DNA of 64,000 nt. Source: Candidatus Latescibacterota bacterium. GTDB lineage: Bacteria > Latescibacterota > UBA2968. The notes below the pieces were generated by a model that saw nothing but the letters and a program-made list of their open reading frames with translations, did no database searches and was not told the DNA's origin. A program made the translations under genes and the position numbers. This document shows positions 1-64,000 of the stretch, piece by piece. Numbering within the stretch: position 1 is the stretch's first letter; each line of letters opens with the position of its first letter. The stretch is from NCBI GenBank assembly GCA_038279365.1, contig JAYODI010000003.1:70616-134615 (forward strand), given 5' to 3'.

Positions 1-249
1 CAGGTGGATCAGTCGCGTGATGAATTGGTGGTGTCCAATCCCAATTGGATTGCAGGCGCACCAGAAAAACAAGAGTTACAACTGAAATTGCGACATGGTC
101 CTGTGATTGTACCGTGCACGATTTCGCCATTGGAGAACAATCGAATTGCAGTGAAGATGGCCGAAAAGGATACGGGTGTGGCACCGGGGCAGTTTGCGGT
201 TTTTTATGATGGTGATATTTGCTTGGGGCATGGAGTGATTGCCGAATGA
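1..249 (+). CDS. mnmA: tRNA 2-thiouridylase MnmA, C-terminal part (truncated by window start)
   Basis: C-terminal signature KLRHGP...GVAPGQFAVFYDGDICLGHGVI. Confidence 0.88.
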   Translation, partial: QVDQSRDELVVSNPNWIAGAPEKQELQLKLRHGPVIVPCTISPLENNRIAVKMAEKDTGVAPGQFAVFYDGDICLGHGVIAE

Positions 250-995
250 GTGATTCATGTTTGTTGCCCATGCCGTGGGGAAATTGTGCGTATTTTGACG
301 CAGAAGGTGAGGGGTATCCCACGGTGTTTTTGCACGGAACGGGATGTGATACCTCTGATTGGCAAGACACGTTTGGATGTTTAAACGACGGTGTGCGTGT
401 TATTGCTATGGATTTTCGTGGACATGGTTTGAGCGAGGTGCCTGCGGGGCGGTTTACGATTGAAGATTTGGCTGATGATGTGCAGGCATTGATGGCGCAT
501 TTGAATTTAAGGCGACCATTGTTGGTGGGGCATAGTTTGGGTGGTATGGTGGCGATGGCCGTGGCGCGTAAGACTCAAAATGTGGGAGGTCTTATTTTGT
601 TAGAAGGGTGGACGGCATTGTCTTGTGTGCGGGAGGCATTTCACGGCGAACGTATGTTTGGCAATTTGTCACCTGAAAAGATAGAACATATTCGCGCCAA
701 GTCTTCAGAGACGAAGGCGCGTTTTTCTGATATTGAGTGGCAGTTCTTTTGGGAGTCTGTGAAAGCATTTGATGCAGAAGATTTTTTGAAGCAGACCGAT
801 ATTTCTATTTGGCAAGTTTATGGCAATATGGGGCGTAAAGCGGACAGTGAACATCGTTTGCGTGTGCCTTGTCGCGAACCTATATTTTGGCATTGGGTGA
901 ATGGAGCAGGACACTATTTGCCCCATGAATGTTGTGAGGAGATTGCAGGTATTTGCCATCAAGCGATTGGATATGTGGCACATGAAAACGGCTGA
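246..995 (+). CDS. alpha/beta fold hydrolase
   Basis: FLHG, DFRGHGLS, nucleophile elbow GHSLGG, C-terminal GAGHY; ATG 246 overlaps the mnmA stop (ATGA). Confidence 0.9.
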   Translation: MSDSCLLPMPWGNCAYFDAEGEGYPTVFLHGTGCDTSDWQDTFGCLNDGVRVIAMDFRGHGLSEVPAGRFTIEDLADDVQALMAHLNLRRPLLVGHSLGGMVAMAVARKTQNVGGLILLEGWTALSCVREAFHGERMFGNLSPEKIEHIRAKSSETKARFSDIEWQFFWESVKAFDAEDFLKQTDISIWQVYGNMGRKADSEHRLRVPCREPIFWHWVNGAGHYLPHECCEEIAGICHQAIGYVAHENG

Positions 996-1464
996 TTATT
1001 GGATTGAAAAGTTAGGTCTTCACGCACACCCCGAAGGTGGATATTTTCGTGAAACGTATCGTGCTGATGAAAAGATTACGACAGAGGGATTGCCTGATCG
1101 GTTTTTGGGAGACCGTTCGTTTTCAACCGCGATCTATTTTTTGCTTACTGAAAACAATTTTTCTTCTTTTCATCGGATTCAATCTGATGAGCTTTGGTTT
1201 TTTCATGCAGGGTCAGAGCTGAAGGTACAGATGATCACCCCCAATGGCAATGATCGATGTTTGACAATTGGACCTGATGGGCCGTTTCAAACTGTGGTAC
1301 CTGCGCAGTGTTGGTTTGGGGCTGAAGTTAAAAAAGATTATGCTTTGGTGAGTTGTACGGTTGCTCCAGGGTTTGATTTTACCGATTTTGAGTTGGCTGA
1401 TCGCCAGACACTTTTGACGCAATATCCGCAACACCGAGATTTGATTGTGAGGTTGACACATTGA
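982..1464 (+). CDS. cupin domain protein (DUF985/Cupin_5 type)
   Basis: HPEGGYFRETYR, STAIYFLL, FHRIQSDELW, LVSCTVAPGFDF; ATG at 982. Confidence 0.9.
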   Translation: MKTADYWIEKLGLHAHPEGGYFRETYRADEKITTEGLPDRFLGDRSFSTAIYFLLTENNFSSFHRIQSDELWFFHAGSELKVQMITPNGNDRCLTIGPDGPFQTVVPAQCWFGAEVKKDYALVSCTVAPGFDFTDFELADRQTLLTQYPQHRDLIVRLTH

Positions 1465-3560
1465 AGACGTGGTTGATTGGTTTTGTGGTGTTGGTTTGGG
1501 CATGGCCTGTTTGGGCACAAGATACGCTTACGGTTGTGGCCGATACGATGGTGGTTTCTGCCACGCGTGTAGAGCGACCCATTTTGGAGGTGCCGTTTGC
1601 TGTAGATGTTTTGTTGGGAACTGATTTGCCACAAGCCGAAGCGGGTTTGTCACTTGCCGAGAAGTTGCGTTATGTGCCGGGGGTGGTGGTGGATAATCGT
1701 CAGAATATGTCGCAGGGAGATCGCATAACGATGCGTGGTGTGGGCGCACGTGCCTCTTTTGGGGTGCGAGGCATTCGCTTGGTGCTCGATGGTATTCCGC
1801 TGACGATGCCCGATGGTCAGGCACAGTTGAACAATTTGGATTTGGCCGATATTGGGCGGATAGAGGTTCTTCGAGGGCCGAGTGCGGCGCTTTATGGCAA
1901 TGCGTCGGGGGGGGTGATTTTGTTGCATTCTCGCAGTGAGCAAGATGCGCCATTTGTTGTTCGCCCGTCGGTGGTGGTTGGTGGTGATGGGCTGCGGCGG
2001 GTGCAAGGGCAGGTATCGGGGCATGTAGACAAATATCAATACGCGATGAGTGGTTATCGGTTGGTGGCCAATGGGTATCGCGATTTTTCTGCTGGAGAGA
2101 CGTGGGCATTTAAAGCACACAATACGTTTCGGGTTTCTGATCGCTTTTCGCTGACGGGGGTGGTTCATCATGTGAACAGCCCGTTTTTGCTTAACCCAAG
2201 TTCGTTAGATCGCGCAGTGGCCGATTCGTTGCCTCAAAGTGCTCGCTTTTTTGTGCGGTCTCAAGGGGCAAGCAAGTCGGTGTTGCAAACACAAGGTGGT
2301 GTAACTGCGCGATATTTGGGTGATGCTGCGCGAGTCGAGACGACGGTTTATGGTTTGACACGTGCGTTGTATAACCCTATTCCTGGGCGCGTTATTGATT
2401 TGGATCGTATAGCAGGTGGGTGGCGTACGGTGATGACAGGAGATCGCTCGGATGTGTCGTGGACGGTGGGCTTGGATGTGGAGGCGCAACGCGATACACG
2501 GTTAGAGTTTGAAAATGATGGTTTGCCCAATGGGCAAGTCAATACCATTGCGGCATCAGATGTATTGAAGCAGGTGCAAAAAGGGGCGCAGTTACAAGAT
2601 CAAAAAGAGTCGGTGACCAATCTGGGGCCGTTTGTGCATTTGGGGTGGCAGGTGGCTACGCAGTGGCAACTGGCGTTGGGTGTGCGGTATGACCATTTTG
2701 TATTTGATGTGACGGATCGTTGGTTGACCGATGGGGTGGATGCGTCGGGTTCACGCACGATGGGGCAATGGAGTCCTTCTTTAGGTGTGACATTTCGAGC
2801 GACAGATTTGATGTCTCTCTATGCCAATGTGGGCACAGCGTTTCAAACGCCAACCACAACGGAGTTGGGCAATCGTCCCAGTGGGGCAGGTGGGTTTAAT
2901 TTGGATTTGGAACCTGAACGTTTGCGTTCTTTTGAGGTGGGTGTAAAAGGGTTTTCATCTTCGGGTGCGGTGGCCTATGATGTGGCGGGGTATGTGATGA
3001 CCATTCGAGATATGTTGATTCCGTTTCAAGTGGTGGGCAGTGAAGAAATTTTTTATCGCAATGCGGGCAAAACGCGGAATATTGGTTTTGAAACACACGT
3101 GCGTTGGATACCTGTAAAGGCGTTTCGCGCTGATGTGTCGTATTCTCACCAACATTTTACGTTTCGCAATTATCAGCTTGAATCGGGTGAACAATTGTCG
3201 GGAAACCGTGTGCCAGGTGTGCCACCGCATCGGCTTTCTTTGGGGCTGACGCTGAGCCATCCTTCGGGTGGATTTGGAGAGGTTCACGTACAAGCAACCG
3301 ATGATGTGTTTGCCAACGATTTGAATGGCCCTCCTGTAGGCAGTTCTAAATCTGAGCGAGATTTTGTTAATGAGGGTGCTGTGGTGACGGATTTGCGGTT
3401 GGGGTTTCGGCGATCACTTTTTGAAGGTTATGTGGGCATGAACAATGTGTTTGATATACGTTATAACAGTTCTATTGTACCAAATGCTTTGGGGGATCGT
3501 TTTTTTGAGCCTGCTTCTGGACGTATGGTGTATGTGGGAATGTTGATTGAAGTTTGGTAG
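1461..3560 (+). CDS. TonB-dependent receptor
   Basis: Signal peptide, TonB-box-like DTMVVSATR, plug motif IEVLRGPSAALYGNASGGVI, C-terminal NVFD...GR and terminal aromatic W. Confidence 0.93.
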   Translation: MKTWLIGFVVLVWAWPVWAQDTLTVVADTMVVSATRVERPILEVPFAVDVLLGTDLPQAEAGLSLAEKLRYVPGVVVDNRQNMSQGDRITMRGVGARASFGVRGIRLVLDGIPLTMPDGQAQLNNLDLADIGRIEVLRGPSAALYGNASGGVILLHSRSEQDAPFVVRPSVVVGGDGLRRVQGQVSGHVDKYQYAMSGYRLVANGYRDFSAGETWAFKAHNTFRVSDRFSLTGVVHHVNSPFLLNPSSLDRAVADSLPQSARFFVRSQGASKSVLQTQGGVTARYLGDAARVETTVYGLTRALYNPIPGRVIDLDRIAGGWRTVMTGDRSDVSWTVGLDVEAQRDTRLEFENDGLPNGQVNTIAASDVLKQVQKGAQLQDQKESVTNLGPFVHLGWQVATQWQLALGVRYDHFVFDVTDRWLTDGVDASGSRTMGQWSPSLGVTFRATDLMSLYANVGTAFQTPTTTELGNRPSGAGGFNLDLEPERLRSFEVGVKGFSSSGAVAYDVAGYVMTIRDMLIPFQVVGSEEIFYRNAGKTRNIGFETHVRWIPVKAFRADVSYSHQHFTFRNYQLESGEQLSGNRVPGVPPHRLSLGLTLSHPSGGFGEVHVQATDDVFANDLNGPPVGSSKSERDFVNEGAVVTDLRLGFRRSLFEGYVGMNNVFDIRYNSSIVPNALGDRFFEPASGRMVYVGMLIEVW

Positions 3561-3587
3561 TTTATCCTTTTTCTAAGGGCGTAATTA

Positions 3588-4415
3588 ATGAAAAGCTTTC
3601 TCGAAATAATGACCGTAGAAACCGGTGTGCGACGGGTGGTGTTTGAGATGGAAGATCATTTTGAGGCACCCAATTGGTCGCGTGATGGATCTTTTTTGAT
3701 TTATAACAGCCACGGGCGGTTGTATCGGTTGCCAGTGGCGGGTGGTTCGCCCACGGAAATTGATACGGGGCATGCAATAAAGTGCAACAATGATCATGGC
3801 TTGTCACCCGACGGGTCGTTGTTGGCCATTAGTGACAGCAGTATGGGGGGGCAGTCGCAGGTTTATGTGTTGCCTACCGCAGGGGGCACGCCACGTTTGG
3901 TGACAAAGGAAAGCCCATCGTATTGGCATGGGTGGTCACCCGATGGCAAGACATTGGCCTATACGGGTAGGCGTGATGACAATTATGATATTTATACCAT
4001 TTCGGTAGATGGTGGTCATGAGACACGATTGACCACTGCGCCCGAATTGGATGATGGGCCAGATTATACACCCGATGGGGCGTGGATTTATTTTAACTCG
4101 GCACGTACGGGTATTATGCGCATATGGAAAATGCGCCCCAATGGCAGTGAACAGACACAGGTGACATTTGATGAAGATTATGCCGATTGGTTTCCACACC
4201 CGTCGCCAAATGGACAACATTTGGTGTTTTTGTCGTATGACAAATCTGTTGATGGTCACCCGAAGAACAAAGATGTGGTGTTGCGCCTGATGCCTTTGGA
4301 TGGCCATGAACCACCGCGTGTGATTGTTGCATTGTTTGGTGGGCAGGGGACGATTAATGTGCCATCGTGGTCGCCAGACAGTAAGGAATTTGCATTTGTG
4401 CGATATGAAGTGTGA
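3588..4415 (+). CDS. TolB-like PD40-repeat beta-propeller protein
   Basis: Repeated WSPDG/LSPDG/YTPDG motifs; [14 protein letters not shown]. Confidence 0.88.
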
Positions 4416-4477
4416 AAATATATTGTTTGTGTGTGATGGGCGACGTAAAGCCGTTTCTGATATGAAAGTGTCTTTTT

Positions 4478-4690
4478 ATGAATCTCAACCCTGAAAAATT
4501 GTATCACTCAAAATGGACAGCTGTTAAACCACAGAATAAAGAAAAGCATTTTATTGTTACAAAAGTTTTAAAAGATGACAACGATCGGGTGCAAGATGTG
4601 GTTTTGGAGGCGGTGTTGACCAAGCAGGTGTGGCAAATGCCGTGGCGAGAGCTGAAAGATGCGTCGGTATGGTTGGCGGGATGGCAATAA
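4478..4690 (+). CDS. TIGR02450-family tryptophan-rich small protein
   Basis: LNPEKLYHSKWTAVKPQNKEKHFIV...WRELKD...WLAGW family pattern. Confidence 0.85.
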   Translation: MNLNPEKLYHSKWTAVKPQNKEKHFIVTKVLKDDNDRVQDVVLEAVLTKQVWQMPWRELKDASVWLAGWQ

Positions 4691-4718
4691 AAAAGCCAGG
4701 TCTAATGACCTGGCTTTT
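4691..4718. terminator. bidirectional intrinsic terminator
   Basis: AAAAGCCAGGTC-taat-GACCTGGCTTTT between convergent genes. Confidence 0.85.
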
Positions 4719-4735
4719 GTGTGTATGGGCAGAAT

Positions 4736-5338
4736 TTATGGAATGGTTTCTTCTGGGTAAACAGCGGTGTGGACGATTTTGTCATGGAGGGCTTGTTTGG
4801 CCTCACCCAGGGCAAAAAAGCAACCAATACTTACGATAATACCTAAAACATTGCCAATGGTATTTAAAAATTCAACGCCTAAAATAAGACCAACAAGTGC
4901 CAATATAGATGCAATGGTTTTGATGGCATAACGTTTGAGGAGTGTGCTTGTTTCGGCGGTGGTGCTGTTGTCATTGCCAATTTTGATGGCCAGAATCATT
5001 TTGCCAGGTGATGCGCCTGTAAACCCTTCTATGAGGCCGTATAAGACCGCGCAAAGACCAGCCGCCCCCGAAATGGCAGCAACCCACTCACCTGCTTCAC
5101 CCGATAATTCGGGGTCGATGGGCACCAATCCTACAAAAAGGTCCTTGAGGGCATAACCGACCACACCTGCTGCGATTGTTGTGAAGATGCCGTCAAGCAA
5201 ATAGGCACCCAACCGTTTTCCAAATCCGATACGTTCTGGTGGCGCATCGGGAATTTCAGATTCCATGTCATTCGGTACAGTGGCCGTGTGTTCGACAAGG
5301 CTTTCAGGTGTGTCTGTGTTGTCCATTTCTTCGGCCAT
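4736..5338 (-). CDS. RDD family membrane protein
   Basis: GFGKRLGAYLLD, SPGKMIL, QALHDKI...TAV; GAGG RBS before ATG 5338. Confidence 0.88.
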   Translation of the reverse strand: MAEEMDNTDTPESLVEHTATVPNDMESEIPDAPPERIGFGKRLGAYLLDGIFTTIAAGVVGYALKDLFVGLVPIDPELSGEAGEWVAAISGAAGLCAVLYGLIEGFTGASPGKMILAIKIGNDNSTTAETSTLLKRYAIKTIASILALVGLILGVEFLNTIGNVLGIIVSIGCFFALGEAKQALHDKIVHTAVYPEETIP

Positions 5339-5620
5339 AAAAAAATCCTCCCGTGTGCGCATGATCATCAAACCGCACGTTTTGGGTTGAGACGTGAACG
5401 GTACTATAAAAGTATTGGGGTTTTATGATTCTGATATGGATTGGATGTCAAATTTCGACTTTACATATGGTAAGGTGATTTTTCGTTTAAGTCAATTTAA
5501 TATGTTTTATCAAATTAAATGATTATATTTTGCAAGTTTTTTACTTGCCTTTGCGTCGAACCGATGTAGTTTGTACACGTTCATATAGACGTTTTTGTGT
5601 TGATAGAGGGAAAGGATATT

Positions 5621-6895
5621 ATGGCTGATCAAACAGTGAAGGTGACGATCAATGGAACAGGCTTTGCGGGTGATTATACCACCCAGGTATATGGCATGAT
5701 TCCACATAAAAATGGTGTGAATATCAATTTGGCAGGTGTGTGTTCGGGGCATTTGGAAAACGCTGAAAAGTTTGCCAAAAAACATGGCATTGGTGGGGCA
5801 TATGACAACCATAAAGATATGGTCACAAAGATCAAGCCAGATATTGATAATATTGCTTGCGCCAATTATGCACACGGGCAATATGCCATGGAAGCAGCCG
5901 AAGCTGGGGCTAAGGTGATTGTGCTTGAAAAACCACCTGTGATTTGGCCGGGTTACCCCGAAGGGCGGGAGGCTGATGGAGAAACCAAAAAACATGAAAC
6001 AATGGATTATTTGAGCCAAGTGCTGGATACCATTCGGCGCTGTGGTTCTAAGCTGTTATATGCCGAAGATTTTGTGTATTTTGATGGGGTAAAGGGCATG
6101 GTGGAGTTGCTGATGCAAGCGCGCAAGGTGGATAAAGGTCGCATTTTGTACCAGCGCGGTATTTGTGCCCACCAAGGTTCTCATGCTCCGGCTTATGACA
6201 CACCCTCTTTGTCGGGTGGGGGGGCATTGTTTAACAAGGCGTGTCATCCATTGGGCCCCATTTTGTATTTGAAGCAGGTAGAAGGGATTTTGGCCAACGG
6301 CAAACCCATTCGTCCAAAGAAAGTATCGGCGGTGGCCTTACAGGTGCTCAAGAATCAACCCAAATCGGCAGGTGAACACTTTCGGGTGATGCAAAACGTG
6401 GATGATTTTGGCCGCATTACGATTGTGTTTGAAGATGAGACGGTGGCCGATGTATATGGCTACGATTTGAGTATCAGTGGCATTAAAAATGAATTGTATT
6501 TGATCAGTGATTTTGCACAATACGATATTCGTGTTAACCCCACATCGGGCACGGAATTGTTTTTGCCCAAGGGGGAGGCCGCGGGTAATATTTTGTTGCG
6601 TGAAAAACTGCCAACACCCGAAGGGACTTCCTTTCCAATGCCCAATCAGTTTTATGCACATGGATATGTCAATGAAATGGATGATGCTGTAGATTGTGTG
6701 TTGGAAGCAGATCGTTACCCACAATCGGGTGCATTGATGGCCTGGGATACGATGGCAGTGTTGATGGCCAGCTATGAATCGAGTGAAAAACATGCGACAT
6801 TTGTCGATTTGACTGCGTATATTGAGGCGCGATCATTTGATGCTACAGAGATGCCAGATCCTGAAAAATTTGGCACAGTGTTTCAGAAGCAGTAA
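5621..6895 (+). CDS. Gfo/Idh/MocA family oxidoreductase
   Basis: N-terminal Rossmann NGTGFAG, EKP motif, SGGGAL. Confidence 0.85.
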   Translation: MADQTVKVTINGTGFAGDYTTQVYGMIPHKNGVNINLAGVCSGHLENAEKFAKKHGIGGAYDNHKDMVTKIKPDIDNIACANYAHGQYAMEAAEAGAKVIVLEKPPVIWPGYPEGREADGETKKHETMDYLSQVLDTIRRCGSKLLYAEDFVYFDGVKGMVELLMQARKVDKGRILYQRGICAHQGSHAPAYDTPSLSGGGALFNKACHPLGPILYLKQVEGILANGKPIRPKKVSAVALQVLKNQPKSAGEHFRVMQNVDDFGRITIVFEDETVADVYGYDLSISGIKNELYLISDFAQYDIRVNPTSGTELFLPKGEAAGNILLREKLPTPEGTSFPMPNQFYAHGYVNEMDDAVDCVLEADRYPQSGALMAWDTMAVLMASYESSEKHATFVDLTAYIEARSFDATEMPDPEKFGTVFQKQ

Positions 6896-6977
6896 GAAGA
6901 GGGAAGGAAGAGGAAAAATCTTTTAATCTTCTTCTTTCTTCTCTCGTCTTTTTTTTCTTCCTCTGAAGGGGTTGATT

Positions 6978-7922
6978 ATGGCGACGGTGGGGTTGATTGG
7001 GCACGACGATTATTTGGCACATGACACGGGAGATAGCCACCCTGAGCGTCCTGAACGGTTGCGTGCGATTCACGCGCGTTTAGATGAAACGGGGTTGCGT
7101 TCCGATTTGGTGGCTTTTGAACCGCGCCATGTGGATGTCAGTTGGTTAAATAAGGTACACGACCCAGCTCATGTGGCCAACGTGAAATCGCGTTGCGAAC
7201 GGGGTTTGGACTATATGGAAGATTTTGAGACGATGTTGTGTCCGCAATCTTTTGATATTGCACGGCTGGCTGTGGGCGCTACGTTTGAAGCGGTTGATGC
7301 CGTGATGAACAAGCGGGCAGATAGTGTGTTTTGTGCGGTGCGCCCACCTGGTCATCACGCCGAATACGATCGTGCCATGGGTTTTTGTTTGTTTGGCAAC
7401 GTGGTGGTAACGGCACGGTATATTCAAGAGATTTATCACCTTGAACGGGTTGCCATTGTCGATTGGGATGTGCATCATGGCAATGGTACTCAACACTTAT
7501 TAGATTCAGATCCCACGGTGCATTATTTTAGCATTCACCAATACCCTCATTACCCAGGTACTGGGCGCGCAGAGGAGCGTGGGGTAGGGCGCGGAGAGGG
7601 TTTTACGTTGAATGTGCCCGTTTCGGCTGGCACAGGAGATGAGGAATATTTGCGTGCATTTGATGAAAAATGGATGCCTGCGATGGATGCATTTAAGCCC
7701 GAGTTTGTGATTATATCGGCAGGTTTTGACGCACATATTCGCGATCCGCTATCTGCAACACAAGTGACAGAAAATGGGTTTGCAGAAATGACCCGTCGAG
7801 TACAAGCCATTGCCGATGATCATGCTCATGGACGGTTGATTTCTGTATTGGAGGGTGGATACGATTTGGTGGGGTTGTCGCACAGCGTGGAGACCCATTT
7901 AAAGACGTTGTTGGAGAATTAA
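6978..7922 (+). CDS. histone deacetylase family protein (AcuC/AphA-like)
   Basis: HPERPERL, RPPGHH, GFC, DWDVHHGNGTQ, SAGFD, LEGGY. Confidence 0.95.
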   Translation: MATVGLIGHDDYLAHDTGDSHPERPERLRAIHARLDETGLRSDLVAFEPRHVDVSWLNKVHDPAHVANVKSRCERGLDYMEDFETMLCPQSFDIARLAVGATFEAVDAVMNKRADSVFCAVRPPGHHAEYDRAMGFCLFGNVVVTARYIQEIYHLERVAIVDWDVHHGNGTQHLLDSDPTVHYFSIHQYPHYPGTGRAEERGVGRGEGFTLNVPVSAGTGDEEYLRAFDEKWMPAMDAFKPEFVIISAGFDAHIRDPLSATQVTENGFAEMTRRVQAIADDHAHGRLISVLEGGYDLVGLSHSVETHLKTLLEN

Positions 7923-8789
7923 ATGATGAGCGATCTAAAAATTGCCTTTCAAGGTGAGTATGGTGCTTTTAGTGAAATGGCCGCACGTGCTTATTTTGGC
8001 GAAGATGTTGAGGTATTGCCTCGCCCAAATTTTGTAGCTTTGTTTTCGGCTGTTGAAAAGGGCGATGCCTCACACGGCATGGTACCTATTGAAAATTCTT
8101 TGATGGGCAGTATTCACGAGAACTACGACAACTTGCTCAAGCACGGATTGCAGATTGTGGGTGAGTTGAAATTGCGCATTGTGCATAATTTGATTGTGAA
8201 CCCTGGTGTGAAATTGGAAGACATTCGGCATATTTATTCTCAAGCTCCGGCACTGGCGCAATGCACAAATTTGATTGCCTCTTTGCCGGAGGCTTCTGCT
8301 GTTATGGCATCTGATACAGCAGGCGCTGTCAAACAGCTCAAATTGTCGGGTGCACGTGATGCGGCGGCCATTGCCAGCAAACAGGCGGCTATTGATTATG
8401 AGCTGGATATATTACAGGCAGGCATTGAAGATGATCATGCCAATTTTACCCGTTTTTTGGTGGTCGTTCCCGAAGGTGTAGAGGTGAAAGATGCCACCAA
8501 AACATCTATTGTTTTTGCCATGCAAAATGTGCCAGGTGCATTGTTTAAGAGTTTGAGCGTGTTTGCTTTGCGCGATTTAAATTTATTGAAAATTGAGTCT
8601 CGTCCATTAATTGGCAAGCCGTGGGAATATTCGTTTTATTTGGATATTGAGGGGCATCTGGGGCAAGAGCCATGTAGGCGAGCCATTGATCATTTGCGAG
8701 AAATTGCGAGTTTTGTGCGCATCTTGGGGTCTTATAAACAGGGGGATGTTGTGGACGGGAAAGTACGACCGAAGCGGAATGAGGCTTGA
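7923..8789 (+). CDS. pheA: prephenate dehydratase (PDT + ACT domains)
   Basis: AFQGEYGAFSE, PIENS, NFTRF, ACT domain KIESRP. Confidence 0.93.
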   Translation: MMSDLKIAFQGEYGAFSEMAARAYFGEDVEVLPRPNFVALFSAVEKGDASHGMVPIENSLMGSIHENYDNLLKHGLQIVGELKLRIVHNLIVNPGVKLEDIRHIYSQAPALAQCTNLIASLPEASAVMASDTAGAVKQLKLSGARDAAAIASKQAAIDYELDILQAGIEDDHANFTRFLVVVPEGVEVKDATKTSIVFAMQNVPGALFKSLSVFALRDLNLLKIESRPLIGKPWEYSFYLDIEGHLGQEPCRRAIDHLREIASFVRILGSYKQGDVVDGKVRPKRNEA

Positions 8790-8847
8790 CGTTTGGGATT
8801 TTATGAGACACTGTTAACATGATACCATGTTCAACTATTTTTGAGTA

Positions 8848-10041
8848 ATGACACAGACAAAGGACAAGGTCATGAAATTTGCAGATCGCATGTCGCTGTT
8901 GGGTACGGAATCGGCTTTTGATGTGTTGGTCAAAGCACGTGCCTTAGAAGCCCAAGGGCACAATGTGGTGCATTTGGAAATTGGCGAGCCCGATTTTAGT
9001 TCGCCATCCCATGTGATTGAAGCAGGGCAAAAAGCGTTGGCCAATGGGTTTACGCATTATGGTCCACCGGCGGGGTTGCCCGATTTGCGTGAAGCCATTG
9101 CCGAATATATTGACAGCACGCGCGATATTGATGTGCATCCCGATCAGGTGGTGGTGACACCGGGTGCAAAACCCATTATGTTTTATACGTTGTTGGCATT
9201 GGCGCAACCAGGTGATGAGGTGATTTATCCCAATCCGGGTTTTCCGATTTATGAGTCGGTGATTCGATTTGTGGGAGCCAAGCCTGTGCCTGTGCCGCTT
9301 ATTGAAGCGCGTGGATTTAGCTTGGATGTGGATCAATTGCGCAGTTTGATTACCGACAAAACCAAACTGATTATTCTCAATTCGCCACAAAATCCAACGG
9401 GCGGGGTGATTCCCGAAGAAGATTTGAAAGGCATTGCCGAAATTGCAGTGGCACATCAGATTCCTGTTTTGGCTGATGAAATTTATTCGCGCATGATTTA
9501 TGATGGCGATTTTTGTAGCATTTCGGCCTATGATGGCATGGCCGATTTGACCATTATTTTGGATGGTTTTTCGAAGACCTATGCCATGACGGGGTGGCGT
9601 TTGGGATATGGTGTGATGCCGTTGGATCTGGCCAAACATATGGCGCGCTTGATGGTGAACAGCAATTCGTGCACGGCGGCCTTTACGCAAATGGCAGGTA
9701 TTGCAGCACTCAATGGGCCACAAGATGAATCGGAAGCCATGATGGCCAAATTTAAGGAACGACGCGATGTCTTTATTGCTGGACTCAATAACATTCCAGG
9801 GATTTCGTGCAAGATGCCTGCTGGCGCATTTTATGCTTTTCCGAATATTACCGCATTAAACAAATCGTCTAAGGAAGTGGCCGATGCGCTGTTGTATGAG
9901 GGGCATATTGCGGCTTTGGCAGGGTCTGATTTTGGTGTTCATGGCGAGGGTTATTTACGATTTTCATATGCCAATTCGTTGGAAAACTTAAACGAGGCAT
10001 TGGTGCGTATTCGCAAAGTGGTTGAGAAGTTGCAAGGTTAA
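8848..10041 (+). CDS. PLP-dependent aminotransferase class I/II (aspartate aminotransferase-like)
   Basis: GEPDF, NSPQNPTG, DEIY, GFSKTYAMTGWRLG; start may be 8872. Confidence 0.93.
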   Translation: MTQTKDKVMKFADRMSLLGTESAFDVLVKARALEAQGHNVVHLEIGEPDFSSPSHVIEAGQKALANGFTHYGPPAGLPDLREAIAEYIDSTRDIDVHPDQVVVTPGAKPIMFYTLLALAQPGDEVIYPNPGFPIYESVIRFVGAKPVPVPLIEARGFSLDVDQLRSLITDKTKLIILNSPQNPTGGVIPEEDLKGIAEIAVAHQIPVLADEIYSRMIYDGDFCSISAYDGMADLTIILDGFSKTYAMTGWRLGYGVMPLDLAKHMARLMVNSNSCTAAFTQMAGIAALNGPQDESEAMMAKFKERRDVFIAGLNNIPGISCKMPAGAFYAFPNITALNKSSKEVADALLYEGHIAALAGSDFGVHGEGYLRFSYANSLENLNEALVRIRKVVEKLQG

Positions 10042-10060
10042 GCGATTGATTGCGCTTGAA

Positions 10061-10095
10061 AAGCCTCAGAGACCACGGCCTCTGGGGCTTTTTTT
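10061..10095 (+). terminator. intrinsic terminator
   Basis: AAGCCTCAGAG...CTCTGGGGCTT followed by a T-run. Confidence 0.8.
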
Positions 10096-10130
10096 AAATC
10101 TTGCCAATCTTTTGGTGAGGCTACATTTTT

Positions 10131-10364
10131 ATGACAGAGTATAGACCCATATCTTGTTCGTTACACGATGAGCTTGAAGCTGCGGCTACGTTGCGTAAGC
10201 CGTGCGAGGTGGTATATTGTGCGGATGGCGTTGAAATGATGGTCACTGGGCGTGTTATCGATTTGTATGCACGAGCGGGTGTGGAGTGGATGCTTTTGGA
10301 TAATAAAAAAGAAATTCGTTTGGATCATTTGGTTCGCTTTAATGGCAAAAGCTTTGAGGGCTGA
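10131..10364 (+). CDS. rof: Rho-binding antiterminator Rof (YaeO family)
   Basis: YRPISCSLHDELE N-terminus and EIRLDHL C-terminus; 77 aa. Confidence 0.85.
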   Translation: MTEYRPISCSLHDELEAAATLRKPCEVVYCADGVEMMVTGRVIDLYARAGVEWMLLDNKKEIRLDHLVRFNGKSFEG

Positions 10365-10365
10365 A

Positions 10366-11232
10366 ATGACGGATCAAGGGCGCGCATTTTTTCATGAAAA
10401 TGGGTATTATATTTTGCGAGAAGCATTTGGCAAAGACGAGTTGGCTGTATTGCGTGAGCGCGCACGGATTATTCAAGAACGGGTGCGCAAGGCGCCTATA
10501 AAAGGAACACGATTTTTTGGTGTGCCCGATTCGGTGACCAATGATGTCCAAAAAGGGCCCTATACTTGGGGTGTGAATGAAATTACGCGACCTGAGTTAT
10601 TTGATGCGGTGTTGATCAATGCCTTGGGCAGTGAAAAGATTGATGCTGTTTTAACAGCTGTGATTGAAGAACCGCGTGCTTGGGGGCTTAAAATCTTGTG
10701 GGCACCCCAAGTGGTGGATTACGATTTGATTTGGCATCGTGATGTGGCCGACAAATTGGAACCCGTTATTCCTTATAAAGACCCACGTAATGATCATGTA
10801 CAGTTTAATGCTGCATTGGAATACGATGATTCTTTCATTGTGATTCCCAAAAGCCACAGACGCCCACTTACGCCCGATGAACTTTCGATGCGCCGACAAA
10901 ACACTGCTACATTGCCGGGGCAGTTGCGTGTGGAATTAGACCCGGGTGATGTTGTGTTTATGGATGCGCATGCATTTCACCGCGGACAAGCAAAGGCTGG
11001 CGCACCGCGATTGTCGTTACACTTTTCAGTTCAGGCGCAGTGGGTGCCGCTTAAACCTTGGGGAGAACCCGAACATTTTGCATGGATAACATCGGATGAT
11101 TTTATTGGGCAATTGGCCCCACGGTTACAACCTTATTATGAACGGCTTAAAACAGCAGAGACAGTTGATGATGCCATGGGGTGGCTTGTGCAACGGGCAC
11201 GAGATGCAGGTTGGTCGGGTGAATTGGTTTGA
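10366..11232 (+). CDS. phytanoyl-CoA dioxygenase (PhyH) family Fe/2OG oxygenase
   Basis: FHENGY, WHRD (HxD), VIPKSH, PGDVVF...FHRG; ATG at 10366. Confidence 0.88.
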   Translation: MTDQGRAFFHENGYYILREAFGKDELAVLRERARIIQERVRKAPIKGTRFFGVPDSVTNDVQKGPYTWGVNEITRPELFDAVLINALGSEKIDAVLTAVIEEPRAWGLKILWAPQVVDYDLIWHRDVADKLEPVIPYKDPRNDHVQFNAALEYDDSFIVIPKSHRRPLTPDELSMRRQNTATLPGQLRVELDPGDVVFMDAHAFHRGQAKAGAPRLSLHFSVQAQWVPLKPWGEPEHFAWITSDDFIGQLAPRLQPYYERLKTAETVDDAMGWLVQRARDAGWSGELV

Positions 11233-11252
11233 GGTTTTAAGGAGAGAGTGAG

Positions 11253-12224
11253 ATGCCATTAACAGAAAGTGAAATTGCGCAATTTTACAAAGAAGGATAT
11301 GTGGTTAAAGAAAGTGTGTTTACGCCTGATGATTTACAACCTTTAAAGGTCGGTCTTACAGGCGTGATTTCACGCGCAGTAAATCAGCTTGTGGCAGATG
11401 GGAAGTTGGATAAAACTTTTGAAGAAGAATCGTTTGAAAGGCGATTGGCAGCCATTTGTGAATACAATGCAGAAGCCGGTGATGAGGTGATGCGCATCCT
11501 TAAGGGGCAAGGAGGCGGTGGTTTTAAAGAACAGTCGATGTTAGACAGTTTGCGCCACAAGCCTTTAATTGATTGTATTGCCCAGTTGGTGGGAGACGAT
11601 ATTGTGGGGTCATCGGTTTACCGGGTGCGCCCCAAAGTGCCCAACCATGTGTCTGGTGAAGTGCCGTGGCATCAAGATTCGGGATATTTTTTGCCGCATT
11701 GTGATACAGAACTGATTGTGACGTGCTGGATTCCGTTGGTCGATGCCAATTTAGACAATGGATGTTTGTATGTCATCCCTAAGGCACAGAACGCTGGCAT
11801 TTTTAGGCATTATACGGGTGGGCACGGCAATTTTTTAGAGATTGTTGCCGACGATTTGCCTGCTGAAAAACCCATCGCCTTAGAAATGACCGCAGGATCT
11901 GTTTTGTTTATGACCAACTTAACGCCACATGCATCGTTTGAAAACAAAACCAATCTGGTGCGTTGGAGCATTGATTTGCGATATCACAGCTTTGATGTGC
12001 CCAATAATGTCGGTGAAGATCCCGCTGATTATGTGGCAGAGCGTGATCCTGTGACCATGGCGTGTTATCCGCCCGAAGCCGATTTTGTGATTCGCGATAC
12101 CCAAAACCCAAACCGTGAAGTGAAAGATATTGAGACGTTTCAAGCGATTCGGAAACGGTTTGAAGCAAATCGCCCCAAAAGCCCTGGGCGCGGTTGGACA
12201 CCTTTGAGTGAACGGTCTGTTTGA
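11253..12224 (+). CDS. PhyH family Fe/2OG oxygenase
   Basis: FYKEGY, PWHQD, WIPLVDA..DNGCL, TPHAS..N...RWSIDLRY. Confidence 0.92.
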   Translation: MPLTESEIAQFYKEGYVVKESVFTPDDLQPLKVGLTGVISRAVNQLVADGKLDKTFEEESFERRLAAICEYNAEAGDEVMRILKGQGGGGFKEQSMLDSLRHKPLIDCIAQLVGDDIVGSSVYRVRPKVPNHVSGEVPWHQDSGYFLPHCDTELIVTCWIPLVDANLDNGCLYVIPKAQNAGIFRHYTGGHGNFLEIVADDLPAEKPIALEMTAGSVLFMTNLTPHASFENKTNLVRWSIDLRYHSFDVPNNVGEDPADYVAERDPVTMACYPPEADFVIRDTQNPNREVKDIETFQAIRKRFEANRPKSPGRGWTPLSERSV

Positions 12225-12284
12225 AAACGTCTGTGTGGTTTGTTACCCAGTGAATATTTTATTTTAACCTTTTATTAGGAAAAT

Positions 12285-13295
12285 GTGATGCCTAAGACTT
12301 ATAATGTACCTGCGAAGTCGGGTATTCGTGTGCCTGTTGATGTGATGGAAAAGTTTGTGTGTGAGTTGTTTTTAGCAGCAGGAACGTCACAAGATCATGC
12401 GCAACATATGGGGGTGACATTAACGGCCAATGATTTGCGTTGTGTATTTAGCCACGGTACGCGACAGGTGGGCGCTTATGTGCCTCAAATGTTACATGGG
12501 CACACCAACCCGCGCCCTCAGGTGACTGTGATTGAAGATGCGCCCGCATTGGCTATTTTAGATGGCGACGGTGGTTTGGGTTATTTTCCTGCACACAAGG
12601 CTACGGAGATGGCCATTGAAAAGGCGTTGGCTTTGGGTGTTGCGGCAGTGACCACACGCAACCATTTTCACTTTGGTGCAGCAGGCAATTATTCGCGTAT
12701 GGCCATTGCCAAAGATTGTGTGGGCATTGTAACATCGTCACACCGATATCGCCCCAAAGCCGGTGCTTCGGTCATGACCGCTTCGGGTGTGTCGCCACTC
12801 AGTATTGCTGTGCCAACCGAAAACGAACCGCCATTTGTTTTGGATATGGCGTCTCATTTTTTGCCCCGCGAAGACGATTTGATGGCACAATTCCCTGCGG
12901 CGTTTTTTAAGTCGTTGGGTGTGGCTGCGGCAATGCACGCATTGGGGGGGATGTTAACGGGCATTTGGGAAAGTGGATTTCAATATTCGGGCGAAGGTGA
13001 TGGTGCGGCACCCCATCAGGGTGCGTTGGTTATTGTGTTGGATATTAAGCGTTTTGTGGGTGTGGATAAATTTAAGAAGGAGATGGATCGGTATATTGAC
13101 GATGCACACCAAACCAATCCGTTGCCTGGGTTTGATCGTGCGGAGTTGGCCGGTGGGATGGAAGTGATTTGGGAGCGCGAACAGCGCGAGAAAGGCATTG
13201 GCGTAGACGATCACCACCGCGGGGTTTTGGAGAAGATCGCCGAACAGGTGAAAGTGGATGCGCCATTTGCGGCGTATGAAGGTTCGAGATTTTAA
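12285..13295 (+). CDS. Ldh_2 family oxidoreductase (malate/L-lactate/sulfolactate dehydrogenase fold)
   Basis: DLRCVFSHG, DGDGGLG, HFHFGAAG, VLDMAS. Confidence 0.88.
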   Translation: MMPKTYNVPAKSGIRVPVDVMEKFVCELFLAAGTSQDHAQHMGVTLTANDLRCVFSHGTRQVGAYVPQMLHGHTNPRPQVTVIEDAPALAILDGDGGLGYFPAHKATEMAIEKALALGVAAVTTRNHFHFGAAGNYSRMAIAKDCVGIVTSSHRYRPKAGASVMTASGVSPLSIAVPTENEPPFVLDMASHFLPREDDLMAQFPAAFFKSLGVAAAMHALGGMLTGIWESGFQYSGEGDGAAPHQGALVIVLDIKRFVGVDKFKKEMDRYIDDAHQTNPLPGFDRAELAGGMEVIWEREQREKGIGVDDHHRGVLEKIAEQVKVDAPFAAYEGSRF

Positions 13296-13323
13296 GGTGT
13301 GTGTCGCGATGAAAGGATGATAA

Positions 13324-14619
13324 ATGCCTGAAAAGAAAAACATCTTATTTATGTTTGCCGATCAGATGCACGCTTTTGCGATGGGGTGTATGGGCACAGA
13401 TGATATTCATACGCCCCATTTGGATCAATTGGCCAAAGAGGGTGTGTTGTTTCGCAATTGTTATTCCAATGCGCCAGTGTGTACACCGTTTCGGGCGGCG
13501 TTGGTGTCTGGGCAATATGGATCGCAGACCAACACATTGCGCAATCAGGCGTATATTCCAGAAGGCACACGCACATTGGCCGGGGCGTTAAATGAGGGTG
13601 GTTATCGCACGGGATGGGTGGGCAAATGGCATTTGGGAGCCACGGGGAATCAGTGGATACCACCTGAGTTGCGGGCAGACTTTACCGAGTTTATTGGTTA
13701 TCAGGCTTATAATGATTATTTACACGGGGTGAAGTTTTTTGACGAAACGGGCAAAGAACATTGGTATGATCGGCATCGAACGGATGTGACAACCGATATT
13801 GCCATTGAGCGATTGGAAGGGATGAAAGACGGGCCATTTGCGTTGTTTGTGTCGTATCAAAACCCACATTATCCTGAACAACCCGCTTTTGTTTATGACA
13901 AGATGTATAAGGGCAAGACGATCAAGCGACGCCCCAATTGTGAAGAGGTAGACCCCTATACCAAAACAGCAAGCCCACCGAGCCCCAAACCCGTTGAGAA
14001 TGATCCACTGTATCAGCGATATGGCAATAATTTGGATGAATACCTACGGGCTTATTATGCGATGGTGACCCAGTTGGACGCCAATGTGGGGCGTATGTTA
14101 GACGCTTTGGATCGACTGGGTTTGCGTGAAAACACAGTGGTGATGTTTACCTCTGATCATGGTGATATGCAAGGCAGTCATGGTTTGATCAATAAGAGTT
14201 TGCCCTGGGAGGAGTCGAGCCATATTCCATTGGTGGTGCGGGCACCGGAAGGCGCACAAGGTGCTGTGGTAGATGATTTGGTATCGGGTGTGGATTTTTT
14301 TGCAACGTGTGTAGATTATGCGGGGTTGCCACCCGAACCGAGTGTGGAGGGTGATAGTTTTGCGCCGATGGTTGTTGATCCGAGTAAGAGATTGGACCGT
14401 GCTATTTTTTCAGAAATGCGGCCTTGGTGTATGGTGCGAAAAGGGGCATTTAAGTTGGTGGTGCAAAAGGATGGGTTTGAAACTACACATTTGTTTGATT
14501 TAGAAAATGACCCCTATGAAATGAACAATTTATTGGGTAAAATCGATTATAACGAGAAACAAAAGGAATTGTTTGAAATTTTGAAAACCTGGCATCAAAA
14601 AGTGACAAAAGTATCATAA
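13324..14619 (+). CDS. sulfatase (Cys-type, formylglycine-dependent)
   Basis: CTPFR (CxPxR), GKWHLG, SDHG, LFDLENDPYE. Confidence 0.95.
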   Translation: MPEKKNILFMFADQMHAFAMGCMGTDDIHTPHLDQLAKEGVLFRNCYSNAPVCTPFRAALVSGQYGSQTNTLRNQAYIPEGTRTLAGALNEGGYRTGWVGKWHLGATGNQWIPPELRADFTEFIGYQAYNDYLHGVKFFDETGKEHWYDRHRTDVTTDIAIERLEGMKDGPFALFVSYQNPHYPEQPAFVYDKMYKGKTIKRRPNCEEVDPYTKTASPPSPKPVENDPLYQRYGNNLDEYLRAYYAMVTQLDANVGRMLDALDRLGLRENTVVMFTSDHGDMQGSHGLINKSLPWEESSHIPLVVRAPEGAQGAVVDDLVSGVDFFATCVDYAGLPPEPSVEGDSFAPMVVDPSKRLDRAIFSEMRPWCMVRKGAFKLVVQKDGFETTHLFDLENDPYEMNNLLGKIDYNEKQKELFEILKTWHQKVTKVS

Positions 14620-14669
14620 CAAAGCAGTTTAATTCGTATCCGAGCGTTCAAATCATTTGGGAGGGTGAT

Positions 14670-15212
14670 ATGAATATGGATGATTATGGAAAGGTTTTAA
14701 AAGCGGCGCATTTCGCGGCTGAAAAGCATCGCGATCAAAGGCGCAAAGATAAAGCACAAACGCCTTATATTAATCACCCTATTGCGGTGGCAGAAACATT
14801 GCGCCTGTTTAATATGGATGATGTGGATGTGTTGTCCGCGGCGATTTTACACGATGTGTTGGAAGACACGGATGCTTCTCCTGGAGAAATTGCCGAAGGC
14901 TTCGGTATGGGCGTTTTGGCACTTGTGAAGGAGATGACGGATGACAAATCTTTGCCTAAGCAGACGCGTAAAGATCTGCAAATTGAAAATGCACATATGT
15001 TATCGGAAGGTGCCAAGCTGATTAAATTGGCCGATAAAATTTGCAATTTGCAAGACATGGTCAAAAGCCCACCTGAGGGGTGGCCGATGTCGCGATGTTT
15101 GCAATATGTGGATTGGTGTGACGCTGTTGTCGAAAATATGGGGCGAGTACATGCGGGTTTAGAATCGCGTTTTGAAGCGGTAAGTGAAGAGGCCAGAAAA
15201 GCATTTGGCTGA
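14670..15212 (+). CDS. HD-domain small alarmone hydrolase (Mesh1/SpoT-hydrolase-like)
   Basis: HRDQRRK, PYINHP, LHDVLEDT, IKLADKICNL; no synthetase domain. Confidence 0.88.
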   Translation: MNMDDYGKVLKAAHFAAEKHRDQRRKDKAQTPYINHPIAVAETLRLFNMDDVDVLSAAILHDVLEDTDASPGEIAEGFGMGVLALVKEMTDDKSLPKQTRKDLQIENAHMLSEGAKLIKLADKICNLQDMVKSPPEGWPMSRCLQYVDWCDAVVENMGRVHAGLESRFEAVSEEARKAFG

Positions 15213-15334
15213 CATTTATGCGCGTCTAAATCGCCCATGTTTAATGGCCTGCCTATATTTCTTATGGCACATAAAGGGTGTGTATGTCAATTATTGAGTC
15301 ATATGGTTTTATTGGGGGTGTTTGAAAATGAACC

Positions 15335-15367
15335 TGCGGGTTATTGTTATCGATAACCCGCATTTTT
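15335..15367 (+). terminator. intrinsic terminator-like hairpin
   Basis: TGCGGGTTATTG-ttat-CGATAACCCGCA followed by TTTTT. Confidence 0.7.
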
Positions 15368-15391
15368 GTCGTATGGATAGGAGGCTAACGG

Positions 15392-16993
15392 ATGATTTAT
15401 GGCAAACAAGAAGCACCGAAGCTTTTTAATGATGAACAAATGCGTCAATATATAACAGATGGGTATGTGGTATTTAAACCCGATGTGCCTCAGGATATAC
15501 ACGAGACGATTCGTAAAAAACTTCAAGTGATGGTGGATGATGAGTTCAATTATGGAAACAATGTGTTGCCTCGTGTGCCTGAAATGGATCGTATTTTGAA
15601 CAGCCCAGAAGTACGGGGTGCGTTGATCAGTGTGTTGGGGCCAGGGTATATTGAACATCCGCATCGGTTTTGTCATTATATTGGTCCAGATGCTGAAAAA
15701 AAGACATTGGCGAAAAACTGCCATCAAGATTCTTATACGCCATTGGGAAGGCCGAGACAGCACTATTCTCGGTTTGCGCGCATTATGTATTATCCGCAAG
15801 ATTCGCCCGTTGAAATTGGGCCTACCCATGCCATTCCTGGCACGCAATATCACAAATGTTTGACAGATGAAGATCGACAAAATACGATACCTATGGCAGG
15901 CATGGCCGGTACGGTGTCTGTGACACATTTTGATATTGGGCATGCAGCTGGTATCAATGAGATGCGTGCACCTCGACATATGATCAAATTTATTTATGTG
16001 CGCGCCACCGAGCCCACAGCACCTTCGTGGGATTGTAAGGATATGATGTGGCGCAATCCTAAAAATTTTGATGCACCTTTTGATTTGCATTTGGCGTGGT
16101 CTCACCTGTGGGATTGGATGTGTGGCAAAACGGATTTATATGAGAGTTTTCGTGCTTTAAATAGCCACCCAATGGATGACGATCTTGGGGCTTTACTGGC
16201 TCCAGATCGTGCCACACAAATTGCGGCAATGCATGCGGTTGCTGCGTCGATGAACACCGATGCCATTCCTGCACTGATACAAAAACTCAATGGCGAAGAA
16301 CAGTGGACACGTTTAACAGCCGTTTATGCTTTGGGTGCAATGGGCGAACCTGCCATACAGCCTTTGGTCGATTCTTTGGTTGCCTCTGCAGCAGATGTGG
16401 ATGACGACCCGGTGCCCAAACTTTGGAATGAGGGTGCGGTTTCTATGGATGATGCCGCACATGCACTTGCAGCAGTGGGACAATCTGCTGTGGATGCTTT
16501 GATTGGTTTGCTTGATCATGAAAGTGAGTGGGTGCGTATTAATGCGGCGTTTGGACTTGGAGAGATGGATTCTACAGCGGCCAAAGCAGTTCCTGCATTA
16601 ACGCGGTGTTTGGATGACGGCTCTCATTGTGTGGTGCGTACTGTAACCGATGCGCTGAGTTCGATTCGGCAAGATGAGCAGACATTTATGCCTCCGCTTG
16701 GGCAGTTGCTCAAAATGGGGCGACCGGGCTGGCATGAGGATGTTCGAAGAGGCTGGACACCCTATGAGCAAGTGCGTATTAATGCGGCTATGGCATTTGT
16801 TCGTTTGGGAAAAGATGCGGCTTCGGCTGAAGATCTGTTGCTTGAAACATTGGCCGATCCCAATGGCCATGTTGCCGCACATGCTTTGGATGCTTTGCGT
16901 AGAATTGGAACGCCATCGGCTATGGACGGTGTTTTAGAATATCTGATGTCGCGAAGATGGGATGAGAGTTTGACCAAGGGTGTGACATTTTAA
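15392..16993 (+). CDS. PhyH-family domain fused to C-terminal HEAT (PBS-lyase-like) repeats
   Basis: DGYV, CHQD, IPGTQ, IGHAA in the N-half; repeated VR..AA.ALG helices in the C-half. Confidence 0.85.
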   Translation: MIYGKQEAPKLFNDEQMRQYITDGYVVFKPDVPQDIHETIRKKLQVMVDDEFNYGNNVLPRVPEMDRILNSPEVRGALISVLGPGYIEHPHRFCHYIGPDAEKKTLAKNCHQDSYTPLGRPRQHYSRFARIMYYPQDSPVEIGPTHAIPGTQYHKCLTDEDRQNTIPMAGMAGTVSVTHFDIGHAAGINEMRAPRHMIKFIYVRATEPTAPSWDCKDMMWRNPKNFDAPFDLHLAWSHLWDWMCGKTDLYESFRALNSHPMDDDLGALLAPDRATQIAAMHAVAASMNTDAIPALIQKLNGEEQWTRLTAVYALGAMGEPAIQPLVDSLVASAADVDDDPVPKLWNEGAVSMDDAAHALAAVGQSAVDALIGLLDHESEWVRINAAFGLGEMDSTAAKAVPALTRCLDDGSHCVVRTVTDALSSIRQDEQTFMPPLGQLLKMGRPGWHEDVRRGWTPYEQVRINAAMAFVRLGKDAASAEDLLLETLADPNGHVAAHALDALRRIGTPSAMDGVLEYLMSRRWDESLTKGVTF

Positions 16994-17048
16994 TAAGTTG
17001 TGATGTTTGATAATGGGCCTGTTTACATTTTGATAAGAGGACGTGTTT

Positions 17049-18041
17049 ATGGCAGACAAAGTTCGGTGGGGGGTTATCAGTACGGCGGGAATTGCGGAGA
17101 AGTCTTTTATTCCTGCACTTGGCGAAACGACTCGGGGCGAACTGGTTGCAGTTGCGAGTCGAGACCGCAATAAGGCAGAGGCATTTGCTCAAAAGCACGG
17201 TATTCCAAAGGTATTTGATGATTATGCCAGTTTGCTTGCAAGCAACGAAATTGACGCCGTCTATAATCCATTGCCCAATACAATGCATGCCGAATGGACG
17301 ATTGCGGCTGCGGAACATGGCAAGCATATTTTTTGTGAAAAGCCATTGGCGATGTCGGCGGAAGAAATTACGGCGATGTCTGACAGTTGCAAACGCGCGG
17401 GTGTAGAACTTGTCGAAGCGTTTGTATTTCTTTTTCATGACCAAACAATAAAATTGCGTCAGCTCTTAGACAGCGGTGTGATTGGAGGGATTACGGCCAC
17501 ACATGCTTATATGAATTTTAACATTCCTCGGCCTTCGGACAATATTCGGCTGAATAAAGGTTTGGGTGGTGGGGGGCTATTGGATGGTGGTGTTTATCCA
17601 CTGACTTTTACGCGGTTTGTTTTTGGAGAAGAACCCATTGCGGTGCAGGCTTCATGCCTTTTTGATAAAGATTATGGTGTGGATTTGCGCACCAGTGCTG
17701 TACTCGAATTTTCGGGTGGTCGGTTTGCCACGATTCAAATGGCTATGGATGGACAAGGTGGGCAAGGGGCATCTATTTATGGAGAGAAGGGTTTTATTCA
17801 GGTGGCGCAACCTTATCACCCACGCAAGGGTGCCCTTGTGTCTGTTAAATCGCCCGAGGGTGACGAGACATTTTCTGTTGATGTGGCTCGCCATCCGTTT
17901 ACGCAGGCCATTGAGCATTTTCACGATGTGTTGCTCGATGGCAAAAAATTGGCTGTGCCTGCAACCAATGCACTGGGCACAATGGCAATTGTTAAGGCGA
18001 TTTTTGAATCTGCCAAAACGGGCAAACGTGTGACCCTTTAA
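17049..18041 (+). CDS. Gfo/Idh/MocA family oxidoreductase
   Basis: VRWGVISTAGIA, AVYNPLPNTMH, CEKP, GGGGLLDGGVY. Confidence 0.93.
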   Translation: MADKVRWGVISTAGIAEKSFIPALGETTRGELVAVASRDRNKAEAFAQKHGIPKVFDDYASLLASNEIDAVYNPLPNTMHAEWTIAAAEHGKHIFCEKPLAMSAEEITAMSDSCKRAGVELVEAFVFLFHDQTIKLRQLLDSGVIGGITATHAYMNFNIPRPSDNIRLNKGLGGGGLLDGGVYPLTFTRFVFGEEPIAVQASCLFDKDYGVDLRTSAVLEFSGGRFATIQMAMDGQGGQGASIYGEKGFIQVAQPYHPRKGALVSVKSPEGDETFSVDVARHPFTQAIEHFHDVLLDGKKLAVPATNALGTMAIVKAIFESAKTGKRVTL

Positions 18042-18071
18042 GTGATGTGATGATTTCTATAAGGAGTAAAC

Positions 18072-18344
18072 ATGTGTAGAAATATAAAGACCCTTTTTAA
18101 CTATATGCCTCCTGCCACAGAGGAAGAAATTCGGGCGGCTTCCGTTCAATTTATTCGCAAAATAAGTGGATCAACCAAACCTTCAAAAGTGAATGAAGCC
18201 GCTTTTAAAAAGGCAATTGATGATGTTGAGGCTACGGTTCGTGAACTCTTGAGAAACTTGGTTACAACTGCACTACCCAAGGATAGGGAAATGGAACGAC
18301 AAAAAGCACTGGCTCGATCCGCACAAAGGTTTGGTACGATATGA
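18072..18344 (+). CDS. DUF2277 family protein
   Basis: MCRNIKTLFN..PPATEEEIRAASVQFIRKISG pattern; AAGGAG RBS. Confidence 0.9.
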   Translation: MCRNIKTLFNYMPPATEEEIRAASVQFIRKISGSTKPSKVNEAAFKKAIDDVEATVRELLRNLVTTALPKDREMERQKALARSAQRFGTI

Positions 18345-19426
18345 AGCATCTATTAGAACCCCTTCGTTTTAGCCACGGGCCCGAGATGAAGAATCGCTTT
18401 GTGTTGGCACCGCTGACAAACCAACAAAGCCATGAAGATGGCCAATTGTCTGAGGAAGAATTTCATTGGCTTACCTTGCGTGCCAAAGGCGGTTTTGGTT
18501 TAACCATGACATGTGCATCGCATGTACAAGCCATAGGAAAAGGGTTTTCGGGGCAGTTGGGGATTTGGTCAGATAATCACATTGATGGATTACTGCGTTT
18601 GGCCACCGAGATCAAGTCGCATGAAAGCATTGCGATTGTGCAGTTGCATCATGCGGGGATGCGTTCACCCAAAGATGTGATTGGCGATACGCCGGTATGT
18701 CCGTCGGATGATGAAAAGACGGGTGCTCGTGGGTTGACAAACTCAGAGGTTAAGATGCTTATTGCCGATTTTGTTGAGGCGGCAGTACGGGCAGAAAAAG
18801 CGGGTTTTGACGGCGTGGAGATACACGGCGCACATAATTATATTCTGTGCCAATTTTTTAGTTCTGAATTTAATCGGCGAGACGATGAGTACGGTGGCAG
18901 TTTGAACAATCGGTTTCGCATTTTGTTTGACATTATTGATGGCATTCGCAGCAGGTGTCACAAAAATTTTATGTTGGGCGTGAGGCTTTCACCCGAGCGA
19001 TTTGGCATGCGATTGGGTGAAGTCATTGAGATGGCACAACGATTGATGACGGAAGACAATATCGACTTTTTGGATATGTCGCTTTGGGATGTGTTTAAGG
19101 AGCCCGAGGAAGAGGCTTTTAAAGGGCATACTTTGATGCATTACTTTACCCGATTGGATCGGCACAACACACGCCTTGGCGTGGCGGGTAAAATTCGCAC
19201 ACCCCAAGAGGCAGAAGCAACACTTGAGGCGGGTGCCGATTGGATTATGCTTGGGCGTGCGGCGATGTTGCAACATGATTTTCCCAATCGCTATCAGGCA
19301 AACCCTGCGTTTAAACCTGTTGAAGCACCAGTAACACGTGCGTATCTCACTCAGGAAGGGTTGTCTATAAAATTTCAAGATTATATTCGGCCACGGTGGC
19401 CAGAGTTTTTTGTGGATGAAGGGTAA
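18341..19426 (+). CDS. NADH:flavin oxidoreductase (Old Yellow Enzyme family)
   Basis: NRFVLAPLT, QLHHAG, AGFDGVEIHGAH, NRRDDEYGGSL. Confidence 0.93.
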   Translation: MKHLLEPLRFSHGPEMKNRFVLAPLTNQQSHEDGQLSEEEFHWLTLRAKGGFGLTMTCASHVQAIGKGFSGQLGIWSDNHIDGLLRLATEIKSHESIAIVQLHHAGMRSPKDVIGDTPVCPSDDEKTGARGLTNSEVKMLIADFVEAAVRAEKAGFDGVEIHGAHNYILCQFFSSEFNRRDDEYGGSLNNRFRILFDIIDGIRSRCHKNFMLGVRLSPERFGMRLGEVIEMAQRLMTEDNIDFLDMSLWDVFKEPEEEAFKGHTLMHYFTRLDRHNTRLGVAGKIRTPQEAEATLEAGADWIMLGRAAMLQHDFPNRYQANPAFKPVEAPVTRAYLTQEGLSIKFQDYIRPRWPEFFVDEG

Positions 19427-19467
19427 TTGGCTTTGCCCTTATTATTGCCACAGCGTAAGGAACTGAT

Positions 19468-20931
19468 ATGAAAAGTGAAACCGTATTAACAACAGCGCCC
19501 TCACCTGAAAGTTTGGGTATTCCTTCACGGGCGATTCTAAATTTTTTGCAACGGATTGATACCGAGCGCATTAATATGCATGGGTTTCTGCTTGTGCGTT
19601 GCAACAGCATTGCTGCCGAGGGTTATTGGGCACCTTGGACGGCAGATAGCAAACATCGGATGTATTCGATTAGCAAAAGTTTTGTCTCTTTGGCGGTTGG
19701 GATGATGATTGATGAAGGCAAGCTCACACTCGATGATCGGGTTGTTGATTACTTTTCTGACAAATTGCCCCAAAAGCTTCATCCCTGGATTGCTGCTTCA
19801 ACTGTTCGAGATCTTCTGATGATGGCGACTGCTCACTCGAGAACCTCTTATACGCGCGATGATCCCGACTGGGTGTGGACTTTCTTCAACCGACCTCCTT
19901 CACACCCTCCTGGAACGATCTTTTCGTATGATACTGCGGCCACCGTTGTGCTCACGGCCACTGTTGAGCGACTTGCAGGTATGCCCTTTTTGGATTATAT
20001 GCGACCGCGTTTTCTGGATCGAATCGGATTTTCTTCTGATGCTTGGTGTGTTCGCACGCCTGAGGGGGGATCGTGGGGTGGGTCGGGGGTGATCTGCACG
20101 CTTCGCGATTTGGCCAAAGTTGCGCTTACTTGTATGAACGGTGGCCTGTGGGGCGATGAACGGGTGCTGCCTGAGGATTATGTGCGTGCAGCAACGGCCA
20201 AGCAAATTGACAATGCCCTTCGTGGAAACCATGGCTATGGCTATCAGATTTGGCGCGACAAAGAAAATGGATTTTCATTCCGTGGGATGGGCAGTCAGTA
20301 CGCCATTTGTTTTCCCGATCAGAAGTTTTTGTTTACCTGTATCTCTGACACACAAGGTGCGCCGTCGGGAAGTGCCATACCTGATGTGATGCGCGAAGAA
20401 CTCTACCCTCATCTTTCAGATACACCCCTTCCTGAAGATGGTGATGCTCACGCAGAACTTTTGGATAAGATCTCACGGCTTGCTGTTTTGCCAATACCTG
20501 GGAACACGGATGTGCGGGTGACCTCGGAAGTGGATGGTGCTTGGTATGCATTGGAAGATAACCCGATGGGGATTACTCGGATGCGTCTGTCTTTTAAGGG
20601 AGACGTTGGTGTATGGGAATACACCAACGGTCAAGGTGATAATGTGCTGAGGTTCGGTATCGGGCGCGTGGTGTCTGGCACATTTCCGCAACGCAACTAT
20701 TTTGGTGAACAGATTGGTTCTATTCCTGGCATTGAATATAAATGTTTAGCATCTGCCGCGTGGATCGACGCACAGACGCTCAATATGGAGGTCTATATCA
20801 CAGACATTCACTTGGGTGGGCTCAGGATATCTTTTGCCTTTAAGGGAGAGGAAGTAGGTGTCTTTATGACAAAACAAGCCGAGTTCTTCTTAGATGAATA
20901 CAATGGGTTTGCAGGAGGCAAACGCCTTTAA
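19468..20931 (+). CDS. serine hydrolase, beta-lactamase/class C-related family, with C-terminal extension
   Basis: SISK (SxxK), LLMM, PGTIFSYD, YGYQIW, GMGSQ. Confidence 0.88.
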   Translation: MKSETVLTTAPSPESLGIPSRAILNFLQRIDTERINMHGFLLVRCNSIAAEGYWAPWTADSKHRMYSISKSFVSLAVGMMIDEGKLTLDDRVVDYFSDKLPQKLHPWIAASTVRDLLMMATAHSRTSYTRDDPDWVWTFFNRPPSHPPGTIFSYDTAATVVLTATVERLAGMPFLDYMRPRFLDRIGFSSDAWCVRTPEGGSWGGSGVICTLRDLAKVALTCMNGGLWGDERVLPEDYVRAATAKQIDNALRGNHGYGYQIWRDKENGFSFRGMGSQYAICFPDQKFLFTCISDTQGAPSGSAIPDVMREELYPHLSDTPLPEDGDAHAELLDKISRLAVLPIPGNTDVRVTSEVDGAWYALEDNPMGITRMRLSFKGDVGVWEYTNGQGDNVLRFGIGRVVSGTFPQRNYFGEQIGSIPGIEYKCLASAAWIDAQTLNMEVYITDIHLGGLRISFAFKGEEVGVFMTKQAEFFLDEYNGFAGGKRL

Positions 20932-20992
20932 GGCAGGATCGATGGCTCTTGTTGTTTATTTTTGAATCGAATCATACTTATGAGGAGAAGTT

Positions 20993-21751
20993 ATGAAACT
21001 CTCGTTATCGGGGCGTATCTTGCAAGGTGCGCAAGAGATGAGTACGTCTGATTTTATTCGTTTGGCACGTGATACAGGATTTGATTTGGTGGAACTTCGG
21101 GCAAATCAGGTGCCGCTTGAAAGCACAGATGATAAGTTGGTCGAGTTGCGTCAGGTGTTGGATGATGCGGGGGTTGGTGTTTCGATGATTGTGGTAGGCA
21201 ATGCCGATCAGGCCGTCTCGTGGGTAGGGGTTGCTCGTGCGTTGGGAGCGACCAATCTTCGGGTTAATGGCACGGTTGCAACTTTGGCACAGGCTGCAGA
21301 ATCATTACCCGATGATTTGCGATTGGTTTTTCAGATGCACAGTGGGTCACCGTTTGAGAATCTGGCTCAGGCAACGGATGGTTTGGCACAAATTTCCAGT
21401 AACCGATTTGGGTTGATGCCAGAACCTGCCAATTTGCTTTTTGCTGGTGAAACCTGGCATGATGATTTGTTTGTGCCACTCAAGGGGCGTATTTATGGGT
21501 GCAATGCACAAAGCATTGCACTGGATGAAAAAAGTGATACGGCGGTTAAAATGAATGATGGGCGACAGGTGCCTTTTTCACGATGCCCGTGGTCTGAGAA
21601 TGAGGCATTGGGTTTTTCGGCATTTGTTTCGGCACTTCGCGCAGTGGGATATGATGACTATATAAACTTTATTGACCCATCATACCCTGGTATGTCTGTG
21701 TTTGATTGGGCAAAAAGCACAGCTGCTTATGCGCGGGAATGTATGGGATAG
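20993..21751 (+). CDS. sugar phosphate isomerase/epimerase-like TIM barrel protein
   Basis: ARDTGFDLVELR, ALRAVGYDDYI; GAGGAG RBS. Confidence 0.72.
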   Translation: MKLSLSGRILQGAQEMSTSDFIRLARDTGFDLVELRANQVPLESTDDKLVELRQVLDDAGVGVSMIVVGNADQAVSWVGVARALGATNLRVNGTVATLAQAAESLPDDLRLVFQMHSGSPFENLAQATDGLAQISSNRFGLMPEPANLLFAGETWHDDLFVPLKGRIYGCNAQSIALDEKSDTAVKMNDGRQVPFSRCPWSENEALGFSAFVSALRAVGYDDYINFIDPSYPGMSVFDWAKSTAAYARECMG

Positions 21752-21758
21752 TTTTGGC

Positions 21759-22138
21759 GAATATGGCGACATACTTCCTTTTGCGTGTCAGGCGCGAAAA
21801 CTGAATCAGGTTTTTTTGAATCTGTTAAAAAATGCGTGTTAGGCCATAGAGGGGGCAGGGCAAATCACCATTTCTACAAATTTAAAAGACAATCAGGTTT
21901 ATGTTGCCATTCGCGATACGGGAAGAGGAATTCGACAAGAAGATCTTGAGTCGATTTTTGATCCAAACTTTACCACAAAAATGCTGTTGTAAGGGCCAGT
22001 TTGGGGTTATCTATTTGTTATCAAATTGTTCAAGAACATCATGGGCATATTGGGGTTGAAAGTGAGGTTGGGAAAGGGTCGGTCTTTACGGTGGTTCTTC
22101 CTATGGCAACACAAGATAAATTGCATGAACAAAATTAA
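21759..22138 (+). pseudogene. histidine kinase ATPase (HATPase_c) gene remnant
   Basis: Manual translation: LNQVFLNLLKNAC* (TAG 21840-21842), then IRDTGRGI...IFDPNFTTK, a frameshift in the A-run near 21980, then [34 protein letters not shown]; no start or H-box. Confidence 0.88.
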
Positions 22139-22153
22139 AAATAAGAGGTGCTC

Positions 22154-24520
22154 ATGCTGATTGGCATATGGAGGGGGATTTTGATTATGAGTTTTGTCAT
22201 TGGACAGGTTTCTGCACTTGAGATACCACTCATTGTGGAAGAGACAACAGGAATGGATCGGGTGGGTAATGGGGTTAACTCGGGTGTGCCTTTGCCAGAG
22301 GGTGCTGTGATGGATGTGACCCAGTTGCGCTTACTCGATGCACAAGACAATGTGGTTGTTGCTTCTATTGAACCGCGTGCACGGTGGTTGAACGACAAAT
22401 CGCTCAAATGGGTGACGGTTCACTTTGTTGCAGATTTACCTGCACATGCAAAGGCGACCTATAAACTTGTGACCTCTGAGGCTTCTTTGCCCACATCTGA
22501 GCTTGTTGTAACACAGTCGAACAATGTTGTGACGGTGGTTACGGGGCCTGCTAAGTTTGTTATTCCCACAGATCGTTTTGCGCCGTTTGATCAAGTTTAT
22601 ATACGCACCGACGTGGCAAAGGATTTCACGGATGCAGATGCACTGCTTCAAAAGTCAGCACGTACCATTTTGGTGGGGCGCAATGGTCTTTCACGCGTGG
22701 TGCCACGGGTTGGAGAATATGAAGGTGAATTTCGCACGGAGCGTGTGCGCATTGACGACGAGGTTTTTACACAAACGGCAGTGGTTCAGACTGTTGTTGT
22801 TGAAGAACAAGGATTAGGACGTGCAGTTGTGGCACTAAAGGGTACGTTTTCTACAGATATTGCGACATCACTCGATTTTACAGCACGCCTATATTTTTAT
22901 AGTGGTGTCTCTCAGGCAGAGATTACATTCAGTGTTCAGAACCGTCAGCTTGACAGTATGGCGCATTTTGTGGGCATTGAGCGATTGGCAGTGGAGTTGC
23001 CATTTAAAACGACGGGCAAGACACGTGTGAGTTTGGCTGTGGATGGCAATATTGTGTCTCATTCGCTGGATCGTGCGGATATGCGACTTGCACAAACACA
23101 GTGGGATACTTGTCGGCTCAATGGCAATGAGATTGGGAAGAAATATGATGGATGGGTTCGGCTTGCTTCGGAAGCGGGCACATTGACAGCGGGTACGCGT
23201 TGGTCTTGGCAAGTGCATCCCGTGGGGGCGCTGGTGCAGTCGGATGGGGTTGTTGCATTGGAACTCAAATCTGCAGATGGTGAGTTGGTGGAACTGTATA
23301 CGGCAGGTGCCAAAACACGCTTCTTATTTTTACACTTTGCGCGAGGAACGGCTCCTGCCCCACAAGCGATCGCACAAGGCATACGTGATCCACTATTTGC
23401 AGTTTGTGACCCCAATTGGTATTGCCAAGAAACGCGTGTGTTTGGCGATTTGTATGCGAACAATATGGCACTTTTCCAACCGCAATATCGCGATGTGATT
23501 GCACGTTATCAGGCGCGAATAGATGCGTGTTTGGCACGTATTGTTGAACAACGCCCTCGCCCGGAGTGGGAGGTAAATGAGTTTGGTTGGCTTAACTTTG
23601 GCAGTGGTTTGCACCACCGTACATGTGTGCGTGAAAATGCCCATGAAAGTTGGTGGGATAGCAATTATTACGACTTTCCGCATGCGGCCATTGTCAATTA
23701 TTTGCGCACGGGTAATCTCTTCAATTTAACGACGGCTGTAGAGGCTGGTTTACATTTGGCAGACCTCGATATTTGTCATAGTTTTCCGGGGCGTCCCGAA
23801 CTGGCAGGTTCTCCACGGTCTGGACCTGTGGTGGGGCATTTTAGAAATTACACCCGTGGGCAAGAATTTATGGGGCATAACTCATTTACGTTTTATAAAA
23901 ATGAATCCCTCTATGAACTCTATTATCTTACTGGTGAACGTTGGTTCCACGAGGTGGGATTGATGTCTTCGGAGTTTGCGATGACACATTGGGGCAAAGG
24001 CGCATTGCGCAATGTTGCTCATGGTATATGGGGGGTGCTAAGTGCGTATCAAGACACACATGAAAAACGGTATTTGGATCGGGCGCAATTTTTTGTCGAT
24101 GCGTGGGCCAAACCCTGGCAAGATGAGTTTGATGGCAGTTTTAACGATCAGCTTTGGATGTATGGGTTGCAGTTTGAGGCCTATGACAAATATTTTCGTT
24201 TGACCCGCGACAAAGATACGGCACGCTATAATTTGATGGCTGTGGATGCGGTCATTGAAGAAGAAGTAGGTGATGGCAAGTGGAAAAATGGTGGCGCAGA
24301 CAGCGGTATTTGCCTTGCTGGGTATGGATATGCCTATGATTATACGGGCAATGTTCACTATCTAAACTATGGTTTGGATGTGCTTGAAAAAACAACGGAT
24401 GCTTCTGGAGATCGGGTTAAAACTTTTGCACAACAGTTTCGTGCTTCGCCCTATTTTTTGAAAGTACTCACGGTTGATTACAAACCGGAAGCCGTGTTGA
24501 TGCGTGGTGTAAATGAATAG
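22154..24520 (+). CDS. secreted protein resembling the exo-rhamnogalacturonan lyase (PL26/YetA-like) family
   Basis: Signal peptide; N-terminal VNSGVPLPEG...W..D.SLKW domain; GWLNFG, WWDSNYYD, YYLTG helical-barrel motifs. Confidence 0.6.
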   Translation: MLIGIWRGILIMSFVIGQVSALEIPLIVEETTGMDRVGNGVNSGVPLPEGAVMDVTQLRLLDAQDNVVVASIEPRARWLNDKSLKWVTVHFVADLPAHAKATYKLVTSEASLPTSELVVTQSNNVVTVVTGPAKFVIPTDRFAPFDQVYIRTDVAKDFTDADALLQKSARTILVGRNGLSRVVPRVGEYEGEFRTERVRIDDEVFTQTAVVQTVVVEEQGLGRAVVALKGTFSTDIATSLDFTARLYFYSGVSQAEITFSVQNRQLDSMAHFVGIERLAVELPFKTTGKTRVSLAVDGNIVSHSLDRADMRLAQTQWDTCRLNGNEIGKKYDGWVRLASEAGTLTAGTRWSWQVHPVGALVQSDGVVALELKSADGELVELYTAGAKTRFLFLHFARGTAPAPQAIAQGIRDPLFAVCDPNWYCQETRVFGDLYANNMALFQPQYRDVIARYQARIDACLARIVEQRPRPEWEVNEFGWLNFGSGLHHRTCVRENAHESWWDSNYYDFPHAAIVNYLRTGNLFNLTTAVEAGLHLADLDICHSFPGRPELAGSPRSGPVVGHFRNYTRGQEFMGHNSFTFYKNESLYELYYLTGERWFHEVGLMSSEFAMTHWGKGALRNVAHGIWGVLSAYQDTHEKRYLDRAQFFVDAWAKPWQDEFDGSFNDQLWMYGLQFEAYDKYFRLTRDKDTARYNLMAVDAVIEEEVGDGKWKNGGADSGICLAGYGYAYDYTGNVHYLNYGLDVLEKTTDASGDRVKTFAQQFRASPYFLKVLTVDYKPEAVLMRGVNE

Positions 24521-24555
24521 CAGATATGGTGTGTATCGAAAGGATGTTTTTATAG

Positions 24556-26400
24556 ATGGCAACCGAACAAAAAAAGTCACCTTATAATTTTAAAGAACAT
24601 GGTCTTGTGGCACCCGTGGGAATGCCTACTTGGGGGCCGAGTACAATTGCGACTGTGGATGAAAATGGTCGTCGCATTGTGTTTGTAAAACTTTGGACCG
24701 GAAAAACGGCTTCTTATTTGTTTATTGATGCCGAGACGGGTGAAACGGAACAGGTGCATCCTGAGGGCGATGGTTGGGGGGCATATCAGGTGCTGATGAC
24801 ACCCTCGAATGTGATTTACGATACGATGGACAATCATTTGGTGGCCATTGACGTGGTGAGTCGACAGGTGCGAAAGGTGGGGGCAATTCCTTCTGGAATG
24901 GCATTGGGGTATGCTTTGGGTGAAGATGGTACTGTGTATGCAGGGATTTATCCAACGGCAACATTGGTCTCGTATAACCCCAATACGGATACGTTTACAA
25001 ATCACGGCGCACTCAATGAAGAAATTTGGCCGCAATATCCACGCCCGTTGGGTGTTGATGAATCGGGGTGGGTTTATTGTGGTATTAGCATTCAAGAAAT
25101 GCAGGTGGTGGGGTACCAGGTGGCCACAGGTGAAAAGCGGTTGTTGATTCCACAAGAAAAACGCCAACGTGGGAATACAGAAGGTTTTGTGGGCACAGAT
25201 GGTAAGGTTTATATGCATGCAGAAGGGTGGGGATGGCACGAACTGTTGGGTGGAGTGGCAACGCCCATTGAAAAGCCACTGGTTGGGGCGCGTTCAACTG
25301 GCACAGATACGTTTCCGGATGGTTCGCGTTATACACACGTAGATGTGGCAGATCGTATTTTGCATATTTTAGATGCAGGTGCTGACGAACCTCGTGAGGT
25401 GCATTTTGATTATGAAAGTGCGGGTGTGAACATTTACACCATTATTGCTGGGCCAGATGATAAGGTGCATGGTGCAACGGGTATTCCGTTGCGGATTTGG
25501 AAGTTTGACCCAGAGACGGGTGAGATGGAGAACCAAGGTTTGGGCGGTAATCGTGGGCATATCAATCAGTTTGTACGGCAGGGAGATCGTTTTTTTGGGG
25601 CGATTTATAGCTCGGGTGATGTGGTCGAATATGACCCACTTCAACCGTATGATGGTGCCAGTATGAAAGACAGTGTGAACCCACGTTTGGTTCATTCTGT
25701 TGATGAAGCCCGTGATCTTTATGGACGCCCCCATGTGGTATTGGCACACCCTGATGGGCGTCATATTCTTGTGGGGGGCAATGCTGCGCGTGTGATTTTG
25801 GGCAGTGGTTTGCTCATTTATGATGCCGAGTCTGAGGTGGGCACAATTTTGGATCGCACGGATTTGATTCCCGATCAGGGTATTAACGCGTTGGTGGCGC
25901 TGTCTAATGGTGACGTATTGGTAGGCACATCAACCAAGCCGCCTACGGGTGGGGCTGGTGATGTGCCAGAAACAGCTGTGATTTATCGGTTGGATTTTGA
26001 GCGCCGTGTGATTGCCGAACAATGGCCTTTGCATCCTAACACACCTGCCGTGCGTGATATGGTGGTGATGTCTGATGGTGTGGTGTATGGTTTGGCAGAA
26101 CCCAATCGGTTTTTTGTGTTTGATCCTGAGCAGGGTGTGTTTACGCATGATGAGGTGATAACTGATTATGGCAATGTCTCTGGTTGGCAAGCCCCTCGAT
26201 GTATGATCATTGGCCCTGATGGCCATATTTATGCGCTTTTTACAGAAGCGATTGTGTGTATAGACCCAAAGACGCTTGCACACAAAGAGATCGCGCGCCC
26301 GAATGTGCCTGTAACGTCGGGCATCGCGATTGTTGGCGAGCGGCTTTATTTTGGCAGTGGCCCTCGGTTATTGAGTTGTGCCCTGAATGTGGATGCATAA
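24556..26400 (+). CDS. beta-propeller repeat protein, function unknown
   Basis: Repeated (G)xDGxVYxG and YDP blade motifs over 614 aa. Confidence 0.7.
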   Translation: MATEQKKSPYNFKEHGLVAPVGMPTWGPSTIATVDENGRRIVFVKLWTGKTASYLFIDAETGETEQVHPEGDGWGAYQVLMTPSNVIYDTMDNHLVAIDVVSRQVRKVGAIPSGMALGYALGEDGTVYAGIYPTATLVSYNPNTDTFTNHGALNEEIWPQYPRPLGVDESGWVYCGISIQEMQVVGYQVATGEKRLLIPQEKRQRGNTEGFVGTDGKVYMHAEGWGWHELLGGVATPIEKPLVGARSTGTDTFPDGSRYTHVDVADRILHILDAGADEPREVHFDYESAGVNIYTIIAGPDDKVHGATGIPLRIWKFDPETGEMENQGLGGNRGHINQFVRQGDRFFGAIYSSGDVVEYDPLQPYDGASMKDSVNPRLVHSVDEARDLYGRPHVVLAHPDGRHILVGGNAARVILGSGLLIYDAESEVGTILDRTDLIPDQGINALVALSNGDVLVGTSTKPPTGGAGDVPETAVIYRLDFERRVIAEQWPLHPNTPAVRDMVVMSDGVVYGLAEPNRFFVFDPEQGVFTHDEVITDYGNVSGWQAPRCMIIGPDGHIYALFTEAIVCIDPKTLAHKEIARPNVPVTSGIAIVGERLYFGSGPRLLSCALNVDA

Positions 26401-26404
26401 ATAA

Positions 26405-26479
26405 AGCGGTATTGGGCCTGCGAGTTTTATGATTGTTGATCCCGATGGCAATCCTATTTTGATTGATCAACACGTGTAA
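26405..26479 (+). pseudogene. 3' remnant of a VOC/glyoxalase family gene
   Basis: Reads SGIGPASFMIVDPDGNPILIDQHV* directly after an in-frame TAA; DPDGN is the VOC C-terminal motif. Confidence 0.72.
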
Positions 26480-26516
26480 GTAAGATGACCGGCAAATCAT
26501 ATTTGGGGAGAAAAGA

Positions 26517-27719
26517 ATGGGTGACGTTGGACAATTGGAGCAACGATTAAAAACTGTGTTTGGCACACAGGCACAGTGTGAGGGGCCATTGATCGAAAGT
26601 GGTGCAGTGGTGCGTGTGACGGGTATTGATTTGTATGACCCGTTGAATGAAGATCAAGCGGGTTGTTTGTTGGATGCATTGAGTCAGTTTCGGGTCGTTT
26701 GTTTGGCAGGCCAAGATTTGGATCGTTTTTCTTTGGCGCATTTTGAGCGTTTTGCCAACCATTGGGGGGCACCTGTACCACATCCGAGCAATTTTTTACG
26801 CGGTGGCAAACCCGCACAGCGAGATGGCGACAGTGATGGCCCCATTGAAATGATTCCTTATGAGAATCGGCGGGTGGCTGCTGTTGACAAAACGTTTCCG
26901 GGACAGTTGCAATGTATGCCCCACGAGTCGCCTGCGGTGTTGGTTGTGACCAATTTTAGTGGGCCATTGGGAGATGGTGATGTGCGGGTGGGCAATGGGG
27001 GCTCATGGCATACGGATATTGAGTATGAGCCTTTGCCCATTTATGTGTCTATGTTTTTGGCGCATAAATCACCTGTTACACGTGATGCACCTGGTGGCAC
27101 TTGGGTAGAAGCGCCCAATATGGATGATCCTAAGCCTTATTTGGAGGGGTCTGATGCAGAACTGATGCGGTTGCGCAAACAATTGCCATTAAATGGTGAG
27201 ACGGCGTTTGCGGATACGGCTGGGGCTTTTGCGGCGTTGCCACCCCAAGAGCAAGCCTTGTTGGAAAAGGTGCAGTTGCGCCGACGTCTCAATGCTGGAG
27301 ATGAAGGATGGCTTGCCCCATTGGTGCGCACCAACCCGCGTTCTGGCCTCAAATCGTTTCACAGCCCCATTTGGGCCTCTCGACCAAGGGTGCGTCCACC
27401 TGTGGAAGTGGATGGAATGACAATGGAAGAATCGCGTGCGTTTTTAGATCGTTTGGAAGCATATGTTTTGCAACCGCAATTTCGGTATGATCACTTGCAT
27501 GTGCCAGGTGATGTGACCATTTGGGACAATTATATGACCTTGCACAATTCAACGCCCGTCAAGTCGAATATCCGCTCAGTGGACGATGCCCGTTTGCTCT
27601 ATCGCTTGAGTTGCAAAGGGGAACCTGCGTTGTCATTACCAAGACAAGATGCTCCTGAATGGCTTGAGGAACATATTAATGGTGGCTATGTAACACCCAA
27701 AGAGATTATTGATGTTTGA
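26517..27719 (+). CDS. TauD/TfdA family Fe/2OG dioxygenase
   Basis: WHTD, GETAFAD, PLVRTNP.SG.K, GDVTIWDN..TLH, RLLYR. Confidence 0.9.
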   Translation: MGDVGQLEQRLKTVFGTQAQCEGPLIESGAVVRVTGIDLYDPLNEDQAGCLLDALSQFRVVCLAGQDLDRFSLAHFERFANHWGAPVPHPSNFLRGGKPAQRDGDSDGPIEMIPYENRRVAAVDKTFPGQLQCMPHESPAVLVVTNFSGPLGDGDVRVGNGGSWHTDIEYEPLPIYVSMFLAHKSPVTRDAPGGTWVEAPNMDDPKPYLEGSDAELMRLRKQLPLNGETAFADTAGAFAALPPQEQALLEKVQLRRRLNAGDEGWLAPLVRTNPRSGLKSFHSPIWASRPRVRPPVEVDGMTMEESRAFLDRLEAYVLQPQFRYDHLHVPGDVTIWDNYMTLHNSTPVKSNIRSVDDARLLYRLSCKGEPALSLPRQDAPEWLEEHINGGYVTPKEIIDV

Positions 27720-27773
27720 TGGGACGCTTAGATTTTTATAGATGTTCTGAATAGGACAGGGAGTGATTAAAAT

Positions 27774-29222
27774 ATGGAGACGCGCCCCAATATTTTGCTG
27801 ATTGTATCTGAAGATCATGGGCAAGATTTGAGCTGTTATGGCGATGAAAACGTAAAGACACCACATCTTGATACACTGGCGGATGAGGGGGTGCGATTTG
27901 CAAATGCCTATTGCACACAGGCGGTTTGTAGCCCTGGGCGTGCCAGTATTTTGACGGGTTTGTACCCGCATCAAAATGGTCAAATTGGTCTTTCTACGCA
28001 CGAGTATGCGATGTATAGACACATTCCGAATTTACCCAGTATGCTCAAACCCTTGGGATATCGCACGGGTTTGCTTGGCAAATTACATGTTAAACCCTTT
28101 GATGCATTTCCCTGGGATTTGTGGTGGAACGACAGTGACCGGATTAGTTTTGGCAAGCGCGATGTTCATACCACAGCAAAAATGGCAAACGACTTTATTG
28201 CTGAAGGGGGTGACGCACCCTTTCTGTTGATGGTTGCTGCAAGAGATTGCCATCTTCCATTTTTGCGTCAAAGTTATGGTGTGCCCGAGAAACCATTAGA
28301 GGCCCATGACGTACGTCCACTTCCATTTGTGGGGGTTGATACGCCGCGTATTCGAGAACACACGGCCGACTATTATAATTGTATGCAGCGGTTGGATGTA
28401 ACGGTTGGGTTGTTGATGGATGTGTTGCATGCACAAGGGAAAGCTGATAACACACTGGTTATTTTTACTACGGATCATGGTGCACAATTTTCTCGAGGAA
28501 AGTGTAGTTGTTATGAAGGTGGGCTTAGAATTCCAATGATTGTGCGTTGGCCAGGTCAGATTCCTCAGGGTAAGGTGATTGATGCATTTGTGTCTCAAAT
28601 TGATGTGTTGCCAACTGTCTTGGATGCGATCGGAGAGGATGTGCCTTCACATGTTGAAGGGGTATCTTTGTTGCCACTGATTGAAGATGCCTCCACGCCT
28701 TGGCGTGATCGTGTTTATGCTGAATGGACAAGCTGTCATGCGCCGATCTATTATCCTCAGCGCGCTATTCGAGATGCGCGGTATAAATTAATTGTTACAT
28801 ATCGCTCTGATCGGCCTAATCCGTGTGCGCAGATTAATGCTGGAACGGCTACTTTTCAATCTCATGTTGCACCAGGAACTTTGCCAGAGGAAGTGGCTGG
28901 TGCAGCAGAGAATGTTCGCCTTGCTTATGCCATTTACGACAATCCACCCCCTGAAGAATTGTATGATCTCCAGAATGATCCTTGGGAATTTAACAACCTA
29001 ACAGATGATGCGTCGTATACATCTGTAAAAAATAGGTTGCGGGCAGAGCTGGTGGCTTGGCAGAAACAAACGGGTGACCTGTTGCATGATGTGGCTATGC
29101 AAGAACGGCTCAATGCAGAACATGATGACATTACAAAGCGTTATTACGAGGTTGGCGAAAGGGTGCCTGAAGGTTTTGCTTGGCCATATTTGAGTTATTT
29201 GGGTGAGGTGAAGCGCGTATGA
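27774..29222 (+). CDS. sulfatase (N-sulfoglucosamine sulfohydrolase-like)
   Basis: CSPGR..ILTGLYPHQNG, GKLHV, TDHG, EELYDLQNDP. Confidence 0.93.
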   Translation: METRPNILLIVSEDHGQDLSCYGDENVKTPHLDTLADEGVRFANAYCTQAVCSPGRASILTGLYPHQNGQIGLSTHEYAMYRHIPNLPSMLKPLGYRTGLLGKLHVKPFDAFPWDLWWNDSDRISFGKRDVHTTAKMANDFIAEGGDAPFLLMVAARDCHLPFLRQSYGVPEKPLEAHDVRPLPFVGVDTPRIREHTADYYNCMQRLDVTVGLLMDVLHAQGKADNTLVIFTTDHGAQFSRGKCSCYEGGLRIPMIVRWPGQIPQGKVIDAFVSQIDVLPTVLDAIGEDVPSHVEGVSLLPLIEDASTPWRDRVYAEWTSCHAPIYYPQRAIRDARYKLIVTYRSDRPNPCAQINAGTATFQSHVAPGTLPEEVAGAAENVRLAYAIYDNPPPEELYDLQNDPWEFNNLTDDASYTSVKNRLRAELVAWQKQTGDLLHDVAMQERLNAEHDDITKRYYEVGERVPEGFAWPYLSYLGEVKRV

Positions 29223-29680
29223 AAAACAAAGAAACCGAGTTTCAGGCTATCCCCATTTTAGGCAATGGTTTTCATGTTTGCATTAGCACGTCAAATTTTG
29301 AAAGATCTATTCATTTTTATCAGGCTTTGGGTTTTACACCCAAAGGACAGATTGGCGTAAAACGGGAAAAATTCAGCATGCAATATCTTATTCATCCTGA
29401 AACTAAGGCACTTATAGAAGTGATCTGCCACTGCGATAGAAAAGATATCCCTCAAACCGCACGTGAACGAAAAGATATTGTTGGTGTGAACCATTTTGGT
29501 TTTCATGTCAGTGATTTGAAGAAAACGCGCATGCAATTAAAAAAACTGGGTGCAGAAATAGTAGAAGATGACTCAAGAGGATTGTATGATTTTATTTTTG
29601 CCAAAGGGCCTGATGGCGAATTGATCGGTTTTGCCGAATTCAAGCAAAGTTTGGGTGAAGCTGAACATGAGTTGTTTTGA
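29219..29680 (+). CDS. VOC/glyoxalase family protein
   Basis: HVCI...FERSIHFYQALGF, NHFGFHV, GPDGELI. Confidence 0.85.
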   Translation: MKNKETEFQAIPILGNGFHVCISTSNFERSIHFYQALGFTPKGQIGVKREKFSMQYLIHPETKALIEVICHCDRKDIPQTARERKDIVGVNHFGFHVSDLKKTRMQLKKLGAEIVEDDSRGLYDFIFAKGPDGELIGFAEFKQSLGEAEHELF

Positions 29681-29718
29681 GATTTGGTTTCTAAGTTGGT
29701 TTATGATCTTAAGATGGG

Positions 29719-30195
29719 ATGGATGTTATGGAACACATAACGCTTCAAGTAAATGGGCAAAACCATATCTTAGATGTTGACCCAGAAACACCACTGATTT
29801 ATGTGTTGCGCAATGATTTGTCATTAAAAGGTACAAAGTTTGGATGTGGGTTGGAGCAATGTGGGGCGTGTAAGGTAATTGTGGATGGAGAGGCTTTGCC
29901 TTCTTGTAAGCGGTCTGTTGCATCTGTGATCGGATGTGAAATCGTGACGATAGAGGGCGTGGGCACACGAGACAACTTGCATCCCATTCAAAAAGCATTT
30001 GTGGATGAACAAGCGGCACAGTGTGGGTTTTGTACGGCGGGGTTGATTGTGGCGGCTAAGGCATTGCTCGATCAAAACGTGAATCCGACAGAGGATGAGA
30101 TTTGTAATCATTTGGCCATTCACTTGTGTCGATGTGGCTCGCACGGTCGTATTTTGCGTGCGGTGAAGCGGGCTGCTAAGGAGATGGCGAAATGA
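29719..30195 (+). CDS. 2x[2Fe-2S] small subunit of a molybdo-hydroxylase (IorA/NicA/CoxS-like)
   Basis: GTKFGCGLEQCGAC, QCGFC, LCRCG. Confidence 0.93.
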   Translation: MDVMEHITLQVNGQNHILDVDPETPLIYVLRNDLSLKGTKFGCGLEQCGACKVIVDGEALPSCKRSVASVIGCEIVTIEGVGTRDNLHPIQKAFVDEQAAQCGFCTAGLIVAAKALLDQNVNPTEDEICNHLAIHLCRCGSHGRILRAVKRAAKEMAK

Positions 30196-32300
30196 GCGAT
30201 ATGGTGATTCGCATTGAAAAGGATGAAACCGTTTCGGTGTTGATTGGGAAGTCGGAGATTGGGCAGGGGATTTATACGTCAATTGCCCAAATTGCAGCGG
30301 AAGAATTGGATGTGTCTTTGGGGCGAATGCGCGTGGTATCACCCGATACGGCTCATGCGCCCAATGGATCGTATACGGCAGGGAGCAATTCGATTCAGGG
30401 AGAAGGGCGCAAGGTGCGCCAAGCCGCAGCAGATGTGCGTTGGACGTTGTTGCAAAAGGTGGCAGATTTGTGGGGTGTGGATGTTTCAACATTGCGGGTG
30501 TCGGACGGTGTGATTTGTGATGGGATGCGAGAAACGACATATTGGGCATTGTTGGATGGTGAGGTGTTGGAGATGGGCGTCATTGAAAAAGGAACGCCTA
30601 AAAAAGCAGATGACTATGGTGTTGTGGGCGAATCGGTTGGTCAGTTGAAGCTGATGGATATTGTGACGGGGCAACCGCATTTTGTTCAAGATATGGATGT
30701 GCACAATATGGTACACGGGCGCGTGGTGCACCCACCGCGCTATGGGGCAAAACTGGTTTCTGTGGCGGACATAAGCGATTGCGTTGGTGTGTTGTTGGTG
30801 GTGCGCGATGGCAGCTTTTTGGGTGTGGTTGCCCAACGTGAAGAACAGGCCATTTGGGCGGCAGATGTTTTGCGGGAAAGATGTGTGTGGGAAGGTGGGC
30901 AAGATTTGCCAAATGAAAAAGATCTCTTTAATCACCTGATGAATACATCCAAACAGAAGGCCCTGTTGGTGGTAGATGGCAAACCCATATCTGATGAGGT
31001 GCCGGATGTGGTAGTTCCTGAAGGGGCGGCTGAGACCATTCAAACGACGTATTATCGCCCCTACCATATGCATGGTTCCTTGGGGCCTTCTGCGGCGTTG
31101 GCACATTGGCAAGAGGGGGCATTGACCGTATGGTCACATACGCAGGGTGTGTCGCCTTTGCGTGGGGCGTTGGCGCAGGTGTTGGATTTGCCCACAGATA
31201 GGGTGCGGGTAATTCATGTGGAGGGTGCGGGATGTTATGGGCACAATGGTGCAGATGATGTGGCTTTGGATGCGGCGCTGTTGGCTCGTGCGTTGCCTGA
31301 GCGACCTGTGATGTTGAAATGGATGCGCGATGATGAACATGCTTGGGAGCCTTATGGGTCTTGTATGGCGGTGATGATGCAGGGCAGTGTGGATGCTGCT
31401 GGTATGGTGATCGATTGGAATCACGATGTTTGGAGTTACACACATTCGGGTCGCCCTCGGGCGATGGATGGCGTGTCGAATTTGTTGTCGGCGTGGCATT
31501 TGGAACACGCTGTTTTACCGCCTGTTGCCAAACCGGGAGGCGGGTCACACAGTGGCATTCATCGCAATGCTGACCCATTGTACAATTTTGCAAAACGGCG
31601 TGTGGTCAAACACTTTGTGCCCGACAGCCCACTGCGTGTGTCTGCTTTACGTGGGTTGGGCTCGCCTGGAAATGTGTTTGCGATTGAATCGTTTATGGAT
31701 GAGTTGGCTACGGTTGCAGGTGAAGACCCCGTGGCATTTCGTTTAAAACATTTGGATGATGATCGGGCTAAAGATGTGATTCGGGCCGCGGTGGAGACGG
31801 CTGGTTGGCAAGCGGGTGTGCGGGGGTTGGGTGAAGGACACGGGCAAGGGCTTGGGTTTGCACAGTATAAAAATGAGAAGTGTTATGTGGCAGTGGTTTT
31901 TGATGTGCGCGTCGATGTGGCAACGGGGCAGATTGTTTTGGAAAAGGCGACCATTGCCGCCGATGCTGGACAGGTGGTGAACCCAAATGGTTTAAAAAAC
32001 CAATTGGAAGGTGGGGTGATTCAGGCGGCCAGTTGGGCAATGAAAGAGGCGGTGAGATTTGATCGGGAACGCATTACAAGCCGAGATTGGGAGACATATC
32101 CCATTTTGAAATTTCCAGATATGCCTCAGGTCGAAACGGTGTTGATTGATCGACCGGGTTTGCCGAGCTTGGGCAGCGGTGAAGCCACACAAGGGCCGAC
32201 CCCGGCGGCCATTGCCAATGCGGTTTTTGATGCGGTGGGTATTCGGTTGCGGCAAATGCCGTTTACCCCTGAGTACGTGTTGGCGTGTTATAGGGGTTAA
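30192..32300 (+). CDS. molybdopterin-binding large subunit, xanthine dehydrogenase family (IorB/NicB-like)
   Basis: GKSEIGQG, GAGCYGHNG, LRGLG, ESFMDELA, NQLEGG, GSGE, AIANA. Confidence 0.92.
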   Translation: MSDMVIRIEKDETVSVLIGKSEIGQGIYTSIAQIAAEELDVSLGRMRVVSPDTAHAPNGSYTAGSNSIQGEGRKVRQAAADVRWTLLQKVADLWGVDVSTLRVSDGVICDGMRETTYWALLDGEVLEMGVIEKGTPKKADDYGVVGESVGQLKLMDIVTGQPHFVQDMDVHNMVHGRVVHPPRYGAKLVSVADISDCVGVLLVVRDGSFLGVVAQREEQAIWAADVLRERCVWEGGQDLPNEKDLFNHLMNTSKQKALLVVDGKPISDEVPDVVVPEGAAETIQTTYYRPYHMHGSLGPSAALAHWQEGALTVWSHTQGVSPLRGALAQVLDLPTDRVRVIHVEGAGCYGHNGADDVALDAALLARALPERPVMLKWMRDDEHAWEPYGSCMAVMMQGSVDAAGMVIDWNHDVWSYTHSGRPRAMDGVSNLLSAWHLEHAVLPPVAKPGGGSHSGIHRNADPLYNFAKRRVVKHFVPDSPLRVSALRGLGSPGNVFAIESFMDELATVAGEDPVAFRLKHLDDDRAKDVIRAAVETAGWQAGVRGLGEGHGQGLGFAQYKNEKCYVAVVFDVRVDVATGQIVLEKATIAADAGQVVNPNGLKNQLEGGVIQAASWAMKEAVRFDRERITSRDWETYPILKFPDMPQVETVLIDRPGLPSLGSGEATQGPTPAAIANAVFDAVGIRLRQMPFTPEYVLACYRG

Positions 32301-32327
32301 ATTTTTTTGGTGGTATGAATGGAAATT

Positions 32328-32363
32328 AAAATGGCCTTACGTTTTTTGCGTAAGGCCATTTTT
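32328..32363. terminator. bidirectional intrinsic terminator
   Basis: AAAATGGCCTTACG...CGTAAGGCCATTTT between convergent genes. Confidence 0.88.
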
Positions 32364-32380
32364 GATGCTCTGTCATTTTG

Positions 32381-35290
32381 TTATGCAGAATCAGGGGTTA
32401 GGTGTGTTTGTCGAATTTGATAGGCTTTTAATAGGGTTTGGTTGAGGCTGTTTTGATCAAATGGTTTGCTGATGGTGAGGTCAATGTCTGGGTGATCTTC
32501 TACGATTGAATTTTTGATTTCCCAACCCGTCATCAAAATGGTGACAACTTGGGGGTGGTTTTGTTTAATCTGCTCAACAATTTCAAGACCTGAAATGCCT
32601 GCCAATGTCCAGTCGGTGATGACCACATCGTATGTATTTTTTTTGATAGATTGAAGAGCCGAGGTGCCATTAGATTCGGTGTCTACATGGTGTGATGTGA
32701 GCAGTTGGGGCAAAAAATCTCTGACAGCGGCATCTTCGTCTATGACCAAGATACGCAGGTTATCTATGGGTGTGTGCGTATTTGTTTCTGTTTGTATGTC
32801 GCCTTGGGTGGTGGGAATAAAGATGGTGAAAGCTGTTCCTTCTCCCAATTCACTTTCGAGTACGATGCGACCACCCAAATTTTGAACGAGTGCCCAGACA
32901 GTGCTCAGGCCAAGCCCCGTTCCACGGTCTGGGTCTTTGGTTGAAAAGAAGGGTTCAAACACACGGGCTTTGGTTTCTTCATCCATACCGGTGCCTGTGT
33001 CTTCTACTTTGAGCATGACTTCTTCTTTTGTACCACTTGTGGAGATGGTAATGGTGCCACCTAAAGGCATTGCATCTACGGCGTTAAAAATGAGATTGGA
33101 AATTACTTCTTCCCAGGCTGAAGCGGTGCTGCGCACAAAGGGTAAGGGTTCGAGATGGGTCACGATTTCAATGGTGATGCCTTCGCGTTCGGGGCGGGCT
33201 TTCCAACGCGGGCGTGTGATGTCGACGGTGTCTCTGATAATGGTATTCAGATCCATAGGCACGGTTTCGGACAGGTCTATGGGGCGTCCAAAGGTTTGGA
33301 TGCGCCGAACAATATCTGAGCATCGTTTTCCTGAGTTCACAATTTTTTGGGCATTGTTGCGTGTGTTTTCCGATAGCTCTGGATTGAGTGTCATGAGCTC
33401 GGCATAACCCAAAACACTGGTAAGGAGGTTGTTAAAGTTGTGGGCCACCCCGGCGGCCATTTCGCCCAAAACGCGCAATTTTTCGGCTTGGTGTAATTGA
33501 TCTCGAAAATGTTGTTCGGCGGCTTCACGCTCTTTGCGCTCTTGTACGTCACGTCCAATGCCGTGTATGCCAATGGGTTTGTTGTCTGAAGATAAAATCC
33601 ATCTTGAGACCACTTCAATTTGCCGTTGCCCATTTTTACATTGGATCGCGAATTCACTTGTTGGGCGTGGCATGCCTGAGATGATGAGGCGTTCTTCAAA
33701 TTGGATGCGTTTGGCTTCTTCAGAGGACATTAAATTGTAGATGGGTTTGCCAATCAGTTCGGCTTCTGTTTTGCCAAGGATGGTGAGTGCGGCTTTGTTG
33801 ACGGATGTGATACATCTGTTCATATCGGTGGTGTAGACAATGTCTTGTGCATTGTCAAAAAGGTCGCGGTATTGGCTTTCTGATTTGGATAGGGCATCGA
33901 GAGAGTTTTTAAGGGCGCGTGTCATTTCGTTAAACGACTGTGCCAGTTCGCCAATTTCGTCTTGGGTGGTTTGGACTATTTGTGTATCCAAATGACCAGA
34001 AGCGATTTTTTTGGTGCCATCGACAAGGGCCAGCAAGGGTTTTGTGATTTTGCCGATGCCAACAAAGCTGATCAGGGCCGACAGCAACAAAACGCTGATG
34101 CCCAAGATGACCAAGAGTTTTTCTGCCGTAATGAGAAATTCGATGGCTCGGTCGTAAGAGAGTTGGAGCAAATAAAACCCTTGTATGTTGCCACCCAAAT
34201 CTGTGAGGGGATTTTGGAGGGAGATGTAGGTTTCATCATTTAGGGTTGTTCGAAAGGTGTTTGAATTGGCCGCAGCTGTGTGTGTGGCCAGTTGGGCGTT
34301 TAGGTCTTCACGCAAATTTTGTGGCCAAGTAGATGCAATAATTTGGTTGTTGATGCCAAAGGAGACTTCACTGTCTGTCATGCGGTTTAAGTTGCTGGCC
34401 AACCAGTCGTCTATGCCAAAACCGACACTGAGTGTACCCATAACCTGGTTGTTGACCCATACGGGCATAATGACAAACTGGGCAATTTGGTCACGATCTG
34501 TTTGTAAGCCAGTGCTGGAAGAGCCATTGAGGGCATCGCGAATTTTGGCCGATTGGGAAAGATCGGTGCCATATGTTGTTTTGCGCAGAAATGCTTCTTG
34601 TATGTTGCCTTGTGTGTTGATGATGGCAACCAAATCACTGTCAAAGGTTTCTAAAAATTGTCGTGCGAGGGCATTGTGATTGAGTAGGAGCAGGGCATTT
34701 TCTTTATAGAGTGATTGCAAACTGTTTTTGATTTCATCGGGCGAGATGTTGGGTGTGTCGAAACCGAGAATCAGTTGCTGATTGTTTGGGAGGGCAAATA
34801 GAAAGGGATGGTAGATTTGGCCATCATATTCCCACGGGCGGGGTGTTTTATTGGTGTGTGTGGCCAGGTGTGCCAGCAAGGAATTGTCGGCTTGTTGGGG
34901 CAATGATAAAATGGCCAATCGTGCCAGCACACGCCCTTGATGATTGGTGACCATAAACAGGTCACCACCTATAATGCGCTGAAACTTTCGGGATTCTCGC
35001 AAAATTGTTTTGGCTTGATAATCAAATTCTGGGTCGATAATGTCTAAGGGTGCGGTAAAACGTGGATCTTCTGCAACGACTTCACATTGTGCCTGTAACC
35101 AATTGGTACGGGCAGACATAAAAGATTCAAAAACGAGCTGGGTGCGTTCCAAGTCTTTTTTGATCTGTGATTCGACATGGTCTGAAACAAATGCTTGTAA
35201 AACCACAAGGGACAGTCCTGTGATGAGGATGACAATCCCAAAGGTAAAAAAAAGCATTTTGCCACGCAGGCTTTTGAAGTGTTGCATCAT
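32381..35290 (-). CDS. hybrid sensor histidine kinase (TM, Cache-like, TM, HAMP, PAS, HisKA, HATPase, REC)
   Basis: DEIGELAQSFNEM (HAMP), YRDLFDNA (PAS), AGVAHNFNNLL (H-box), NLIFNAVDAM, DTGTG, FEPFFSTK, GTGLGL, DVVITDW (REC). Confidence 0.93.
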   Translation of the reverse strand: MMQHFKSLRGKMLFFTFGIVILITGLSLVVLQAFVSDHVESQIKKDLERTQLVFESFMSARTNWLQAQCEVVAEDPRFTAPLDIIDPEFDYQAKTILRESRKFQRIIGGDLFMVTNHQGRVLARLAILSLPQQADNSLLAHLATHTNKTPRPWEYDGQIYHPFLFALPNNQQLILGFDTPNISPDEIKNSLQSLYKENALLLLNHNALARQFLETFDSDLVAIINTQGNIQEAFLRKTTYGTDLSQSAKIRDALNGSSSTGLQTDRDQIAQFVIMPVWVNNQVMGTLSVGFGIDDWLASNLNRMTDSEVSFGINNQIIASTWPQNLREDLNAQLATHTAAANSNTFRTTLNDETYISLQNPLTDLGGNIQGFYLLQLSYDRAIEFLITAEKLLVILGISVLLLSALISFVGIGKITKPLLALVDGTKKIASGHLDTQIVQTTQDEIGELAQSFNEMTRALKNSLDALSKSESQYRDLFDNAQDIVYTTDMNRCITSVNKAALTILGKTEAELIGKPIYNLMSSEEAKRIQFEERLIISGMPRPTSEFAIQCKNGQRQIEVVSRWILSSDNKPIGIHGIGRDVQERKEREAAEQHFRDQLHQAEKLRVLGEMAAGVAHNFNNLLTSVLGYAELMTLNPELSENTRNNAQKIVNSGKRCSDIVRRIQTFGRPIDLSETVPMDLNTIIRDTVDITRPRWKARPEREGITIEIVTHLEPLPFVRSTASAWEEVISNLIFNAVDAMPLGGTITISTSGTKEEVMLKVEDTGTGMDEETKARVFEPFFSTKDPDRGTGLGLSTVWALVQNLGGRIVLESELGEGTAFTIFIPTTQGDIQTETNTHTPIDNLRILVIDEDAAVRDFLPQLLTSHHVDTESNGTSALQSIKKNTYDVVITDWTLAGISGLEIVEQIKQNHPQVVTILMTGWEIKNSIVEDHPDIDLTISKPFDQNSLNQTLLKAYQIRQTHLTPDSA

Positions 35291-35295
35291 GGTGT

Positions 35296-35949
35296 TTAAA
35301 ATGAAAAATTGGTGGTGATGGTGCCTGTTTCGGGAACGGTTATGGTTTGTGATTGTGTGCCGTGATCGGGGTGCCAAGCAAAAAGCTGATAGGTGCCTGG
35401 TGGAATGTCTGAAAATGTATATTTACCCGTTTGGGATGGTACGGTGAACAGCGGTGTATCGAGAATGAGAATATAGGCTTTCATGCCAGGGTGAATTTCG
35501 CACCGCACCACGACCACACCGGGTTTGTCGAAGGTTTGATAGGTGGTTTCTCCTTTGGCATAACGCCCCAAATCAAATCGTTCGCCAGACATGACAGAAA
35601 AGACGTTGTGATAAAAATCGTCTTCATTGGGGAAACTGATGGCTGTGCCTGTTTGCACGGGCAATACATAGGGCACAAACATTTCATCTTGTTGGATCAT
35701 GGTTGCGGTAGGTTTTTGAGTGGTATCGGGGCGAATGGTATTGCCTTTGAGGTAGATTACCGTATTTTGTGGGCCTTCGGGAATCATGGTGGTGTGGCGG
35801 CTTGAGCGATAGGGCCCCATGTAGTATCGTTTGGGGCGTGCTGTTTGCTCTGTTTTGGGAAGTTGCACCGTACCCGTAAGGGTAGCCGATTTGGCAGATG
35901 GGCAGATAAAGAGCGTGATTAGAAAGGCATAAAATATGAAATGGTACAT
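35296..35949 (-). CDS. secreted cupredoxin-like protein with carboxypeptidase-regulatory-like flanks
   Basis: Signal peptide from ATG 35949; FPNEDDFYHNVFS and CEIHPGM supply His/Cys/His/Met type-1 copper ligands; IPPGTYQLFAWH. Confidence 0.8.
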   Translation of the reverse strand: MYHFIFYAFLITLFICPSAKSATLTGTVQLPKTEQTARPKRYYMGPYRSSRHTTMIPEGPQNTVIYLKGNTIRPDTTQKPTATMIQQDEMFVPYVLPVQTGTAISFPNEDDFYHNVFSVMSGERFDLGRYAKGETTYQTFDKPGVVVVRCEIHPGMKAYILILDTPLFTVPSQTGKYTFSDIPPGTYQLFAWHPDHGTQSQTITVPETGTITTNFSF

Positions 35950-36024
35950 GATAACCCTATGTGTGTTTTGGGCTTGAGTGGTTTTAATGCTTAAGAAAAC
36001 GGATAGGTTCATCTGTCTTTAGAC

Positions 36025-37260
36025 TTAAAAAGACAAAGAAAGTTGCGCTGCTCCAAATGTGGTACGGGCCGAACGGGCTTTGTGAATGTCTTGGACGATG
36101 AGTTTACCCAACACGCCTTCCCAGAATTGATATCCGATGCCGCCTTCAAGGCGCCAGATGTCGTCATCCCAAGTGAGCAATTGACCTGTGCTGTTTGGGA
36201 TTTTTCCAAATGTGAGTTGGTCAAATCGTGCAGAGGCATATAAGCCAGGCAAAAAGGCATATTGCCCTTCCATATACCACCCCAATACGGTGAGGTCTTT
36301 GCGGTTGTTTTGGCTGTCAACTATGTTGGGAATTTGCCAGGTGTTAAAAACGGCTTCGCCTATGAGCTTCAGATGGCGAACTTCGTAATGAAAATCGAAA
36401 CCGAAGACTTCTTGTACAAAATCTTCGGGTGTTTGACCTGCGGGTAGCACACTGCCAATAACCCTGTCTAAATAGGCACCACGCGCATAAGAAGAACCAA
36501 TGATGAGACCCGTTGCGGGGATAAGACTGAGGCGAGAGATGATTTGTTTGCCGTCGTTGTTGTCTGTGCCTGTATTGGCGGGGTTTGAGAGGGTGCCGTG
36601 TGTGAGCCCAAGGCTGTATTCAAACCGCCAAAAACTCCCAAAAGCGCGTATGCCCGTGTCCCAACAGACGTCGTAGATGATGGGTAACCCATGGAAGAGT
36701 GTTGTGCTTCCACCACCGCTATAACCTGTGAAAATGCTGTTGTTGCCTTGTCCGCGGCTTTTTAATAGGTCATCGTTATTTGCGGGGAGTTGGTTTGAGC
36801 GAAGGGATGTAAAATAGTGGTGTATCAACGGTGGGGAGATCAATGTTGTGCGATTGGAATAGGCTCGAGGGCCATAAGAGCCAAATGTGGTGGAGAGTTT
36901 GCCTGCTTCGAGCAAGAGTTCAAAGGTTTCGTTTTGAATGGCGTCAAATTGCAAAATAGGTCGCCAATAAGTGGCCATTTGGGCACGTGATGTTGGGGCC
37001 AAGATGGTTTGGTTAAATAAAGTTAATCGGGGGGCCAGCACCACATCGCCAAAGAGAGTGGCACGCATGTTGTCAAATGGGCTGTCGTTGCGGCGATATT
37101 GATTGACCAATGGTGCACCTTGGTCGCTAAAAGCAGTGGTTAACTCGACGATGCCACCAAAATAAAATTTGGGGTCAACTGTGTTTTGTGCTTGGGTTTT
37201 ATTAGAAAATAAAAAACAACAGATGCAGATTGTTTTTACCAAAAACCATCGCATATTCAT
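36025..37260 (-). CDS. putative outer-membrane beta-barrel (porin-like) protein
   Basis: Signal peptide, alternating amphipathic strands, DNNDGK and GWYMEGQY motifs, C-terminal QLSLSF; start may be 37287. Confidence 0.68.
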   Translation of the reverse strand: MNMRWFLVKTICICCFLFSNKTQAQNTVDPKFYFGGIVELTTAFSDQGAPLVNQYRRNDSPFDNMRATLFGDVVLAPRLTLFNQTILAPTSRAQMATYWRPILQFDAIQNETFELLLEAGKLSTTFGSYGPRAYSNRTTLISPPLIHHYFTSLRSNQLPANNDDLLKSRGQGNNSIFTGYSGGGSTTLFHGLPIIYDVCWDTGIRAFGSFWRFEYSLGLTHGTLSNPANTGTDNNDGKQIISRLSLIPATGLIIGSSYARGAYLDRVIGSVLPAGQTPEDFVQEVFGFDFHYEVRHLKLIGEAVFNTWQIPNIVDSQNNRKDLTVLGWYMEGQYAFLPGLYASARFDQLTFGKIPNSTGQLLTWDDDIWRLEGGIGYQFWEGVLGKLIVQDIHKARSARTTFGAAQLSLSF

Positions 37261-37556
37261 GGAGATGTTTCCTAAATGGTTAAACATTGTGGTAGATTAA
37301 GTATTTGTAAATATTGCGTTTTTTAGACGGCTGTCAAGTGGATTTGTATCTTGAGGGGGATCTGGGTAAAATATGATTTTACTTGGTGGCTCTTTTGGGG
37401 ATACGGGTTGAAAAGGGTTTGGGGAATGCACAGCATTGCATTTACTTTTGGTTTGTGGATAAACCATTGCGTTTGTTTGATTTTGGTGTGAAAATTTTGA
37501 GGTTAATTTGTCGGAGCATCATTGAGACCTTTGGATATTTAAACTGAGGAGCGGGT

Positions 37557-39056
37557 ATGAAAAAACAACCCAATATAATTGTGATTATGACAGATCAGCA
37601 CCGACTGTCTGCGGTGGGTGCTTATGGTCAGACGGTTTGCCAAACACCCAATATTGATCGGTTGGCAAGCGAAGGGGTTCGGTTTGAGACGGCCTATACG
37701 TCTAACCCTGTGTGTAGCCCAGCACGTGCTACGGTGATGACGGGGCAATATCCGCACACCCATGGGATTACGTCTAATTTGCACAATGTGGGCTGTAGTG
37801 TCCACGAGTTAAGAGATCGGCCAGCGTTGTTGTCGCGAAGAATGGAACAGGCAGGATATCGTTTGGGGTATACGGGAAAGTGGCATTTGGGCACGAACAA
37901 GACGGAGAGTTTTGGCATTCCCAATGAACCGTCTTTGCCCAAAGATGTGGGGTTTGAGGGACAGAATTTTGATAATCACGGTGGTGGGGGATTTGATTAT
38001 GCCGAGTATCAGGATTATTTGAAGGCAAATGGATGGGTGCACAAGGTGAAGGAATGGGGGGAGGAGACTGCGCATATTTTGCCTATGGGAGAATTGGAAG
38101 GACCCGTTGAATCGACGGTGCCTTATTTTTTGACGCAACATACAATGGATTTGGTGGATCGTTTTGCAGAAGATGAACACCCGTTTTTTATTTGGCACAA
38201 TTTCTGGGGGCCACACGGGCCTTATTTTGCACCAAAGGAATATGTGGATCGGTATCGTGGTGTGTCTATTCCTGAGTGGCCCAATTATCGGTGGCCGTCG
38301 CGTGAGATGATGGGGCCGCACCAAGTGAAGATTCATCCGGATCATGAGCGGCTTTCGTGGGCCGATTGGGAGATGGCTCTGCGGTATTATTATGCGTTTA
38401 CAACACTCATTGATGAACAGATTGGGCGATTGGTGGCGCATTTGGAGGCAACGGGTCAACTTGAGAATACGGTGATTGTTTTTGTATCGGATCACGGTGA
38501 AACAATTGGGAGCCACGGTGGCTTAACCGATAAGGGGTGGCATCATTTTGAGGAGATTCATCGCATTCCATTTATCATTCGGTTTCCCGATGGCACAGCC
38601 AAGGGAGAGGTGCGGGAGGCGTTTGTTTCACTGACCGATTTGTATCCGACGGTGTGTGATTTGGGTGGGGCCAGTTGGAATGAAAAAGCGGTTCATGGTC
38701 GGTCGCTTTTGCCTTTGGTGGCCAATGCAAATGTGGATTGGCGCGATACGGTGGTGTCGGAGTTTGGAGGGGTGAACAGTTTGGCGGCGACGTTGCGCAC
38801 GTTGCGATATGGGCATTATAAATATGGATATAACTGTGCAGGAGAGGATGAGTTGTATGATTTGGAGAAAGATCCGTGGGAGACGCGCAATGTGATTCAT
38901 CACCCAGATTATCGGGCGGTGGCAACGGATTTGCGCCGGCGGTTGTATGTGTGGATGACGGAGACAAATGATCCGGCGAGGCGGATTTATCAGTGTCGGT
39001 TGCGGTTTTTTGGGGAGCATTTGGGGGTGGCGGGGGTTGGGAAACATCCGGGATAG
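37557..39056 (+). CDS. sulfatase (Cys-type)
   Basis: CSPARATVMTG, GKWHLG, SDHG, DELYDLEKDP; GAGGAG RBS. Confidence 0.95.
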   Translation: MKKQPNIIVIMTDQHRLSAVGAYGQTVCQTPNIDRLASEGVRFETAYTSNPVCSPARATVMTGQYPHTHGITSNLHNVGCSVHELRDRPALLSRRMEQAGYRLGYTGKWHLGTNKTESFGIPNEPSLPKDVGFEGQNFDNHGGGGFDYAEYQDYLKANGWVHKVKEWGEETAHILPMGELEGPVESTVPYFLTQHTMDLVDRFAEDEHPFFIWHNFWGPHGPYFAPKEYVDRYRGVSIPEWPNYRWPSREMMGPHQVKIHPDHERLSWADWEMALRYYYAFTTLIDEQIGRLVAHLEATGQLENTVIVFVSDHGETIGSHGGLTDKGWHHFEEIHRIPFIIRFPDGTAKGEVREAFVSLTDLYPTVCDLGGASWNEKAVHGRSLLPLVANANVDWRDTVVSEFGGVNSLAATLRTLRYGHYKYGYNCAGEDELYDLEKDPWETRNVIHHPDYRAVATDLRRRLYVWMTETNDPARRIYQCRLRFFGEHLGVAGVGKHPG

Positions 39057-39119
39057 GTGGGGTGTTGCTGTTGAGAACCTGTTGGGGTTTTTTGATTGTG
39101 GGTTGCTTGTCATGCCTTC

Positions 39120-39283
39120 GGCGACCCACTTTTTAAACGACTAAAAAGTGGGGCAAAAAGTCGCCCCTCAAATGCCGGGGGGCTGCCACAGCGCAAATCT
39201 CGTTTGTGGGTGCAATGGGTTCAGTGGCCTACGAGAGGTGGGGTGGAAACGTAGGCTGTGCAAGGGGGATAATGCGCTGTGGC
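39120..39283. repeat. composite palindromic intergenic element
   Basis: Nested inverted repeats GGCGAC/GTCGCC and CCCACTTTTTA/TAAAAAGTGGG, then a perfect 11-bp GCCACAGCGCA/TGCGCTGTGGC enclosing GCCTACG/CGTAGGC. Confidence 0.65.
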
Positions 39284-39306
39284 GTGGTTGTTTTGAGTGG
39301 GGAGGA

Positions 39307-40125
39307 TCACTCTTTGAAGGACCAGACTTTGAGGATGGTTTTGCAAAGGAGCCATTCTAAGTCTTCGGGGGTGAAGGAGAGTTCGTTTCGGATGAGGTCG
39401 AGGGATTCTTGGTAGCCGGTGGTTTTGAGGATGTGAGGGAAGTCGGTGCCCCACATGAGGCGTTGGGGGCCATAGGTGTCATAGACTTGTTTGATGATGT
39501 CGTGGGTGTCTTTGAAGGGGTAGGGTTCTTTGGAGCGGGTGTGGATGTTGGAGATTTTGACGTAGACGTTTGGGTATTTGGCCCAGTTGAGGAGGTTGGT
39601 GAGGATGGGTTTGGGGGCGGGTTCATTGACGACGGTGCCGCCAATGTGGTCCACGACAACTTTGACTTCGGGGTAGCGGGCAATGATGGGTTCGATGGGG
39701 GCGTGGTCTTCGCCTTTGCCAAAGAGGTTGAATGCAAGATTGAGGTCGCGGGCGCGTTCCCACAAGGCGTTTTGATTGGGGGCGGCGAGGTTTGCGGGGT
39801 CGCCGTATCGAGAGAGGTGAATGCGAATGCCGCCAAAGCCTTGTTCGGTGGCAAGGTGTTCGAGTTGGTCGGCGGCATCGGGGGCCATGGGATCGACGAG
39901 GGCTTGGGCGGCGAGTTTGTGGGGGTATTTTGCAATGCAGTCGGCCACGTAGCGGTTGTCGAAGAGGTAGTGAATGGGTTGTACGATAACGGCTTTGTCG
40001 ACGCCTGAGGCGGCCATGGTTTCGAAGAGGAGTTCGACGGAACCAGGTTGGGTGGGTGTGCTGGGGCCGTAGGGGTATTTTGTGGCGTCGTCGCTCCAAA
40101 CGTGGAGGTGTGGGTCAATGATCAT
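39307..40125 (-). CDS. amidohydrolase_2 family protein
   Basis: IIDPHLHVW, VVDHIG, PNVYVKIS, RLMWGTDFP. Confidence 0.92.
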   Translation of the reverse strand: MIIDPHLHVWSDDATKYPYGPSTPTQPGSVELLFETMAASGVDKAVIVQPIHYLFDNRYVADCIAKYPHKLAAQALVDPMAPDAADQLEHLATEQGFGGIRIHLSRYGDPANLAAPNQNALWERARDLNLAFNLFGKGEDHAPIEPIIARYPEVKVVVDHIGGTVVNEPAPKPILTNLLNWAKYPNVYVKISNIHTRSKEPYPFKDTHDIIKQVYDTYGPQRLMWGTDFPHILKTTGYQESLDLIRNELSFTPEDLEWLLCKTILKVWSFKE

Positions 40126-40226
40126 TGGGTGCCTCGTATCTGTGAATGGGAAATGCGATTGGTTTTGATTTTTGCAGTTCTGTTTGCTGAATGCTGATAG
40201 CCGAGTGTGCTTCTAAAGGTTTTGTA

Positions 40227-41135
40227 TCAACCTTTGGGTGTGTCTTTTAAGATCGCGTCGATTTGTTGCAATTCGTCGTTTGAAAAGGTGAGGTCTGCGG
40301 CTGCAAGGTGGTCTTTGACTTGGTCGGGGTTTTTGGCACCCACGAGCACGCAGGTGATTTCGCTTCGGCGCAAGATCCAGGCGATGGCGAGTTGAACCAT
40401 GGTGCAGCCTTTGGATGTGGCGACGGTTTTGAGCTGGTCGGTCACGGCGAGGTATTGGGCAAAGAGGTCGCCTTTGAAGCGTGGGAAAGTGGATCGTTCG
40501 TCATCTTCGGGAAATGTGTGATTGGGGGTGTATTTGCCTGTAAGGAGGCCTTTGGCAAGCGGGCTGTGGGCCAAGATGCCAATGCCTGTTTGGGCGCAGT
40601 AGGCGAGGTCTTCGGCTTCGATGTTGCGATCAAACATGTTGTAGCGTGGTTGGCTGGAATGAAAGGGTGCAATATTGTAGGCCGTTGCCATTTGTTGGGC
40701 GTTAAAGTTGGAGATGCCAATGAAGCGGGTTTTGCCTTGTTCTTGGAGCTTGGCCATTGTGGCCATGCTGTCTTCAATGGGGTCTTGTTTGCTCCAGCCG
40801 TGAATTTGGTAGAGGTCTACATAATCGGTGTTGAGGCTGCGTAGGCTGTTTTCAATGGCTTCTTCAATGGCTTTGGGTTTGTAGCTTCGGCTCACCTTTG
40901 TGGCGAGAAAACAGCGTTCGCGGTAGCCGTCTTTGAGGGCGCGCCCCAAGGTGCTTTCACTGGTGCGATAGGCTTGTGCGGTGTCTAAAAGGGTGATGCC
41001 GTTGTCGATTGCGGTGCGAACCGTGGCGATGCTTTCTTGCTCATCCAGGTCGCCCATTCCACCGCCAATGGGCCACGCGCCCAAACCAATGACGGGAATT
41101 TCAGGGCCGTCTGTGCCCAATTGTCTGTGTAACAT
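40227..41135 (-). CDS. aldo/keto reductase
   Basis: IGLGAW, DTAQAY, LATK, DLYQIH, SPLAKGLLTG. Confidence 0.94.
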   Translation of the reverse strand: MLHRQLGTDGPEIPVIGLGAWPIGGGMGDLDEQESIATVRTAIDNGITLLDTAQAYRTSESTLGRALKDGYRERCFLATKVSRSYKPKAIEEAIENSLRSLNTDYVDLYQIHGWSKQDPIEDSMATMAKLQEQGKTRFIGISNFNAQQMATAYNIAPFHSSQPRYNMFDRNIEAEDLAYCAQTGIGILAHSPLAKGLLTGKYTPNHTFPEDDERSTFPRFKGDLFAQYLAVTDQLKTVATSKGCTMVQLAIAWILRRSEITCVLVGAKNPDQVKDHLAAADLTFSNDELQQIDAILKDTPKG

Positions 41136-41265
41136 TGTGCCTCCTTAAAGTTTTAGATGTGGGTAACTAAATGCATCAAAAGGAGAAACACAAGTAAGAA
41201 TTTTGGGAATTTGTTTTCGAAAACATAAATTTATCCATTTTTTGAATGGATGTTGCGTCATAAAT

Positions 41266-44200
41266 TTAATCGTCGGAAGATTGTGGTATGGGATCTTGTG
41301 TTGTTTTGGATAGGGTGCTGTTTGTGAGGCGTTTGAAAAAGAGGCGTAAATCATCGAGGAACGTATAGAAGAGAGGCACAACAAAGAGGGTGAGGGTCAT
41401 GGAAAAAAGGAGTCCACCAATCATGGTGCGGCCCATGGGGGCATAAGACATGCCCATCATTGCGCTGTTGCCCAAGGCCATGGGGAGGAGGCCAAAGACG
41501 GTGGAGAAGGTGGTCATGAGAATGGGGCGAAAGCGGTTTTGTCCGGCTTCGAGAAGGGCGTCTCTGCGGGCAGATCCATTTTTGCGCAGTTGGTTCACGC
41601 GGTCGATGAGCACGATGGCATTGTTAACCACCACGCCAATGAGCACAATGGCACCCACGTTGGCCATGCTGTCCATGGGGGTTTCTGTGAGGTAGAGCGT
41701 CCAGTAAACACCGAGGAATGCAAAGGGGATGGAGAAGATGACGGCAAAGGGCAACATGACCGATTCAAAGAGCACACCCATGAGAAGGAACACAAACACG
41801 ACCGACATCAATACGGCCAAATTCATGGCATCATCCGATTCTTGGTAGCGGCGAAAGCTTTCGCCTTTGTTCCAGGAATATCCACGTGGCAATTCAAGCC
41901 CCGAGAGCACTTCGTCAATATCGGCATAAAGTGTGCGCCGGTCTTGTCGGGTGGTAAAGGCTCTGATGCGCAGTTGCGACTTTCCGTCTTCGCGATAAAT
42001 GGTACCACTGCCTTTGGCCACCTGAAAGTTGGCAATAGAAGCAAGTGAAACTTCTTCGCCTGTGGTGGTGGGAAAGGAGAGGTTTTTGAGTTGGGTGAGG
42101 GTTTCTCGGTCTTCTTCTTTAATTTGTAAACGGACTGAAATTTCGCGTTCACCTGATTGGTAACGGGGGAGGTTTGATCCATTGAGTTGATACGCGATAG
42201 CCCGGCCCACCACACGGGGTGAGATGCCTTGTTTGCGGGCCTGTTCGCGGTCTATGCGCACATGAATTTCGCTTTCTGAGCGTTCCAATTCGCTGTCTAC
42301 GCTTAATACCGATGGTATGGTGCTTAAGCGGCGTTCCACTTCGCCACTGAGATCGGCCAAAACATTGACATCTTCGCCGTATAAGTAGACAGACACACTG
42401 GCACTACTGCGTTCGCCACGTGCGTCTATGGAGGTGTTGACGCCCACAAAACGGGGCATTTTTTCGCGGATGTCGGCTATGACTTCTGCGCGATCCATTC
42501 GGTTGTCTATGGGATAACCTATGGATTTGCGCACATTTCGATAGACCACATACCACCATTCGGTGTTGGGTTCGTCGTGCAAAAAAACCTGAAGCCGAAG
42601 GCCTGTTTTCCAGTAGTTGAGGCGCACGGTGCGGATATCGTATTTTTCGCGATTGGCTTCGAGAAACTCTTCAAATTCTTTGGCAAGGTGTGTGGTTTCA
42701 TCCCACGAAAAAAAGTCGGGTGTATAAACACTAAAGCGAAAGTCATTGAGGTTGCCACGCATGGCATCGGTGTGGCGCACTTGGTGAAAGGGAATGTAGA
42801 TGGTTGCAAAGAGTACCAAAACCACCAAAAGGGTGTCCCACCGATGGTTGAGTGTCCAGTTGAGCATTTTTTTGTAACGGTTGCGAATGCGTTGGATGTA
42901 TTGGGGGTCGGGTTTGATGTCTTTGCCGCCGAGTTTGGCGGCGGCCAAAGGAATGAAGATGAGGGCCACAAATAATGAACCCACAAGGGCAATGATGACG
43001 GGCACACCGATGCGCAATAAAAAGAAAGACAGGTCCACATCGCCATTCATGACCATAAGGGGCAAAAAAACGACCACCGTCGTCAGGGTGGCCATGGTAA
43101 TGGCCAAGCTGACTTCGCTGGCCCCGTGAATGGCGGCTTGGCGTGCGGGTTGTCCTTCACCACGGCACCGATAAATGTTTTCGACAACCACTATGGCGTT
43201 GTCTACCACCATTCCAATACCCACCATAAGTCCCATCATGGTGAGCATATTCAGTGACCAGTCTATGCCATAAAGAACGATGACGGTGATGAGGGCACAC
43301 ATGGGGATGGCCAAGGTGATGATGGCGGTCATGCGAAATGCGCGCAGGTAAAACAACAAGACCAAGGCCGCAAAAAAACCACCCCACAAGGCTGTGTTTC
43401 TGAGGTTGTTGATGGAGGCATGAATGATTTTGCCTTGGTCAAAAAAGACATTAAATTGAATGCCCGTTTGTTGATTAATTTCTTGAAGTTGTTTTTCAAC
43501 TGCTTGTGAAATGCGTGATATGTTGGCACCCGATTCGCGGTAGATGGCCACTGATACCGCATTGTGACCATCTAAACGTTCTCGATAGCCACGCTCGGGT
43601 ACGTCGTAAATAATGTCTGCAATTTCATAGAGGCGAATATCGCCTGAGCGTGTGCGAATGACGACATTCTTGATTTCATCGAGACTTCTAAATTTAGACA
43701 TGGAACGCACGAAGAATTTTTTGTCTCCTTCTTGTACATAACCACCCGCCAGTGAAAAGTTGTCGCCTTGCAAGGCTTGGGTGAGGTCGTAAGTGGTCAC
43801 GCCTCGTGTAGACATCTTTTCTTGGTCCACTTGAATGAGGACTTCTTTATATGTTTCACCCCAAATGTTGACCCGTGCCACACCGTCTATGCGCTCAAGT
43901 GGGCGTGCCACATGGGTTTCTGTATAGGTACCCGTGTCTTTGACCTCTTGGGGAACGGTGATGCCAATCCAGAGTATTTCTTCATCGGTTTCATCGTTGT
44001 ATTTATACACACGTACATTATCGGCGGCCTCTTCAGGCAAGATCAATTTGAGGCGTTCTAAGCGGTCTGTTACTTGGTTATAAGCCAGTGTCATATCTAC
44101 TTCTTGTCGAAAAGACAACCGTGCACGCACGCCCGATCCACCGCTCCAAGAGCGGATGCTGTTGAGGTCTTTGACGGTGCTTAAGTGTTCTTCTAAGGGA

Positions 44201-44412
44201 ATGCGAATTTGTTGGTCGGCTTCTTGTGGAGAGGTGTAAGGCGAGTAGATACGCACGTATAAAGAGCGTTGTTCCCAACCCGAGGCAAAGGCTTGTATGC
44301 GAATGCGGTGGTAAGAGATGCTCCCCAAAACGAGTAAGGCCAGGAGACACATGGTGATGGTCACTGGGCGGGTAACAGAGATTCGGGGCAATCGGGATGA
44401 TTTAGAAGGCAT
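41266..44412 (-). CDS. RND efflux transporter permease (AcrB/SwrC-like)
   Basis: 1048 aa; GMVVDNAIVVVENI, GVVVNNAIVLID, RFRPILMT. Confidence 0.94.
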   Translation of the reverse strand: MPSKSSRLPRISVTRPVTITMCLLALLVLGSISYHRIRIQAFASGWEQRSLYVRIYSPYTSPQEADQQIRIPLEEHLSTVKDLNSIRSWSGGSGVRARLSFRQEVDMTLAYNQVTDRLERLKLILPEEAADNVRVYKYNDETDEEILWIGITVPQEVKDTGTYTETHVARPLERIDGVARVNIWGETYKEVLIQVDQEKMSTRGVTTYDLTQALQGDNFSLAGGYVQEGDKKFFVRSMSKFRSLDEIKNVVIRTRSGDIRLYEIADIIYDVPERGYRERLDGHNAVSVAIYRESGANISRISQAVEKQLQEINQQTGIQFNVFFDQGKIIHASINNLRNTALWGGFFAALVLLFYLRAFRMTAIITLAIPMCALITVIVLYGIDWSLNMLTMMGLMVGIGMVVDNAIVVVENIYRCRGEGQPARQAAIHGASEVSLAITMATLTTVVVFLPLMVMNGDVDLSFFLLRIGVPVIIALVGSLFVALIFIPLAAAKLGGKDIKPDPQYIQRIRNRYKKMLNWTLNHRWDTLLVVLVLFATIYIPFHQVRHTDAMRGNLNDFRFSVYTPDFFSWDETTHLAKEFEEFLEANREKYDIRTVRLNYWKTGLRLQVFLHDEPNTEWWYVVYRNVRKSIGYPIDNRMDRAEVIADIREKMPRFVGVNTSIDARGERSSASVSVYLYGEDVNVLADLSGEVERRLSTIPSVLSVDSELERSESEIHVRIDREQARKQGISPRVVGRAIAYQLNGSNLPRYQSGEREISVRLQIKEEDRETLTQLKNLSFPTTTGEEVSLASIANFQVAKGSGTIYREDGKSQLRIRAFTTRQDRRTLYADIDEVLSGLELPRGYSWNKGESFRRYQESDDAMNLAVLMSVVFVFLLMGVLFESVMLPFAVIFSIPFAFLGVYWTLYLTETPMDSMANVGAIVLIGVVVNNAIVLIDRVNQLRKNGSARRDALLEAGQNRFRPILMTTFSTVFGLLPMALGNSAMMGMSYAPMGRTMIGGLLFSMTLTLFVVPLFYTFLDDLRLFFKRLTNSTLSKTTQDPIPQSSDD

Positions 44413-44471
44413 AAAAAGAAGCTTATGTATAGAATTAGGGAGAATAAATATTTCTTGAATAGACTTTAGTA

Positions 44472-44500
44472 AGACTAATGAAATGAGAGCGGTACGTCAA
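44472..44500 (-). promoter_or_regulatory. sigma-70-like promoter for the RND gene
   Basis: TTGACG-N17-TAGTCT on the - strand. Confidence 0.5.
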
Positions 44501-44601
44501 GGGCTTAATGTAGATGATGGCTGTCTAAACAGACCTTGATTTGAAGGGTGTAATGTGATATGTTGCGTAGTCGTTTGACTTTTCTTTCATCTCTTTCATT
44601 G

Positions 44602-45780
44602 ATGGACATTATGATTTCTACAGTTGAAGCACTCAAAGATGTGGTTGCTCAAGCACGTGAGGCCGAGTGTGTGGCTTTGGATACAGAATTTGTTTGGGAA
44701 GATACCTATTATCCGAAGTTGGGTATTATCCAATTGGGGTGGTCTAAAACCGAGTGTTATTTGATTGATGCGGTGGCCGTTCACGATTTAAGTCCTTTGG
44801 GTGATTTATTGGCCGATGCCCATACGGTTAAGATTTTGCACGATGCCCAACAAGACCTGTGGATTCTCAGGCATGCAACGGGTGTCACGGCTTGTCGAAT
44901 TTTTGACACACGGTGTGCCGCTGGTTTTGCAGGCATGAGCTCGACATTGTCGTTGAGCAATTTGTTGCGGATGTGTTTGAATGTGCTGTTGCCCAAAACC
45001 GAAACGCGCACCGATTGGCTTCAACGCCCTTTGTCTGATGAGCAATTGGAATATGCTTTAGACGATGTGCGTTATTTGCCTACATTGCGCGATTATTTGT
45101 TAAAGGCCGTTAAACAGCTGGGGCGAGAGGCGTGGTTAAATGATGAACTGGCGCTTTATGATAATGAATCGTTATATGACGACAGAGATCCCGATGTGCA
45201 GTATCAGCGTGTGAAGGGCATTGGGCGTTTGTCGCGACACGAGTTGGCGGTGGTGCGGGAGTTGGCGGCTTGGCGCGAAGCCGAAGCCAAAGTGCGCGAT
45301 GTGCCCCGAAGTCGTGTGCTGAGTGATGAGGCTTTTTTAGAAATTGCACGCCGCAAACCAAAAGCATTGGGTGATTTTCAGCGTTTGAGGCGGGTTTCTG
45401 AGCGTGATGTGTCGCGCTATGGTGATGTGCTCATTTCGGCCGTTAAGCGCGGGCTGGGTTTGGATGAACATGCCTGTCCTCCAGCCTCAGACAACAACCG
45501 TCCCAACCCAGTTGATGATGCCCGCCTCGATTTGGCGATGGCATTTATGCGTGGGCGTAGTTTGGCCGAAAAAGTAGATATTGGTTTGGTGGCGGCGCGT
45601 TCGGATGTGAAAGATTTGGTTGCCAATGGCAAATCTGGCAAACACAGTCGATTGTTGCGTGGGTGGCGTTATGAGTTTTTAGGTGCCGATTTGCTGGCAC
45701 TTTTAAGTGGTAAGAATGCAATTGGTGTGGACCCCAAAACAAAGTTGCCCACATTGGTTATTGAAAGGAACCCTACATGA
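44602..45780 (+). CDS. rnd: ribonuclease D
   Basis: VALDTEF, KILHDAQQD, FDT, TDWLQRPLS..QLEYALDDV, HRDC region, C-terminal GWR. Confidence 0.92.
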   Translation: MDIMISTVEALKDVVAQAREAECVALDTEFVWEDTYYPKLGIIQLGWSKTECYLIDAVAVHDLSPLGDLLADAHTVKILHDAQQDLWILRHATGVTACRIFDTRCAAGFAGMSSTLSLSNLLRMCLNVLLPKTETRTDWLQRPLSDEQLEYALDDVRYLPTLRDYLLKAVKQLGREAWLNDELALYDNESLYDDRDPDVQYQRVKGIGRLSRHELAVVRELAAWREAEAKVRDVPRSRVLSDEAFLEIARRKPKALGDFQRLRRVSERDVSRYGDVLISAVKRGLGLDEHACPPASDNNRPNPVDDARLDLAMAFMRGRSLAEKVDIGLVAARSDVKDLVANGKSGKHSRLLRGWRYEFLGADLLALLSGKNAIGVDPKTKLPTLVIERNPT

Positions 45781-45935
45781 AGCCCAAGTCGGAGTTACAA
45801 AGTGTGATTGATCAAATTGCCAGTGCAGACAGCCCCGTGGGAATGGACGCCGTGTATGTGCATGCGTTGATTTTGGATAAGTTGGAGAAAATGGAACAGC
45901 GTTTGGCGGTGTTGGAGGAGGCGTTGAAGAAGTAA
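45777..45935 (+). CDS. small hypothetical protein (52 aa), not in the ORF track
   Basis: MKPKSELQSVIDQIASADSPVGMDAVYVHALILDKLEKMEQRLAVLEEALKK; ATGA overlap with the rnd stop, AAGGA RBS, terminator follows. Confidence 0.78.
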   Translation: MKPKSELQSVIDQIASADSPVGMDAVYVHALILDKLEKMEQRLAVLEEALKK

Positions 45936-45958
45936 TACAGACTTATGAAGATGAACAT

Positions 45959-45994
45959 AAAAAGGGATGGCATATCGAATGCCACCCCTTTTTT
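45959..45994. terminator. bidirectional intrinsic terminator
   Basis: AAAAAGGGATGGCAT...ATGCCACCCCTTTTTT between convergent genes. Confidence 0.82.
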
Positions 45995-46022
45995 GTGTTT
46001 TTGGGCTATTGTCTCAATTTAT

Positions 46023-46832
46023 TTACTCGTAGTTTCGTTTCCACTTCCAATTGTCACTGCCCGAAATGAGTGGACGCATGTCTTCGGGGAGGGTGGCAAT
46101 AAATTCGGGGTCGATTTCGTTGCCACTCCATTCGCGTAACATCGGGGGTGTGTAACCGGCAACAAGGATGACGCGTTCGATATCGCTTTTGATGTGTGTG
46201 GTGCTGTGGATGAGCGATTCGGCAAACAGAAGAACGGAACCCGCTTTGGCTTCTATTTGATGAATGAGGTTTTCGGTGGGGTCATCTAAGGCGGCTTGAA
46301 TGATGGCTTCTTTTTTCCATGTGCTGCGATGGCTGCCCGGAATCACACTGGTGCCCCCATCGTTGGGGCCCACATCGGTGAGGTAGGCCAAGGTTTTGAC
46401 AAAGAGGCAATGAAATTTGTGTTCTTCCACATAACAACCCCACGTAGGGGTTGTGCCTCTGTGAAAGCCTGTGGGATGAATGCGTCGGGTGGCCAATTGT
46501 TCGTCTGTTACATCGGGTGCACGTCGGTTGATAATGGCTTCGGTTTCTTCTAAGCGTACTTTACCACCAACCACTTCTTCTATAAGGGGGATCAGCTTAG
46601 GATGTGCGGCATATTCCAACAAGGCAGGGTCGTAGGCGACAAGGTTGCCCATTAAGATGTGGTGATCCCCTTTTGGATTGCCATAGACACGCTTTTGTTT
46701 ACGGTTTGGATCTGCTTTCATGCGGTAGAGCGCGTCTTTCATACGTGCCACTTCATCTGGCGTGAGCACATTTTCGAGCAAGACATAACCGTAGGTATCA
46801 AAGTGAAAGCGTTGGGTGGGTGTGAGTGACAT
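46023..46832 (-). CDS. PhyH family Fe/2OG oxygenase with HxG in place of HxD
   Basis: FDTYGY, GFHRG, YLTDV...DGGTSVIPGSH, AGSVLLFAESLIHS. Confidence 0.88.
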   Translation of the reverse strand: MSLTPTQRFHFDTYGYVLLENVLTPDEVARMKDALYRMKADPNRKQKRVYGNPKGDHHILMGNLVAYDPALLEYAAHPKLIPLIEEVVGGKVRLEETEAIINRRAPDVTDEQLATRRIHPTGFHRGTTPTWGCYVEEHKFHCLFVKTLAYLTDVGPNDGGTSVIPGSHRSTWKKEAIIQAALDDPTENLIHQIEAKAGSVLLFAESLIHSTTHIKSDIERVILVAGYTPPMLREWSGNEIDPEFIATLPEDMRPLISGSDNWKWKRNYE

Positions 46833-46843
46833 GATGTATTCCT

Positions 46844-47461
46844 CTAAACGATTTCGATTTGGGCGCGTCCATTGGTGAGTTCGGTAATTATTTCAGTGAA
46901 TGACGATATGTTTTCTTCAGGGATCTTGATTTCAAATGTGACATCGGCACCAAATTCTTCACTGGTGATTTCCGCTTCAAAGTCTGGTAATTTGCGTTTA
47001 AAGCTTTCAATGGTGGGGTAGTCAATCACGATCATTGCTGTTGTATAGATGATGTGTTCGCCATGCAAAACCTCTTCTAAAGCATGTTGTACGCCACCCG
47101 AATAAGCTCTTACAAGCCCGCCTTTGCCAAGGTTGGTGCCGCCATAATATCGGGTAACAACAGCGGTGACGTCGCCCAACTCACAATGTGACAATACGGT
47201 GAGCATCGGTCTGCCTGCCGTGCCGTGGGGTTCACCATCGTCGCTCATGCCCACAATGCCCGTGTTGCCTGGTGGACCAATAAGATAGGCCCAACAGTTG
47301 TGTGAGGCATCGGCAAACTCCGTGCGCATTTGATTTATAAATGCACGTGCCTCGTCTTCAGAGGGCGTATAGGCCAGTGTGGTGATGAATCGGCTGCGTT
47401 TAATCTCATCTTCTACGCGACACGTCCCCACAGGAACTGCATATCGTTTATTCTCAACCAT
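46844..47461 (-). CDS. yigZ: YigZ/IMPACT family protein
   Basis: IKRSRF, ASHNCWAY, SDDGEPHGTAG, VTRYYGG..LG.GGLVRAY. Confidence 0.92.
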   Translation of the reverse strand: MVENKRYAVPVGTCRVEDEIKRSRFITTLAYTPSEDEARAFINQMRTEFADASHNCWAYLIGPPGNTGIVGMSDDGEPHGTAGRPMLTVLSHCELGDVTAVVTRYYGGTNLGKGGLVRAYSGGVQHALEEVLHGEHIIYTTAMIVIDYPTIESFKRKLPDFEAEITSEEFGADVTFEIKIPEENISSFTEIITELTNGRAQIEIV

Positions 47462-47516
47462 AACAAAATCACAAAGTAAAAGTATGAAATGCAAAAAGTT
47501 GATTTTTACACGGAAT

Positions 47517-48533
47517 CTAAAACTCCAACATCGCCTTGACAACACCTGCTTCAGGTGTGAGCCAGCTTGGAAACTGGTCGATGAACTGATCGTATGTTGC
47601 CCGATGCGTGATCCACGGCTTTGTATCTACCGCTCCTGTTTCCATCAGGTGAATGATGCGTTTGAAGTTTTCTGGGAGGGAATTTCGAGAACTGAGCAAA
47701 GTCATTTCTCGGCGGTGAAACTCAGGATCTTTAAAGGTGATGTCATCTAAAACGATGCCCACAAGTGTGAGGCGACCGCCATTGGCAACCCAAGAAAAGG
47801 CATTGTGCATCGAGTGTACATTGCCTGTGGCATCAAACACAACGGTGGGCAAATCACCCCCTAAGACATTGCGTAGGTCGGTTTCGATGTTGTCGAGGTT
47901 GTTGATGGTGTTGGATATGTTGAAGTGTTCTTGGCAAAATTGTGCGCGTTGTGCATTGGGTTCTAAGAGGGTGATGTTTACCCCTTGTACTTGGGCAAAT
48001 TGAATGACCGAGAGGCCAATGGGGCCAGCACCAATGACAAGAATATTTTCTTGTGCAGAAAGTTGCGCCCGATCAACAGCATGACAGCCAATGCCCAACG
48101 TTTCAACCAGTGCCAGTTGTTCCAATGCCAGGCTGTCTGATCGATGCAGTTTGTGTGCAGGCACAATGATTTGTTCGCGCATGCCACCATCCACATGCAC
48201 ACCGAGCACTTGGAGGCTTTCACAACAGTTCGATTTGCCATTGCGACAGGCAATGCATGTGCCACAATTGAGGTAGGGTTCTACAGCACAGTGATCACCC
48301 ACTTTCACTTGTGTGACGTTAGAGCCAATGGCTATGACTTCTACACCGAGCTCATGGCCTAAGATACGTGGGTAAGAAAAGAAAGGCTGGCGGCCTCGAA
48401 ATGCATGTAAATCGGTGCCGCAGATGCCTACTTTTTGAACAGAAACAAGGGCTTCTCCTTCACCAATTTTGTTGGGGAAGTCGGTTTCTAATGTGGTAAA
48501 ATGCTCTGGTTTTTCAAGTCTGATGGTTTTCAT
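47517..48533 (-). CDS. zinc-binding alcohol dehydrogenase (L-galactonate dehydrogenase LgoD/YjjN-like)
   Basis: GICGTD, GHE, four-Cys structural Zn site, GAGPIG, FHRREMTLLSSRN; adjacent to uxaB. Confidence 0.88.
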   Translation of the reverse strand: MKTIRLEKPEHFTTLETDFPNKIGEGEALVSVQKVGICGTDLHAFRGRQPFFSYPRILGHELGVEVIAIGSNVTQVKVGDHCAVEPYLNCGTCIACRNGKSNCCESLQVLGVHVDGGMREQIIVPAHKLHRSDSLALEQLALVETLGIGCHAVDRAQLSAQENILVIGAGPIGLSVIQFAQVQGVNITLLEPNAQRAQFCQEHFNISNTINNLDNIETDLRNVLGGDLPTVVFDATGNVHSMHNAFSWVANGGRLTLVGIVLDDITFKDPEFHRREMTLLSSRNSLPENFKRIIHLMETGAVDTKPWITHRATYDQFIDQFPSWLTPEAGVVKAMLEF

Positions 48534-48622
48534 TTTTGTCCTTTGTGATAAAACCCGTGATAAATAGCAAAATGACAGGCTATATCGCACGGGTTTTGTC
48601 TCTTGCTCATTTTGAAATGGTT

Positions 48623-49741
48623 TTACAGGTATTCTTTTAAGATTTCAGACAGCAGTGGGGGCTGTTTGCCAAACTTTTTAACATATTCGCGATAGGTCGA
48701 GATGAGGCGAACTTGCACCTTTGTTTCTTGATGCAAGGCAATATCTGACAGTTTGTGATTGAGAAACGGGTTTGCAAAACGGTCGAAAACCTCGGTTGCA
48801 AATTTTTCAGCCTGATCAACCCGCTCATTAATAGCGGGGCAAATTTCTTCAAAGAGCAGTCGTTTGAGCCATGTTTGGATGTCTGGGTTTGCGATGGCTT
48901 CACGCACCGTATGTATACCCAAGGGCATGGCACGAATGACCAGTGCGGTATGTGCGCCATTTAGGATGCGCACTTTTCTTAGGGCATATGGATCAATATT
49001 ATCTGTCTGTATCACTTGAGGGTTTGCGATAAAGTTGCTGAGACCATTGGGCGCTTCGATAGCCCATAGGGCATAGGGTTCTGCTGCGGTGAGTAGAGGG
49101 TCTTGTGCCAATAGGGGGTGGTTGTCAGGTTTGCCGCTGACAATGCGGTCTACAAGTGTGTTACACCAAATATTTTCTTGCAAGAGCCAGTTTTGAAAGT
49201 GTTCATCTAAATCCCACAAGCGTGCTTGTTCTATCACGAGGTCACGCAGACGGTCACCATTGCGTTCGACCAACTCACAAGGGAGTATGGTGAGACCTAA
49301 TTGATGGGCTTCAAAACGTGCTTTTAAGACCAAAAGGAGTTTTGCCGGAAATGATTTTGGCGCACCGTTATCCATTGCCTCATCAGATTCGAGCTTCAAA
49401 CCGGCTTCTGTGACATTGGAGAAGACATATTTTAGGTCGGCTGATTGTGCAATGGTGATGATTTGTGGCCAGTCCTGTTGGGCCACGAGCGCACGAGAGA
49501 TGCTTTCTACTTTGAGTGCGTCAGCAATTTTTTGACCGTTTTTGATGCCTTGCGTGATCACGTGATAGTGACAGTTTTGGGCAGAGAGTTGTTGTGCTCG
49601 ACTGCTGTTGGTTGATTGCACAACCACGATTCGACCGATGTTTTGGCCTTTTTGATTGGCTTCGTGTACAAAAACATCGGCAAAAGCACGTAGAAAGTTG
49701 CCTGCACCAAATTGTAAAATGGTTTCGGGTAGCAAGGACAT
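48623..49741 (-). CDS. uxaB: tagaturonate reductase / altronate dehydrogenase
   Basis: ILQFGAGNFLRAF, SNVTEAG, PCEL..NG, TLVDRIV, KVRILNGAHT, RFANPF. Confidence 0.82.
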   Translation of the reverse strand: MSLLPETILQFGAGNFLRAFADVFVHEANQKGQNIGRIVVVQSTNSSRAQQLSAQNCHYHVITQGIKNGQKIADALKVESISRALVAQQDWPQIITIAQSADLKYVFSNVTEAGLKLESDEAMDNGAPKSFPAKLLLVLKARFEAHQLGLTILPCELVERNGDRLRDLVIEQARLWDLDEHFQNWLLQENIWCNTLVDRIVSGKPDNHPLLAQDPLLTAAEPYALWAIEAPNGLSNFIANPQVIQTDNIDPYALRKVRILNGAHTALVIRAMPLGIHTVREAIANPDIQTWLKRLLFEEICPAINERVDQAEKFATEVFDRFANPFLNHKLSDIALHQETKVQVRLISTYREYVKKFGKQPPLLSEILKEYL

Positions 49742-49773
49742 GTTTGGGTTTCAATAAGGTGTTTGATGTACAG

Positions 49774-49799
49774 AAAAAAACCTGAGGGAGATCCTCAGG
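49774..49799 (-). terminator. intrinsic terminator
   Basis: CCTGAGG-N5-CCTCAGG followed by T7 on the - strand. Confidence 0.75.
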
Positions 49800-49822
49800 A
49801 TCATGCTTGTGATCAGGTGTTT

Positions 49823-50041
49823 TTAGGCAACGACGTCAATTTGTCCACCTTGGCCATTAATTTGACTGGTGTTGGTCAATGAGCGCGTGAGCAGATCTGC
49901 ACCCGATGCACTGCCCGAGTTGGAAGATGAGTCACTGTCAGAAGTGAGGGCACGCGCTGATGTGATAGGAGGCAATTTGGGGGTTGTTTGGCCAAGCTTG
50001 GGTAAGTCGGTGGCCGTTCGTATGGATGTGTTAGAGGGCAT
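49823..50041 (-). CDS. small Ser/Thr-rich hypothetical protein ending GGQIDVVA
   Basis: 72 aa ORF with AGGAG RBS and its own terminator. Confidence 0.62.
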   Translation of the reverse strand: MPSNTSIRTATDLPKLGQTTPKLPPITSARALTSDSDSSSNSGSASGADLLTRSLTNTSQINGQGGQIDVVA

Positions 50042-50085
50042 AACATGTTTCTCCTGTGAAGTTGGAGAAAAGTAAAACGATATGA

Positions 50086-50778
50086 TTAAAAATGCAAGTG
50101 TGTACTGAGGGCATAAAGAAGGGGTGCGATGGCCAATGCGGGTAGATAATTGGCTATGCGGAGATGCAAGAGGTCGAGCAAGGCAAAACCAATGCCTATA
50201 ATCATTAATCCACCAGCAGCAGTCATTTCATCAATCATAGGAGGGGTGAGTAGACCATCAATCAGGGTGGCTCCCAAGCTGATACTGCCTTGAAGGATGA
50301 AAATGGTGCCAATGGAAAACAGGACACCTATTCCAAATACAGCCGCAAATGCCAAACTTGCAAACCCATCGAGCATTGCTTTAATGGCCAAGAGTTCATA
50401 ATTGCCAGTGAGGCCATCTTGTAAGGCACCCAAAAATGTCATAGGCCCCACACAAAACACCAGGCTTGCGGTGACAAAACCTTCACTGAAACGATTGCTT
50501 TTGTTCTTTCCAAATCGCGATTGTAGGCTTTGGCCCAGGCGATCTAACTTTTGTTGTATGTTGATCCATTCACCCAAAACCCCGCCTATGAGAATGCTGC
50601 CCATAAGTATGAGGATGTTGTTTGTTTTGAGCGCCATTTGAATGCCAATAACAAGAACGAGCAAGCCCAACCCACCCATTACGGTTTCGCGGATGCGTTC
50701 GGGCAAGCGTTCACCCAACAATATGCCCAAGCAACTGCCAATAAGCACGGTGATCATATTGATAAAGGTGCCCATCAT
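50086..50778 (-). CDS. DUF554 family membrane protein
   Basis: MGTFIN...GS..G, EGFVTASLVFCVGPM...GALQDG, KAMLDG, NYLPAL. Confidence 0.92.
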   Translation of the reverse strand: MMGTFINMITVLIGSCLGILLGERLPERIRETVMGGLGLLVLVIGIQMALKTNNILILMGSILIGGVLGEWINIQQKLDRLGQSLQSRFGKNKSNRFSEGFVTASLVFCVGPMTFLGALQDGLTGNYELLAIKAMLDGFASLAFAAVFGIGVLFSIGTIFILQGSISLGATLIDGLLTPPMIDEMTAAGGLMIIGIGFALLDLLHLRIANYLPALAIAPLLYALSTHLHF

Positions 50779-51206
50779 TGTTTGTGCGCCTCCCAGTTGG
50801 TATAAGGGAGTGAGGTGTGCATTTGGGCAAATCGCCAATCACCGTCTTCCCATAAGATTACGGTGGTCCATCTTTCGTTGGTGATCTGATACCGACTTTG
50901 GTGGGCAGTTCCTTCACCATTCCAATAAAAATTGGCCCAAGCCACATCGCCATGAATACGCACGAGGGTGTTGTGACGATGAATGTGAACTTCTGTCCAT
51001 TTGCTCATGTGATGTTGCCACTTTTTGACAATGGCTTCTCGCCCCCTGATGAGTTCGCTTGAACCTGTAAAAAATGCAGTGGCTTGTTCGCAAAATAGAT
51101 CAGGCAGCAGTAACGCATTGCACTTTGCGATGGCTTCTTCAAAAAGGTTTAAGAGGTTCTCGATGGCTTCTATGTCGCTGTTGATGGAGTCATTTTCGTC
51201 TGCCAT
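50775..51206 (-). CDS. SnoaL/NTF2-like fold protein
   Basis: IRGREAI, HGDVAW, RWTTVI..EDGDWRFAQMHTS; ATG at 51206. Confidence 0.82.
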   Translation of the reverse strand: MADENDSINSDIEAIENLLNLFEEAIAKCNALLLPDLFCEQATAFFTGSSELIRGREAIVKKWQHHMSKWTEVHIHRHNTLVRIHGDVAWANFYWNGEGTAHQSRYQITNERWTTVILWEDGDWRFAQMHTSLPYTNWEAHKQ

Positions 51207-51285
51207 TTGGTGGTCTTTCGAGGATAAGAATGATGGTTGTTGGTCTATAAAGAAGTATGCCCAAGCCATTTTGTCAATAGCACAC

Positions 51286-51319
51286 AAAAAAGAGGCGCGC
51301 AAGATATGCGCGCCTCTTT
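51286..51319 (-). terminator. intrinsic terminator
   Basis: AAAGAGGCGCGCA...TGCGCGCCTCTTT with a T-run on the - strand. Confidence 0.85.
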
Positions 51320-51348
51320 CGACTCTGAGTGTTACGGTGTTAAACGGT

Positions 51349-53160
51349 TTACATCTCAAATGTGTTGTTCGACTCTGATACGTGTGCATCGGCGTTGGCC
51401 AAAATGTTTGATACCATACGTGCTTGCTCACTGGCCACACGTTGTGTCACATTGATCAGTTCGGTGAGTTCACCCAATTGATCGGCTACATGGGTGCTGA
51501 TTTCAGATTGTCCTGCGGTCATTTCTGTAAGTAAATGGGTGCGTTCTTCTACTTCACTTAAATCTTTTTCAATGCGTTCCAGTGCGGTCTCTGCACGGCG
51601 GGCAATGCGGTTGCTCGACCGTACTTCGCGACGGTCTTCTTCGAGTAGGGCAAGGGCTTCGTTGGCTTCACTGCAAAGCAATTCCATTCGTTTTTTGACT
51701 TCTTTATTGACCCGTACGGCTTCTCGACCCAATTTGCGAATTTCATCGACAATGATTTTCATACCCTCTCCAGCTTCGCCTGCATGCGTAATCTCAAGGC
51801 GTGCTTGGATAACCAAATGATCGATGGCATCGGATAAGTTGCCAATGGTTTGCGTGATTTGTTCGGTGTCTTCTTGGGTTTTTTTGAGGCGTTTAATGAG
51901 CATTGCAGAGGCGCGTGTTCGTTCTTCCAAACCGCCCATTTCTTGTGTGAGTTCCCAGAGTGATTCTGATCGTTCTGTGACCAAGTAAGCAACATTTTGG
52001 GTGCGCTGGCGCATCTCTTCTTGGCTGTGATGCAAATTGTCACCTTCATTGCACAATGCTTCAACCATCGACATAATGGTGGCCAAGCGTTCCGACAAGA
52101 GGCGCACACTGCGTCCGACCAAGGTGGTGCTGCGTGTGAGCTGACGGTCTGCATTGACAAGGCCATGGGCCAATGCCTGTTGGTGTTGGTTAGATGGTGT
52201 TAAGGTGTGCTCGGGTGTTGCTTCTGAGGTTTGTAAGGTATCAGAAACTGCATCATCGTGTTCTAAAACAACTTCTTCAAATGCCGTTTCTGTGTCATCA
52301 AACTCTGAATCCAAAGTGAATGTTTCGTCCATTAAGCCTACTTCTTCAACCATATCTTCAAGCATGTTTTCGTCTAAGTCTGGTAAAGATTCGTCTGCTT
52401 TGTTCGATTGAAGCCCCAATACTTCCCACAATATCACTGGGCCTAAATATTCATCTTCTTCAGAAACAACGGCACCTGCCTGAATGCGAACTTGGTAAGG
52501 GCCTATATCGTAGGTGATTTCATAAGGCAAATGATCGGCAGAGGTAAGAAGTGCATCTGCTTTTTCTGGTTCGGGAAAGATTTGTGAAATTGATTTTCCC
52601 AAGAGCGACTCTGTGTTCCACGAAAGGTATTCTGAAAGTTGAATAAAACCCGTTTCGGAAGTGCTGTTTTGATATGTGACATTTAATGCGGCATCGGCAT
52701 AAATCAAACCGATGGGCAAGTTATCGGCCAGTGTTTTGAATTTTTGGCTGGCTTCGAGTTGTTCAACAACATATTGGCGACCTCTTTCGGCGGCATGTTT
52801 TTCTTCGTTGATATCGCGAATTTGCATTTCCAATTCGCTCATCGTTTTGTTAAAAGATTTGGCCAATTGTTGCATTTCCTCTGGGCCTTCTACGGGTAAC
52901 CGAGGTGCCAAATCGCCTAATTGCATGCGCATAAAATGGTCGGTTAAGTTGATAACGGGGTTTAATGCATGCTCTAACATATTATATATGATCACACCGC
53001 AAAGACCGATAAATACCCCACCGCCTAATACCAACTGCCACCATTGCAATTCTTCACCCATAGCTGTCATCGCAAGGGTTGGGCCAAATACACCCAAGGT
53101 CATGGCAATAAGCATCATCAATATGGTGACGAAGACCAGTCGTAATTTTAGATTGTCCAT
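51349..53160 (-). CDS. methyl-accepting chemotaxis protein-like (2 TM, HAMP, PAS, acidic linker, degenerate signalling domain)
   Basis: EEMQQLAKSFNKT (HAMP), DNLPIGLIYAD..LNVTYQN (PAS), AGEAGEG..IIVDEIRKLG (MCP tip-like). Confidence 0.75.
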   Translation of the reverse strand: MDNLKLRLVFVTILMMLIAMTLGVFGPTLAMTAMGEELQWWQLVLGGGVFIGLCGVIIYNMLEHALNPVINLTDHFMRMQLGDLAPRLPVEGPEEMQQLAKSFNKTMSELEMQIRDINEEKHAAERGRQYVVEQLEASQKFKTLADNLPIGLIYADAALNVTYQNSTSETGFIQLSEYLSWNTESLLGKSISQIFPEPEKADALLTSADHLPYEITYDIGPYQVRIQAGAVVSEEDEYLGPVILWEVLGLQSNKADESLPDLDENMLEDMVEEVGLMDETFTLDSEFDDTETAFEEVVLEHDDAVSDTLQTSEATPEHTLTPSNQHQQALAHGLVNADRQLTRSTTLVGRSVRLLSERLATIMSMVEALCNEGDNLHHSQEEMRQRTQNVAYLVTERSESLWELTQEMGGLEERTRASAMLIKRLKKTQEDTEQITQTIGNLSDAIDHLVIQARLEITHAGEAGEGMKIIVDEIRKLGREAVRVNKEVKKRMELLCSEANEALALLEEDRREVRSSNRIARRAETALERIEKDLSEVEERTHLLTEMTAGQSEISTHVADQLGELTELINVTQRVASEQARMVSNILANADAHVSESNNTFEM

Positions 53161-53221
53161 AATCCAACCTATATCTTGATTTTGATGTGTGTTTTTATAA
53201 AATTTCGAAGTCTATGGTTAC

Positions 53222-53248
53222 ATATCGACCACTTTATAAAAACCTTTA
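53222..53248 (-). promoter_or_regulatory. sigma-28 (FliA)-type promoter upstream of the MCP-like gene
   Basis: TAAA-N15-GTCGATAT on the - strand versus consensus TAAA-N15-GCCGATAA. Confidence 0.72.
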
Positions 53249-53349
53249 GGTGCATATATGGCTTTGTGATGAAGGCATTGCATCTTGTTAAGGAATGGTG
53301 GTGTAATAAAGTAGGCACCATATTGTTTTGTCAAATGGGTTTCGTGTAC

Positions 53350-53380
53350 AAAAAAAGCCCTCGTGTTACACGAGGGCTTT
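53350..53380 (-). terminator. intrinsic terminator
   Basis: AAAGCCCTCGTG-N3-CACGAGGGC followed by T7 on the - strand. Confidence 0.88.
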
Positions 53381-53401
53381 AGTTGTACCAAAATGAACAG
53401 C

Positions 53402-53704
53402 TTACTTTTTAACAGCCTTTTTGGCAGGTTTCTTTGCAGCGGCCTTTTTGGCAGGTTTCTTTGCAGCGGCTTTTTTAGCAGGCTTTTTAGCAGCGGCTTT
53501 TTTAGCAGGCTTTTTAGCAGCGGCTTTTTTCACAACCTTTTTAGCAGCGGCTTTTTTAGCAGGCTTTTTAGCAGCAGCTTTTTTCACAACCTTTTTAGCA
53601 GCAGCTTTTTTGGCAGGCTTTTTAGCGGCTTTTTTCACAACCTTTTTAGCAGCGGCTTTTTTGGCAGGCTTTTTAGCGGCTTTTTTTGCGGGCGATTTGG
53701 CCAT
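53402..53704 (-). CDS. histone H1-like Lys/Ala-rich DNA-binding protein
   Basis: 100 aa of KKAAAKKPA/KKAAAKKVV repeats; AGGAGGTG RBS; own terminator. Confidence 0.88.
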   Translation of the reverse strand: MAKSPAKKAAKKPAKKAAAKKVVKKAAKKPAKKAAAKKVVKKAAAKKPAKKAAAKKVVKKAAAKKPAKKAAAKKPAKKAAAKKPAKKAAAKKPAKKAVKK

Positions 53705-53961
53705 TGTATTCACCTCCTTAACTGTGATTTCGGGAGCAAGTGAAATTAACTTAACTTGTAGCTCCCTTTACTTTGATTTTATCTTGGAGGAATATAAGAC
53801 CTTTACGGGGAAAGAATCAAGACTAAACTTACAATTTAATTAATTTTTTAGTACTCTTTTTAAACTTTTATTCATACTTGAATTGTAAATGGTTAATTAT
53901 TTGGCATTCAAATCAATAGGTGATCATATCTACTTACAATGTCTGGATATGGATATCTTAC

Positions 53962-55092
53962 TCATTGCGGCAACAGATTTAAAACATAATCGATTTCTTC
54001 TTCGGTGTTGTATACATGCGGAGATAGCCGAATGCCATTGCCACGTAACGCACATACCACCCGATTTTTTTGGAGCATTTGAAATAAACTGTCCAAATTT
54101 TTATGTGCATGATAAAAAGATATTATGCCCGATTTTTCACCTTCTTTACGTGAACTGATGAGTTGGTATCCTTTTTCTTGCAAGCCTGTTGCCAATTGAT
54201 CTGTGAGTATGAGGATGCGTGACTCTATGTTGTTAATACCGACTTGATGAATGAAATCGAGGCTTGCTTTTAGGCCATAGATACCAGATGTATTGAGTGT
54301 GCCCGATTCAAAACGTTGTGCATTGGGTAAAGGAGTGGGATCGTATGAGAGATAATCTCCGGGGTTTACGACACTTGCCCATCCCAAATTGTTTACCTGT
54401 AGATGGCGCATGGCTTTTTTGGCACAATAAAAGATGCCCGTTCCTTCTGGTCCCAACAACCATTTGTGTGCATCGGCAGATATAAAATCGATATGTGAAG
54501 TCTCGACATTGATATCAAGAGCACCTAAGCTTTGAATGGCATCTACAAAAAATAAGATGTCATTTTTTTTACAAAATTCGCCGATTTGCGTCAAATCGTG
54601 CCGAAAGCCTGTGGCGAATTCAACGGAACTGATAGAGATGATACGGGTGTTTTGATCTACTTGGTCGAATAATGATGCTGTGGGTATGCGCCCATCCAAT
54701 TCGGGTGCAAATCGCGTTTCTACACCGCGAGATTTCAAATTGAGCCACGGATACACGTTGGCAGGAAAGCCACGGTCTGTGACGACAACATTTTCACCGC
54801 GTTTCCATTTGAGTCCATTTGCGACAATATGAATGCCTTCGGTGGTATTTTTGATAAAGGCAATTTCGGATGGTTTTGCACCTATGAGTTGTGCGGCAAC
54901 ACGTCGGGTGCGACGGTACGTATTTTCCCATCTATCGGTGTGAACAATTCCGTGTTGGGCAACGTCTCTGAGTTGTTGACTCATGGCGCGTTGTACGGTT
55001 GTGGATATGGGAGCAACGGCAGCATGGTTGAGATATATGTAATTTTGTGTAACGGGAAAGTCTGCGCGCAGGGCTTCAATATTGAGAGACAT
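53962..55092 (-). CDS. aminotransferase class V / cysteine desulfurase-like PLP enzyme
   Basis: YLNHAAVAP, NTTEG, VDAIQSLG, AHKWLLGPEG, RFESGT, IRLSPHVYN. Confidence 0.9.
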   Translation of the reverse strand: MSLNIEALRADFPVTQNYIYLNHAAVAPISTTVQRAMSQQLRDVAQHGIVHTDRWENTYRRTRRVAAQLIGAKPSEIAFIKNTTEGIHIVANGLKWKRGENVVVTDRGFPANVYPWLNLKSRGVETRFAPELDGRIPTASLFDQVDQNTRIISISSVEFATGFRHDLTQIGEFCKKNDILFFVDAIQSLGALDINVETSHIDFISADAHKWLLGPEGTGIFYCAKKAMRHLQVNNLGWASVVNPGDYLSYDPTPLPNAQRFESGTLNTSGIYGLKASLDFIHQVGINNIESRILILTDQLATGLQEKGYQLISSRKEGEKSGIISFYHAHKNLDSLFQMLQKNRVVCALRGNGIRLSPHVYNTEEEIDYVLNLLPQ

Positions 55093-55104
55093 AATGGGCC
55101 TTAT

Positions 55105-55152
55105 AAAAAGCGACCACAAAGAGCACTTTATACATTGTTCTTTGTGGTCGCT
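55105..55152 (-). terminator. intrinsic terminator after guaB
   Basis: AGCGACCACAAAGA...TCTTTGTGGTCGCT followed by a T-run on the - strand. Confidence 0.82.
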
Positions 55153-55172
55153 ATAGGATGTATCAATGAGGG

Positions 55173-56654
55173 TTAGTAGGAAGAGTCAAGACGGTAGTTG
55201 GGAGCTTCTTTGGTAATGGCAATATCGTGGGCATGGCTTTCGCGAACACCTGCCGAAGTAATTCTTACAAAACGACCATTGTTTCGCAATTCATCAATGT
55301 TGCGTGTGCCACAATATCCCATACCCGAGCGCAGACCACCCACAAGCTGATAAATGAAACCCGATATTGAGCCTTTGTAAGGTACTTGGCCTTCTATGCC
55401 TTCTGGCACCAATTTATCGGCTTCTACTTCGCCTTGAAAATAACGGTCTTTGCTGCCGCGTTGCATGGCACCTAATGATCCCATGCCGCGATAAACTTTA
55501 AATGTGCGGCCCTGGTAGATAACCGTTTCGCCAGGGCTTTCATCTGTGCCTGCAAAAAGATAACCGATCATAACAGAGTTGGCACCTGCTGCAATGGCTT
55601 TGGTGATGTCACCCGATTGGGTGATGCCGCCATCGGCAATAAGGGGAACATCGGCCCGAGATGCTACTTCGGCACAATCCATGATGGCTGTTATTTGAGG
55701 AACGCCAATGCCAGCGATGACACGTGTGGTACAAATGGCCGAAGGGCCCATGCCCACTTTGATGGCGTCGGCACCTGCCGAAATGAGGTCTTTGGCTGCG
55801 TCACCTGTTGCAATATTGCCAGCAATGACTTGGATGTCGGGGTGTTTGGTTTTAAAACGTGAAACGGCTTTTAATACCCCTTGCGAATGACCGTGTGCGG
55901 TATCAATGACAATGACATCTACACCTCGTTCTATGAGCGCGTCTGTGCGTGCTTCCGAGTCGCCACCAACGCCTACGGCTGCACCAACGCGTAAACGGCC
56001 CAAATGATCTTTGCAAGCCAAGGGGTATTGGGTTCGCTTTTCGATGTCTTTAACGGTGATAAGCCCTTTGAGCACCCCCGCTTTATCTACAACGGGTAAT
56101 TTTTCAATGCGATGCTGTTGGAGAATTTCTTGGGCTTCATCAAGCGATATGCCCAATTTGGCGGTTACCAATCCTTTGCTGGTCATCACGTCTTTAACTT
56201 GTCGGGTAACGTTTTTTTCAAATCGCAAGTCGCGGTTGGTCAAGATGCCCACCAAGCGGTTGTTGTCGTCTACAATAGGTACACCCGAGATGCGATATTT
56301 ATGCATCAAATCCAACGCTTCAGAAATATAATGCTCTGGTGAAAGGGTTACTGGATCGACAATCATGCCACTTTCAGAGCGTTTTACCTTTTCGACTTCT
56401 TCTGCCTGAACTTCTATGGGCAAGTTTTTGTGTAAAATGCCAATGCCACCTTCTTGGGCTATTGCAACCGCCAAGCGCGCCTCTGTTACGGTATCCATTG
56501 CTGCACTGACCAATGGAATATTGAGTGTGATACCACGTGTAAGACGGGTTGACAGATCGACATCCTTGGGTAAGACCTCAGATTTGTTTGGCAAGAGCAA
56601 GACATCGTTGAACGTGAGGCCTTCCTTGACCACTTTTTCTATTGAATTGTCCAT
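55173..56654 (-). CDS. guaB: IMP dehydrogenase with CBS pair
   Basis: [16 protein letters not shown], two CBS domains, DTAHG, ICTTR, YRGMGS, DRY flap, VPEGIEG; AGGAGG RBS before ATG 56654. Confidence 0.93.
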
Positions 56655-56703
56655 GTGTACTTTCCTCCTGTTTGATATTTGGGTTATGTTTGTTGTTAGA
56701 TAC

Positions 56704-56736
56704 AAAAAACCCCTTGACGCAGACGCATCAAGGGGC
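56704..56736 (-). terminator. intrinsic terminator inside the guaB 5' leader
   Basis: GCCCCTTGATGC-gtct-GCGTCAAGGGGT followed by TTTTT on the - strand, about 50 nt before the guaB start. Confidence 0.85.
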
Positions 56737-56842
56737 TCAAAGAGCTAAGCAAGCTTTTTTTGCACACCCCACCATCGTATTTTGCGTAGGGGTTGGTCGC
56801 CGCTTTCGAAAGGGCAGACCATGCGGAATCAAAAAGCACTGC
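56704..56842 (-). ncRNA. candidate cis-regulatory leader RNA (riboswitch or attenuator) of guaB
   Basis: Closing stem GCAGUGCUUUUU/AAAAAGCUUGC encloses two hairpins; terminator follows; alternative pairing with the terminator 3' arm is possible. Confidence 0.6.
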
Positions 56843-56880
56843 ATAAATATCTCTCGAAAAATATAGTTGGTAATTGAGAA

Positions 56881-56909
56881 AATATACGGGTTCCAAGCAT
56901 GTCTGTCAA
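56881..56909 (-). promoter_or_regulatory. sigma-70 promoter for the guaB leader
   Basis: TTGACA-N17-TATATT on the - strand. Confidence 0.78.
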
Positions 56910-56970
56910 TAGTGTTTATCTGGTACATATTTGTCAACTGTTTGTAACACTTACCGCATATAATTTCATG

Positions 56971-56999
56971 TTGACGGTAAAGGCGGCTCGCATTAATAT
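56971..56999 (+). promoter_or_regulatory. sigma-70-like promoter divergent from guaB
   Basis: TTGACG-N17-TAATAT. Confidence 0.55.
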
Positions 57000-57058
57000 C
57001 TATTTGTGTAACATACTATATAATGTATGCATAATTTTCTGATAGGATATGGGTTAAG

Positions 57059-57610
57059 ATGTCATTGCAGATTATTTTATTTGTGGTCTTAATTGTTGGG
57101 CCCATTTTTTTGGCTTGGTTTAAAGGCGATACCTTGCTCAACCATCTTGATGCACGCAGACGGGCTCAGCAACAACAAAAACGACAACGCAGTACGCGTG
57201 CTTTGCCTGTGCGAGAAACGGTCATGGATACGTTGTTACAGGTTGAAACACGGCGCAACGACATCGAAGGGCGTATTGGAGTGGCCTTGTCTCACTTTCG
57301 CCAAGTCACCGAAAATGGACGTGCCCTAACGGCAAATAAGGCAGCGGCTGTCATTTTGGATGAATTGGAAAGAGTGGTTTTGTCACGGGAGTCTATGTTC
57401 AATGAATATTTAGATACGGCGTGTTTACAAAGTGACACCATTGAAGTGATGACACAGGAAGTGGCTTTGTTGCGTGAGGCAACCGCAGTTGATCACTCAG
57501 CCACACCGGCTCCCACTGGCGCAGCAATGCATTTGTTGGAGACACTCAGACAAGCCGAGCAAAAGCGGGTGAAAATAGACCAGCGCTTAAATCGCTTGGG
57601 GCGTGCATAA
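57059..57610 (+). CDS. hypothetical protein with N-terminal membrane anchor and helical/coiled-coil body
   Basis: 183 aa ORF with hydrophobic N-terminus, AGGA RBS and upstream promoter. Confidence 0.7.
   Translation: MSLQIILFVVLIVGPIFLAWFKGDTLLNHLDARRRAQQQQKRQRSTRALPVRETVMDTLLQVETRRNDIEGRIGVALSHFRQVTENGRALTANKAAAVILDELERVVLSRESMFNEYLDTACLQSDTIEVMTQEVALLREATAVDHSATPAPTGAAMHLLETLRQAEQKRVKIDQRLNRLGRA

Positions 57611-64000: not shown

Follow-up and report, generated by a model that had tools for sequence, protein, structure and literature searches.

A conserved terminator-bearing leader upstream of guaB in Latescibacterota as a possible ribosome-dependent attenuator

The gene guaB stands at the committed step to guanine nucleotides. 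Its control is known mainly from protein repressors and promoter effects, and riboswitches are known for neighboring purine genes. In a 64,000-nt stretch of a contig from a Candidatus Latescibacterota bacterium (JAYODI010000003.1; here called the window), guaB is preceded by a structured leader, which an initial annotation made from the letters alone had described as an undescribed riboswitch-like switch or attenuator. We asked what kind of element this leader is, which of its parts are kept in relatives, and which mechanism best accounts for them. The outer parts of the locus are as follows:

56909-56881, minus strand: sigma-70-type promoter (-35 at 56909-56904; -10 at 56886-56881), agreeing with 11 of 12 consensus positions around a 17-nt spacer
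56704..56738, minus strand: intrinsic terminator, with its helix core at 56735-56710, base extension at 56738/56707, and U run at 56709-56704
55173..56669, minus strand: guaB with its ribosome-binding site (56669-56664; coding sequence 56654-55173)

This framework agrees with what had been proposed. The promoter TTGACA-N17-TATATT lies where it was annotated and is the single promoter-like site on the minus strand within 56400-57300. The predicted terminator with U-tract ahead of guaB is likewise present, with 14 pairs (7 of them G-C) across 56738-56707, a 4-nt loop, and a T run; it follows the promoter by ~170 nt and precedes the guaB ATG at 56654 by ~50 nt. The downstream gene is guaB, as named, since its product was identified as IMP dehydrogenase (TIGR01302, 641 bits against a cutoff of 481.5, E = 8.5e-193). 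On the far side of the gene, the guaB stop is directly followed by a strong hairpin and T run (window 55100-55160, minus strand). A class-V aminotransferase (cysteine-desulfurase-like) gene at 55119-53962 lies past that hairpin, and such a gene is found 3' of guaB in three of five relatives checked.

Searches against known RNA families supported the earlier view that the leader does not match the known riboswitch families. Rfam 15 gave no matches at the gathering score across the whole 64-kb window, nothing at E <= 0.1 in a permissive search of 56600-57060, and no matches at E <= 1 in 17 relatives' loci. The best subthreshold match within 56600-57060 was the PyrR binding site (RF00515, 26.8 bits versus a gathering score of 54, E = 0.12), in an alignment that rests mainly on the terminator. 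PyrR-type attenuation, of which a binding loop and architecture of its own are characteristic, is not supported by this low score. In the openly searchable literature on guaB leaders or attenuators, the IMPDH motif, and Latescibacteria riboswitches, a scope outside of which lie subscription journals and supplements, we found no description of the element.

Comparison with relatives set the terminator apart from the rest of the leader. A BLAST search with the 256-nt leader returned matches in 31 of 61 related genomes; two congeners alone matched over the full length (84% identity), and the others matched only over the 36-nt terminator (86 to 97% identity). We found guaB in 50 of the 52 other genomes of the two nearest families (the two in which it was not found are 82% and 91% complete), and all 50 carry the terminator helix ahead of guaB on the gene's own strand, with a single substitution, A-U to G-U, in one of them. 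Across 52 distinct helices, 96% of cells are paired, versus 91.7% in shuffles, and shifting the partner by ±1 to ±3 columns leaves 47 to 61% paired. One base pair occurs in four Watson-Crick types, five pairs are invariant across the 52 leaders, and two further pairs vary to G-U only, while the loop, the helix length (24 to 28 nt), and the upstream sequence are variable. Most of these helices were collected by pattern, which contributes part of the apparent invariance; it does not account for all of it, since 49 of the 50 guaB genomes match the pattern exactly. We rejected a DNA operator reading of the palindrome on the G-U pairs together with the variable arm spacing (24 to 28 nt), which do not argue against binding of the RNA.

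Elsewhere among 168 genomes of the phylum, the helix pattern produced only six unrelated-looking matches. All three genomes of the sister family have a helix homologous to this one, which shows compensatory changes and is followed by a poor U run, and before it the same G-run and UGUG box that is described below; instead of an ATG leader open reading frame (ORF), these leaders have TTG frames only, which are without a ribosome-binding run and read through the helix. Inspection by eye of 10 guaB upstream regions from six further families showed nothing alike. In the window's own genome, BLAST with the leader returned one copy, and a second pattern match there proved to be a terminator between convergent genes and not a second copy. 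A pattern scan of genomes returned at least 122 loci, at least 15 of them guaB linked, with the remainder taken as chance terminators, and a scan of metagenomes returned 102 loci, 14 of them guaB linked.

Other guaB loci in the phylum have arrangements of their own. At one locus from a distant family of the same phylum (L187, G091:C10:86450-87070), a promoter resembling that of the window, an ATG ORF of 14 codons, and a hairpin that looks like a terminator precede guaB, without sequence likeness to the window's element. At three loci from two other families (L183, L184, and L185), a tRNA-like sequence was seen by eye directly upstream of guaB. Two families of the same class gave no IMP dehydrogenase match at E <= 1e-100 (0 of 76 genomes and 0 of 13 genomes); many of these genomes are >90% complete, and the gene may be divergent or the pathway different in them.

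A self-contained promoter, a 35-codon ORF, and a terminator could also constitute an independent small gene or small RNA beside guaB, with guaB having a start site of its own. Consistent with this, several genomes of one genus have 250 to 530 nt between the terminator and guaB, and in one relative the leader and terminator look intact at a distance of ~4.3 kb from the gene (L179, G052:C1:1169600-1174200; also L007). The ~4.3-kb insert in that relative contains several transposase-like ORFs (508, 318, and 372 amino acids). However, the element is always on the guaB strand and lies directly upstream of the gene in 49 of 50 genomes, the fiftieth differing by this insertion only, and the leader peptide is poorly conserved. 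The initial annotation had pointed to a separate guaB start site downstream of 56704 as a sign of such an independent unit, and our sequence scan of the interval between terminator and guaB gave no further promoter-like site, either over the 50-nt spacer in the window or over the 260 to 530 nt of two long-spacer genomes. A promoter of the same kind at an equal distance from the helix was recovered by pattern scan in 40 of the 50 genome leaders; in the remaining 10, the fetched stretch was too short or the pattern was unmatched. Furthermore, a metatranscriptome contig corresponding to 56760-56541 with one difference (n = 1) crosses the terminator into guaB, a weak hint of read-through, since DNA can occur in such libraries. 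RNA-library contigs leave 56771-57155 without coverage, which is uninformative in either direction. Given these observations, we regard an independent transcription unit as highly unlikely.

Within the leader, the initial annotation described a closing stem around two hairpins, followed by the terminator and a competing antiterminator. The corresponding features are as follows:

56749..56842, minus strand: closing helix (56842-56831 with 56759-56749), in which the G of the leader ATG and codons 2 to 4 of the leader ORF pair with codons 29 to 32
56795..56820, minus strand: predicted inner hairpin over basic-residue codons
56767..56792, minus strand: predicted inner hairpin whose 5' arm is rich in C and whose 3' arm is rich in G

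The RNA from 56875 to 56655 folds at -66.2 kcal/mol (z = -3.56), none of 200 dinucleotide shuffles folds as well, and the closing stem and both inner hairpins were reproduced in the minimum-energy and centroid folds. Riboswitches often control purine genes, and those of the purine family (guanine/adenine, 2'-dG, xanthine, ZTP, PRPP, and ppGpp) likewise consist of a closing stem, two hairpins, and a terminator. The leader could thus be a metabolite riboswitch, whose three-way junction would bind a guanine-related ligand and favor the terminator. Unlike those families, the guaB leader gives no covariance-model match, in the window or at the 17 relatives' loci, and has no conserved junction or loop nucleotides.

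Riboswitch aptamer cores persist over far larger distances than those compared here. In the guaB leaders, by contrast, an analysis with MAFFT and RNAalifold of 21 leaders from nine genera recovered the terminator alone, left the junction region unaligned, and gave no junction or loop nucleotides conserved across genera. Among 24 representative leaders, the 118 nt before the helix fold with z <= -2 in only 3 and with z above 0 in 6. Compensatory changes within genera were found at 2 of 38 and 2 of 33 predicted pairs. In the closing helix of three congeners, one pair appears as G-U, C-G, and U-G (read by eye), and the equivalent of this helix in the largest genus shows one-sided changes only. 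As judged by eye, hairpins unlike in sequence occupy the position of 56795-56820 in several other genera, and hairpins of a C run and a G run comparable to 56767-56792 occur in other genera; cross-genus statistical support for the 56795-56820 hairpin is absent.

The antiterminator fared in a similar way. The pairing of 56794-56783 with the terminator 3' arm exists in the window, where it comprises 12 pairs with a 2-nt bulge at -16.4 kcal/mol (the terminator itself reaches -23.4 kcal/mol), but it decays within the genus, to 5 and 7 pairs at -9.5 and -11.3 kcal/mol in two congeners. Folds of the RNA as it stands before the 3' arm is transcribed identified no common partner for the terminator 5' arm in 16 leaders. 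The region is, moreover, an open frame with a start signal. Altogether, these results make a metabolite riboswitch improbable. What stands of the proposed switch or attenuator is a conserved, cis-acting guaB leader with an intrinsic terminator, kept as a helix in 50 of 50 genomes; its ligand-binding part is unsupported, and the three-way junction proposed as the aptamer is not kept between genera. A signal related to guanine nucleotides, as first suggested, would be plausible for such a leader.

The leader is filled by a 35-codon ORF that was absent from the initial annotation:

56737..56844, minus strand: leader ORF of 35 codons plus a TGA at 56739-56737, the stop lying one base before the first C of the helix core
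56851..56855, minus strand: Shine-Dalgarno-like purine run, 6 nt before the leader ATG

We queried 51 distinct leaders with a recognizable promoter, drawn from the genomes and the metagenome scan, for ORFs of at least 20 codons that start after the promoter and end between 25 nt before and 10 nt after the helix start. Such an ORF with an ATG start was found in 44 of the 51 leaders, against a mean of 0.26 per leader in dinucleotide shuffles, a comparison that does not amount to a probability because the sequences are related. With GTG and TTG starts allowed, the count rises to 48 of 51. The ORF recurs in ~11 of 14 lineages, among leaders that are no longer alignable, and in most relatives the leader ATG is preceded at the same position by a purine-rich run. 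Read by eye, the stop codon falls within 5 nt of the first helix base in 32 of the 44 ORFs, 9 nt before the helix in 3, and 19 to 20 nt before it in 9, all from one genus, such that 35 of 44 stop at most 9 nt before the helix or inside it. In four lineages, a TGA within the helix 5' arm itself serves as the stop. Differences in ORF length are in-frame, with 30, 32, and 33 codons in one genus and 27, 31, and 33 in another.

Signs of selection on the leader peptide are mixed, and its sequence is weakly constrained. Changes at codon positions 1, 2, and 3 number 6, 3, and 15 among three congeners and 14, 9, and 12 or 26, 29, and 31 in two large genera. A second frame of the same leader stretch is also mostly stop-free, and two genomes of one genus appear to use different ORF frames. 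No codon run is consistent across lineages; Pro, Arg/Lys, and Cys codons are frequent, at positions that vary. Two or more consecutive prolines were counted by eye in 36 of the 44 leader peptides, the window's own peptide being without them, and this shared motif may be a by-product of RNA pairing, since Pro and Gly codons coincide with the C-rich and G-rich hairpin arms.

Two individual loci depart from the usual layout. In one (L028, G022:C1:1105679-1108714), the stop of the leader ORF is lost, and the frame continues for 51 codons through the terminator to an end that overlaps the guaB start codon. In the other (L169, G048:C1:2255633-2256856), the 5' arm and ~45 nt before the helix are tandemly duplicated, and the ORF layout is disturbed. 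We also considered that the leader might sense cysteine, since Cys codons are frequent in it and a class-V aminotransferase gene follows guaB. This idea was dropped because that gene stands behind guaB in three of five relatives but not in the largest genus, and because a strong terminator separates the two genes in the window.

A conserved, translated-looking ORF that ends at a terminator points to a ribosome-dependent mechanism. In these leaders, an ORF with start signals lies between the promoter and an intrinsic terminator, and in 35 of 44 cases it ends at or through that terminator, which is the arrangement of the coupling type of attenuator. Our best explanation is that the element is a ribosome-dependent transcription attenuator of guaB, of the pyrBI/pyrE kind, and we give this reading about an even chance of being correct. 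From the anatomy and its conservation we infer translation of the leader, coupling of ribosome and polymerase, and the signal to which they respond. Transcription would start ~30 nt before the short leader ORF. By default, the leader would fold, the terminator would form, and the transcript would stop ahead of guaB. A ribosome following close behind the polymerase would instead reach the stop codon at the foot of the terminator helix, where it would cover or unwind the 5' arm; the helix could then not close, and the polymerase would read into guaB. Expression of guaB would in this way be set by the tightness of coupling between translation and transcription of the leader.

The E. coli leaders of pyrBI (pyrL) and of rph-pyrE likewise place a short frame upstream of an intrinsic terminator before a nucleotide biosynthesis gene. 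The polymerase pauses in a UTP-sensitive manner at pyrBI, and the pyrE attenuator begins a few bases past the end of the rph frame. At both, a close ribosome blocks the terminator hairpin and coupling depends on nucleotide-dependent polymerase pausing, and we propose the same for guaB. The two systems also differ. Since guaB serves purine (GMP) synthesis, GTP would take the place that UTP has in pyrBI and pyrE, and the candidate pause element is a G run with a UGUG box, as opposed to a U-rich tract. The guaB leader frame mostly stops before the helix or in its 5' arm, whereas the pyr frame runs through. Furthermore, there is no sequence relation between them, and the guaB leader comes from an uncultured phylum.

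Published experiments in E. coli are consistent with a stop codon at this position acting on a terminator. According to an excerpt of PMC4824070, a stop codon 5 bp before the tR2 terminator cut termination from ~90% to <10%, an effect seen only when the upstream frame was translated. The same excerpt states that a ribosome protects ~10 nt past the A site and that hairpin folding needs 10 to 15 free nucleotides. Similarly, an excerpt of PMC5021804 describes the pyr leader terminator as inhibited by an advancing ribosome, and reports that a polyproline stall before the pyrL terminator leads to more termination when EF-P is missing.

The guaB leader also contains a sequence at which the polymerase might wait:

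56763..56773, minus strand: G-run and UGUG box, a candidate site of RNA polymerase pausing, with the G at 56763 as the next base to be added

Over the 50 nt that precede the helix, 46 of 52 distinct leaders contain a match to G(-10)..U G Y G(+1), versus 12.4 expected from shuffles, for a motif that was chosen post hoc and in sequences that are related. The conserved parts of the leader are this box, the promoter, the start signals and arrangement of the ORF, the closing helix with the pair changes given above, and the terminator helix. At pauses of the form G(-10) Y(-1) G(+1), an excerpt of PMC9291695 reports, the polymerase waits before adding G, and the pause is shorter at saturating GTP. 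We suggest that the G-run and UGUG box may be such a pause site awaiting G. At low GTP, the pause at the box would be prolonged, allowing the ribosome to catch up and guaB to be expressed; at high GTP, the polymerase would outrun the ribosome and terminate. The leader would then be a kinetic GTP sensor and a purine counterpart of the pyrBI attenuator. We put forward this sub-step only tentatively and consider it somewhat unlikely.

Amino acid attenuators offer a second comparison. The leaders trpL, hisL, leuL, thrL, and pheL likewise combine a promoter, a leader ORF with its ribosome-binding site, and an intrinsic terminator before the structural gene, together with a pause site to which the candidate box of the guaB leader would correspond, and the hisL pause is described in an excerpt of PMC9291695 as synchronizing translation with transcription. 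The guaB leader lacks a run of cognate amino acid codons, as guaB makes no amino acid; unlike attenuators of the trpL/hisL kind, it has no conserved antiterminator hairpin, and its stop codon abuts the terminator, whereas theirs lies far upstream. A classical amino acid attenuator was therefore rejected on the lack of both a regulatory codon run and a conserved antiterminator hairpin. The mgtCBR and mgtA leaders of Salmonella, which likewise contain short ORFs, encode proline-rich leader peptides and show ATP-dependent coupling. Translation of these short ORFs decides between alternative transcript fates, as set out in an excerpt of PMC3641672. They act largely via alternative stem-loops, and mgtA via Rho, whereas the guaB leader has an intrinsic terminator directly at the stop codon; the genes and the lineage are unrelated.

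Three observations sit poorly with the coupling model. The invariant core of the helix is unexplained by it, the sister family has no ATG leader ORF even though helix and box are retained, and in the nine leaders of one genus whose stop lies 19 to 20 nt before the helix, a terminating ribosome should hardly block the helix. Because the coupling model leaves the invariant core unexplained, we retain the alternative that a regulatory protein binds the helix as RNA, stabilizing or melting it, with the leader ORF being secondary; control would then resemble that of attenuators by PyrR, TRAP, or LicT-type proteins. Five invariant pairs and two that vary only to G-U, amid a variable loop, length, and upstream sequence, would fit such a binding site, as would the compensatory changes by which the sister family preserves the helix despite its poor U run and missing ATG ORF. 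The best of the weak Rfam matches was, moreover, to a protein binding site, that of PyrR, but this match is far under the gathering score and mostly covers the terminator. Against this reading, the helix has no conserved loop or bulge, the kind of feature that proteins usually recognize; each genome has a single site, and we found no candidate protein. We therefore consider control by a helix-binding protein unlikely. Alternatively, within the coupling model, the invariant helix may add a second layer, for example through a factor or ribosome contact that reads it.

In its best reading, the new aspect of this element is that a known kind of ribosome-dependent attenuation is here applied to a purine gene. 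The element offers a compact test case, since it spans ~260 nt and occurs at one site per genome in an uncultured phylum. It also advises caution in annotation, as a leader that folds well ahead of a purine gene need not be a riboswitch. If the coupling model is correct, it would extend the logic of the pyrimidine genes pyrBI and pyrE to the GTP branch of nucleotide synthesis, and the supply of GTP would be linked directly to how fast the polymerase moves relative to the ribosome.
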